Below, piece after piece: positions 1 through 64,000 of a DNA stretch of 64,000 nt; position 1 is the first letter of the stretch, and every line of letters begins with the position of its first letter. The position numbers and the translations under genes were made by a program. The stretch is from Negaprion brevirostris (Eukaryota): NCBI GenBank assembly GCA_030324005.1, contig JARDVH010000042.1, positions 108,207,391 to 108,271,390 on the forward strand. Direction: 5' to 3'. The notes under the pieces were generated by a model. That model saw only the letters and a list, made by a program, of their open reading frames with translations. It was not told the DNA's origin and ran no database searches.

Positions 1-420
1 TGGTGGCGGTGGGGAGGTGGTGGTGGTGGTGGTTTACACTCCACTCCAGAACAGCTGAGCATTACTACATGCAGATGCTGAAAATAAATCAACAGAACAA
101 GTCAGTCTCGCCGCCACAGTTTACCCCGAAGATCTCAATCTTCGGCTGAGTCTCCGGATTAAAAAAAAGCTTGCATTTGTGAAAACGATCTGCAACTTTG
201 GTTGATGCTTTTGAATTTGCTTCATGCCAGCCCTGCACTTTTGAAAGAGAACGTAACCGTGCAGAACCACTGCAGTGCCAGAATCTTGCTTTTTGCTCCT
301 GCGTGCTTTTGTCAAGTTGCCAAAGCCTCCTTTTGTCCAGGGTGAAAGGTCAAGGTAATGCTGTCTGTATAACCAGCTGGTCCATAAGAATGTGGACATG
401 AAACAGTAACAATCTGTCTG
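1..420 (+). other. Probable non-coding (5'UTR) exon upstream of the PTPRD first coding exon; 5' end lies outside the window or is undefined
   Basis: Unique sequence with no recognisable TE, ending in a consensus donor TCTG|GTAAGT at 420/421. Contains several short upstream ORFs and a (GGT)n tract at 1-33. The link to PTPRD is inferred from strand and position; vertebrate PTPRD has multiple non-coding 5' exons. Confidence 0.5.
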
Positions 421-882
421 GTAAGTTATTAAATGCTTCACAGAACGTAACACGACCCCTGTCAAAACATAATGTGGAACATTCTGAGCATATTAGCTGG
501 CTGCCACTCTGAGGAAAAAAAGTATCAAACTATGAAGATAAAGCAACTTNNNNNNNNNNNNNNNNNNNNNNNNNNNNNNNNNNNNNNNNNNNNNNNNNNN
601 NNNNNNNNNNNNNNNNNNNNNNNNNNNNNNNNNNNNNNNNNNNNNNNNNNNNNNNNNNNNNNNNNNNNNNNNNNNNNNNNNNNNNNNNNNNNNNNCTGCT
701 CCTATTTCTTACGTTCTTATGTAACACAAATTGAAGTGAGTTGAAACACTGGTTGTGGAATCCATAGTTGTATTTCACACTCATGTATTTCTGTGATGGT
801 TCCATCAGTGGCAAGCTGTTCTTTGCTTACATTGAAAACGGGATACCTTCCTTGGACAAAGTGACCCAGTTGTACCTGTTAT

Positions 883-1310
883 CAGCTGTGGCACAGTTGA
901 TAATATTCCTGCCTTTCAATTAGAAGGTTCCAGATTCAAAGCCCACTTAGGGCGTGAGGACGAAACTCAAGGTCGACACTCCAGTGCAGTACTGAGGGGT
1001 GCTGCATTGTCAGAGGTGCTGTCCTTTGGATAAGATGTTAAACTGAGAAGTTCCCATGGTACTCTGTTGAAGAGAAGGGTAGGGTGCTATTTCCAGTTTT
1101 CTGCCTAATGTCTATCCCTCAGTGACCTCAACAGAAAAGCAAATTCTCTGTTTATTATCACATTGCCACTTGTGGAAGCTAACAATGTCTGTTGTCTACT
1201 GTGTATCCTACATTACAACAGGGACTTCACTTTGACATTACTTTGTTGGCTGTAAAGCGCTTTTAGACTTCTGGCGTCCATGAAAAGTGTGTTATGGATG
1301 CAAACCTTTT
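883..1310 (+). mobile_element. DeuSINE (SacSINE1-like), near full length
   Basis: tRNA-like head, body GACACTCCAGTGCAGTACTGAGGG..TGCTGCATTGTCAGAGGTGCTGTC, and tail TTGGCTGTAAAGCGCTTT...TATGGATGCAA. Confidence 0.7.
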
Positions 1311-1499
1311 ATTACTGTCGCTCCAATAGTATAATTTACCTGTAGAGTAATGGGTTAATGAATACGTCAATGAGATCATGATGGAACAGTAACTAGATGA
1401 CCGAGAGGTTCAAAGGGAATGCAGAGCTGACCAGTCGATGTCTCCTGATACTAGGGGCTTTCCCTGAATTCTTTGTAAATAGTTCTTAAAAGATGTGAA

Positions 1500-2183
1500 A
1501 GAAACCATAACAACTATTTCAGGTGTGCCAAGGGGAAGCAGAGCCTTATCAAGGCTTAGTAAGACTCTCTCAATGAGTCCTCCCCTAATGACACCCCTCT
1601 CTGCCTATCCTGCACACAACACCCCCAGCCCCTCCGCGGATCAACCCCCTTGCACATCCGCTTCTGCTGATCACCCCCCTTACGTATCCCCTTGCATACC
1701 CCCCTGCCAATATCTCTCTGCTTTTGTAGAACTTCCTCCATTATAGTTGAACCCTGACTTGGGCCCCACCCCTTGGCAGGTCTCCTGGCGGTTATGGTGC
1801 CTGGTGGGCAATGCCAGGGTGTCCTGTGGGTAGTGTCAGTATGTCTGCTGGACAGTTCCAGAGTGCCTGATGGGCACTGCCAGGGTGCCAGGCTTTCACT
1901 GCTTGGCCATGGCCCTCCCAGCGTGAGGGCTTCAGTGGCCTCTGACACCCCCTGTGAGGCCATCACCATCTGGTGCTCATTCTTGGGGTACCAGCTGTGA
2001 TTCACACTGGCGTGAGGACTGACTGGCAAGGAGGTAAGTTCAAGTGAGCCTGGATGATCTTAATGGCTGAAAGATTGTGAAGCCGATCTTGCCAGCAAAA
2101 TAGGACCTCACGTGCAATCTTACTGTCTCGCCAAGCCGATTGTCCGGCGCAGTGAGATAGTAAGATCACGGAAATTTTCCCCA
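1500..2183. mobile_element. GC-rich non-autonomous DNA transposon remnant (Harbinger-like)
   Basis: GGCA/TGCC-rich body like the other copies in the window; ends in a TIR-like CGGAAATTTTCCCC. Confidence 0.45.
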
Positions 2184-2828
2184 TGCCTGTAACTCCAGGT
2201 GCAGTGAAAGCACTGGCATATATTCATATCTGAAAGGTGAACATCAGCATGGGTTGACATAATCGGAATTGTTCTGTGGAGATGGCTGCCAGCATCTGAT
2301 AAACTAGTTTTAGTTTGAAGGGCATCATTGTCCCAGAAAAATTCGTTTCACCTTTGTAAACAGAGATATGGGGTGATGTTTCTGTTTCACCTTTCTTATC
2401 TGTATTTAAAAAAAATCTCTCATTCTAAGTTTTTTGAAGCATGCCTTTCGAAACAGTGCAGCGACAATTTGCAGTACATCTCCCGCATGCTTTTAGCTGG
2501 ATAAAAATATGGCAGCTCTGAAGAGGAACATTTCATTGTCATGTATGNNNNNNNNNNNNNNNNNNNNNNNNNNNNNNNNNNNNNNNNNNNNNNNNNNNNN
2601 NNNNNNNNNNNNNNNNNNNNNNNNNNNNNNNNNNNNNNNNNNNNNNNGTTGTATATGTAGATGGATAATGTCAACTAATTTTTTAAGGTCTCAACAATAA
2701 CTTGGTTACGAAGGTCAAAGATTGGACTTGATCCAAAGCACAAAATCATTCACAACAATTTTAAGATGTGTTACCTTGTATGTGAACGGTGATTTTTAGA
2801 AGTGTGAGGATCTTTATATCATTTGATC

Positions 2829-3123
2829 GGCATGGTGGCACAGTGGTTACTGCTGGTGTCTCACAGTACCAGGGACCTGGGTTTGATTCCCGCCTTGGAT
2901 GACTATCAGTGTGGGGGCCGCATGTTCTCCCTGCGTCTGCATAGATTTTCTCCGGGTTCTTGGTTTCTTCCCACAATCTGAAAGATATGCCGGCTAGGTG
3001 CATTGGCCATGCTAAATTCTCCCTCCATGTACCCGGACAGGCACCAGAGTGTGGCGATCAGGGGATTTTCATCGTAACTTCATAGTATCACATGTACATT
3101 AACAGTACAAATAAATAAACTTT
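2829..3123 (+). mobile_element. HE1-type V-SINE, tail type B
   Basis: Head GGCATGGTGGCACAGTGGTTA with B-box GGTTTGATTCCC and V-domain; tail ...GAGTGTGGCGATCAGGGGATTTTC...AATAAATAAACTTT. Confidence 0.85.
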
Positions 3124-3439
3124 AAGCCATTTACCACAGCCTAGCCCTAAACCAGAGAAGATACCTGAATATGCCCAAATTAGAATGAGTTGGGATGATT
3201 GAAATGCATGATATTCCAGTTGTGGATCAGATTAACTTTGGATCAGCAATGCAAAATTTTCCTGACCAAATTTTTTCTGGTGTTTGGACCAATTATGAAA
3301 TTTGACCTCGTCACTGCCTTGGATTGTATTGAATCGTTTTCCCATTGCATGCTTCCTGAGTATGGGTCTCTAACGGGGTTCGCGAGAGTCAAGGGATTGA
3401 TAAAGTAAGGTCATTGCTGAAATGGCCTGTAAATGTATA

Positions 3440-3690
3440 GTGATCTACACTGGAAGATGCTTCACTGTGGTCTCAGGATCCCTACTCACGACCTGGTCAA
3501 TATTTCGCCCTTCAGCCAACATCTTTGGAAAACACATGAATTCATTTAACTCACTCTGTGTGTAAGTTGGCTGTTGCAGTTGCCTACTTCAACACTGTGA
3601 CCACTTAAAAGTAATTAATTAGCTAATTGCTTTGGGACATCCTGAAAGCATGAGACATGCCAAATAATCTTAAGATCTTTTTTAAATAAG
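3440..3690 (+). mobile_element. DeuSINE 3' fragment (old)
   Basis: TGTGTGTAAGTTGGCTGTTGCAGTTGCCTAC...TGCTTTGGGACATCCTGA resembles the 3' part of 883-1310. Confidence 0.5.
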
Positions 3691-6022
3691 GAAAAGATGA
3701 ATTACTGCCAAGAATAATTTTGTCTAAAGGGCCATTGTCCTCAGGAAGTCTGGGACGTATCTGGTACAGCAGCAGGCTGCACTCCTGATGGAACAATTTC
3801 AACAATTCTTTCTTTGATTTTTTTCTGTAAAAACTTCCCCTGTCCGTTCTCTGGTGGGGCCATTTAGATCCTGCAGGTATGTGGGACCAGATTTTGAAAT
3901 GCTGGTGTGGAAGTTGTGGTCTTGTGGGTCATCTCAAGATCCCAGTGCCTTCAGGATGATTTGAGGCTTTCAAAGTGTTGGTAGGTGGATAAGGAACAGG
4001 CAGCCAACTAATGACAGACAGAGCTTTGTTAGGAGCTCCGTAAGGACCCAAGGCATTTGAGAAGGCAGTTTTAGATCTGATCTTGGTGAAACTAAACCGT
4101 CTGGTGCATATTAGTCACAACACAGCTGTCAAGATTGCCGTAGGGCCAAAGAAATGTTCCTTTTCTGAATTAGTTATTGGGTCTTGGATAATCTGCACTG
4201 GAATATGCAGATTATCAAGTTGTGGCTCAGTCACCCACATTATTTACCATTTGTACAGCTGGTCCACCAATGAGCTGCCTGTTTTCCAAAGCAAAGGCCA
4301 GACTCAATATGTCTGCTGTGAGACTTTACAACTGACACCAAGCAGGCAGATCTCACCTCCAGGAGGAGCTTGGCACCAATGGGTGTTGAGTTNNNNNNNN
4401 NNNNNNNNNNNNNNNNNNNNNNNNNNNNNNNNNNNNNNNNNNNNNNNNNNNNNNNNNNNNNNNNNNNNNNNNNNNNNNNNNNNNNNNNNNNNNNNNNNNN
4501 NNNNNNNNNNNNNNNNNNNNNNNNNNNNNNNNNNNNNNNNNNNNNNNNNNNNNNNNNNNNNNNNNNNNNNACATTAGCAGGATATTCACCCACATCATCC
4601 ACCATGATCCTGCCTCATTGACATCAGCTTGGACACTTTACAAAAGCCCCAGGGCCTGTGATAAGAATCCCCCAATTGTCTTCTCTAGCTCAGTGGTACT
4701 AATGTGAACTATAGTGCCCCAACATCATTTTGCATGAGATTTGTAATTTGGCGCAAATGCGGATCAAACTTTCCTGATTTGCATGCATGAATAAAGTTAC
4801 TGACTTTTGAGGCAATACGCACTGATCATTCTCTCCTGTAAATTTGTGTTGTGATGGTTCCAAAGGTATAATTAGCATCAACATCTCTGCTGTCCACCAT
4901 TGAATGGTGCTGTAATTAAAATGTTCTCTGAGATTAAAGCCCCCAAATCCCTGGCGCTGGCATTTTAATGTTTCTCTGCTGAAGGTCAACCAATTTAACA
5001 TAGATAAAGCGTTGGTCTTAAAAGCAACCTGGTCCGTATGACACAGATCTGGCCAACTTATAGACTGGTTCACTGGGTATGATAGCTTTCTCATTAAGAT
5101 TTAAAAAATATTTAATAAAAACTTTGTGATTACCATATATAGGAATCATATATGTTCCTATTATAACTGATTGGATGTTATGTATTGTTGAAGATTATTT
5201 TGAGTCAAGTTCCTTATTTACACATTGTATTGCACTACACAGTTGTTAACTTTACATTGTTTGACATTTTGAACAATTGATTATTTTCCTTTAACATGAT
5301 TTGGAACAGCATTTCAGCTTCAATGGCTTTCTTTGCCTATTTTATTATTTTCCCATTACTGGTTTGAAACAGTAAGGTACAGATATGTAGATAGCTTTGG
5401 GGCATTGTAAATAAACACTTGTCTGAGCCAAACATCAAAAATGTTGAGTTTACTGAAATCTTACTCTTTTTAAATAAAGCATTATATATCAGTCTGTATA
5501 CAGAAATTGTGAGTGAAACAGTTAGTGACATTGGTAGATGGATAGTGACATGCAATTGAATGCATATTCATTCACGATAGCAGACAAACAGACATAAATG
5601 TAATGTAAAATGTCATGGCATAAATATGTGGGAAATATGANNNNNNNNNNGGACTTTGACTGTGTACTGACAGAGGATGGAGCGGGCACATTCAAACGTG
5701 AATCTTGCACTAAACTAATCAAAGCAGAATTAAATTCTACTGTCAATCATCAGCCAAGTGAAGGAAGATGTTGTCACCAGTGCTGTCAAGCCGCACTTAC
5801 TCAGCAATAACCTGCTCAACAATGTCCACTTTGGGGTTCCACCAGGATTGCTCATCTCTGACCTTATTCTGACCCTTGTCCATACATGGATAAAAGATTT
5901 GAATTCCAGAGTTGAGGTGAGAGTGATTGCCCTTGCCATCACAGCAGCATTTGCATGACATCAAGGAGCCCTAGTATGGAGTCACACTTAGCATAAAGGA
6001 CAATAGCTATGGTTTTTGGAAT

Positions 6023-6190
6023 TGAATCATAGAATCCCTACAGTGCAGTAGGAGGCCATTTAACCCATCAAGCCTGTACTGACAATGATCCAGGCCAGTC
6101 CCTATCCCCATAACCCCATTTACCTGATGATCTCGCTGAAACTAGAGTTGATTTAGCATGGCCAATCAACCTAACCCACAGACCTTTGGA
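6023..6190 (-). mobile_element. HE1 SINE 3' fragment (tail A)
   Basis: GAATCATAGAATCCCTACAGTGCAG..GGAGGCCATT is the reverse complement of the HE1 tail. Confidence 0.8.
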
Positions 6191-6754
6191 TATCCAGGAC
6201 ATTGCTGCAGGAGTCCCATGTGTACTGTCTTTCTCACAACCATCTTCAGCTGCTCAATCAGTAAGCTTCCTTCATCTTCACAGATAATGAAGCAGTTCAC
6301 GCCATCAAGAGGGAAAACCTGAACAACTTTGGGTTGGTAAGTGGCATGTAATATTCATGCCACAGGAACTGTCAAACAATGGCCTCCTTCAACAACAGAG
6401 AATCTAACCATTTCTCCTCAATATTCAGCAGTATTGTCTTTACTGAATCCCCACCATCAACAGCTGGGGCGGGGGTGGTTACCATTGACCTGAATTTCAA
6501 TTGGACCAGTGACATTTTTAATTCATTCATTGGATGTGAGCAACCANNNNNNNNNNNNNNNNNNNNNNNNNNNNNNNNNNNNNNNNNNNNNNNNNNNNNN
6601 NNNNNNNNNNNNNNNTGTTTTAGCCACATAGATAGTGTGGCTACAAGAGCAGTTCAGACATGTAATTCTGCATTGAGTAACTTACTATCTGAATCCCCAA
6701 AGTCTGTCCACCATATATCAGGAGTGTATGGAATACTTTCCATCTGTCAACTTT

Positions 6755-6955
6755 TAGAATCTCGTAGACTCTGTATAATGCAGAAGGAGGCCATTCAGCC
6801 CATCAAATCTGCACCAACCACGATCCCACCGACCCTATTCCTATAACCCCATGCATTTACCTAGCTAGTCCCCCTGACACTAAGGAGCAATTTAGCACGG
6901 CCAATCCACCTAACCTGCACATCTTTGGACTGTGGGAGAAAACCGGAGCACCCAG
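6755..6955 (-). mobile_element. HE1 SINE 3' fragment (tail A)
   Basis: GCAGAAGGAGGCCATTCAGCCCATC...CACATCTTTGGACTGTGGGAGAAAACCGGAGCACCC. Confidence 0.8.
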
Positions 6956-6979
6956 TTTGTCTCGATGAATTCAGTTTGG

Positions 6980-7368
6980 GGAGGTGATGGCGTACAGGTT
7001 ATTATCATTGGTCAGTGTAATCCAGAGACCCAGGATGTTGCTCTGGGGATCCGGTTTCAAATCCCACCGCAGTTTACAGTGAAATTTGAATTCAATAAAA
7101 AAAAAATCTGGAATTAAATTTGAATGATGACCATAAACCATTGTTGATTGTTTAAAAAAAAACATCTGGTTCACTGTTATCCTTTTAGGCAAGGAAATCT
7201 GCCATCCTCACCTGTTCTGGCTCACATGTGACTCCAGAACCACAGTAGTGACTCTTGATTACCTTTCGAAATGGCCCAACAAACCATTCAATACAAGGAC
7301 AATTAGAGATGAACACTAAATGTAGACCCAGGCAATGATGCCCACAGGCAGTGAATGAAAGAAAAAAA
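6980..7368 (+). mobile_element. tRNA-derived SINE with CR1-group tail (second family)
   Basis: B-box-like GGTTTCAAATCCCAC; body CTGGTTCACT..TCCTTT.GGCAAGGAAATCTGCC; tail GGACAATTAGAGATG..GCCCACA..TGAATGAAAGAAAAAAA. Related copies at 12888 and 48748. Confidence 0.7.
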
Positions 7369-7719
7369 TTCCAACAACACTTGAGCTCAACACTACCCAA
7401 GAGAAAGTAGCCTTCTTGAATGACATAGCATCCACCACCATAAAACTTCATTACCTTTGTCGTGTGTGTGTGTGTGTGAGTTTGTTCTACAAGATGGAAT
7501 GCGTTAGCTCGCTAAGACTCCTTCAGGTGCATCTTCCAAACCTGCAACTCCTACCACCTAAAAGGACAAGGGCAGCGGATGCATGACACCACTACCTGCA
7601 AGTTGCTCTCCAAGCCACGTGCCATTCTGACTTAGAAATCTATTCCTACTCCTGCGTGTCAGGATGTTAAAATCCTGGGGCTTCCTCCCTAAAAGCACTG
7701 TGGGTGTAATTGCAACATT

Positions 7720-8045
7720 GGGCGGCATGGTGGCACAGTGGTTAGTACTGCTGCCTTACAACTCCGGGGACCTGGGTTCAATTCCCAACTTGGATCACTG
7801 TCTGTGCAGCGTTTACACATTCTCCCCATGTTTTGAGTGGATTTCCTCTGGGTGCTCTGGTTTCCTTTTCACAGTCCAAAGATGTGTGGGTTAGGTTGCT
7901 TGGACATGCTAAATTAACCCTTAGTGTCCCAAAATGTGATTGGTTAGAGGGATAAGCAGGGTAATAGGGCTTGGGTGGGATTGTTGTCGGTGGAGACTTG
8001 ATGGGCCAAATGGCTTCCTTCTGAACTGTAGGGTTTCTGTGACTG
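7720..8045 (+). mobile_element. HE1 SINE, full length (tail A)
   Basis: GGGCGGCATGGTGGCACAGTGGTTAG...GGGTTCAATTCCC...ACTGTAGGGTTTCTGTGA. Confidence 0.9.
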
Positions 8046-8067
8046 ATTGCAGCAGACGTAGCCTTCT

Positions 8068-8376
8068 CATAGAATCCTGACAGTCCAGGGGAGGCTGTTT
8101 GGCCCGTCAAATCTGCACCAACCACACTCCCAACCAGACCCTTTTCCCACATGTTTACCCTACTAATCCCCTGACACTAGGGCCAAGTTAGCATAGCCAG
8201 TCAACCTAACCTGCATATCTTTGGACTGCAGGAGGAAACTTGAGTACCTGGAGGAAACCCACGCAGACACTGGGAGAATCTGCAAACTCCACACAGATTG
8301 TAACCCAAAACCAGATTTGAACCTGGTCCCTGGCACTGTGAGGCAGCAGTGCTAACCACTGTGTCACTGCCACCCT
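8068..8376 (-). mobile_element. HE1 SINE, full length (tail A), tail-to-tail with the previous copy
   Basis: CATAGAATCC...GGCAGCAGTGCTAACCACTGTGTCACTGCCACCC. Confidence 0.9.
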
Positions 8377-9299
8377 ATGTTATCAGGAGCAGTTAGGGGT
8401 GGACAGTAAATGTTGGTTGGAGCAGCAGCGCTGTGATCCCATGAACACGAGAAAAATGACACTGAGCCAGCGAGGCTGACTGAAAATCCTATACGGTTGT
8501 TAAGAATTCAACTTGTTTGTGGGTGAATTGTTAAAATAGTCATAGATTTAAATTATTGTTACTTTGATTCAAATCAATCTTCTGCAGATTACCTCAGTGA
8601 TTTTATGACATCCTGCATTGTGCTATTTAAAACTAAAGACACGATGCTTATTGAATATATATCCTTTATCTTGATTTTCCATTGTACAGGCACGTCTATT
8701 TGTGATGTTGCTACTTCTTGATGTTCAGCTGAGTGTCATAGAATGACACTTGTTTAATCTGTGATCACAGATTATTCTTATAACCTGCATTTCCACGTAC
8801 TCTTTATTTTCATGTGGTGTTTATTTTCAACAGTCAGAAAACAAGTTGCCTCTGTTAGTTGACACCACTGAAGAGGCTTGAAGTCCTTATTGGCAGTGTA
8901 AAACAACAATCCTCCCACAGGCATCAAGCACAGACAGGTTTAGTTTGCCAGGTTTGAAAAAAGATTGAAATTGGGTTTTACCACAAGTTGAAAAGTGAGG
9001 GTTTATGCCTCAATGTCTCTACATGAGGAGTTTATACTCTCAGTCAAGCCTTTGAGCGTGCAAGCCGAGACTGAGTACTTCCTATGTAGAACTGGTGAAA
9101 ATCCCAGGAAATGTGATTTTTCCTTGCAGTCAGTTAATGAACAACTGTGAGCAAGGCTGGAGCAACTAGCCGGTCTTCACAACTGGGAAAGATGTGTTGA
9201 ATTGATGACGACTATAGGCCAAGAAGTGAAGAAAACAAGAAGAAGTGCCCCCAGATGAAGGCAGCCAGGCTTCTAAAAACAAGAAGCTAATTCATGTGT

Positions 9300-9510
9300 G
9301 CTGTGCCCAGAGGCAATCCTGGACTCATTATTTGCTGATGCTTCATCCTGAGCTGTTCCTTTTTTGTCATCCGTGGTGGCCTGCCATTGCCTCCGCTCTT
9401 GGGTAAGATGAGGAGGCAGGCCCCCAGTCTCCTGACCTCCGGCAGAACAGGAATCAAACCCCTATTCCCGGCGATATTCTAAATCCGTAGCCGTCTAGCT
9501 GTGGCCCCTG
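9300..9510 (-). mobile_element. Old tRNA-derived SINE with RTE-type motif
   Basis: GTGGTGGCCTGCCATTGCCTCC resembles the reverse complement of the GAAGGCAATGGCAAACCAC motif; B-box-like GGAATCAAACCC. Confidence 0.45.
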
Positions 9511-10619
9511 TGTTATTGCTGAGCCAATTTCTAATATTGAACTTAAGGAACCGGAGCAGAAGGAAGAAGTTACTATTCTGCTTTCCTGAATGACTTCCGA
9601 ATCCTTTGCAAATGGAGAGTGTGTCTATTTATCTCTGTGGTATTAAAGTTTCTGAGTAAGTTCAAAATTCCATTTCAGTGTGCTTCTTAAGTTTTGTGTC
9701 ATACCATCCCAATGGAAAAAAACCCATAAAGATGTGTTTAAATTTGACCACAGTACCTGTCATGTCTGCAATAGTTGGCACTGTAATTGGGGATATCCAG
9801 TGTTAAATGTCACATAACGGTAGCTACTAAGACAATATTGAATGCCAATAGCAAAACAAGTTGAAACTGCATGTAGTTGCAGTGTCTGATCATTCAGTGT
9901 CACTGTGGAGCATTCATAATTTCCCTCAGCTAGAAACTGTGTTGGTATAAGTAAATAAATCAAATAAGATTTAAATTTACAAGTAAGGTGGAAACATTTT
10001 TTAATGTACCTTTTCACTGTATCTTCATCTTGATGCCTTCCCTTCTCCAGTCTTTGTCCCACTCTGGTTGGCTTTGCTTCACAAGGTCATTCCTGCCTTA
10101 TCCATCATTCCTTCACGTAATTAACACTTTGCCCACAAATAGTCATCCTGGGGAACTGCCTCAGATATGTACACTCCTCTGAGCGGTCTTTTAGTCCACT
10201 GAATTAATAGGAGTCCTCGTCTTTTTTGTCCTCCCACCATGCCCCCGCTCCATCATCCTGTCCCTGTCCATTTGGGTCCGCTTTTCCTTACTGAGCAGCA
10301 TTTCAGCCCTNNNNNNNNNNNNNNNNNNNNNNNNNNNNNNNNNNNNNNNNNNNNNNNNNNNNNNNNNNNNNNNNNNNNNNNNNNNNNNNNNNNNNNNNNN
10401 NNNNNNNNNNCTATAGTGCTGGGCCAGACGGTGAAATGACCCAATCCCTACCCTTTCCCTGACCCCTGCCATTGAATGGGGCCAATGTCACTGGTCACTG
10501 CTACTAAACCCTTTGTCACACTGAAGAGAAATAAAACCTTGGCCGAATCAACACTGAGCAGGGATACTGTTTCTCACAAATGTGCTCCCCACAATCCCGG
10601 ACTCACCCTACACAACTTA

Positions 10620-11185
10620 GCATCCACTTCCTCCTCTTATCTGTCGTGTGGTCTACACCTTTCTATCGATTTCACCCCTCCTTTTTCCATCCTGCTTAGC
10701 TTTACCCCTTTCCATCCTACTCGCCCTCACTTCCATCTTACTCGCCCTCTTCCATCCAACTCACGCTCTCTTCCCTCTTGTTCACTCTTCCCATCCAGCT
10801 TCCTCCTTCACCTCTCGGCCCAATCCATCCAGGGTCTTGTTTCTCCTTCTTCTCCACTGCGTCGTCCTCCTGTCTACTATTCTTCTCCTCATCTAACTGC
10901 CCGATTCGTTCATTTGCTTTGGTCTCCCATTCCTCGCTCTCTTCCCCCAACTCTCAACCATCCTTCCCAGCTCCTTTTTTTTTGCACCTCTTCCTTCCCT
11001 TCCCCTCTCTCGCTTCCTTTTTCCTATTATCTCCTGTTTCCCTACCATGCCTCTCCTCTTGTCCCCCATGCCTCTTCTCCTTTCTCCCTCTCCTCCGCCT
11101 ACTCTCTTCAATCCCCCATCTTTTCCCCTCTGTTTTCCCACTCTGTCATTCTTTTTCCTCTTCCCCGCCACCCATCTCCCCATTC
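10620..11185. repeat. Long polypyrimidine (C/T) low-complexity tract
   Basis: About 560 bp dominated by C and T on the + strand. Confidence 0.85.
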
Positions 11186-12142
11186 TATTGAAATTTGTTA
11201 CGTGATGCTTATGGTTCGTTGAAGTCATTGCAAGTACCTGTTAGTCCTGTAGGTGGTGCTATGCCAGGCCATCTCATTGTTTAAGGTGTTCTGCTGTGAC
11301 CGACAATGCTGTTAATTTATAGTTTGCATGTATTGCAGTATGACGGTGCAGTCTGCACACGAGCACATCGCTCAAAATCCTCCCCTGAAAAGCAATTAAG
11401 CCATTATTTATTCCTCAATAAAATAAATTAGGATGCTGTTTCCAAAGTAGAGGTTTAAACAGAATGAAATGAAAATGTTACATATTTCATAATGCCATGT
11501 ACCAATTTACAATTTTAATGCAATTATTAAAGTTTTTACTTAAGGTGTCACTTTTGACCCCAAATGTTGTCTTTGACCCGATCATTTTGCCCAGAGCTGT
11601 CTTATTGAATTGTATTTGCATCGTACACTCTGAGTTTATGCACTGTACACAGATTCTCAGAATGCATCGGTACTATTCTGTGTCTGGAGTACAGGTGAAT
11701 ATTCCANNNNNNNNNNNNNNNNNNNNNNNNNNNNNNNNNNNNNNNNNNNNNNNNNNNNNNNNNNNNNNNNNNNNNNNNNNNNNNNNNNNNNNNNNNNNNN
11801 NNNNNNNNNNNNNNNNNNNNNNNNNNNNNNNNNNNNNNNNNNNNNNNNNNNNNNNNNNNNNNNNNNNNNNNNNNNNNNNNNNNNNNNNNNNNNNNNNNNN
11901 NNNNNNNNNNNNNNNNNNNNNNNNNNNNNNNNNNNNNNNNNNNNNNNNNNNNNNNNNNNNNNNNNNNNNNNNNNNNNNNNNNNNNNNNNNNNNNNNNNNN
12001 NNNNNNNNNNNNNNNNNNNNNNNNNNNNNNNNNNNNNNNNNNNNNNNNNNNNNNNNNNNNNNNNNNNNNNNNNNNNNNNNNNNNNNNNNNNNNNNNNNNN
12101 NNNNNNNNNNGTTGTCTGTTTATATTTGGGGGTGCAAGTCTT

Positions 12143-12244
12143 TTGAATAAAGAGAAGTTAGATAAGTTATTAGAATTTTACAAACAATATAAAGCATTAT
12201 CTGAATATATAGATCAAAAATATAAGTTAACATTAAATGATTTG
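12143..12244 (+). other. sarX: Bacterial (Staphylococcus-like) sarX 5' gene fragment, likely assembly contamination
   Basis: TTG start preceded by Shine-Dalgarno-like GGGGGTG (12128-12134). [34 protein letters not shown] closely matches the S. aureus SarX N-terminus as recalled ([34 protein letters not shown]). Very AT-rich and starts ~30 bp from an N gap. Confidence 0.8.
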
Positions 12245-12887
12245 GTTTATCCAGCAGAATCTTTTAGAACTAATTTTATTGAACAGTTTCTTAATGTGTA
12301 TGGGATGCCACATACCAGATATTAGGACTTTTTTTTAGAACATCATTAATAGGTTATAAAAACAATTAATATCCTTAATATTAATTTTGGTAGTGTTGGT
12401 TGAGGAAAGATTGTTAGTGAGAGTAACCTTCACACTTGGAGATTTTTAACACCCATCCGAATACCTGGAACAGACAAGTGGAACCTTTGTTCAGCTTCTC
12501 ATCTGAAGAACAGTCCTTCTGAGGTTACAGTCATCTCCATGCATTGCAAGAAGGAGTCATTCTAAATTTGGAATTCAAGGATTGGATTGGGAATTTCCTT
12601 ATAGCCATCCCTGGTTGATCATACCATTGTGGTGGAAGCAACATTTATGAACATATAAATTTAATTTTGGTCCCATTAATTGGCAGGTTTATGCGGGCAA
12701 CTCCGAGGAAATATTCAGTTAGTATCTCTTATCACTCTTCCTTCCTTTTCAAAATCCAGTGCTCATTGCAGCACTAGATTGAACCTTAGTATTTTGGTTT
12801 CCACAACTGGTGCGGAGTTCAAATAATGGAAAAATTACCTGCGACCTGCACGTGGCAATCTGATTTCACATTCTCCTGTCTCATCTT

Positions 12888-13152
12888 GGCGGAGTGATGA
12901 TGTCACTGGACTAGTACTCAGTCTCAGCTGTATGTAGCTTCATACGATCAAATTAGACCGTGATAATTGTCATTGATTGTTGTAAAAGCTTACCTGGTTC
13001 ACTAATGTCCTTTTGAAGGAAGGAAATCTGCCGTCTTTACCTAGTCTGGCCTACATGTGGCTCTTAAATGCCCTCTGCACTTGTTGAGCAAGCCTCTCAG
13101 CTCATGGGCAATTAAAATGGGCGACAAATGCTGGCCTTCCCAGCCATGCCTA
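12888..13152 (+). mobile_element. tRNA-derived SINE, same family as 6980-7368 (internally deleted)
   Basis: CTGGTTCACTAATGTCCTTT..GAAGGAAATCTGCCGTC..GGGCAATTAAAATGGGCGACAAATGCTGGCC. Confidence 0.7.
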
Positions 13153-13157
13153 AATTA

Positions 13158-13355
13158 AAGAATCTATAGTGCAGAAGGATCCCATTTGGCTATTGAGCCC
13201 GCACTAATAACAATCCTACCCAGGCCCTATCATCGTAACCACACATCTTAACCCTCCTAATCCCACGATACTAAAGGGCAATTTATCAAGGCTAATCAAC
13301 CTAACCCACACATCTTTGGATTATGAGAGGAAACCCACGCTGACGTAGGGAGAGA
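13158..13355 (-). mobile_element. HE1 SINE 3' fragment
   Basis: AGAATCTATAGTGCAGAAGG...CACATCTTTGGA...GGAAACCCACGC. Confidence 0.75.
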
Positions 13356-13544
13356 TTCTTGTTTGTTCTCCAGATTGTTCTGTGCTGTATGTTGTACACA
13401 AACACGTGGTGCAGCTGATAGCAGTTCTGCGTTTGTTGCAGCTTGCTTGTATTTTAGATTTGAGAGATGCTGTCAGCTCACTCAGAATGACGTGATGCTG
13501 TCAAAAGGCGTGAACTGGTGCATAGATCTGCAGAATGTGTGGAG

Positions 13545-13930
13545 AAGATGTTTTTACTGGGGAGGGGCTGTCTGGAGGCCATGAATTTAAGGTAGCTGCC
13601 AACAAACCCAGCTGAGAATTCAGGAGACACTTTTTGGCTCAGATTGATGAGAATGGGGAATTTGCTGCCTCATGGAGTGATTGAGGTAAATAGTTTTTTT
13701 TAAAGAGTAATCTGGATAAGTACACAAGGGAGAAAGAAATAGAAGGATATATTGATGGTTTGAGATGAAATACAGCAGGAGGAGGTTCATGGAATATTAA
13801 TAGGGGATTTTCATAGTAATTTCATTGCATTGTTAATGTAAGCCTACTTGTGAGACTAATAAATAAACTTACCAGCATGGACCTGTTGGCTGAACTGCAT
13901 GGACTGTTTTTGAACTATAACATTCAATGT
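13545..13930 (+). mobile_element. CR1 LINE 3' end with an inserted type-B SINE tail (13801-13870)
   Basis: GAATTCAGGAGACAC..TTT..CTCAGA..GATGAGAATGGGGAATTTGCTGCC is typical of the CR1 ORF2 C-terminus; inserted TAGGGGATTTTCATAGTAA...AATAAATAAACTT. Confidence 0.65.
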
Positions 13931-14807
13931 AATACTGTGTAATATATATGCTGCATATACTAGGTACACATAACATAAAGCTTCAAAGCCTGCGTAATGT
14001 TAGTACTCAACAGGAATAAATCCTAACTATATCCTTTAGCTACAGTTGATATCTTTATTTTTTTTATCTTTGTACTAGAACTGTGGCTCTAATAGATTTT
14101 ACAGAGCAAATTAAATAGCTCTTGATCTTGGGGAGTACTTTGGGGAACAGCTGTTTTTTTCAAAGATTTGCCATCACAAAAGATTTTGGAAAGTAGTCAA
14201 AAATAATTTTTTCAGAAGAAGTAAAATACCAGGAGAGACAGACAGGCCATTGTCACCCTGAACCTGCAACATTACTGGCAGAACATGTATGCACAAAGGA
14301 ATCAAATGTAAGGACCATTCATCTACTTAAACAGATTGAAAATGACTGGTTACATCAAAGAAGGAATTGAAAAGAGAGGCTGAGACTGATTTGGGAATAC
14401 TGCTAAGTCATTACAGGAATAATGTATTGCTTCAAAAGTTGCATCCTACACGAACTCTCGCTTAAGTTTACTGACCTGATTTCTCAGTGATCTGAAAATT
14501 TATGGAGCAATTTCTAGGGTATCCTTTGGCTAGCCATTAAAATTAATAACACATTGGAATTTTCAATTCCAAAGAGTTGCCCCACAGGAAATTAATAACT
14601 TTTCACTGCAAATATGACCTTGTGCACTGGACTGTTGATGTAGAAAGGAAATGCCCATTCACTTACTGTGAAAGAGTGATGTACCTGTTCCTTCATTATA
14701 ATTAAGTGGCTTTTGGATTTTTTTTTACTGTTCCATCTGATTCTGAAGCCAGTGACTTTAACAGAGTATTTGTAAACTAAGAACAGAGAACCTTAGTAAG
14801 CTGATCT

Positions 14808-15330
14808 AATCATAGAATCATGGAAACCCAACAATGCAGAAGAAGGCCATTTGGCCCATCGAATCTGCACCAACACCAATCTCATCCAGGCCCCATCCCC
14901 AGAGCCCCATAAATTTACTCACTAATCCCTCTAATGTACACATCCTGGGACACTAAGGGGCAATTTAGTTTGACCAATCAATCTNNNNNNNNNNNNNNNN
15001 NNNNNNNNNNNNNNNNNNNNNNNNNNNNNNNNNNNNNNNNNNNNNNNNNNNNNNNNNNNNNNNNNNNNNNNNNNNNNNNNNNNNCCCATCCCCAGAGCCC
15101 CATAAATTTACTCACTAATCCCGCTAATGGACCCATCCTGGGACACTAAGGGGCAATTTAGTTTGACCAATCAATCTAACCGTCACATCTTTGGATTGTG
15201 GGAGGAAACAGGAGGACCCAGTGGAAACCCACACAGACACAGAGAATGTGCACACTCCACACAGACAGTGACCCAAGCTGGGAATCCAACCCAGGTTGCT
15301 GGAGCTGTGAAGCAGCAGTGCCATCCATGT
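14808..15330 (-). mobile_element. HE1 SINE (part artefactually duplicated across a gap)
   Basis: Reverse-complement tail at 14808 and head at 15285-15330; 14892-14984 is repeated at 15084-15176. Confidence 0.85.
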
Positions 15331-15509
15331 GGCAGATGTCTGTAGACTTAATCTGTTTTCACTTCATGCCGATCCATACCTGTATTTCTGAGCGGCAGTT
15401 GCTTGATCGGGATTGGAAATATTGGATGATTTAATTTGACTGTAGCTCAAGGTGTAAGTTATAGTCAATCCTCCACCACCCTTGCAGACAGCTGATACTT
15501 GAGGTTGTC

Positions 15510-15760
15510 AGACGTGGCTCAGTTGGTATCACTCTTGAGGCACAAGCTTCTGTGCTCAAGTTGCTCTGTAGAACTTTGAGCATAGAAATTGAAGTTGACA
15601 CTCCAGGGCAGTATGGAGGAGTGCTGCTGCACTGTTGAAAATGCCATCTTTCAGAAGGAATGTTGAACCAAGACCCCATCTGCCTTTTCAGATGGATGTA
15701 AAATTTCCCAAGATGCTATTTCAAAAAGGGCCAAGGGGTTAACCCTGAACTACTGCTGTC
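15510..15760 (+). mobile_element. DeuSINE (SacSINE1-like) 5' part
   Basis: CGTGGCTCAGTTGGTATCACTCTTG...GACACTCCAG...CAGATGGATGTAAAATTTCCCA. Confidence 0.7.
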
Positions 15761-16873
15761 TTCTGTAAGGTTCATTGTATGAAGTAAATGTAGATTATTG
15801 AGCTGTCGAATAAAGTCAGAATGTTGATTCCATGCCATTAACTTCATCATCTGTTTAAAATCAATATAATTTTTCCAACTATATACCTTTGTAATTTGGC
15901 CAAGGAAACATTGCCACTGATTCAATATATGCCATCAGGGAGATGAATTTCAGCTCAGCTTACTGCCCAGTGTCTTTAAGAGTGGACACTAAGTGAAAAT
16001 ATCTCCAATTGTGGCTGTCCGCCAATATGTATCTGCTACTAGTATCTCAAAAGAACAGAAATTGTTGGCATTAATAAGGCCTTGGAAATATCACTTCTGC
16101 TTTTATTCTTGCTTCTGCACCCCTCAGTGTACTTAATCCACAAGAAATTATTACAGCGACCATATATTCAGGAAGAAAATGGCACAGTATTCCAACATCA
16201 TCTTGTGTGGACTCTAAGGCATGAGGTTAATGAATATTTTGGTGTCACGCCACTAAAGATAAGTCTTATTAGGAAGCATGACTCCTTTCAAAATAAACTC
16301 ACATGGTGTAAAGAGAAGGAGATAAATCACTTTGCTGTGCATCATAATGTACCTTTAGATGCATGAGCACAGCAGCAGTCCAATTGAAGAAATTTATTGC
16401 TGAGTAAAGCATCCAATCCAAACCATTAAGCATAAATAATATCAGTTTTCAGCATTCTGAATGATATGTTTTATATGGCATGTCAGTACATGGNNNNNNN
16501 NNNGAATTGTGTGCCGATCTTCACATGTGACAGAACTTGAGTTTTCAAGCTCTGCAACCTGTGATTTTCCATGGCTCCGTGATACTTTCCATTTTATCTG
16601 GTGTCTCCACAATTTTCTCCCTTTCCTGTCTTCAGACTCCTTACAATTTGTTCACTCCATGACTGCCAGTTGCACTCATTGTTGACCCGTTGTTCACTTT
16701 GTCAAGTTATTTGACACTGGTTGAGTATATGTTGAGCCTAGTCATGTTCTCGCCCAGTGATCACTGTGTACTAATTAGTAGCAGGATCCCTAGGTGATTT
16801 CTCTGAACCAGGGTTGCTGACGCCAATTGGTGTGCCCCTACCTCATGGGATGACAGCAATTAGCTAGGCATTA

Positions 16874-17028
16874 AATAAAACAGAAACTGCTGGATAAACT
16901 GAGCAGGTGAAGAAGAGTCATGTGGACTTGAAACAAACTCTCTTTCTCTCTCCACAGGTGTTGTCAGCCCTGCTGGGTTTCTTCAGCATTCTCTGTTTTA
17001 CTTCAGATTTCTGGCATCCACAGTATTT
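16874..17028. mobile_element. Penelope-like palindromic terminal-repeat remnant
   Basis: Inverted arms AAAACAGAAACTGCTGGATAAACTGAGCAGG and CCTGCTGGGTTTCTTCAGCATTCTCTGTTTT around TGAAGAAGAGTC-ATGTG-GACTTGAAAC. Confidence 0.65.
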
Positions 17029-17029
17029 C

Positions 17030-17225
17030 GATGCAGAATGACACCAAGAGCGTGGGTTCAATTCCTGTACCAGTTGAGGTTGTTCATGAAGGCCCTCAAC
17101 CTTGATGCTCACCTGAGGCGTGGTGAGCCTCAGGTTAAAATCACCACCAGTCAGCTCTCCTCTGTAACGGGGAGAGAGCAGGCTTTGGTCATCTTGGGAC
17201 TATGACGACCGTCCCTTTTTTTTAC
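17030..17225 (+). mobile_element. tRNA-derived SINE (third family)
   Basis: B-box GGGTTCAATTCC; body CCTCAGGTTAAAATCACCACCAGTCAGCTCTCC; T-rich tail. Confidence 0.5.
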
Positions 17226-18141
17226 TTATATATAATGCACATTGTGTAGAAATTAAAGTTTAATGGGCTTCATCTAAATACATGAATACAATGACACACT
17301 ATCTTACATACTCAAGCGAACACCTTTGCCAAGTGGTGATTTCTCTTGATTTCACTTCGATAAGTGGATTTAATTTATGTCCGTAGAACTTGAGGTAATT
17401 GCGAAACAATGTATAGGGAAATAACAATAAACCAGTGAGAACTGAACTGTGGGGAAAGCACACTGTAACACTGTGTTACATTGATGTTTCTAATAAAGTG
17501 ACCTTTGTTTTATGGTGGTGATTAGAGATTGCCTCTTGTGTACCACACAGTACACATTACACAATAATATATCCATGCCAGCCCCACACATTTCATTAGA
17601 GCTACTGTTGGATTATGTAATGAGACGGCGTCCCTTTTGCAAAATGTCAGTTAAATTCTGAGCAATGCAATCCTGACTTTCTTAGGAAGTACTTGAAAAG
17701 AATAGAGCAATTTTCCTTTCTGATTTCCCACTCCCCACACACTTTACCCAACACCCCTTGAAGGTTCAAGTTAGTTTCTTTCCCTAAATTCAACAGGACT
17801 TATAACTGACACTTTAGGACTTCTGCTACACCCAAAAACTGTTGTTTGTTATTCAGTGTTGCCTTCCCCCAGCTCTAACACTGCCACCCAATCATAATAA
17901 ATGACTTACTGGAAAGAATATAGGTTGTCCATTGCATCTCCTGTCAGTTTGGAAGAGGAAAATTGACAATATAGGACTATGTAGTACAGGCCCAAAGTGC
18001 TTGTCAATTTATTTGGTTATACAATTAAAAATTATTCATAAAAGTGAAAATATGGGCAAAATACCGAACAAGCAGTAATTGTAAGACAGAATTGGAAACT
18101 ATCCTTGAAAACCCATTTGCCCTGTTCTGAATGATGTTTTA

Positions 18142-18437
18142 GGGAGCATGGTGGCACAGTGGTTAGCACTGCTGTCTCACAGCTCCAGGGACCTGAGTTC
18201 AATTCTGGCCTCGGATGACTGTGTGGAATTTGTATGTTTTTCCCATGTCTGCATGGGCTTCCTCCAAGTGCTCCGGTTTCCTCCCGTAGTCCAAAGATAT
18301 GCATGTTAGGTTGATTTGCCATGCTAAATTGACCCTAGTGTAGCAGGGTAAATATAGGGTAATGGGAATAGGACCTGTGGTTGGCTCAGGTTCTGTGGGC
18401 CAAATGGCCTCCTTCTGTACTTAGGGATTCTATGATT
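18142..18437 (+). mobile_element. HE1 SINE, full length (tail A)
   Basis: GCATGGTGGCACAGTGGTTAGCACTGCT...GGCCTCCTTCTGTACTTAGGGATTCTATGATT. Confidence 0.9.
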
Positions 18438-18844
18438 TCTTACAATTGAATATTTTCTTTTGATGCATCAAATCAGCTTTCTGCTGTTACTTGACATAGA
18501 TCTTTCAGGATGAGATTTACACTTGGCAATTATCAATGCCCACATTAAGTTTCAGATATCTGCAGTAGAGCTGAGGCATTTAGCACCCAGTTCTCCTTTT
18601 GAAGTAAAACAATTTGCTTCAGACGCTCCACTGTTCAAAATGTTACAGTCCATACACCTCAATCTGATAATGGTCTCGAACAGTCGTGTTCCAGAATTTC
18701 AACTCATTTATATCAACAGTCTGGAATAAATATTAATCTGTGAAAGTTGTGCATTATAACATTTTGATTAGTTTGCTGTTTCCCATCAAAGGAAATCTTT
18801 ATACATTTATTAGTGATTATCTGCCTTGCCTGGATTTTGTTGGC

Positions 18845-18938
18845 TGTTGATTGGAATAGCTATAGCTCTAGCTCATTAGAGGGGTCAGTTTTTGCACAAA
18901 GCGTGCAGGAAGGTTTTTTGACTCAGTATGTAGATAGG
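18845..18938 (+). mobile_element. CR1 ORF2 endonuclease-region fragment
   Basis: Peptide VDWNSYSSSSLEGSVFAQSVQEGFLTQYVDR resembles the CR1 'DW....G..F..CVQE.FL.QYV' motif. Confidence 0.7.
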
Positions 18939-19391
18939 NNNNNNNNNNNNNNNNNNNNNNNNNNNNNNNNNNNNNNNNNNNNNNNNNNNNNNNNNNNNNN
19001 NNNNNNNNNNNNNNNNNNNNNNNNNNNNNNNNNNNNNNNNNNNNNNNNNNNNNNNNNNNNNNNNNNNNNNNNNNNNNNNNNNNNNNNNNNNNNNNNNNNN
19101 NNNNNNNNNNNNNNNNNNNNNNNNNNNNNNNNNNNNNNNNNNNNNNNNNNNNNNNNNNNNNNNNNNNNNNNNNNNNNNNNNNNNNNNNNNNNNNNNNNNN
19201 NNNNNNNNNNNNNNNNNNNNNNNNNNNNNNNNNNNNNNNNNNNNNNNNNNNNNNNNNNNNNNNNNNNNNNNNNNNNNNNNNNNNNNNNNNNNNNNNNNNN
19301 NNNNNNNNNNNNNNNNNNNNNNNNNNNNNNNNNNNNNNNNNNNNNNNNNNNNNNNNNNNNNNNNNNNNNNNNNNNNNNNNNNNNNNNNNNN

Positions 19392-19735
19392 CTCACCCAA
19401 ATATTTTTTCAAGACTGTAAGGTTTCAGGCCTCCATTACCTTCCCAGGCAGGGCATTCCAGATTCCCACCACCCTCTAAGTGAAAACATTTTTTTTCACC
19501 AAATCCCCCTCTGAATCTCCTGCCCGTTACCCTAAAATTGTGTCCCTGCGTGATTGATCCCTCAACCAAGGGGAACAGTTGCTTCCGATTCACCCTGTCC
19601 ATCCCCCTCCCAATCTTAAAAACCTCAATTACATTCCCCCCCCTCAGCCTCCACTGCTCTAAAGAAAACAATCCCAGCTTGTCCAGTCTCTCCTTATAGC
19701 TCAAATGCTTCATTTAGGGCAACATCTCGGTGAAC
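19392..19735 (-). mobile_element. CR1 ORF2 C-terminal fragment
   Basis: Peptide LSYKERLDKLGLFSLEQWRLRG..IEVFKI.RGMDRV. Confidence 0.85.
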
Positions 19736-21144
19736 TTGGTGTTGATCCCCTGTGCTGCTCATCTGGCTCAGCACGACTCTTCATAGCACCTGTGCATGTG
19801 GATGTTTCTGGTTTGACTCTATGTTTTGTCCATGACCTCAGCTGAATTGTCATTTCCCCACTGACAACAGGTCTTGCCAATTAGCTTGACCATGGTTAAA
19901 GAGATAGAATGAAGGTTCCTTTGGAGGATTATTTCTTCCACGGTCGGAAGTAAAATGGGAAATGTGTCCCTTACATTTGTATTTGTGATTTCCCAGCAAA
20001 TAGACAAAAAGGAAATTTTCCTCTATGTTTGAATGACCTAACATCACGTTTGGCATTTAAACACACCTCCTGGACAGTTGTGGGAGCTGTTTGGCGATCT
20101 GTGAGTGTTACTTAAAACAGGCAGTTGATTTAAAAGATGATATTGAATAGTCCAACCAACATAGAAAGGCGAGCAAACAAAAAACAAGAAGTGAAAAGAA
20201 GGAACAAGATGTGTTTCTGGAGTCGGAAGATTGAGGGATGTACTGGAGCAAAAGGTAGGGGATTTATATATAAATATATACAAACACCCTGTATAGAAAA
20301 GAACAATTTTGTTGATCCTTTGGCTTTTCCCTAAGAATTTTTATAGTGTAATTTAGAGGAAATGACAGATAAAGTGGAAGATGAGAGAGAGCAAGGAAAA
20401 AAAATTAAGAAGTGCAAACCTTGTAGAAGGTATAATAGGAGTGATTCTATGCTTCCAGCAGGGAGCAAAAATTATAGGTTAAGAAAAACAGAATTGGAGC
20501 TTCTTAGTCCTAACTCCAACCTTTGTTCCCTGTGAGTGCAATACAAGTGAGCCTTCCAACTAAGCAACATTGGCAGAGACCCCCAAATCGGTTGCCCTTT
20601 CATTCTTCACCTGGAAGAGTCATGTAATCCATGCAGACCCCAGACCCATTGAAAAGAAAGAAATGGGCTCAAAATAATTCTGAGCAATGTCTTGAAAGGT
20701 CAATCTGCCTTGCCTCCCTTTGATAAATTGAAAAGAACAAAAAAGAGCCAATGATTCTGCACAAATGCTGACTTTCAGGAATATTTGTGTGATTTTGCTT
20801 CCTTTGCGTGGAACTTGGCCACTTGGAGCACATATCAGAAATCGGGGGGGCGCTGTGGGAAACAATCAGTAGGACCTCTGGATGTTTCGATCCAATACAT
20901 TTAATATTAAGATTGTACAAGTTTATCAAATGTTATTCTGTAATGTGAGTTCATTCATAACCAGAGCTATCGACCAGTTATATCAAGCTGTAAACTGGGA
21001 TGGTAGGTAGTTGTCACTGAGAAGGCTTTGGATTAATTTATTATTCGTGGATGTATTTGCAAGTGCATCACAAGCCCTCATTTGTGTTTTTATTTAAGCC
21101 TTGTTCCGGTGGATACTTGAGTGTTAGGAAAAGTGGCTGCAATG

Positions 21145-21622
21145 TTTAAAGTTTATATATTTATTAATTAGACACAAGTAGGCTTACGTGAGTGAAGTTA
21201 CTGTGAAAATCCCCTAGTTGCCACACTCTGGTGCCTGTTCGGGTACACTGAGGGAGAATTTAGCATGNNNNNNNNNNNNNNNNNNNNNNNNNNNNNNNNN
21301 NNNNNNNNNNNNNNNNNNNNNNNNNNNNNNNNNNNNNNNNNNNNNNNNNNNNNNNNNNNNNNNNNNNTGAAGTTACTGTGAAAATCCCCTAGTTGCCACA
21401 CTCTGGTGCCTGTTCGGGTACACTGAGGGAGAATTTAGCATGGCCGTTGCACCTAACCAGCATGTTTTTCGGACTGTGGAAGGAAACTGGAGAACCCAGA
21501 GGAAACCCACGCAGACACGGGGAGAACATGCAGACTCTGCACTGACAGTGACCCAAGCCAGGAATCGAACCCGGGTCACTGGCGCTATAAGGCACCAGTG
21601 CTAACCAGTGCACCATCATGCT
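21145..21622 (-). mobile_element. HE1-type SINE, tail B (part duplicated across a gap)
   Basis: ACAAGTAGGCTTAC..GAAGTTACTGTGAAAATCCCCTAG...GGAATCGAACCCGGG..GTGCTAACCAGTGCACCA. Confidence 0.85.
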
Positions 21623-21664
21623 GTCCAGAACCATTCGTCCTTGCAGCCTTCAGCCAAAAACTAT

Positions 21665-22000
21665 GGCTGTGATTCTTCCATCCTGCTGCGCTAATACTTT
21701 AGTGCAGTGGGCCGGGAGAATCATGCAGGGGGCCAGCGTCCCGCTAGCGTCTCCTAGCGCTGGATTTCAGGCGTATTCTGTTCTGTGCCGGAAATCGGTG
21801 GGGAGGTGGGACTAATGTTCAAATGATATTTTAAGTATCATTGTGGATGTGTTTGTTATTTCTTATTCACGCCGGTGGCCTTTGCTGTGCACAGACCGTG
21901 GGAGAGTCTAGTGTGAAGTCCCACAGAAAAAAAAACACTGTGAATTACTCCAGTTTTCCCGTGAATTCAACACTTAGAATTTTTTGGTAGAATTCTGCCC
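21665..22000. mobile_element. MITE / non-autonomous Harbinger-like element
   Basis: Imperfect TIRs GGCTGTGATTCT / AGAATTCTGCCC flanked by 3-bp TAT on both sides. Confidence 0.6.
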
Positions 22001-23817
22001 TATGTATCTGTCACTGCAGTGTGTGGAAAACAAACAGAACATTTATTTTTTAAAGAACTTAAAATTTTGTCATCCTGAATCACATTGATTGAGTTTACAA
22101 GGCTAAGTGCTATCACCAATGTCAACATTCTTGAAGAAGGCAAATCAAAGAATACATTTAAAATGTCCCTAACAAAATAATAAATGTTTTTAATTAACTG
22201 GGGCTTATTTCTGTAATGTGCTTTCTGTGTACCTGATGTTAGTTGTGATTGGCAGCTGTTAGCAGCTGCAACAAGCAATTGGATTGGGTTGGCAAATGGT
22301 GCAGTGTATTGAAGCAGCAGATGAGGAGAACATAAGCTTATAATTCCTTATTTACTGAATTCCTCCATTTTAGCTCATCTGCTAAACAGAGACCAACTCA
22401 GAGAATGAGAGAAAATAATCATAAATATTTTAACAACCACCTTTGAGCATGTTTCTGAAAATCTAACCTCTCCAACTCTCAAATTTTGAGCAAAACCAAT
22501 ATACCCATTCAATCAATTCGGCTACAATTCCCCACCGCAAAGTATTGATCAGCTTTGTGGCTGGAATATTGTTTTTTGACCCCCAGGTTCAAAATACCCA
22601 GCAGCAAAGAGAATGTGCAAGTTTGGAAAGAGCAATGCTCTCAACTTGACCCTGGAAGTTCTGTGACCAAAGTGAATTTCGAAATGTGTTTGTCATGTTA
22701 GGAAGATTTTTAAATATATACTGTAAACAGTCCATGTTGAGAGAATTCCTTTTGTTTTTGGAAAATTGATGGAGTTTACCCTTGTCCTGTGTTCATGTTT
22801 AATGTCATGAAGGAGAGTTGCCTTAGGCTTTAATGATCCAGAGAGCCTCTCAATTTCTTACAGCTCATAAAACTACATGTGGTGCATTGAACAGGGCACC
22901 CAGTGATTGATTTTCAAGACTGGATATTCTTCTGTGTGGTAAATGTATGAAATATTTATTTTAGTGCAAAAACACGGCATAATGAAATAAATTAGCTTTT
23001 CATCTGTTGGGACTAAACAATTACACCTTGTTTCAACATGGAAAGTGGGTGGCTAGAAAATAAAAAGAAATGTATTATCCTTGGAAAATGTATGTTTTTT
23101 TGTTAGGTAGCAAAAGCAGTAGGAGCTTCAGCATTAAGCAGATCCAATAGATAAGATGAATGCTGCATAGCGTGCTGCCCAGTGGGCATTTTAAACTACC
23201 AAACCACTTTTCATTTTAATAGCACAGCTCTTTGTGTGAAGAAGCAGTGTGTCTAGAAATGTTGTTTGAAATCCTGAAAGCAAAAAGCAGTTTTTCAGCA
23301 CAACGCAAGTTGTTTTTGAAGCGGTGTTGCCCTGGATTAGGATGATGTCAATAGGTCAGTTTTCCTAAAGTGGTGCATGTTTTGTGTTTATGGGCTTGTG
23401 CACTATATTGGGTGTTTTAATTGATATCTGTATGCTTGAATGAGTCTCCACGTTATGTCTTGTGAAAACCACCTGATAAATGATCAGGCAGAAACAGTAG
23501 GCTGATAATGGTGGTGTAGTATCACCTTGTATCAAGGAGTACAGTTGTGGGGACTGCAGCTGGACAATCCTGAAGATGGCTACCTGCAAGATCTTGCAGT
23601 GTGGAGTATTCGTAGTATTTATCAAGGAACTCGAGCCATCAACATTCTCCTTGAGGCACAAATGCAGGAATGCCAGCTTGCCTATTTCAGAAAAGCACCA
23701 ATTGAGCTTTATAGCTCAGTTCACCACAACAGTGTACCATCCCAATTGACCACAACATTGTCCCATTCATATTAAGCAGAGTGGTGTCCCATTCTCAAAA
23801 ACCATAGTGGTGGCAGC

Positions 23818-23888
23818 TGTATAGGGCACTGGTGAGGCCGCAGCTGGAGTACTGTGTGCAGTTTTGGTCGCCGCACTTACGCAAGGAT
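23818..23888 (+). mobile_element. CR1 ORF2 fragment
   Basis: Peptide LYRALVRPQLEYCVQFWSPHLRKD. Confidence 0.8.
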
Positions 23889-24054
23889 NNNNNNNNNNNN
23901 NNNNNNNNNNNNNNNNNNNNNNNNNNNNNNNNNNNNNNNNNNNNNNNNNNNNNNNNNNNNNNNNNNNNNNNNNNNNNNNNNNNNNNNNNNNNNNNNNNNN
24001 NNNNNNNNNNNNNNNNNNNNNNNNNNNNNNNNNNNNNNNNNNNNNNNNNNNNNN

Positions 24055-24295
24055 TGTGCGGAGTCTGTATGTTCTCCCCTTGTCTGCGTGGGTTTTTTTC
24101 AGTGCTCTGGTTTTCTTCCACAGTCCAAAGATGTGCAGGTTAGGCAGATTGACCATGCTAAATTGACCCCAGTATTAGGGAGATGAGCAGGGTAGTTGTG
24201 TGGGGTTGCAGGAATAGGGCCTGGGTGCCATAGTGGTTCGTACAGACTCAATGGGCTGATTGGTCTCCTTCTGTACTGTAGGGATTCTGTGATCA
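24055..24295 (+). mobile_element. HE1 SINE (5' end lost in gap)
   Basis: V-domain CCACAGTCCAAAGATGTGCAGGTTAGG and tail CTGTAGGGATTCTGTGAT. Confidence 0.85.
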
Positions 24296-25140
24296 ATGAT
24301 ATCTCATTTTAAATGAATCACAGCGGTGTCCAATCCTCATTGGCCACTGAGTTGTCATGGTTCACTAACCAACCCAGTATTATGTCATTTTCTCGGTTTT
24401 AGAACATTATTTCAGAACTCATTAGGCGAGTTGGTGTTAAGTTTGAGGTGATGGATATGTAGCAAACTATATTCTTCTTAATTCAGAGGAGCATCATTAC
24501 TGTTTTTGCACATGAATGCTCATTACTGCAGGTAGCCTAATATTCAGTGTTCTATGCAATGGTGCATGGATAACTGTTCTTAATCTCTATAGTACAAAGT
24601 AATGAATGTTGGGACTGATGCATACATTACTGGAAGTTCACCTTTGAATAATATTTTTTGTCGAGCAGTGAGACAAGTATTTGCTGAGAATAAATCACAG
24701 GAATGATTTTATGCTTTTCATGTTGCTCCATGGAAATTCTGGATCCAATAAAGGAATAGATTAATGAGCAGCAGTTTAATAGCACAGTTTGAAAATTAGC
24801 CAGGGAACACAATGAATCGATTTTATTGCAGATTAAAATAAAACTTATGTATTTTCATTAATTTGAACAAATAGTACCTCTCGTCAATAATCCCAGTTAC
24901 TCAGACAAGAGAGAACCCTCATTAGAGCAGCAAATACTCTATTTGCCTTAGCATTGGGTGATATGGAAATGTCCATCGTCCTTAAAGTTCATTAGGAGTT
25001 TGAAGTTAGTGTCACTCAATTGCACGTGTATTGTGATATTAGTATGTCTTTTTTTTAAAAATCATAGACTGGAGTTCTCCCAAAAAGATTCTAAGTGTCG
25101 AATTTGCTGGAGTAATACATATGGGTTTTTTCCATGGGAG

Positions 25141-25465
25141 TTCATGGAATCATAGAAACCCTACAGTGCAGAAGAAAGCCACCTGACCTATTGAGTCTGC
25201 ACCGACCACAATCCCACCCAGGCCCTACCCCCACATCCTTACACATTTACCTGCTAATCCCTCTAATCCACGCATCTCAGGACACTAATGAACAATTTTA
25301 TCATGGCCAATCAACCTAACCCGCACATCATTGGACTGTCGTAGGAAACCGGAGCACCTGCGGGAAACGCACGCAGACACGAGGAGAATGTGCAAATTCT
25401 ACACAAGCCGGGAATCGAACTCAGATCCCTGGACCTGTGAAGCAGCAGTGCTAACCAATGTGCTA
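25141..25465 (-). mobile_element. HE1 SINE
   Basis: GAATCATAGAAACCCTACAGTGCAGAAG...GGGAATCGAAC...GCAGCAGTGCTAACCA. Confidence 0.9.
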
Positions 25466-25475
25466 NNNNNNNNNN

Positions 25476-26133
25476 CGCCGCCCCCCCCGAGCCCTGGGGG
25501 AGAGGCTGAAATCAGTGTGGTGAGTGGGACTGTGCTCATGCGCTGTGTGCTGAGATTGATGCATGTGCAGTGGCCCTGCACTGACAGTCTCCTAATTGCT
25601 GGCCAGCCTCCACAATGCCTGATTGCTGCTCCCTGCGCTCAACCATTTTTGGGCCTAGCCATGACCCCCCCCCCACCCACCAATCCCATGCAGAGTGGCA
25701 GCGGGATCCCCCACCGACTACCCCTTGGCCCTGCCCCCATCAGACTCCGACACCTTGGCATTGCCCACTGGGCATGATGCAGGGGACCCAGGCAGGCACT
25801 ACCCTGCCTGCAGCCCCAGCCTCTGGGGGCTCCGATTGCCCCTCCTTTATTCCAGCAGGGTCAGGCTGCTAGTTCCCCGTTAGTGGGGAGCTACTGTAAC
25901 CCCTGATGGGGTGGTTCACGCCAGTGGGGGGTGGGGGGGAAGTATAGATATTAGCGGGCCCAGAGACTTCAGTCCTGGGCCAACTAATCTTATTGAAATC
26001 ATGTTCAAATGACTATTTAAAATTTCTTTGGTGTGGATCTGATGTCACCGCCAAGGGAGAGCTCTGCAAATTGACCAACGCGACAATCTCCTGGCCAGCT
26101 GCGCTAAAAAATTAGGGCAGGAGAATCACAGCC
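25476..26133. mobile_element. GC-rich non-autonomous Harbinger-like element
   Basis: Body similar to 32234-33173; ends GGAGAATCACAGCC, the reverse complement of the TIR type seen at 21665. Confidence 0.6.
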
Positions 26134-26189
26134 ATGATCTCTGGATCTCTCACAGCTTCAGTGTTTCACATTGCTGCTGAGCTATATAC

Positions 26190-26903
26190 TAGATGCCCTT
26201 TTATTGCTCCTTAAGTAGCTTAAATGGGGGCCTCAGGTATTTCCTGAGATTAGTTTTATCACCCTGCATTGTGAGGCTGAAAACTGGTTGGCAGGTCAGA
26301 TGACAGGAGTTCTTTTATTTTCAGTTCTGAGCTGCAGGTCAGTTTTTTGAAGAGACAGTGCTTCTGTCTCTCCCTGGTTCTGGAAATTCTGTGAGTTAGC
26401 TGAAAGCCTTCCTGGAGTAGAAAATCTGCTGTTGGTTGCTTCACCAGAGTCTACCTGTGGTTCTGGGGGCGGGACCCATCCCTGTTGGAGAGTTCTGTGT
26501 GTGTTTTCAGAGGCTATAAGAACTTACAAGACTGAGAGTTTTAAATTCTTCAATCAAAAGACTGAATTCCATGTCACGTGAGCATTAGACTTGGTTGTGT
26601 TGAATTTGTTTAAAGGGTTTTGTCTATGGAAGGTTTTGGTGTCATTTGAATGTAGATACATTTGTTAAGGGTTATACATTATCGCAGTTCAGTTATTGTT
26701 TGTAATTGATATAAGTTATCACAAATTTTCTTTCCANNNNNTGTTGATGTGATCGGCGCAACTCGTGGGCCGAAGGGCCTGTTTGTGCTGTAGTGTTCTA
26801 TGTTCTATGTTCTATGCTTATTCTGGCCAAATTCAAGGTGCAGAAAGTATGATCCAGTCAGGCTCCATAAAACACTTCGGAGTTTCTGACCTGAACCATA
26901 ACA
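26190..26903 (+). mobile_element. Probable solo LTR (Gypsy-type), with a CR1 tail fragment at 26745-26816
   Basis: LTR-like composition ending ...GGAGTTTCTGACCTGAACCATAACA; 5' boundary uncertain. Confidence 0.4.
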
Positions 26904-27124
26904 GTATCATTGGAAATGCATGTGTCTAACGAATACATAATTGTTGTAATATAATTTAAATGATCAATCTTTCCCTCAGCCTCTCAACCTTTATTCCCAC
27001 CCTTCAAGATGACTGTTCAACTTATCTCCATTTGTTCTAATATCTTCTTCTCTGCCCTGGTGTGAAATTTTAGCAGTGTTGCTGTGAAGTGTCTTGGGAT
27101 GTTTTATCACGTATAAAACCCTAC

Positions 27125-27315
27125 ATTAGTAGAAGCAGGAGTACTCTATTCACCCATTGAGCCTGCTCTGCCATTCATTTTGATCATGGCTGATCAACAG
27201 AGTCAATATCCTGATCCTTCCTTCTCCCCATATCCCTTGATCCCTTTAGCCCCAAGAGCTATATTTAATTTCTTCTTGAAATCACACAATGTTTTGGCCT
27301 CAACAATTTACTGTT
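27125..27315 (-). mobile_element. CR1 LINE 3' end
   Basis: Reverse complement of the tail at 52480-52650 (GATCATGGCTGATC...CCCCATATCCCTTGATCCCTTTAGCCCCAAGAGC). Confidence 0.8.
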
Positions 27316-27366
27316 CCTCAGAAAATCGAGGTTCTATTTCAGCTGAGTGACATTTGCAATGACTTC

Positions 27367-27585
27367 ACAGAATTCATAGAATCCCTACAGTGCAGAAGGA
27401 GGCTTTTCAGCCCATCGAGTCTGCACTGCCCACAATCTCTGAACCCGCATCCCCTCATACTTACCATGCTCATCCCCCTGTCTCTAGGGTTAATTTAGCA
27501 TGGCCAGTCAACTCAATCCACACATCCCTGGACTGTGGGAGGAAACTGGAGCACCCGGAGGAAACCCACGCAGGCACGGAGGAAA
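27367..27585 (-). mobile_element. HE1 SINE 3' fragment
   Basis: CATAGAATCCCTACAGTGCAGAAGGAGGC...GGAAACTGGAGCACCCGGAGGAAACCCACGCAG. Confidence 0.85.
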
Positions 27586-28022
27586 ACGCTTAAACTTTTG
27601 AAAAGCTTTTAAAAAGAAAACTCTTCCTAACATATCCCTTCTGTAATTTTCTTTCAAGATTTTGGGGACAAGGTTTTGGCAGATGTAGTGATCGTGCTGC
27701 CCAAAGGGGATACTTTGTGTTCTGCAGTAAAACTAAAGTTGCAGTTAATGTCTGCGGCTAGCAAATATTGTTTCTGCCTCAATTACCATTTAAGCCTTTC
27801 CATTTCTTTTTGAAAATGTATCTAAGGGTCCTTTCCCTTCATGTCAGCAATGTACTTTAACATTCAGCTTTAAAAAGATGCAACACAGTTTGCAGGTGCG
27901 GTTAAGCTACCTGCAATGCATGCACAGTGTAGTTGTAATTAGTGCATTACACGTAAGCTAGTTACTTTATCATTTGTTTCCTCATCTGTACACAGAATTA
28001 GAACTTTAGTGCTCTGGAAACT

Positions 28023-28190
28023 GAGCACAGTAAGAAGTCTGACAACACCAGGTTAAAGTCCAAGAGATTTGTTCATCAGGTGAGCAGTGCTCCAAAAACT
28101 CGTGATGCCAATAAACTTGTTGAACTTTAACCTGGTGTTGTGAGAATTCTCGTGTGCCCACCTCAATCTAACGCTGCATCTCCACATCAC
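28023..28190. mobile_element. Penelope-like palindromic remnant (second family)
   Basis: Inverted arms ACAACACCAGGTTAAAGTCCAA / TTGAACTTTAACCTGGTGTTGT; end GCATCTCCACATCA. Confidence 0.6.
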
Positions 28191-28494
28191 GGAAGTTGAG
28201 GATTGTTCAAAATCAGCGGCGAGATTTTTGGCTGCAATAATGTGTGTCTTTTATCATCTCAAACTATCAGTCACCATACTGAATGTAAGGTACTAACTTC
28301 ACTGCCATAATCATTTTGTGTCAATTCCTGCTATTTTTCAACTTAAAAACCATTTTCTTCGCCAAGTTCATAAGTGCAGTAACTTTCTGATCTATGAATG
28401 GTTTTTTGGCTGCACTTCTCCATCGTGGGTGAATGAAAATGCGAGCCTGGGAATAATTGTAGAAACGCGCCACAGATTTGATTGCAACGCAGAA

Positions 28495-28592
28495 AGGTGA
28501 ATATCTGGACAGTAGGGTGGCACAGTGATTAGCACTGCTGCCTCACAGCGCCAGGGACCCAGGCTCGATTGCTGGTTTGGGTCACTGTCTGT
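28495..28592 (+). mobile_element. HE1 SINE head (rest in gap)
   Basis: GGTGGCACAGTGATTAGCACTGCTGCCTCACAGCGCCAGGGACCC. Confidence 0.85.
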
Positions 28593-29615
28593 NNNNNNNN
28601 NNNNNNNNNNNNNNNNNNNNNNNNNNNNNNNNNNNNNNNNNNNNNNNNNNNNNNNNNNNNNNNNNNNNNNNNNNNNNNNNNNNNNNNNNNNNNNNNNNNN
28701 NNNNNNNNNNNTTTCGCCATTTAAGTAATAGTCCTTCCTACCATTATTCCTACCAAAGTGGACCACCTCGCACTTGCCAATATATAAACTTTAAACTTTA
28801 ATTAGCACAGTACAACAGAGTACACAGTGGTTGCTTTGCACTTGAGCTATTTGTTTCACTCAAAACTTTGAAATTAAGGTCAAGCCCTGTTAGAAATAGC
28901 TGCTAATTGTCGAGCCTTTTCCCATCTCCTGCTAGCAGTTCCGTTAAGAAGAATGTATAAGTATAGCAATGTGGTGGAATAGATTTCAATATCCATGTGA
29001 CTAATTCTTGAAACAAACTTTGTCAGATATTGACATGTTAGAATTGTGCCTTTCAAATTTGGACATCTTGCAAAATTGAAACTCCTAAGTTGATCGTTAC
29101 AGTGAACTGCATAATAACTTCTGAAAGTAAATGAAAATGGTTTTGCCAGAGACATTGGTGGAATTCATATTTGTGTTTGTATGTGTGTGGGTGTGAACTT
29201 GGGTATTAGATGCTGCACAGTACTCAGATAAGCTGCTGTAAAGTACACTCTGTACTACATGTGGGATCACCCGACATGGGAGGGAGTTGAAAGTCAGAGG
29301 AGGAGTTAGTCAGCATGGGGGAATTAAATGATGCTGTTCTTGCAGTTACATCTGTGACTTTGAGAGTCGTTCTTTCAGCCCAAGTTGTGGTATTTGTGAC
29401 AAGGATAAATATGGAGATATTTAGGATTGTGCCCTGTCATTTACTGGAGCTGGTATGTCTACAGTCTGGGAAATTAAGTGTTTGATCTGACGGGTGATGA
29501 TGGTACCATCTCCATAAAAGGCAAAGTTTGGCTGAAGGAGGAGTTTTGAAGTGTATGCTGACAGTCCTGGTCTGCTTTTGGGCAGGGTGATGGTGGCGCA
29601 GAAAGCATAGCAATG

Positions 29616-29784
29616 GGCCTTTTGGCTAAGATCAAGTGTCAGATCAAGCCCAAGGTGGGGTGCAATGCCTTTTCTTGTCTCGTTTGGGTCTCATTTGTCT
29701 CTCTTGTGAGCCATGAATTGGATTCAATTTGAATTTGGTTTTTGGAACAAGCAGGAAATGGATTCGGGTCTGCCAGGTGCACTC
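29616..29784 (+). pseudogene. U2 snRNA-derived sequence (diverged, with internal insertion)
   Basis: 29616-29639 GGCCTTTTGGCTAAGATCAAGTGT is identical to U2 nt 11-34. After ~25-30 inserted nt, weaker collinear similarity continues, including the Sm-site-like GGTTTTTGGA (29737-29746) and AAATGGATT...TGCACTC resembling U2 stem III. Confidence 0.7.
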
Positions 29785-29809
29785 TGTATTAGCTTTATAG
29801 CTTTCAATA

Positions 29810-30222
29810 TACAAGACCGCAAGAAACTACAAAGGATTGTGAACATAGCCCAGTCCATCATGCAAAACCAGCCTCCCATCCATTGGCTCAGTCTACACTT
29901 CCCACTACGTTGGAAAAAAACAGCATAATCTAGGGTCCCTGGGTATATTCTTTTCCACCTCCTCCTGTCAGGAAAATGATACAAAAGTCTGAGATCATGT
30001 GCTAACTGACTCAAGAACAGCTTCTTTCCTGCTGTCATTAGACTTTTGAATGGTCTTGTTATGTATTAAGCTGATCTTTCTCTTTGCCCTGCCTGTAACT
30101 GCACTCTCTCCTTTTCCTTCTCCCCAATGTACTTAATGAACTGTATGCTTTGTATAGCACACAAGTAACAATACTTTTCACTGTACGCCAATATGTGTGT
30201 CAATAATAAACCCAATCAAATC
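29810..30222 (+). mobile_element. Rex1/Babar-type LINE 3' end
   Basis: Peptide QDRKKLQRIVNIAQSI...LLLSG...LKNSFFPAVIRLLN; tail AATAATAAA..(AATC)n. Confidence 0.8.
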
Positions 30223-30232
30223 TATATGAGAT

Positions 30233-31600
30233 GACCTGTACCCATTGAGGAAGTGTGTTTTCAGAGGCAGCAATGCAGTAGTAGCACAAAAGCGGAGGCC
30301 AAGACCACTGATACTGGCTTATGAAGGTCACTTGGGAGCGGCTGATACAAAGCAAACCTTTATAAACAAGGAATGGAGAAAAATGTGGAACAGTATGTCA
30401 AAACATGTCATGATGTCAACCAATCCACCAGAAGTAGTGTGCAGGATGTAGCAGCTGACTACATCCATCAGGAGAGTCCAAAATCTCATATAGATTTGAT
30501 TTATTATTGACACACATATTGGCATACAGTGAAAAGTATTGTTTCTTGTGTGCTATACGAAGCATACAGTTCATTAAGTACGTTGAGGAGAAGGAAAAGG
30601 AGAGGGTGCAGTTACAGGCAGGGCAAAGAGAAAGATCATGGACTGTTGGACCATGGGAGGATGTAGCAGTTGATTACATCCATCAGGAGAGTCCAAACTA
30701 GTGGTCGATTGACTTATATAGTTGTTACCATGAGTATGTTGCGATGAAGTCTACTACAGTGGAGAAAACACTGTTTGCAGTGACTGAAATGTTTGCAAGG
30801 CGTGACCTAGCAGTCATTCAGCATTTACTTAATGGGCCGCAATTTCCTCAAAAGATCATGGTAGGTTAGATGTGAGTCACAGTCATTCACCATCACAGAA
30901 TAACACCTAAATGGTTGCAGGCAAATGGGAAGTGAAACGACAAAGCCATTTCTTAAAGAAATGGATCACAGTTGTTCAGTCTGAGGGCAAAATTTGGAAG
31001 GAGGAACTGCTGCCATATTTGACTACTTATAGATCACCTCCCGTCACTATGAAGAGAGAGCTCAGCTGAGTTACTATTTGGACACAAAATACATACCAAG
31101 ATGCCAGAGCTGAGTGGCTTTAGTGTTGATAGTGATGTTGATAAAAAGAGTGCTGCAAAGCTTAATGCAGACCACACAAGTGGAGGTAGACCAACCTGAT
31201 GTGATGCCAGTTGATGAAGTACTGCTGCAACAGCAAAGTCCAAGTTAGATGGATATGCCATTTTACCCCAAGGCATACACTGCCATTGCCAAGGAGGGAA
31301 ACAGTGTGACTGTGCAGTCGCTAGAAGGAGTGCTGTCTGGCAGAAATTCTTCATGTGTTAGAAAGTACCATGGTGACAAAAGCACAACAGCAGATGAATC
31401 AGATGTAGGCAGACAGACAGCTTGCTATCCAGAGGGATAAACATTGGTTCCAGAGGAGACTGGGTTGCTTTTGAATCCTGATGGAATGACCAGAAGTCCT
31501 GAGACAGCAGGCAGACCATAACATGAGAGGAGGCGACCAGAGCAACATGAAATTTTGTGTAACAGAAAATGAAGTTGCAATCAGTTTGGAGCAATAATTT
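30233..31600 (+). mobile_element. Decayed Gypsy LTR-retrotransposon pol (integrase) remnant
   Basis: Broken frames give LAYEGHLG (HHCC region), PWEDVAVDY, WKEELLPYLTTYRS, SAELLFGHKIHTKMPEL and PFYPKAYTAIAKEGNSVTVQS...RNSSCVRKY. Confidence 0.7.
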
Positions 31601-31635
31601 GTCATATAGACAATGTAATTGTAAATTGTAAAAAT

Positions 31636-31970
31636 GGGCAGCATGGCAGCACAGTGGTTAGAATTCCTGCCACACAGCACCAGGGATCTGGGTTCAATTT
31701 CAGCTTCAGGTCGCTGTCTGTGTGGCGTTTGTACATTTTCCCCATGTCTGCTTGTAATTCCTCCAGGTGCTCTGGTTTCCTCCTGCAGTCCAAAGCTATG
31801 TAGGTTAGGTTGATTGGCCATGTTAAATTGCCCCTTAATGTCAGGGTGACTAGCAGGATAAATACATGGGGTTACGGGGATAGGGCCCAAGTGGGATTGT
31901 TGTCGGTGCAGGCTTGATGGGCCGAATGGTCTCCTCCTGCACTGTTGAGATTCTATGAATCTATGATTCT
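31636..31970 (+). mobile_element. HE1 SINE, full length (tail A)
   Basis: GGGCAGCATGGCAGCACAGTGGTTAG...GCACTGTTGAGATTCTATGAATCTATGATTCT. Confidence 0.9.
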
Positions 31971-32233
31971 AACAACAAATATTGCCTAGATGTGAAGTTT
32001 GATGTGCTGTGATTATATTCAGAGCAAATGGGTGTACAAATACCACTGTACTTGTGATTTTGAAGTTCCTGTTTGAGATGTTTACAAATACAGGAGAAAA
32101 GCACATAAAGAGATACAAGGAGGGCGTGATAACGCCACAAGAAAGCAATTGGCGTGGATCATTGAGGAACATTGAATTACGTACTGATTGCTATCACAAG
32201 GGATGTCACAGTTAAATAGTGAAAGAAATAATT

Positions 32234-33173
32234 GGGGTGGAGGATTCTTCCAAAAGTGTTGAATTGGCAGGAAAACTGTTTTTTCACTGTAACTTCAGTC
32301 CCGAATCTCCCCACTCTGTGCACTTTGTCCCAATCATGAATATCATTAAAAACCCGCAGGGCGCGGGGCCTATTTGTGCCAGAGTTTGACAGTTCTGGAA
32401 CTCTGCGAATGCTCAGTGGCCCTGATCTGTCAATTTCCCGGATCGCTAACCAGACTGGGACCTCCTCAGTGCCTCCCCCACGACCTGATTGCAGCCCAAG
32501 ACAATTCCCAGGCTAGCCCCGACCACCTCCTGTCCAAGAGCGCCCAATGTTCAGTCCACCTACCCCCAGCAGTGGCGATTTCTGCAAACTTCCAGGAAAA
32601 CACCCCCCCCCCCACATCACCAGTCCACCCCCATCATGGCCTCCCTCCTGCCCAGATGGATCCCCATGCAAAGTGGCAAGGGACCCCACCCACCCCCACC
32701 ATTCATCCCCTAGGACTTGCCCACAATAGGCCCCACCCCTTGGCAGTGCCTGATGCCAAATGGGCAGTGCCAAGATGGCCCCGTGCATGGGCACTTTACC
32801 CCTTGGGAAGTATGCAGAGGCTGGTACTACCAGGGTGCCCAGGCTCAGGGGCACCCCTGATGTCCAAACCCCTGGGGGACCCTGATTGCTCCCCCTTCAC
32901 TCTGACGGGGTCTCTTGCTAGTTCCCCGGAAGTACTCCTGGTGGGATGGGAGGTGCTATCAGGCCCAGTATTAAAAATACACTTATAACGGATTAAAATA
33001 AATTGCTTCTCTTCCTGCCAGTTTCCAGCTCGGTCCCGACTGTTCCTGTTCCCTGGCTCTGGGAGATGCACGTGCGTCGGAATGCACGTGCGAATCCCGC
33101 AATATGGCCAACACCCACATCACCTAACCCGACCTGCCAGAAAATTTGCAGATCACGATGAGAGAATCGCCTC
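32234..33173. mobile_element. Non-autonomous Harbinger-like element
   Basis: TIR-like GGGGTGGAGGATTCTTCC / GAGAATCGCCTC; C-rich GGCA/TGCC body shared with 25476-26133. Confidence 0.6.
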
Positions 33174-33971
33174 TAACAGTTCCAAAAGGTGGAATCCTGA
33201 ACAAGAAGAGTGGAATTATACTGATCTTACCTTACGTTCATATTTGAAAGATATTGGTTTACTTATTAAGCTGAGGAAATAATTATTTGTTCGGTTCAGT
33301 TTGTTTGTAAAATTTATTGCAGTATGTTAATAAGAGACAGAGGCTAAGTTGCATACACTAAGCAGAAAGATTAAGGGAATGTCTTTAGTCCAGTAAGGGA
33401 GGGATGTCATGGTGGTGGCTGGTGTGTGTGTGTGGACTTCAGAATCAAATACAACACAGTATTGAGGTAAAATACTTAAGGTATTCAATTTCATATATGA
33501 GGTCATCTAACCCGACGATGGTGTTGAAGATCAAAATGCACATGTCAGGGAATTAGCCAACATGACAGATTCAATGTTGTTCTTGCATTTAACTGTGACT
33601 TTTGAGTATGGTTATTTCAGATTGAGGTATGATGATGCTCTGTCAATTTTGGTATGAATTTCTCTTAAGATCAGAGTTTTTTAATGCAGTGCTTAAAACT
33701 TGAGAAAATCCTCTTGTGGAAAACTTTTTGAATATGAATGTTGATGAGTTAACCATACAAAGTACACTTCATTTGTTTCTATAAATAAGCTATGAATAAT
33801 GTGTTCTTTTTTGGATCAAAAGGAAAGCTTTGCTTATGAGAAATCTGGAAATGATTGAATTGCTCACGATATATTATCCGTGCAAGTATTTTAATAGAAT
33901 TTCATGCTTGTTGATAAAACAATCAATGTCCCTATAAAATAAACAAAGGTCTTGATCTTCATAGAATCATA

Positions 33972-34125
33972 GATATTCTGGCTGTCCACACTGGTGTGAT
34001 CTTCTGATTCCCACCAGCATGGGGATTGAGTCAATGTGAAATCCCATTGATAGTGTTGGGACCAGAAGATCCCACTGCTGGCCAATGGTGTGCCAAAACA
34101 TCACGAGGAGGCCAGACAATCCCGA
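33972..34125. mobile_element. Short hairpin MITE
   Basis: Internal inverted pair GATCTTCTGATTCCCAC / GGGACCAGAAGATC; similar to 63140-63349. Confidence 0.5.
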
Positions 34126-34719
34126 CTGAAGTCATTATTTATTTCTCATTGTGAGTTTAATGTCTTTCTCTTAATGGCAAAATAAACTTTTTCAGAGATA
34201 GGTAACTTTGTCTTCTTTGCAACCGGCCTTGGGAAGGCAGCAGCCAGGTTGTCTTGTCAGCTACATTTTGCTGGTTTTGGACTCTTGCTGTAGCTTCCCA
34301 ATGGATTTGGGGCAGACGTACAAAGCGCCCATCCAAAGACTTTTGTACTTTTATAAAAGGAGTCAGCGAAGGGATGTGTGGCATTTCCCCACCCCCCCAA
34401 ACTCATCTGCACAAACTTAATGGAAAGGTAGCCCTCGGATATGAGAGACTTAAAATTGCCCAAAATAAAAACAAACCTATTTTGGGTCTCATCAGCCCTC
34501 CTTGTAACTTTGTAAAATAATTTTTGCATTCAACTTTGTGCCAACTTTGCTTTTGTTTTAATCACTACGTTTTTTTGAAACCATTGTGTTTCTCAATCAG
34601 AATGTTTCAAGTTGACTTTGTTGGAGGAAGAGGAGAAATGAATTCAGAGACTTCCTACTGGTGTTAGCATCCACACCTGCTCCTGCACAGATTGTTAGTG
34701 TACGTTGTCCAGTAATGTT

Positions 34720-35150
34720 AGTCTTGGCTCACTGGTAATGTCTCTGAGTCGGAAGATTGTGGTTTCAACTTTTACAGAAAGTTCAGGCTCTATTTCGGAC
34801 AGATGTTCCAATGCAGTATTCAGGGAGTGCTGTATTATGAGAGGTACTGTCTTTCACGTGAAACATCTGCCACGTTGGACGAGCTGAAAAATTCCATGGC
34901 ATTATTTTAAGAAGGACACAGAGTTCTCCTGTGATCTGGCCCATATTTATCTCTCACCCAACATCACTGGGCAAAATAAATGATCTTATCATGTGCCTCC
35001 CCACTCTTTGTGGGAGTGCAAATTGCCTGCCACATTTTCCAACATTGCAGCAATGACTATATTCCGTAAGTATTTCATTGACTGTGAAATGCTTTGGGGC
35101 ATCCTGAGATTATGAAAAATGCTGTACTGAATAAATGCATTTTTCCCTTT
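34720..35150 (+). mobile_element. DeuSINE (SacSINE1-like), old full-length copy
   Basis: TCTGAGTCGGAAGATTGTGGTTTCAA...CAATGCAGTATTCAGGGAGTGCTG...TGCTTTGGGGCATCCTGAG...ATAAATGCA. Confidence 0.7.
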
Positions 35151-35539
35151 TCAGCAGATCCTGTGTAGGTGGAGTTTCCAATCAGAGGCTGTGGACAGCA
35201 GACCCGTGGTGGCAACACTACCTTATGAGATGTAAATGCCTGACTAACGGTTCTGCTGGGTCAGCATTCAGGCTCGCCCAAATTGAGAAAGGCTTGCTTT
35301 ACATGATACTACATGAAAGAAGAATCATATCCCTACCTAATGGTCCCTTTTCCTTCATCTTGACCTATCACTTTTTTAAAATTGTCTTCTCCTGAAGCAT
35401 TGGAAAAGGCTGATAATGGTTTGAAATGCCTTTTAAGATTTGCCAAAATTTCTTGAATTGTTGTCCTCTTGGCCAATTTAATTCATCCTCCTCCCTGCCT
35501 CTTCCCCCATCCTACCCCCATTGTTATTGTGGATTTAAT

Positions 35540-35790
35540 TGATATCTCAACATGAGATCCTGACACTTGTATGTTTAAACATGAATCATTTAATAATCTT
35601 TGACTGTGTACACATCCCAGTTACTGTCATGGTGCTGCTAGCTCCATGCAAGCTGATTCTAGAGTGTCCTCTGTGCCTATTACCGTGTGACTCTGTACAG
35701 CAAACTATGGGTGGTGCTATTCTTTAGCCATGTGTTAACCCTTGCTATGCTGAGCACCTTTAATTGTAATGGCATATCAGCACATACATC
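35540..35790. repeat. Diverged direct repeat, copy 1 (partner 38260-38620)
   Basis: Collinear with copy 2: ATGAGATCCTGACACTTGTATGTTTAAA...GAATCATTTA...ATCCCAGTTACTGTCATGGTGC...ATTCTAGA...TATTACCGTGTGAC...ACTATGGG...AACCCTT. Confidence 0.8.
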
Positions 35791-38260
35791 CCCCTTTCTT
35801 GTCAAAAGAAACACTTCCAATGGAGAAAAACTATTTGCAATACAGTCTTTACTTGCTGTCCCTTCTCCCTCACCTGAAGTCCCTGATTTTATAAATTCAG
35901 AGGGTCTTGAGGCTTGACAGTTCTCCCACATCTCAGTCTGTCATGCTTGGAGGAATGATAGCAATTTTCTGTGTTTCTAATACTTGGTTATCCTGATTTA
36001 ATTCACTTTTACTCTCCTACCAGTTGCATTCCTCTTCATTAGCAACTTGTCTGTTTTTTTTTGAACGCTGTTTTTGTCTCTTTCCTTCCGAAGGGAATGT
36101 GCGCTCTGCTCAGTCCTCGAGTGGTCTTAAGTTTTCTTTTTGCCAGGTGTCTGTCTCGTCCTTGATGAATGTATATATTTCACAAATGAAACCTTCATTT
36201 CCACTTGTTTAACCAGACATTTGTTTGCCGTTTCATTTTCAAATCCTTTTGCAAGCTCATGAATCTTGTCATTCAGTTCCATGCTTTTCAATACGTCTGA
36301 GACATCCAGTGCCTTTTCTACTTCTAGTGTCTGGTGCTTCAGTGGCAGATTTATAGTTTTTACCTTCTCTATAGTTTGAAAATTTCTTTGCTTTTTCCTT
36401 TCCATGCCTCTTTGCATTCAACGGCTTCTTCAGCTCTTCAGCCAGTTTCTTGTAGCTTTTGGCTTCTTCCTGGAATATGGAACATTGCTGAATCTCCTCT
36501 ACCAACTGACTATTCAATTTTTTCAGGATGACATTAAATTCATTCTGCTTCTTTTGCAATTTTCCAGTGGCCCAGTGTTTATCCTGAGGGATTCTTGTAG
36601 TGTGTGAAGGTTCTTCAACAGGTTTTCCTTTGTGAAGCTCGTTTGCTTCAACCTGAGCTTTCCTGTGATTCCTCAGAGTCTCTTGGAGTTTCCTTCGCTG
36701 TGCTTTCATGCTGCTGCTTAAGACGGATTTCATTTCCTCATGGTGCATTCCTTTTGCATTCAATCTTAAAGGACAACCAACGGTTCTTTCAATTATTTAT
36801 TTTCTTGTTGACCTCTTGCTGACTCACTCTGTGTTCCAGTGCATGGCCTCATTGTGACTGATTGTTCAATGTAGCTTTTCCTGAAATAATATTCAGTCGT
36901 CCTTTTTTTTTTAGCTCTTCCTGGTTTTCCACGGCTACAGATGAATTCTGCAAGTAGTCTTTCAAGTTCACAATTGTTTTGCCTATCCAATCTGCCTTCT
37001 GTTTTGGGTGTGCTTTTGGTTGAGTTCTGCTGCAAGTCTCCTGTAAATTCCCCTAGATTTCCACTCTTGTGTCTGCTTTAGCCATTTTCTTCTCCAAACT
37101 GAGTTTGGCTGTTCTAGGTTTCTGTCCATGGCCGTTTTGTATTTTAGTAGTTTCTGCTTTAAATGTTATTGCCACTTTAAGGCTACCTGTGCAGTGATTT
37201 TTTTTTCATTCAGGTTGACTGCAGCTGTCAGCTTTGTTTTTCAAATGCTCTTTTTGGTTTTGACTGGCTCCTTGCGACTGTGGGCCTTTTTCCCAGCTTT
37301 TGAAACTGAAGCAATTTCCTCTCTGTCGAAGAAGCCAAGGACCCAACTGAAGGGTTTCCCTTTCCCTTGTACTCTGCAGGCTTTTTTCCTTTCACTTATT
37401 GTGCTCTACAGGTTTCTCTTAAGACTTTTAAAAATCTATTCTGCTTATTGTCCTTGGTTCTTTTTCCAATCACCTTAAATCCTAGCTACGGACTGAATTT
37501 GGGTTATCATATTATCCCTACAGTGCAACAGGAGACACGATGGCACAATGGTTAGCACTGCTTCCTCACAGCGTCAATTCCAGCCTTGAGTGACAGACTG
37601 TATGGAGCTTGCATGTTCTCCCTGTGACTGACCGGGTTTCCACTGGGTGCTACGGTTTCCTCCCACAGTCCAAAAATGTGCGGGTTAGGTGGATAGGCCA
37701 CGCTAAATTTCCCCAAGATGTATTGGCTAGAAGGGTTAGCCACTGTGCGGGGTTTTGGGGATAGGGTGGGGGNNNNNNNNNNNNNNNNNNNNNNNNNNNN
37801 GAGAGAGCAGTTGCAGACTAGATGGACTGAATGGCCTCCTTCTGCAGTGTAGGGATTCAATGTTTTTTTAAAAATTCAGTCCGGTTACCAGTTTTTATGG
37901 TGCCATTGTTCCTTGTGCGGATATCTTTCAGCTTCCCTTTGGATGCTGACTCCTGGCTAACTGCGCTGCCTATTTTAGAAATGTAAGCACAGCTTTATTT
38001 TTGTATTTTTGCTCACCTGTATTTGTGATCTGACCAAGTATTTATACATTCTTTCACTCGGGTCTGACACTGGACCACCACTTAGTCTGGTGCATTCTTC
38101 CACTTAAGTCTTGTCACAAAGCTTCTTCAACAGTTTCTTCTTAGGTGCAAGTCTCTTTCGTCCAGCTTCAGCTGCTTTTAGTATTTCATGTCTTGGGAAT
38201 TTGATATGAAATCAAATTTCATATCACTGCTAATAACAGTGTTGTATGATGGGATCATAT
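35780..38260 (-). pseudogene. Decayed intronless K/E/Q-rich, coiled-coil-like coding region of unknown family, interrupted by a SINE
   Basis: Strong purine skew on the minus strand over ~2.5 kb. Overlapping ORF pieces (36793-37035, 36269-36763, 36127-36417, 35680-35931) and flanking frames read as charged helical protein broken by frameshifts and isolated stops. Confidence 0.55.
37535..37862 (+). mobile_element. HE1 SINE inserted in the decayed coding region
   Basis: CACGATGGCACAATGGTTAGCACTGC...GGCCTCCTTCTGCAGTGTAGGGATTC. Confidence 0.85.
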
Positions 38261-38620
38261 GATGTTTCACTGATGAGATCTTGAGCCTTGTATGCTTAAA
38301 GAGATTAGTAGGGGTATAATATGTAGAGATATGAGGGTAGGGCCTGGGTGGGATTGTGTTCGGTGCAGACTCGGGCCGAAGGGCCTCTTTCTGCACTGTA
38401 GGGTTCTATGATCTAAAGGAGAATCATTTATTGTTAATCCTTAACAATGTACGATCCCAATTACTGTCATGCATGGTGCAGCTGTTCCTATGCAGGCTAA
38501 TTCTAGACTGTTAGCTCTGCTTATTACCATGTGACGCTATACATTATACTATGGGCAGTGCTGTTCTCCAGTCCCATATGAACCCTTCCTCTGCCTTTAC
38601 ATTACTGTGACTTGCAGGCA
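38260..38620. repeat. Diverged direct repeat, copy 2 (contains a SINE tail at 38301-38413)
   Basis: ATGAGATCTTGAGCCTTGTATGCTTAAA[SINE tail]...GAATCATTTA...ATCCCAATTACTGTCATGCATGGTGC...ATTCTAGA...TATTACCATGTGAC...ACTATGGG...AACCCTT. Confidence 0.8.
38301..38413 (+). mobile_element. 5'-truncated HE1 SINE tail
   Basis: GGGCCTGGGTGGGATTGTG..GGTGCAGACTCG..CTGCACTGTAGGGTTCTATGATC; absent from the partner repeat at 35540. Confidence 0.8.
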
Positions 38621-39779
38621 CATAAAACAATGTAAAACATTTATATGTTTCACTTTTGAGCAGTTTTCCTCTTCCACATCTTGTATCATCTAAATGTGCA
38701 TGTGGAACTGTGAATAATTGTGTAGATAACCTTAGATTGGTTATTTGCATCTGGGACACAGGCAGGAATTAAAGCAGGACTAGATTGGATCTGACGTCTG
38801 CATGAAGAAAAACCATCCGTTGTCTACTAAACATTAATTTAAATATGAAGAGAACTAATAGCCTTTCCTCCCTATTCTTAATTTCTACCATTCTAAAGCC
38901 ATGCATGTACCCACAACATATAGAGCTGTCTATTGAATAAGACAGTTGACGTCCTTATCGGGCAGGGGTTGAACAACATAAAAGGGCTTCTGCCTGACTG
39001 GAACTTGAACTGCAGTAATTGACTTGCGTTGTAAAGATGCCCCGTGTGAGACCAATTTAGTATCACATTGTCTCTTGGCTTGATTCAGAACGGATGGGAG
39101 CTTGAGTCCCCAAAGTAAAAGGTTGNNNNNNNNNNNNNNNNNNNNNNNNNNNNNNNNNNNNNNNNNNNNNNNNNNNNNNNNNNNNNNNNNNNNNNNNNNN
39201 NNNNNNNNNNNNNNNNNNNNNNNNNNNNNNNNNNNNNNNNNNNNNNNNNNNNNNNNNNNNNNNNNNNNNNNNNNNNNNNNNNNNNNNNNNNNNNNNNNNN
39301 NNNNNNNNNNNNNNNNNNNNNNNNNNNNNNNNNNNNNNNNNNNNNNNNNNNNNNNNNNNNNNNNNNNNNNNNNNNNNNNNNNNNNNNNNNNNNNNNNNAG
39401 ACTGAACTGGAAACTTCTGGTTCTGCCGGTGATAGGCATTGTTGAAGGCAGGATGAGAGAATTTAAAGAGTCGCCTATAATTTCCTATCCTACCTGTGCC
39501 AGTACCTGCCACTGGTGCAGCTGGCAAATCCAGCTTATGTTTCTGATGTACTTTGCATCTAGCTAAAACAATTTAAAAATCTTTACTCGGTGCATGCTTG
39601 TAGATGTGGAAACAAAACATTACAAGTTAATAATATTTCTGAATAATATCAATAAACATTTTTGGTGATTATTGTAATTGTTTTATAAATTGAGCTTCTT
39701 TAATAGGCAGTTTGATACTAAACCAAATTGTATCTTTTGTAAGCAAGGGGGAAACAATTATGATAAAGGCAAAACACTG

Positions 39780-39956
39780 TATCAGCTGGAATCCGAAGCA
39801 AAAACAGAAAATGCTGGAAAATCTCAGCAGGTCTGGCAGCATCTGTTGAAGGAGAGTAGTTCTGACAAAGGGTCATCCAGACTCGAAACACTGTGCCTAT
39901 TCTACCTCCATAGATGCAATGAGATCTGCTGAGATTTCCTGGCATTTTCTGTTGTT
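39780..39956. mobile_element. Penelope-like palindromic remnant
   Basis: Arms AACAGAAAATGCTGGAAAATCTCAGCAG / CTGCTGAGATTTCCTGGCATTTTCTGTT; central CTGACAAAGGGTC-ATCCA-GACTCGAAAC. Confidence 0.7.
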
Positions 39957-40085
39957 GGAAACAATTCTCAATTGTTTCATAATATGAGACAGTAATAGTG
40001 AAATGGTCCACAGTGGTTGAATTTCATTTTCAAATTCATGCACTTGATAGGGGATTTTGCAATATTACATATACATTTTGCCACT

Positions 40086-40985
40086 CAGGAACAGGAGTGG
40101 ACCATTTAGCTTCTTAAGCCTGCTGCGCCATTCAGTTAGATCATGGTTGTTCTGCAACCAAAGTCTATACCTGTCTTTACGCCATATCCTTTCCTACCTT
40201 TTAGTAACACATTTTTTTCATTTTCAGGTTTAAAATTAACAATGGATCTCACGTCAAATACCATTGAGGGTGGCATGGTGGCACAGTGGTTAGCACTGCT
40301 GCCTCACAGCGCCAGGGACCTGGGTTCAATTCCCGGCTCGGGTCACTGTACGTGGAGTTTGCACGTTCTCCTGTGTCTGTGTGGGTTTCCTTCGGGTGCT
40401 CCGTTTTCCTCCATAGTTCAAAGATGTGCCGGTTAGGTGAATTGGCCATACTAAATTGTCCCATAGCGTCAGGGGGAAGAGCAGGGTAAATGCATGGGCT
40501 TATGGGGATAGGGCCTGGGTGAGATTATGGTTGGTACAGACTTGACGGGCCAAATGGCCTCCTTCTGCACTGTCGGATTCTATCTATGATTCATGTGTGG
40601 AAGAGTTCTCAGCTTCTGTAATCCTTTTTTGTGGAAAGAACGTTCTCTAATCTTACCCCAGAAATGTCTGGACCAAGCTTTTTGATTATATCCGTAATCC
40701 TGGACCCCAAATCAATGGGACCAATTTTTCCCTTTCTACCTTTATCTGTTTCCCCTCTCCTATCTTGAAAACTTCAATCAAATCATCCTTTAACTTTCTA
40801 AATTCTGGGGAGTACAGCCCTAGTTTGTACATTCCTTTGCAATTTAATTCTGAGTCCAAATATCATTCTAGTAAATTTCCTTTAAAGCTTTCCAATGCCA
40901 GTATATCTTTTGTAAGATGTAGTGGTGCCTAGAATTGCTTACACTAATGCAAATGTGGCCTAACCAGCACTTGTCTAATTGAAGC
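40086..40985 (-). mobile_element. Old CR1 LINE 3' portion with nested HE1 SINE
   Basis: Reverse-complement tail CAGGAACAGGAGTGGACCATTTAG..GATCATGGTTG; decayed ORF2 through TGTGGCCTAACCAG. Confidence 0.6.
40268..40592 (+). mobile_element. HE1 SINE, full length (tail A)
   Basis: GGGTGGCATGGTGGCACAGTGGTTAGCACTGCTGCCTCACAGCGCCAGGGACC...GGATTCTATCTATGATTC. Confidence 0.9.
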
Positions 40986-41728
40986 TGGCATCTCTCTCAT
41001 CTTTTTGATTCTTTTCTCTACCTGTTCTTAACACTTTCATGAACTGTACACTTGGACTCCCAAATCTGGTGGGACTGTTTCCAGTGGAAACATAGGAGAG
41101 GTGTCACTGAAGGGAGAGTTATTGAGTGCTGCTCCATTGTACCTGGCTGATTACATTAGTATGAGGTCTGGAAGTAGACTGCTGTCCAATGCTTCCCCCT
41201 CCCTGGCATTGCCCTTTGGCAATGGCTAGGCATTCCCTGAGCAATGCCGGGGGCAGTGTTGGCTAGTGCCCAGGCGTGACCCCTCCCCACCAAGTGATGC
41301 ACTCACCTGAGCTCCTCTGGAAGGTCAGCCCACCTGGTGTATGCCATCGGACACCAGTTGTAATGGTTGATAAGTAATATTTTACATTGAGAGTTGTGCT
41401 GTGCACTGCAGACTTGGTAGAAACATCATAAATGCCCCCCTCTGTTCGCTGTTGTCAATTTTGTTATTAAACCTGAGCGACTTGGCTTTAAGAGGTAACA
41501 ATTTAGCAACCAAGTTAAATAGTGCATGAGCACCAAACATAATTTGGAGCATTGTAATAAACTCCCAAGTCATGAGGTGACTGAATGTAAGTTCATACAG
41601 AACATCATGGGCAAACAAACTGATGATGAAATGGAGGCCTATTTGGTGGTGCACATCCTTCTGTAAATTTTTGCTGAAATGATGATCACAAGGTCCTTCT
41701 CTTAAGGAACATCTGCTCTTGACACTTA

Positions 41729-41855
41729 GGCTGGAATTTTACTGCCCTGCCCACCACGGGAATCGTAGCAGGCAAGGGGCGGACAAAGAAACGGTCCATT
41801 GACTTTGGGTAGGATTTTACTGTTTTGGAACGAGCTAGGCTGTAAAATCCCACCC
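41729..41855. mobile_element. Short Harbinger-like MITE
   Basis: TIRs GGCTGGAATTTTAC / GTAAAATCCCACCC flanked by TTA / TCA. Confidence 0.65.
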
Positions 41856-42096
41856 TCATAACAGATATGAGCCCTTTATAATGTGTCCAATCTTACCTTG
41901 ACTTCCATTCCAAGGAGAATAATTTTATTCCAGCAAGGTGTGGAAGACTGTCCTGAAGATAACAAGTCTGTTTTTTCTTCAGTATTTCATCAAATCCTTC
42001 TCTGATATAAGTATTCATGGGGAAAGGCCTACCATATAACTGACTGAGTTTGCCCTGTGAGTAGTTACATCACACAAATCAGGAAGCCGCCTCAGA

Positions 42097-42630
42097 GGTG
42101 GCATGATGGCACAGTGGTTAGCACTGCTGCTTCACAGCGCAGGAGACTCGGGCTCAATCCCGTCCTCAGGTCACTGTCTGTACGGAGTTTGCACATGATC
42201 CCCATGCGTTTCCTCTGGGTGCTGTGGTTTCCTCCCAGAGTCCAAAGATGTGTAGGTTAGAACAAAGAACGGTACAGCACAGGAAACAGGCCCTTCGGCC
42301 CTCCAAGCCTGTGCTGCTCATTGGTCCAACTAGACCATTCTGTATCCCTCTGTTCCCAGTCTGCTCATGTGACTATCCACGTAAGTCTGAGACAATCCCA
42401 GCGTGTCCACCCCCCCCACCCTATTTGGCAGCGCATTCCAGGCCCCCACCAGCGTCTGTGTAAAAAAAAAAAGTCCCATTGATTGGCCACGATAAATTGA
42501 CCCTTAGTTTCAGGGGGATTAGAAAGGTAAATATATGGGGTTACGGGGATGGGACCTGGTGGATCGTTTTTGGGGCAAGCTCAATGGACCGAATGGCCTC
42601 CTTTAGCACTGTATCGATGATTCTATGGAA
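42097..42630 (+). mobile_element. HE1 SINE interrupted by an antisense CR1 tail (42259-42478)
   Basis: SINE breaks at ...GTAGGTTAG and resumes at TTGATTGGCC; insert begins AGAACAAAGAACGGTACAGCACAGGAAACAGGCCCTTCGGCCC. Confidence 0.8.
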
Positions 42631-43689
42631 TTCCAGGTTGGCCTGTGCTTTGACTGATCTGATACATGGAGATAGTTGAAGCTTTTCAATTAGTTTTGTT
42701 ATCCTTCAATTAGAGGCAGGGAAAGCCATCCAAGGTTTGCACTTAAACAACCCTGCTAGAGGTGTGTGATGTGGATAGATTTAGGTTTAGTTCGGATGTT
42801 TTCTGTGATTGAGGGATATAAAGCAGCAGGTACTTGTTACTGTAGTAATATTGATGTGCTGTAAAATGTTGAGTGGCTTACCCCAGGGATTGGTGGTGGG
42901 GCCCCTACTGTTTCTAATTTACAGTACCAGTGGATTGAGAAGCTTGGTGCTAGCTAATCAAATGCGCAGGTAGTGTAAAGTAAATTAGATAAAATATAAA
43001 AGTGAGCAGCCGGTGCCAGTTCATCCTTAGTAAACTGGGCTGTGGGATTAGATTGGACAGCTCTTTCAAGAATGAAGTAGGTCCTGCTGTGATGTGAGTT
43101 TCGGTGGATTGTGAGTGAATTCAGTGGCCAATTAATGACAGTANNNNNNNNNNNNNNNNNNNNNNNNNNNNNNNNNNNNNNNNNNNNNNNNNNNNNNNNN
43201 NNNNNNNNNNNNNNNNNNNNNNNNNNNNNNNNNNNNNNNNNNNTTAATGACAGTAAGGATTACCAGGAAGTAGGAGCCACAGTGGAGCCTGCTGCTGCCT
43301 TGCAGAAGAGAGCCAGCAAAACCTCCGGACGGTGAATCCCCCTACCCCAGCCACCCTACACTCCCTCAGTGCAAAAATGATCAAACAGTCAAATACAAAT
43401 TCCACTAACTTTATCAACAGGATAAAAACCTTAACTTTTGCTTGCTTTGAATCCAGCAGTTATGCACTGGTGTGTCCCTCCTCTTGGGGTTTTCTGATTG
43501 CAATTTTGAAAATTGCATTCTCACCCTCCCTGGCTCATTAGGAGCTTTATGGTAAATTAATTGAAGGTGAGAGGGTTCCCTATCTTCCCCAGTACTCTTC
43601 CTTCAAAAATCACAGCACACATTGGAACTGGCATTAACCAGTGGTTTTCTTTGGAAGCATGAGTTTTGACTTGCTCTACCTCCTTCCCC

Positions 43690-44530
43690 AACCATTGAAA
43701 GCATCCTTTCTGGTTGTATTACAGCTTGGCATGGCTCCTGCTCTGACCAAGATCACAGGAAACTACGAAGTGTTGTAAACATAGCCTAACCCATCATGCA
43801 AACCAGCCTCCCATCCAGTGACTTTGTCTACACTTCCTGTTGCCTCAGAAAAGCAGCCATCATAATCAAGGACCCAAGTATCCAAGAAGTATCCAACTTT
43901 TTCTGTCGGGAAAAAGATACAAACTGACTCAAGAACAGGCTGCCATCAGACTTTTGGCAGGACCTACCATATATTAAAATTTAATGTTTATTCGTGTCAC
44001 AAGTAGGCTTAGATTTACACTGCAATGAAGTTACTGTAAAAAGCTCCTAATTGCCACACTCTAGTACACTGAAGGAGAATTTAGCATGGCCNNNNNNNNN
44101 NNNNNNNNNNNNNNNNNNNNNNNNNNNNNNNNNNNNNNNNNNNNNNNNNNNNNNNNNNNNNNNNNNNNNNNNNNNNNNNNNNNNNNNNNNNAGCATGTCT
44201 TTCAGACTATGGGAGGAAACCAGAGCACCCAGAGGAAACCCATGCAGACGTGGGGAGAATGTGCAGACTCCGCACATACCATGATCCAAGCCGGGAATTG
44301 AACCCAGGCTCCCTGCACAGTGACGCAGCAGTATGAACTACCATCCCACCCATTAGGCTGATCTTTCTTTACGCCCTATCTGTAACTGCAGTGCTATATT
44401 CTGTACCCTCTCCTTTCCTTGTCTCCTCTGTACCCTATGAATGGTATATTTTGTCTGTATAGCGCACAAGAAGCAATACTTTTCACTGTATCCCTGTACA
44501 CGTGACAGTAATAAATCAGATAAAAAAAAA
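43690..44530 (+). mobile_element. Rex1/Babar-type LINE 3' portion with nested type-B SINE (43976-44352, minus strand)
   Basis: Peptide TIESILSGCITAWHGSCSDQDHRKLRSVVNIA; tail AATACTTTTCACTGTA..GTGACAGTAATAAATCA. Confidence 0.8.
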
Positions 44531-45459
44531 GCACTGGCAATTGAAAACCGTAGCCTATTCTGTTCTACAGGAATAAATAACAGACAACATATATACTCCA
44601 TAAAAAGTGTTGGACAAGCTCGGGATGAAGTTCAGTGAGATTTAGTTTATCAGACTTGCTCCTCCCAGGCAATAATCCCTCGAAGCTGCATGGCCATCTG
44701 AAAAAGTGAAAGAATAGCTCGTGGAGGTGAATGAAAATATGAGGTTCAAAGAAGACAAGAGAGAACTTTTCCTCCAAGTCCAGTCACTGCAAAGCAGCAT
44801 TTCAAGAAACCAAATAGATTGCTGAACTACGTCTTCAAAACAGCAGGCAATAAGTTTCTACAAATCAACCAAAAATTGTGGAATAAAACCTTGACTGCTA
44901 TATTTAGACACCGAGACATAATGGAGACATTCAAGCTTTGGAAGGAGCTGTACTAAAGATTGTTGAGACTAATTCCTTAGATGACGGGACTGTGTTATGA
45001 GAAAAGAACCTGAAGAATTTGCACCTTTTGGCCTTGGAATTAATTAACTGAGTGGTGACCTCACTGAAACATTTAAGGCAGCAAGTGCTATTAAGAAGTT
45101 ACATCCAAATTAGTGCTTCAAGTTGATAATCTGGTGGCATTATTAGATTGCTGTCAGCAAATTATTTACATGCTCGCCAATTAGAATAAACTGGGTTCCT
45201 CATTAAAGATAAAATCAAAATCATCCAGTAAACAACTGGGTGCTGTGATGAATGGACGGTTGATTTTTTTTCCCCACTGCTTGGGTGGACTGGGATGCAT
45301 GTGGCCTTCCTCATCGAGAGTGGGCCTGTGTAATCTCCTGACTCAGCCTGCCAATACTTCGCATCAAGGTTCAGACATGATTGCCACTGAGGTAAATTAT
45401 TCAGGATCACCCTGTTTCTCATTGCATCAGTGAAAAAGTATTGTGTGTTCGTGTCAGTG

Positions 45460-45790
45460 TTGTTCGTCCATCACCGTCGATGAGGACTTCAACACCTTTA
45501 GTCATTTTGAGGCTGGATGCAGTGTGTCCAAAGATGACTGATCAGGCCAATTCAGGCAGAGAATGTCCTGGCGCATATTTGCACAGATTCGTGTAGTCAC
45601 TGTAGTTGTTGCGCTGGTGGCTCTGGACTTGCACAGCTCGCGCTTAAGTTGTGCTTCAGCAATGCAAATTGCTTCATGAGCTTGACAGCTCTTGTGGATG
45701 AGGCAGCGCCAGGTAGGGCGGTTTTGTGCCAGTGTTTTGCAGGTGGGTCATGTCTATGTCAAGCGACACTGCATCACTACCTTCTGGAAG
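45460..45790 (-). mobile_element. RTE-type LINE 3' end (old)
   Basis: TTGTTCGTCCATC..CGATGAGGAC...GATGACTGATCAGGCCAATTC...GCTTAAGTTGTGC resembles the antisense of an RTE C-terminal zinc-finger region and tail. Confidence 0.45.
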
Positions 45791-46412
45791 AGAGCGGGAG
45801 AGAAGGGGGTTGCAGGGATGGTGGGGAGAAGAACACTGGAAGAGGAAGTTGGTTAGGAAACAAATTTTTCCAAAAGCATGCCATAATATTTCAACGCTGT
45901 TTCAGGTGATGAGAGCAACATTTTAAATCATCAAAAAAGCTGAACATTTTTGAAAGTCCCAGTGATTTATTTCTCAATGTAAAAAAGGAATGTATTGATT
46001 TTCCACGTACCGTACCATCATTCATTCAGTAGAAGTAAATAAATGTTTATTATTCTTCAGCTTGACTTCCATTTTTTCAGCCTAGGTTTGGACAGGCTTG
46101 GTAAATGTCACACTCTGGGATCACCACACTTTATTATATGAAGTAGCCTATCCAATATTGTTGTGAAAGTGATATCTCTTGAGGTTTGGTTTGTATTTAT
46201 GAGATTGAGCAGATGGAAGAAAGAGAACAAGATTTAGACAAATCTCCACTGCACTAACATGTCTTATAGCTGTTAGATTGTGTTTGTTCTTTCTATGTCT
46301 CAGTCAAATTGAAGGGTTTTCAAGAACATAAAATCTGACAGCATCAAAACGTTATAGACACGTTGTTCTGCAGGAATGATGTTGCAATAGAAAGCAACAT
46401 TTATGACAGCTC

Positions 46413-46558
46413 AGAATCATAGAATCATATAATCCCTATAGTGTGGAAGGAAGCCATTCGGCCCATCGAGTCTGCACCAGCAACAATCCCACCTTGGCAC
46501 TAAACCTGTAACCCCACACATTTACACCGCTAATCCCTCTAACCTACACATCCAAGGA
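46413..46558 (-). mobile_element. HE1 SINE 3' fragment
   Basis: AGAATCATAGAATCAT..CCATTCGGCCCATCGAGTCTGCACC. Confidence 0.85.
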
Positions 46559-47467
46559 CTCTGTCTGCTGCCACTCTGCCTGAGATCAGTGAGGGGGAAG
46601 GGGNNNNNNNNNNNNNNNNNNNNNNNNNNNNNNNNNNNNNNNNNNNNNNNNNNNNNNNNNNNNNNNNNNNNNNNNNNNNNNNNNNNNNNNNNNNNNNNNN
46701 NNNNNNNNNNNNNNNNNNNNNNNNNNNNNNNNNNNNNNNNNNNNNNNNNNNNNNNNNNNNNNNNNNNNNNNNNNNNNNNNNNNNNNNNNNNNNNNNNNNN
46801 NNNNNNNNNNNNNNNNNNNNNNNNNNNNNNNNNNNNNNNNNNNNNNNNNNNNNNNNNNNNNNNNNNNNNNNNNNNNNNNNNNNNNNNNNNNNNNNNNNNN
46901 NNNNNNNNNNNNNNNNNNNNNNNNNNNNNNNNNNNNNNNNNNNNNNNNNNNNNNNNNNNNNNNNNNNNNNNNNNNNNNNNNNNNNNNNNNNNNNNNNNNN
47001 NNNNNNNNNNNNNNNNNNNNNNNNNNNNNNNNNNNNNNNNNNNNNNNNNNNNNNNNNNNNNNNNNNNNNNNNNNNNNNNNNNNNNNNNNNNNNNNNNNNN
47101 NNNNNNNNNNNNNNNNNNNNNNNNNNNNNNNNNNNNNNNNNNNNNNNNNNNNNNNNNNNNNNNNNNNNNNNNNNNNNNNNNNNNNNNNNNNNNNNNNNNN
47201 NNNNNNNNNNNNNNNNNNNNNNNNNNNNNNNNNNNNNNNNNNNNNNNNNNNNNNNNNNNNNNNNNNNNNNNNNNNNNNNNNNNNNNNNNNNNNNNNNNNN
47301 NNNNNNNNNNNNNNNNNNNNNNNNNNNNNNNNNNNNNNNNNNNNGAAAAATGCAACATTTATAGGTGTGATGCAAATTCTAGCAGAGTCATAACTTGCTG
47401 CTTTGCTCGAATTATATCTGGCTTTGACTTTTTTTAAGTTCAAATTTCAGTTTAAGTTAAATTTGGT

Positions 47468-47686
47468 TCCCCTAGTCGCCACACTCCGGCCCTGTTTGGG
47501 TATACTGAGACAGTATTTATCATGGCCAGTGCATTTAACCAGCATGTCTTTTGGAATATGGGAAGAAACCAAAGCACTTGGAGGAGACACAGGGAGAACG
47601 TGCAGACTCCGCACAGACGTTGAATTGAACCCAGGTCCCTGACGCTCTGAGATAGCAATGCTAATCATTGTGCCACCGTGCCGCCA
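47468..47686 (-). mobile_element. HE1-type SINE, tail B
   Basis: CCCTAGTCGCCACACTCCGG...GAATTGAACCCAGGTCCCTGACGCT...TGTGCCACCGTGCCGCC. Confidence 0.85.
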
Positions 47687-48747
47687 CTCCTCTATTTGTT
47701 AATAATTTGTCAACAAATATTATACCCATATCAAATTTTATGGGGCTCTCTGAATTCAGTTCTCTAAAGGACAAGGAGATAGGCTGAAAGCCACTGCAAA
47801 CAGTCATCAGCGAAGTCAGCCTTAAAGCTCTTCCGAGAGAAGTCTGCCTTGCGAGAATGCTTTACGAATTGTTGTTCGACACTTTTAGTTCCTCTCATCT
47901 TCTGGCACCTTGCCTTGTATTTAGTGACTGTCCCACAAATCTTTGAAGCACTAGATTTTATATCACATTTAATTCTGTCACCTCCATGAACTCGTTCTTA
48001 CTTCTTTCAAAGGGAAACAGGGTTGGGCACTGGACCATTCACTTCCGAGTCTGCATTCTGGCCCTGAGCTGTGCAACTACAAGGAATCTGCCACATCAAG
48101 AGAGTACAGTCCACTTCCTGGTGGAAACTTTGGTTCACATCACGAGACATTCTCTAATTTGATAGGTAGTGGTAATCTCACTCGGAAATCCTGGTAACTG
48201 GAACAGGGAGTCACACTGANNNNNNNNNNTGCAGTCGTGAGGTGGGACAAAGTAGAGGGAGCATTCCTCTGTAGTAGTACCTTTCATGACCTTGGTGACT
48301 GAAATGGGAAATGTTCCACTCCTAAGCACCTACTGCCCCAAACTTGATGAGCTACTTGCTGAGCGTGACTGCTTTTTTTCAATTGTTGCAGTCTGAGTCT
48401 GCTGAAAAATATTTCCCTGTGGCATTTCCAATTTATTTGATATCAATATAATTCTGCACATTTATTTTTAATTTTCAATGTACTTCTCAAAATGACATCA
48501 GCGAAATACATTATCGTTTGTTTTATGCATGATTCATCAGAACACACTTAGTGGCATGCATCAGTCCAATTGAGAGCTACCTGTTGCGTCTCTGTCGGTA
48601 ACTTCTGTACAATGCTGAATATGATTTTGACTTAAATAATCCCAGCCATACAGCTCCGATGAACATATTGAATGCTGGATTTCAGGGATGTTGGTAATTA
48701 GGTGTGGTATTAAAGAGTGTTACTTTGTGGCTTCATTTCTGCAGGTT

Positions 48748-49075
48748 GAGGCCCAGTGGTGTTATCACTAGTCTATCAATCCAGTTACTCAGCTGATGTT
48801 CTGGGGACCCGAGTCCCCACAGCATATGGTGGAATTTGAATTCAATAAAATTTATCTGGAATTAAGAATCTACTGATAACCATTAAACCATTTTTGTCCA
48901 TTGTTGGGAAAGCCTATTTGGTTTGCCAATGTCCTTTGGATACTGTGTGAGTCCTTTAGGCCACCCTTACATGGTATGATCTACATGTGATTCCAGAGCT
49001 ACAGCAATATGGTTGACTCTCAGCTGTCCTCTGAACAAGGGCAACTAGGAATGGGACAGCCAGCATGTCATGTGA
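48748..49075 (+). mobile_element. tRNA-derived SINE, same family as 6980-7368
   Basis: GTTCTGGGGACCCGAG..GGTGGAATTTGAATTCAATAAAA..CTACATGTGATTCCAGA..AAGGGCAACTAGGAATGGG. Confidence 0.7.
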
Positions 49076-49223
49076 ACAAGATTTGTCATGGAGAGGAATT
49101 CTTTCTCCAAAGGCGGCAGGAAAATTAGAGGGTGCGTAAATCTACCAAGCTGTTTGTGCAGTCCATATTGTTGACTTGAAAGTAAAGCTGATAGAAATTC
49201 ACAAACGGATAGAGATGCTCACG

Positions 49224-49350
49224 GTGTGTGTGTGTGTGTGGGTGTGTGTGNNNNNNNNNNNNNNNNNNNNNNNNNNNNNNNNNNNNNNNNNNNNNNNNNN
49301 NNNNNNNNNNNNNNNNNNNNNNNNNNNNNNNNNNNNNNNNNNNNNNNNNN

Positions 49351-49422
<72 letters not shown>
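49224..49422. repeat. (TG)n(AG)n microsatellite spanning a gap
   Basis: Directly visible in the sequence. Confidence 0.95.
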
Positions 49423-49423
<1 letters not shown>

Positions 49424-50779
49424 TTGGTGCACAACCACATCATTACTTGGGAAGAAAAATGAGGAAATATTTTCCCTTGAGAAAGAAAAGGGAAATATTT
49501 TATAAGGAGCCAAAGTTCCCCATTGCAAATGCACTTCTAAGTGATGCATTAAATGGGATAAGTTGAAAGCATGAAATTGAAGTTAGATACTATGTGAGTG
49601 ATAATACAAAGTATACAACTGACAAGATGGAGATAGAAATTGCTATACTTCAAGTTTCAGCTCCATGGAGAATTAAGTACAGTGAGCCTATGTTGCGTGG
49701 CTAATTTTGCATCAACCTTTAGGTCATATTAGATTTGTAGATATGGGGGAAAGATTTCCTCTGGTTACATTGTAGATTAACAATATACATTATTCGCGAT
49801 TCTACTGTTTACTGAATACGAACAGGTGAACATGTCCGTTGCAGACATTTCTAATCATTTAATTAGAAATAATGAATACAAAAAATTTTCCAGCGACGTT
49901 TGTGTTGTTGCCGATGTATAGCCAACAGCCAAAATCATCCTCCCATCCACTGTGACATACCCATCAATGTAAAGTCTGTGTATATTTTCCTGTGGCCTTG
50001 CAGCGTATCAAAAACCAAATAAATTGTGCCTTGTTCCATGTTTTGACTGGTGCGATGTTTTCTAGCACATCCAGGCAGTTTCTATAAGTATTTGAATCTT
50101 CTTGTAATTATTGTAAACCGTGAGACACTTTGTCAATGAAATAAATATGATGCTTCACAGTCAGCAGAGAAAGCAACACTGCGTCACGACATGGCATTCC
50201 CATCAGCACTTAGGAACACTTGCTTGCCTCAGTGAGCGTCATGTCATTTTAACTGTGTGCCATACAACTCAAGTGTTGGAATAAACTGGGGTCAACTATA
50301 ACAAACAGACCACCAACTTTGCAAGTAATCATCTGTAGAGCCTAATCCAAATTGTTAAATTTATACTGAACAAAGCTCCGCAACTAGGGAAAGGATTCTC
50401 TTCAAGAGTCAATGCTCTTAATCCACAGGCAGTACTGACACTACAACAGGAGCTTGCATCCCAAGTGTTAAATGTGTTCAATTCCAGTCATTCTCCAGGA
50501 AGAGCAAGACCATATTGACAATGAGTAATTTCAGTCCTCATGGTTTATAATACAATTGCCTTGCTCTACTGTTATGAGTTTCATGAATTGAACCATCGTA
50601 ACACAAGAAAATGATCTTAATGCTTGGGTTAACCTGTCGTGACGACAAGAAAGTAGGAAACAATGAATAAGCAAAAGCAAAATTGTGCCTTAATTAAGAT
50701 CAGTCTCTCAAATCCTTTCTCCTGTTTCTGACCTAAGCAAGTTTTCACGTCCTCTTCTCTTACTTCCCATTTACAACCC

Positions 50780-51570
50780 TGTTGCTTCTACCAAAATTTT
50801 CCCCTTCTCTTTCACTGTATCCTCTTTCCACTTGTTGTATCCTGTTTCCACTTGTGCCTTCTTTCCACTCACCATGCTCTCTTTCCATTTACCACACCCT
50901 CTTTCCACTCACTGTGCACCCTTCTCTGCTCTCTCTGCTCTTTCCCCACTCACTTTGCCCTCTTTGCATTCACTGTGCTCTTATTCAAACCATTGTGCCC
51001 TTTTTCTATTCACTGTGTCCTATTTCTGATCTGTTACCTGTTTCCATTCACTGTGTGCAGTGGTCAGCACTGCTGCCTCACAACGCCAGAGACCCGGTTT
51101 CGATTCCTGATTTGGGTCGCTGACTATGTGGAATTTGCACGTTCTCCTCATTTCTGCGTGGTTTCTTCTGGGTGCTCCAGTTTTCTCCGATAGTCTGAAA
51201 GATGTGGTGGTTAGGTGCATTGGCCATACTGAAATTCTCCCTCAGTGTACCTGAACAGGCGCCAGAGTGTGGCAACTAGGGGATTTTCACAGGAACTCAT
51301 TGCAATGTTAATGTAAGCCTACTTGTGACACTAATAAGTAAATTTTAAAAATGCTTTCAATTTTAACTGTGACCTCTTCTGCTCGGTCATCTGTCTTCTC
51401 GCCATTCCCTTTTTCGACCCGCTGTACCCACTTTCCATTTGTTGTGCACTCTCTTCCCGATGTCCTCTCCTTTTTCCGCTCCCTGTACTATTTTTCCACT
51501 TGCTGTGCACTCTTTCCTCTCGCTGTGCTCTCCTCTTCCAGCTCCTCCCATTTTGAAGCTTTTATTTGAC
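50780..51570. repeat. Degenerate pyrimidine-rich minisatellite (TTTCCA[CT]TCACTGTG-like units) split by a SINE
   Basis: Recurrent TTTCCACTCAC / TTCACTGTG / TTTCCACTTGCTGTG motifs roughly every 20-25 bp on both sides of the SINE. Confidence 0.6.
51053..51345 (+). mobile_element. HE1-type SINE, tail B
   Basis: CAGTGGTCAGCACTGCTGCCTCAC...GTGTGGCAACTAGGGGATTTTCACAG..AAGCCTACTTGTGACACTAATAAG. Confidence 0.85.
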
Positions 51571-51999
51571 CCTCTTGCAATAGTAAATGAATTTGAATAG
51601 AACGGCATATAAATCCTGCCCTGGTCATCGGATTTCTGGGTTTACTTTTGGAAACAAATAGAACCCAGGAACAGAAGAAAGTTCTATCTTCTCACAAAAG
51701 TTAGACTTGCCTCATTTTAACTGTTTCTCCAACTGCAATACCAAGACAAGTTTGCATAAATAAAATCATGATATTGCATTTTCAGCAGATTGAATCGTAG
51801 TGATTGATAGATTCTGGCCCTGTATGTGTTTGCTGATCACCCAGTCTGTGCTGGCAATGTTCTGAATAGGTTTGGCTGAATCCATGGAACTCCTGGTCAT
51901 TCTGGGGAGGATAGAAACTCTAATCGAAGGTACAATTTTCTGTGCCTCTTTTTTTCCTCAGAGTTTGAATTTTAAACTGATATCATTATCAGCGTGGAG

Positions 52000-52650
52000 T
52001 TACAGCAGGCAGTACAGAAGGTAAATGGTATTTTAGCCTTCAAAGCAAGAAGATTTAAATGTAGGAATAGGGATATTTTACTGCAGTTGTATAAGGCAAT
52101 GGTGAGGCCACACCTGGAGTATTGCATGTAGTTTTGGTGTCCTTATCTGAGTAAGGATGTCCTTGCTATAGAGGGAGTGCAACGAATGTTTACCAGATGT
52201 TTCCTGGGACGGCAGGTCTGGCACACGAGGAGAGATGAAATTGGTTGGCCTTATGTTCACTGGAGTTTAGAAGAGAGGGGATCTTATAGAAACATACAAA
52301 ATTCTGACAGTTTTAAACAGGGTAGATTGAGAAAGAATGTTCTTGACGGTGGGCAAGTCCAGAACCAGGGGTCACATTTTGAGGATAAGGGGTAAACCTT
52401 TTAGGACTGAGGTGAGGAGAAATTTCTTCACCCAGAGGGTGGTGAATGCATGGAATTCACTGCCACAAAACGTAGTTGAGGCCAAAATGTTGTCTGATTT
52501 CAAGAAGAAATTAGATACAGCTCTTGAGGTTAAAGGGATCAAGGGACATGGGGGCAAGGGGGATCAGGATATTGAATTCGATGATCAGCTATGATCAAGA
52601 TGAATGGCAAAGCAGGCTCGAAGGGCCAAATGGCCTAAGTTTCTATGTTT
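52000..52650 (+). mobile_element. CR1 LINE 3' end
   Basis: Peptides LQLYKAMVRPHLEYC and TRGHILRIRGKPFRTEVRRNFFTQRVVNAWNSLP; tail GGCTCGAAGGGCCAAATGGCCT..TTTCTATGTT. Confidence 0.9.
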
Positions 52651-52699
52651 GTCCACCAAAACCTGGCCCCAGTTGAAATCGGGTCCATAACAATAACAA

Positions 52700-52832
52700 A
52701 ACAAAAGCAGAAACTCCAGATGATGGTGTTCTGAAATAAAAATTGAAAATGCTGGATAAATTGAGAAGGTCTGGCAGCATTTGGAGAGAGCAATAGAGTT
52801 GATGCCTGCAGTATGGATGACTCTTCTTCACT
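52700..52832 (-). mobile_element. Penelope-like terminal-repeat fragment
   Basis: GAAAATGCTGGATAAATTGAGAAGGTCTGGCAGCATTTGGAGAGAG..GATGACTCTTCTTCA. Confidence 0.6.
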
Positions 52833-52925
52833 GGGGTCATGATGTTTTTTCACAGAAATCCTCCAAAAATTGTGAAAATCTGGATGTTTCTAAATTGATA
52901 ATCCACAGTAAGAATGACCTTGTCA

Positions 52926-53104
52926 AAGAACAAAGGAAATTACAGCGCAGGAACAGGCCCTTCGGCCCTGTAAGCCTACACTGACCATGCTGCACATCTG
53001 AACTGAAACTCCCTACCCTTCCACGGACCACATCCCTCTATTCTCACCCTATTCACGAATTTGTCAAGATGCCCCTTAAAAGTCACCATTGTATCTGCTT
53101 CCAC
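52926..53104 (-). mobile_element. CR1 LINE 3' tail
   Basis: AAGAACAAAGGAAATTACAGCGCAGGAACAGGCCCTTCGGCCC...TATCTGCTTCCAC. Confidence 0.75.
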
Positions 53105-54546
53105 TTAACTGTCCAGGTTGATAAGTTAACTTGGTATGACGAACTGCATTAGTAGGTATTTAGTTACAACTTGGATGTTTGGAAAGGAATGTGAGGGAAA
53201 TGTATTATTTGAGACTGAACTGCAGCAGTCTTGGTAAATGTGCCTTTGAGCTTAAAGAGAAGGTGCTAGTTAGTTCAATCTTTCTCTCCAATTGTTTCTC
53301 TCATCTTTCCTTGTTCTATAATTTCTGTGTTGCCTCTGAGTCTTTACTCATCGCAATACAACAATTGCAGTTGCTTTAAAGAAAAGAAGCTGCTTGCAAA
53401 TGAGGAAGACACTTCCCAACTGTGCAACTTGACTAAAATGTCCCTTTGCCTTTACACAGTTAAAGGAAAAGTTGCTGTCACTGCAAAAGTGATCTGATCA
53501 GCGATAATTATATAATGATTCACTTGAAAACATTTTATTACCAATCTACTTCAGAGGGGTGATGGGTCAGTGACAGCAGGCTGGCACATTTGCTGTGATA
53601 TAGTGTCTCTGTTGTTAGTGCAATGTCAACTGTGATTTCTGCCTCGCGTTTTGTCCCGTTATTTAAGCAAAGTGCCGTCATGCTGCTGAATCTCTGGAGC
53701 AGCATCTTGAAAATTGAATATGAAAAATGTATTTGTGTATTGGAGATGACATGTCATCGTAAAATGCGTTCAACATTAATTTTGAGACATGATTTTAGTA
53801 CATCAATAACAGAAGCAACACTCTGCTTACTACGTGGGGGATGCTGGCACCAATTCAGGACCCCCATCAGTGCCTATTGCACACTTCACTCAAAAGTCTC
53901 CTCCCTTTTGTATGCGCTTTTCTCCATAACCGACACTGCAACAGACCTGGGAATGTTAAGAAGCATCTGGCTGTTGAGGATTGCTGTTTAGGATGTGGAT
54001 TGAGAGTGACAGGAGTGGACTTCACTTGTCATTTATTGTTCTGTTATGATGGGTAGAGGAGAGAGGGGGAGGAGGAAGAGTTCTTGCGCCCATTCATTGC
54101 GTATTGGGTACCTGCCTACTTGTCTGTTTGGATTGGAGAATTCCACAGATACATCAACATGGAAACTGGGCTAAGGATGAGAAATTTGAAGAACTGATCA
54201 GGATTTTCTTTTTATGCTGTTTTGGCTTCACTTTACAAGATGTCTGCCTGTAAACTACAGAGTCTCCTCCATTGGGATGGTTATTTACATGTTATAATGT
54301 AATTTTTGATCTNNNNNNNNNNNNNNATCTGCTGGAGTGTTGTTGTATTTGCACTCATTTACAAAGCAGACAAATGCTCTCGAAAGGTGAAAGGATTTTG
54401 CAGAGTTTCTAAATTTGTTTTTGTCTCTCTGTGTTTTTGCAGGTTCTGAACACACAGCATCTCTACTTTCAGACTGCACTTACTTGCAGCAGCTTGTAAG
54501 ACAGTGAGAACGAGGCTGCCAAAGGCTGCTGGTGCCAAGCTGTCGG

Positions 54547-54610
54547 ATGATGCATAAAATCAGGCCTCTGGTGGTGTTCCTATGCTTCCTACTACGTGTT
54601 AATGCTGAGG
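54547..54610 (+). CDS. PTPRD: First coding exon (signal peptide) of receptor-type tyrosine-protein phosphatase delta; exon 54443-54610, CDS continues beyond the window
   Basis: Acceptor TTGTCTCTCTGTGTTTTTGCAG| ends at 54442; in-frame TGA at 54505; ATG at 54547; phase-1 donor GAGG|GTAAGT at 54610/54611. Peptide MMHKIRPLVVFLCFLLRVNAE aligns without gaps to human PTPRD [21 protein letters not shown] as I recall it (same length, shared H..R and LR..AE). Confidence 0.88.
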
Positions 54611-57463
54611 GTAAGTCCAATTCTACCATTAGATTTACCTCATTTTGCAGAGTGTCTTATTATCTTCCTCTCCCTCCCCCTGTCCAAGCTCCTGCACATA
54701 CTCATTAAACTTATCCGAAGGTCTATAACAGAAGGTCTGCAGGGACGTATGAGCCTATCTTTAGATCTGGCTGCCATTTTTTTTCCTTCGCACAGTTGGA
54801 AATGGAGCCTGCATCAGATATCTGACTGCTGTGTAGGTTAGCTCACATGCTTTCAGGATCTACTGTGTGCAAGAAACCATTGCAACATCCTGAACAGGAC
54901 AGTACAATACCCAATAATGTAATGTGCTACGAAGCTGACAGAAGCACGGATATTGGTGTAAATTTCACACGTCACCTTGGCAATTATTAGCAAGTGCAAC
55001 AAACCTAGTGTGACACAACATGCTTTTGTTCATTCTGAGAACCAGAGTGCTTGCAAGTCTATAAAAGAGTGATACATTTTTATATATTTCCATCAGAAAT
55101 CTTGCTTTGTGCTGAATTCTTCTTTTAGAATGATACCCAGGTTGACAAAAAAAATCTAAGAATAAGAAAGACTGGTTCTGCTCTAATTTGGAAGTGATTT
55201 TGAACTTTGGGTTCTTAAATACAATACGGGTACATTTATCAAGCTAGGTTTTTGTCCTCCCTTGTCCTTTTGTTCTGTTGGTAATGTGAGAAACGGCTGA
55301 TTAACATTCACGTATTGCATGATGGTCCTGACTCCACGCAGTGACATTGGCTCTTGAGTAAACAGTAGGTTCCTGTAGCTCAACAGCTTTGCTGTTTACC
55401 CTCTGATTATAATGAAATGAAGATGAACTTGCAGAATTCAGAACCACAAGACAGCAGCAACAGCAGTAGACACCACCCATCAATATAACATGAAATGAAG
55501 ACAGACTTGCCATTTGTTAGGAATAGTTAGCAAAAAAGCAAGAAGCCTTCTCTGTGTGGGGGCAGAGTACAGTAAACCATATGCCACTTGCATTGCGATG
55601 CGTTCACTGCTCTGTTGAGCCATCTGTACTCTCACTGCCAGAGATTCTGCCAAATCTACTGGTCTCAGTATAACAGGCCAGTGCTAATTTCAAACTTGAG
55701 CGTTTCTTTGCTTTAAGCCTTGCTTAGACCTTCAATATATTTCACTTTTGCCAAAAAAACACTTCTAACAATAGGGAGAAAAGAATAGGGGTAAAAAAGT
55801 AAATTCAAATAAATGGAAATGATTACTTGACNNNNNNNNNNNNNNNNNNNNNNNNNNNNNNNNNNNNNNNNNNNNNNNNNNNNNNNNNNNNNNNNNNNNN
55901 NNNNNNNNNNNNNNNNNNNNNNNNNNNNNNNGACAATATACTTTGCTGTTTAACATTGATATTAAAGATATCTATTTAGAAATATTGCAATTTAAAATCT
56001 GCTGTCGCTCACTATGTACCAGGAAAGAATCCAGTATGTGTTGGGCTCAAATAGAGGTCAATTGATGACATCATTACATTACAACCGTGAGAATGGAATG
56101 TTGTTCTGTAAAGGGTCACTGAGCATGAATGTATTTTTGTTGCATCCATTTGTTGATGAAAATACATCCCAACGTGTCCAACAATGCACGGCAAGCTGTT
56201 TGTTTCAGGATAGAAAAGGGAGGGTGACCGAAAGGGAGAGAAGAATTTTGAGCATTTGGTCTCCTGTCATCTGAAATTAATATATCGGATGTGATATTTT
56301 CTCTTCATATACTGAGGGATTGATGTCACAGTACAGTACATTTGCTTCTGCAGCTGAATTTACACATTATTGGGTAGCTGCAGTAATTCTGTACCTGTTT
56401 AAAATGAAGCTATTGAAAAACCATTTATTCTTCATGTTGTGCTGTCAATTGCATGCATGCTCGGCAGTGCTGAGGCTTCGCAGTAACGTTACTGAATGAT
56501 GTCATTCAGTGGTATTGGTCATTTGAATGTCACGGGTAGGCAGGTGGAGTCTTTATATTACGAGACAAAAGTGTTTCTGTCCAAAGTGTTCCTTTTCAAG
56601 CACTAGTTTCGGAGTAATGATTGTTTAAGAATGATCATTTGTACAAGGGGGAAAAAAAAACTTAGAAGAACAAAATCAGTTGAATTGGGCAATAAATAAA
56701 TGTTGCATCAACTTTTTAAAGCTGGTTCTAATTCTGAAATTGGGACACACTTGCAAATCCTCTTTGGTGAATTAAAAGAGATTGTATGTTTTTCTCCAGA
56801 GCCAATGACCTAATAAAATTGAGGGAATGCAAAGCTTTGAAAGGAGTGATTTACAAGGATGTGATTTTGGTTAGTTGGCAGATTATTACAGAATAATATT
56901 CTTTCTACTCTGAAGTAAGGGGCTAACCTGAAGGTTTTTAAATGCCAGTGGAAGATGTGCGAGATTACTATTTCAGTAATCTCACACATCTGACCACCAT
57001 GCCTTTATTGCAATTATTTATGTAAAAGGAAAATTTCGTCCTGAAACCTGAGAATTATTTCTTAAATATTGTCACGCTATGCATTGTCGAATAGAAATAG
57101 GCATAATTTGAGAAGAAGCCAAACCACAAATTATCATGTCAGCTGAAGCAATAATTTGTCCCTAAATAACAGGTATAAATTCATGTATCTCTAGAATTTA
57201 ACATAAAAATCTGCAAACTGATTGATTTTCAACTTAATGACACATGAATATATCAAAAACAAATTAACACATTGACACACTGATCAATGCATTTGCAGAT
57301 TGTTTGATTATTCTGTTGTATTCTCTAGCAATATGCCATGATTTGCATTTTGTTTACACAAACGTTGATATAAACCATTGAGTTAAGCCTTTGCTGTAGC
57401 ATGTTAGATAAACGTGAAGCTGAGGCAGACATGGAGTTATAGGGAAAGAACAGGGCAGAGGAT

Positions 57464-57986
57464 TAAAAACAGCAAATGCTGGCAAAACTCAGCAAGTCTG
57501 GCAGCATCTGTGAAGAGAGCAACAGAGTTGTCAGTCTGCATGACTCCTTCAGAATTCAAGAGAGGGAGAAATGCGATGGATTTTGGACTGTTGGAAAGGG
57601 TGTTGAGCAGAAAAGAAGTTGAGTGATAGATGGGAGCTGGGAGAGATTACAACAAAGATGTGTAAGGCACAAGACAGGAAGCATTAATGAAGGAAGGATT
57701 AATGAAGGATTCAGCATTAGTGAAGGATTCAGCATTAGTGAAGGAAAGGTGCCAACAGTAGAATAACGCCAGAACATGTTAATAGGAGAGCAATGGTCAA
57801 TGCTCAGTGAAGCAAAACTTAAGAGCAAATAATAGATGGCCCAATGGGGGACAGGAGGGGGACAAGACTTGAAACATTAACCCTGATTCTCTTTCTACAG
57901 ATGCTTCCAGACTTGCTGAGCTTTTCCAGCATTTTTTGTTTTTATTTATTTCAGATTTCCAGCATCTGCCGTATTTTGCTTTTATT
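57464..57986. mobile_element. Penelope-like non-autonomous element with inverted ends
   Basis: AAATGCTGGCAAAACTCAGCAAGTCTGG at the left end and CCAGACTTGCTGAGCTTTTCCAGCATTT at the right; internal 18-bp tandem GAAGGATTCAGCATTAGT. Confidence 0.65.
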
Positions 57987-58204
57987 ATATGGGCAGAGGA
58001 TTAGTTTGGATTATTATACTGACAAAGAAAGCCAGGTGATAGATGATGACACTGCAGCCAATGTTTAATCAATCTTACATTTCTTNNNNNNNNNNNNNNN
58101 NNNNNNNNNNNNNNNNNNNNNNNNNNNNNNNNNNNNNNNNNNNNNNNNNNNNNATTTTACCCCCCCCCCCCCCCCCCCCCGGCCGCCAAAATCCCTGTAC
58201 AGCA

Positions 58205-58555
58205 TCGTAGAATCCCTACAGTGCACAAGGATGCCATTCAACACATTGAGTGCACACCAGCTCTCTGACAGAGCATCTCACCCAGGTCCTCTTCTCCACC
58301 CTATCCCCGTAACCCCACACATTTAGCATGGCTAATCCATCCAATTTATAACTTTGGGACCCTTAAGGGGCAATTTTACCATGGCCTATCCACCTAAACA
58401 ACATGTCTGTTGGATTGTGGGAGGAAACTGGAGTACCCAGAGGAAATCCATGCAAACACGGGGAAAATGTGCAAACTCCACCCAGATAGCTGCCCAAGAC
58501 CAGAATTGAACCCTAACTCCTTGCACTGTAAGGCAGCAGTGCTAATCACTGTCCT
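58205..58555 (-). mobile_element. HE1 SINE
   Basis: TAGAATCCCTACAGTGCAC...GAATTGAACCC..GGCAGCAGTGCTAATCACTGT. Confidence 0.85.
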
Positions 58556-59859
58556 GCCTGTACATGGTACCTGCCATTTTTGTTGGGACAGCAATGGGCC
58601 CGGGTTGCGATTTATGTCTGTACGTCACACAGGGCAACTGCCTTGTGCAGAGTGGACTGGTAGGAGCAGCTCTGAACTTTGTGTATTAGCAAGGATAGCC
58701 AGGATAGCCTTTTGAAGAGTTAAGGTACCTGGTAGGATGTGGGATACCTTTGGGTGAAGGTTAGGTGCTTTTTGGGAGAGGCAGGGTGACTCTTGGGATT
58801 TCTAAAAGCAGGCTTGGATGTGCATAAACTCATTAAAACTGTGAAGCTCAATGAAACTGTCGAAAACAACTCAAAAAATGCCAAGACATGCTGTCAAGGC
58901 ATTTAAAACACTGCCCTTTAACACTTTGAAAAATAAACTGTCTGGAGTGTTAAAACATGATACTTTGTCTGCTCCCTAAGCCTTAGGGTTATCATTGCTG
59001 GATTAGTGCTGCATGACTGATTTCAAAATGTCCATTATCAATGTATGGTGCCTGCTATTTCACAGTTTGATTGACGTTTCCAAGTGGTTATGGTTTTTGA
59101 AGTAGGGCTATGAATTCAAATGCTTGTGTTTTTATAAGGGATTATGCAAATAAATGAAATGTGCGTTATAAAAGATAATGTAGCTGAAGGAAAATAAATG
59201 TAGTAATTTTTTTTGTGAATGAGAGTATTTGTTTTAAATGGAGTCTGTAGTAGCCACTTCTTATCATGGGTTCTAAGATCTGCCCATGGTGGATACTGGG
59301 TGAGTTGGCATGGTTGATGTATGGACAAAGTGTGCTGGGTGTGGGAATGGGTTGGTGCCACGTTGGCATAGATCTATTAAGGGCCAGGCAGGTGGGCAGA
59401 AAGCATAGGTCAGCATGGGTATGAGTGGGCAGAGGCATGGAGGCTGTGAGGAGCTAGGAGGTGGGTGGGGACATGAGGTATCATGGGTTAGTGTTGATAG
59501 AGCATGGGAGCGTGGGGTTGAGGTGGCATGAGGGGTGAGGGCTCGAAGGCTGTTTTATGTTTTCCTATTTTTCAAAAAAATTTTGATACATTTGCCTTCT
59601 GACCGGCCAGCCATAGCACCCTGCATCCCGCCCACTCATTCCAGTCACTTAGCCAAACTCCCAGGGAGCCCCACCACCCTGGAATGAAAACGTGACCTTC
59701 CAGGCCACTTTCTCCAAGGAGGTGGAGCTTGGAAGTGTTCCACAAAAATGGTGGCCCAGAGTGTGTCTTTATGCGCAAGTGAAACCATAATTAATGCCAC
59801 CATAAGCATATAATTAAGCTCCAAATATGTCCTCCTCATACCTTGCTTCATCAAACCCT

Positions 59860-60092
59860 ATCTGAATGTCCTTTTCCATTCTTCCTCGTGTACTTGATGC
59901 TGTTCACCTCATTGATTCCATGTAGTTCCATGTTCTAACCACTCTTTGGTTAAAGTAGCTATTCCTGAATTCCTATGGGAATGATTAGTGACTAACTTGC
60001 ATTTATTGGCTCTGGTTTTGGACTTTTTAACAAGTGGAAACTTTTCGTCCGAGTACACTCTATCAGGCCTCTTCATAAGTTTGCAGATCAAG
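59860..60092 (-). mobile_element. Old CR1 ORF2 C-terminal fragment
   Basis: Peptide KLMKRPDRVYSDEKFPLVKKSKTR; plus-strand TTCCATGTTCTAACCACTCTTTGGT corresponds to the 'QRVVRTWN' motif. Confidence 0.6.
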
Positions 60093-60199
60093 GAAAGAAG
60101 CTCAACAATTTCCATCTTTACTGTGGTGCATTCTGGATATATTCTGACTGGACAAAATCGTAAATGTGGCAATTCTCTCAAAGTGCATTCATGTTTTTA

Positions 60200-60530
60200 A
60201 GTCCTCATCAAACAGAATGGCCTCAAGCAGAATGAAAGATGACCACATTCTCAGTAACTTTCTACACATGGTGAAGTAGTCAGAACCAGATGACCAAGTA
60301 GGTCTTCTTTGACATTGATGATCGCACCAGGTAGCCACTAGCTGCTGACAGAGGAAAATGGTGACACCTCCTATTGCGGGTTGACCACAATACCATGATG
60401 ACCATGGGCTATGCTGGCTTTGCAACAGAAACCGTCGCTGAAAGTAATCGCCCACAATGACACAATGTAGCTTCACGTGCCGCACTTGTGGTAAAACCTG
60501 CATCACAAGGATTGACATCCTCAGCTGTCA
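60200..60530 (+). mobile_element. Old RTE-type LINE C-terminal fragment
   Basis: Zinc-finger-like peptide SFTCRTCGKTCITRIDILS. Confidence 0.5.
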
Positions 60531-62147
60531 ATGAAGGTGTGCCACATGGAAACACCCTATCAGAAGTGGATTTGTTTGAGACATTTTCATTACCACTTGT
60601 TGATGAAATGATGCCAGGACAAAAGTCCAGAGAGTTCTAGAATCTATCGAGTGCATTGAGCGTTGTTAAATCCAGTCCACTGCTGTTGTACAGATCTTGC
60701 TGTGATTGGAATTAACAGGATGTTCGTGACGAAGTAGGAATCTGTTATCCCATGATGCAGTGGCTTTAAAAATAATAGTAAAACAAAAACAGATCATTAG
60801 TGCAAAAGTTGCCCTGATAGTCTTTTCACTCCATCTGCTGTGCACTCAATTTCCTGTTCAAGCCCTCATGCTAGTCAGTCTCTGTTCCCTCCCTCAACTA
60901 TACAATCTTATACTTTGTTGCTCAGTTTTACTGTTAATCTACTGCTCCTCGCTTATATAATTCATTGCTCTTCCTTTCCTCAATTTTATGATCCGTCTTC
61001 AGGCTCCATCTCTCAAGCACAGTATTTGGTCTCTTTTAATTGCACTGCCACTTTTCATCCTTCTCTCTTAATTGTATTACTTAGTTTTCACCCTTGCCTC
61101 AGCTGCTGTGTTGTTGGATCTTTTATCGGCCATGATGTTATAATTTGGCCTTTTCTTGAAATTGTGCTCCAATGCCATCTACATTTATTGTCATTTTGGC
61201 CGAAAACCATTTGGGTCTGTTCATACTTAAGTCAATGCATGCCTGCTCACATTTATGCAGAGTTAATGCAGATGATAATTCTGATGTGTCTTATTTAATT
61301 TTGGCAGATGTTTTGCTTATTTTTGCTGACTTCATTTATTTCAAATGAGCGGCATGTGATTGAGTGCCCTTGGTAGCTCTCAAGGCAAGGGTCCACCATG
61401 TGCTAATAGCAGTCGAAAAGGTAGTTTCCATTTTCTCTTAACAATATGTCTGTTAAGCATCTTGATGTCTGTTACGGAGGAAGGGAGATTGTTACCAATT
61501 TTCAGCTAATGCTGATGCTGTGGGTTTAGTAATTGAACTGAGTATTGCCATAGGCATGTATACCTCTGACTACATAGCATAGTGGCAATGACTCTGGAAT
61601 AATTGAAGTAAATTCATTGGGCAGCTTTGGCATTAACAGGAATCAGTTGGGAGCGAGTTTAATTTAAACCAGTGTGCATAAGTTTGACTCATGAACACTT
61701 AGCAGACTTAGCAGAAGTTGCTGGCTGCAATTGATGTGTATCAAGCATTGATGGCATGATGCATTGATGGCTTGAGCCTGGCCATGATGAAAATTACTCA
61801 GTTTTGAAGAATATTCCCAGTATCATGAAGTATTTTGGGTACCAGTGGTAAACACGTAGGATAAAACAACAGTTCATGAGTGGAACCTAATTAAGATAGA
61901 ANNNNNNNNNNNNNNNNNNNNNNNNNNNNNNNNNNNNNNNNNNNNNNNNNNNNNNNNNNNNNNNNNNNNNNNNNNNNNNNNNNNNNNNNNNNNNNNNNNN
62001 NNNNNNNNNNNNNNNNNNNNNNNNNNNNNNNNNNNNNNNNNNNNNNNNNNNNNNNNNNNNNNNNNNNNNNNNNNNNNNNNNNNNNNNNNNNNNNNNNNNN
62101 NNNNNNNNNNNNNNNNNNNNNNNNNNNNNNNNNNNNNNNNNNNNNNN

Positions 62148-62437
62148 TAGTTTGAGGAGAAGGAGTAACCTCTTAAGACTGAGGTGAGGAGAAATATCTT
62201 CACCAAGAGAGTGGTGAATCTGTGGAATTCACTACCACAGAAAGTTGTTGAGGCCAAAACGTTGTATAATTTCAAGAAGAAATTCAATGTCGTTCTTGGG
62301 GCTAAAGGGGTCAAGGGATATGGGGGGAAGTGGGGATTAAGTTATTGAATTTAATGATCAGCCATGATCATAATGAATGACAGAGTAGGCTGGAAGGGCT
62401 AAATGGCCTACTCCTGCTTCTAGTTTCTATGTTTCTA
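62148..62437 (+). mobile_element. CR1 LINE 3' end (same family as 52000-52650)
   Basis: GACTGAGGTGAGGAGAAAT.TCTTCACC...GGCCTACTCCTGCTTCTAGTTTCTATGTTTCT. Confidence 0.9.
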
Positions 62438-63139
62438 AAACAAAATTCAGTTCACTATTCATTGTGCTTCAGTTCGAACGTTCTTCATCCAGATGCAATG
62501 GTGTCGCTACACCAACTCTTTGTTGCAACAGTAATGATCAAAAAAAAACAATGTTCTTGATATGATGTTACTGGAATGGTGTTTTAGAAGACAAGGTAAT
62601 TGCCAAAATGTTCTGAGCGTGATTCAGCAATGGATGATGTAACACCTTCCGCGCTGCAGGGATTCTGTGTTTCTATGACCCAGGTCATTGATAAGTAATG
62701 GGGTTTGGTTATGTGGGCTGGGGTCATGGTGAGAGCAGTGTCCAGTGGTTAGCAGTAATGGCAGGAGGTGACTCTCAGCAGCTCTCACCCCACGTCCCAA
62801 AGTAAGGCCCTCAATCAAGCATTAAGTGCCTTTGATTGAGGGACTCTTCTACTCGTAACTGACAAGCTGACTGCATGGATCTAGTTGCTGTGCACGTCAC
62901 TTGGAGGATAGGCTCCCTCACAGCTGGATGAAAGTAAGCAGTGGTGGCATGAGGCTTTTAAGTGGTCAGTAATTGACCACTTAAGGGTGTCAATAGGCAG
63001 CAGACCAGTAGGTTCGACCATGGACCATCCTGCCCAGAATATAAATCTGGCAGAGGATGGAAGGTAGTGGGGATGCAGTACACCATTGTTCTACCTAACT
63101 ACAAACCCTGCTCACCACCAATGAGACTGCAATAACTGA

Positions 63140-63349
63140 GGGAGGAATTTTCCAGCTGGTTCATGCCACCGGGATCTTCTGGTCCTGCTGGCAACGCACC
63201 CCTTCCCGTGGGTTTCACAGCGACCTGCAGTGACATAAATGGGAAATCCCAGTGACAGTGGCAGGACCAGAGAATCCTGCTGCCAGTAAACAGCTTGCCA
63301 CCTCCCACCACTGAGAAACACTTGGCTGGGAGGCCAGAGAATTACCCCC
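63140..63349. mobile_element. Hairpin MITE (Harbinger-like TIRs)
   Basis: TIR-like GGGAGGAATTTTCC / GAGAATTACCCCC; internal inverted pair TCTGGTCCTGC / GCAGGACCAGA. Confidence 0.6.
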
Positions 63350-64000
63350 GTGTCGCTATTTGTAAAACTAAGGATCCCATATGACTTATTAACTGTTTTC
63401 TTAAACTACTGTGTTAGCTTCAAAGGTTCTGTAATGATACTCGGTTTGCCCAAATGTGACCAGTTTTATTAGCTAGATCCCAAAATACTCTAGTGCAACT
63501 GATGCAGCGTTCGCACAATTATGAATCGGATTGATAATTTACCAACCAGCCTGTTGTCCTGGAGAATGCTTTCATTTACATGTCTATGTCAATTCTTTCA
63601 CACAAGACAATCAGATCTGATAAATGGAATAAATTTCCAAATAGAGTTGCAGGAGGAAAACCCTTGGAATCCTTTGAGAAAAATTGGATCCTGCTATGGG
63701 TAGCATTCTTGAATATTCGGTCACCAAACCGCGGCTCGTGCTTTGATGTTCTGATGGGACAGGGTGAGGGAGGTTGGCCCCACATTGACTCTGGCAGAAA
63801 GATGATCGAATCGTACAATGTTGGCCTCATTCTGAACCACTTGTGGTCTGCTGTCTGGGCTAACCCTAACCCTGACCACTTCCTCTGCTCCCTGCATCTG
63901 TATTAATGCTGCAATTAGAACGGACTGGACGGGTGTCTTTTAAATATTTTTCTTCTTCTTTGTTGAAAATGTGACTGTCTTCATTTATAATCTTCCTATT

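Follow-up and report, generated by a model that had tools for sequence, protein, structure and literature searches.

The 133 bases at positions 12111 to 12243 of the window (the whole 64,000-nucleotide stretch of Negaprion brevirostris DNA that was analysed) are very probably an artefact, consisting of contaminating DNA joined in error to the edge of an assembly gap, and not part of the animal chromosome. This is indicated by the zero divergence of the piece from its bacterial donor, its read-like length, its position at the gap edge, and the lack of any staphylococcal sequence on the left flank of the gap. An earlier note on this DNA had also taken a contaminant to be the likeliest reading, and the presence of host DNA immediately beyond the piece adds to the support for that view. 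As a class, the piece is most likely an ordinary embedded contaminant, a fragment of a known gene and not a real animal feature. The features discussed are collected in Table 1.

Table 1 Features at and around the bacterial piece, in window coordinates
Feature	Position	Strand	Basis and remarks
Assembly gap, 404 N	11707..12110	.	cuts off the bacterial piece at its outer end
Staphylococcus warneri-type chromosomal fragment	12111..12243	+	133/133 identical to G083 and to a contig of run X14
Shine-Dalgarno-like GGGGGTG	12128..12134	+	sequence; 8 bases before the TTG at 12143; presumed ribosome-binding role
First 34 codons of sarX (34/119 residues)	12143..12244	+	comparison with G083 and with solved SarX
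Chimeric open frame of 60 residues, not taken as a gene	12143..12325	+	34 SarX residues followed by 26 from non-bacterial DNA
15 bases common to S. warneri and the start of an X15 contig	12229..12243	.	contig alignment
Host-side single-copy DNA, including the EQFLNV echo at 12281-12298	12244..12720	.	X15 contigs, 0 differences

The assembly has a length of 2.69 Gb, and the CpG observed/expected ratio is 0.29. There are 26 gaps in the window, over 60,250 called bases, and the mean contig is 2.2 kb. The contig bearing the bacterial piece has 2,874 bases between Ns and lies within a 125-Mb scaffold. No base separates the piece from the gap; for a random piece, the chance of having an end exactly at a gap edge, as computed from the 26 gaps, is about 0.09%. 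Locally repeated sequence is absent at both edges of this gap, which would fit a coverage gap. Two 100-N gaps elsewhere in the window, at 21268-21367 and 43144-43243, are flanked by contig ends that repeat each other (over 75 and 12 bases respectively), which points to overlaps left unmerged when short reads were assembled into many fragments.

The scans of the window did not reveal a host gene. A Pfam scan of 127 of the 133 open frames of at least 75 residues (six low-complexity frames being omitted) gave nothing above cut-off, and no Rfam match was found in the window. The frame at 11473-11706 (+ strand), which abuts the left edge of the gap, has a sub-threshold Pfam match to DUF5079 (23.4 bits, with a cut-off of 27). 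It was rejected on the grounds that none of 86 Staphylococcus genomes gave a protein match, and that the two DNA matches obtained were short and at chance level. The left flank of the gap is not staphylococcal, and nothing in the window truly matches the 1.5 kb upstream of the gene in the donor. Some 500 bases to the left of the gap there is a long pyrimidine-rich low-complexity tract (10600-11180), in which the GC skew falls to -0.78. To the right, high-copy interspersed repeats that recur within the window are found at 12965-13064 and 13153-13335. The summed depth over them of contigs from run X15, which is discussed below, is up to about 300,000; they may resemble elasmobranch HE1-type SINEs.

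The donor of the piece was sought by a DNA search of the same 86 Staphylococcus genomes, of which 31 matched. The best was genome G083, at full identity (133/133, E 2e-64), followed by G084 (96%) and S. pasteuri (92%). The match to G083 is far beyond chance, and the donor matches S. warneri and not S. aureus, with which the DNA identity is 82%. The identical run extends over exactly 133 bases, beyond which only 20 of 67 bases agree. The earlier note had placed the bacterial DNA at 12111-12390; its start is correct, but by sequence comparison the bacterial part ends at 12243. The piece is made up of 32 bases of sarX leader and 101 coding bases, and both leader and codons are identical at the DNA level to the sarX gene of G083. 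The letters of the GGGGGTG motif are also present in G083 and S. pasteuri. The elements that had been described from the letters alone, namely a gap of about 400 N, this motif, a TTG start and 34 residues, are all found where expected (404 N; 12128-12134; 12143), and the proposed identity with SarX is likewise confirmed, both by G083 and by the solved structure 5ywj (E 1.7e-11).

The product of the G083 gene is a protein of 119 residues with zero differences from P0019 (AGC91312.1 and others), named by its sources as a MarR-family regulator of Staphylococcus warneri. P0019 scores 89.5 bits against the TIGR01889 Sar profile, for which the cut-off is 62.6. The donor gene has 71% identity to S. 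aureus sarX over 125 codons, with the same genes on both sides. Because the cut-off is passed and the neighbours are shared, the donor gene is the sarX orthologue. A role for SarX in regulating biofilm genes has been described (PMC8214526).

Other possible donors were considered. A GTDB scan using the 60-residue frame gave six loci from 167 candidate stretches, the best being from S. pasteuri; a match from Clostridia (40%, E 1e-4) was taken as chance. Plasmid records gave only weak short matches. Two records filed as Staphylococcus phage were rejected as donors, having the S. aureus sarX with only 82% identity. These records, OR850129.1 (L002) and OR844990.1, hold the chromosomal sarX region of S. 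aureus, and probably contain host bacterial DNA. An exact copy of the piece was also found in a contig from a terrestrial metagenome run (X14), which is identical over 12111-12243 and has different letters afterwards.

It is of interest to ask how much other S. warneri DNA the assembly contains. A 19.9-kb stretch of G083 around sarX, searched against the 2.69-Gb assembly, matches only at these 133 bases, and four further 19.9-kb stretches, one of which carries rRNA operons, gave no near-identical piece. The 99.5 kb searched represent 4.1% of the 2.43 Mb of G083, and thus the absence of further pieces has low power; it bounds their number at fewer than about 73, with no sign of bulk contamination. 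When the whole window was compared with G083 in four parts, 12111-12243 was the only match; a 27-base match to G084 elsewhere in the window (E 1e-3) was taken as chance. The rRNA/tRNA region of S. warneri has 27 short matches in the assembly, with identities of 67-95% (for example C154:8077503-8077601). None of the 27 is both long and near-identical, and they are probably host sequence derived from tRNA or rRNA, or chance.

On the basis of these observations, we propose that trace S. warneri DNA, coming from handling, reagents or the surface of the animal, got into the library, where one molecule may have become a chimera of bacterium and host, either through ligation or through mis-priming where the two shared a short stretch. 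Reads of the chimera would have overlapped the true host sequence, and would have extended the contig end at a place where host coverage failed. An extension into such a place would stop after about one read length and leave the gap in existence. As a commensal, S. warneri is common on human skin. Cultures from tiger shark mouths have yielded it as well (PMC9636872), so that the source could be either handling or bacteria carried by the animal itself. By chance alone, a genome this large would be expected to contain the 15-base word 22-62 times (here it lies at 12229-12243), and hence partners for mis-priming would abound. Within the artefact explanation, we would give about three quarters of the weight to a chimeric molecule, and about one quarter to a purely computational mis-join via the 15-base overlap. 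A junction made at a restriction site during proximity ligation was considered and rejected, there being no GATC or GANTC at 12243; the lack of GATC at the junction is also a point against an artefact in general.

The piece can be compared with artefacts that have been characterised elsewhere. The Conterminator rule looks for matches of at least 100 bases and at least 90% identity, between a contig shorter than 20 kb and a contig of another kingdom longer than 20 kb (PMC7218494). Here, 133 bases match at 100% between the 2,874-base contig and a 2.43-Mb bacterial contig, so that the rule classes the piece as contamination. Contig flanks adjoining Ns are described in the same source as a usual place for contaminants, and the piece lies at just such a flank. 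Unlike the kilobase-sized human and C. elegans examples detailed in that paper, it is very short, and is fused to the host DNA without any N on one side. It can also be likened to the chimeras formed by strand-displacement amplification (PMC1855051), which also unite unrelated sequences at a sharp join, possibly here with the 15-base shared stretch. That study reports up to 21 complementary bases at chimera junctions, but in only about one third of the joins between distant segments. The chimeras described there differ in being within a single E. coli genome.

Further information on the junction comes from public sequencing runs. Index words of 12111-12420 were found in 20 runs; contigs were aligned for four of these, and only X14 and X15 were informative. 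None of the word-bearing runs is on record as RNA, the run search having been made for DNA. The word share is 0.31 (9/29) for nineteen small runs and 0.62 (18/29) for one large run, X15. X15 comprises 1,961 million letters of contigs and is the only host-sized run that was found. Of the 280 possible 31-mers, the bacterial part accounts for 103 and the X15-covered part for 162, the other 15 occurring only across the junction. This would predict 10.7 bacterial and 16.8 X15-covered words out of 29, and the numbers observed were 9 and 18. The agreement between predicted and observed shares suggests that the two sets of words are disjoint.

Contigs of X15 agree at every base with 12229-12496, 12483-12720 and 13030-13300, whereas 12111-12228 is without cover, as is 12751-12870. 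The first contig thus reaches 15 bases across the junction, where bridging requires 31. The silence of X15 over 12111-12228 says little, because the run is patchy and because some contigs drop out (runs X1 and X7 contain the words but gave none). X15 could moreover be the source run, in which case it would not be independent of the assembly. The bases at 12229-12243 are either shared micro-homology or the trace of a joined molecule, and three readings of the contig start at 12229 remain: that these bases are shared by host and donor, that copies of the chimera are present in X15 as the source library, or that the junction is real. Given that 15 bases fall short of 31, that X15 has other holes, and that contigs drop out, the overlap does not settle the matter and the absence does not either; the readings of the junction have been weighed by their prior probability.

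The last of these readings is the likeliest of the alternatives to a contaminant. It would require that a short piece of S. warneri DNA (up to about 540 bases) was inserted very recently into the animal's chromosome, with its left junction inside the gap; we regard this as improbable. The proposed route, end joining at the 15-base micro-homology to give a functionless insert that is somatic or on one chromosome only, is similarly doubtful, and there is only a slight chance that the junction is a real bacterium-to-vertebrate insertion, caught before mutation and independently seen in X15. In its favour, the 15 bases of the X15 contig cross the junction with no differences, and the right side is joined to host DNA without Ns. 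The former observation also tells against an artefact, since the junction may then be present in more than one read. The same can be said of the lack of a background of other near-identical S. warneri pieces in the 4.1% of G083 sampled, and a real insertion could itself produce a gap. A further point in favour of an insertion is the culture of S. warneri from the tiger shark mouth (PMC9636872).

Other observations speak against it. There are no changes in 133 bases, although a very recent event would be compatible with this; the outer end of the piece falls exactly at the gap, and its length is about that of one short read. X15 has no contig over 12111-12228, its word share leaves few or no bacterial words, and its crossing of 15 bases is shorter than the bridging rule demands. 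Horizontal transfer would normally be recognised from contiguous host DNA on both sides and from divergence from the donor; here the left side is the 404-N gap, and none of the 133 bases differs. In addition, contaminants are far commoner than transfers in animal assemblies, as described for 43 arthropod assemblies (PMC7003083). No published account of the fragment, or of any Staphylococcus-to-shark transfer, was found in a search of literature listings.

A second alternative concerns the right-hand end. If the whole AT-rich stretch 12111-12390 were bacterial, it could be a sarX allele that has been rearranged or has lost an internal part, and the end of which survives as EQFLNV. This is very improbable, more so than a recent insertion, and is already largely refuted. 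It draws on the composition of 12244-12390, which is only 27% GC (as low or lower in 11 of 1128 same-sized windows), and on a five-residue exact match of this tail to the rest of S. aureus SarX, the like of which was produced by just 27 shuffled tails out of 20,000. However, when the tail is aligned as DNA with the rest of sarX, 205 of 500 and 407 of 500 shuffles score as high, and with phmmer the remainder of the frame scores only 1.7 bits against the SarX chains. No match linked to sarX was found for the tail in any of the 86 Staphylococcus genomes, the metagenome and viral contigs searched do not contain a 24-base word taken from it, and a single X15 contig runs through 12229-12496 into ordinary host-like DNA. 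The earlier note had pointed to EQFLNV as an echo of the SarX C-terminus EQFLNI. The motif is indeed present, but because the donor protein ends in EEYLNI it is not donor sequence, and is treated as a coincidence. The host-side stretch after 12243 has a single match in its own genome, and the assembly contains no host-side paralogues that could reveal the true sequence upstream.

Finally, the open frame that crosses the junction was analysed. It runs from the TTG at 12143 to a TAG stop at 12323-12325. The last base of codon 34 (12244) is already non-bacterial, with the leucine retained. Residues 1-34 are those of P0019, except for the reading of the start codon, and over residues 1-35 the frame matches the solved chains of SarX from S. 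aureus (SarA/Rot family; TIGR01889, PF22381), namely PDB 5ywj (E 1.7e-11), 6k8e and 5hs5. In contrast to SarX itself, the frame has only 34 of 119 residues and then continues with 26 from unrelated DNA. It scores 19 bits against TIGR01889, where the cut-off is 62.6, and matches only positions 2-29 of the 109 in the profile. As judged from these comparisons, it should not be counted as a SarX member and would not work like SarX. With 29% of the protein, and the rest of the domain missing, it would have no function; dimer formation and DNA binding are unlikely. A search of the assembly with the SarX protein found residues 1-35 only, in a single copy at this locus.

An old, fixed horizontal transfer that yielded a small sarX-derived host gene is the least credible of all the readings: the sole point in its favour is that the 60-residue frame is open across the junction, and against it stand the complete identity to the genome of a living S. 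warneri where sister genomes differ by 4-8%, the presence of residues 1-35 only in a single copy, and the unsuitability of a TTG start and of a bacterial ribosome-binding site for translation in eukaryotes.

If it is an artefact, as we believe very probable, then the piece at 12111-12243 matters only for curation, and should be masked. A contaminant of 133 bases within a 125-Mb scaffold can seed false calls of horizontal transfer, and can also cause false host matches when reads are filtered. If on the other hand the junction were true, it would be a rare direct case in which bacterial DNA had entered the chromosome of a vertebrate, the repair junction being still readable, and the inserted piece itself would do nothing.
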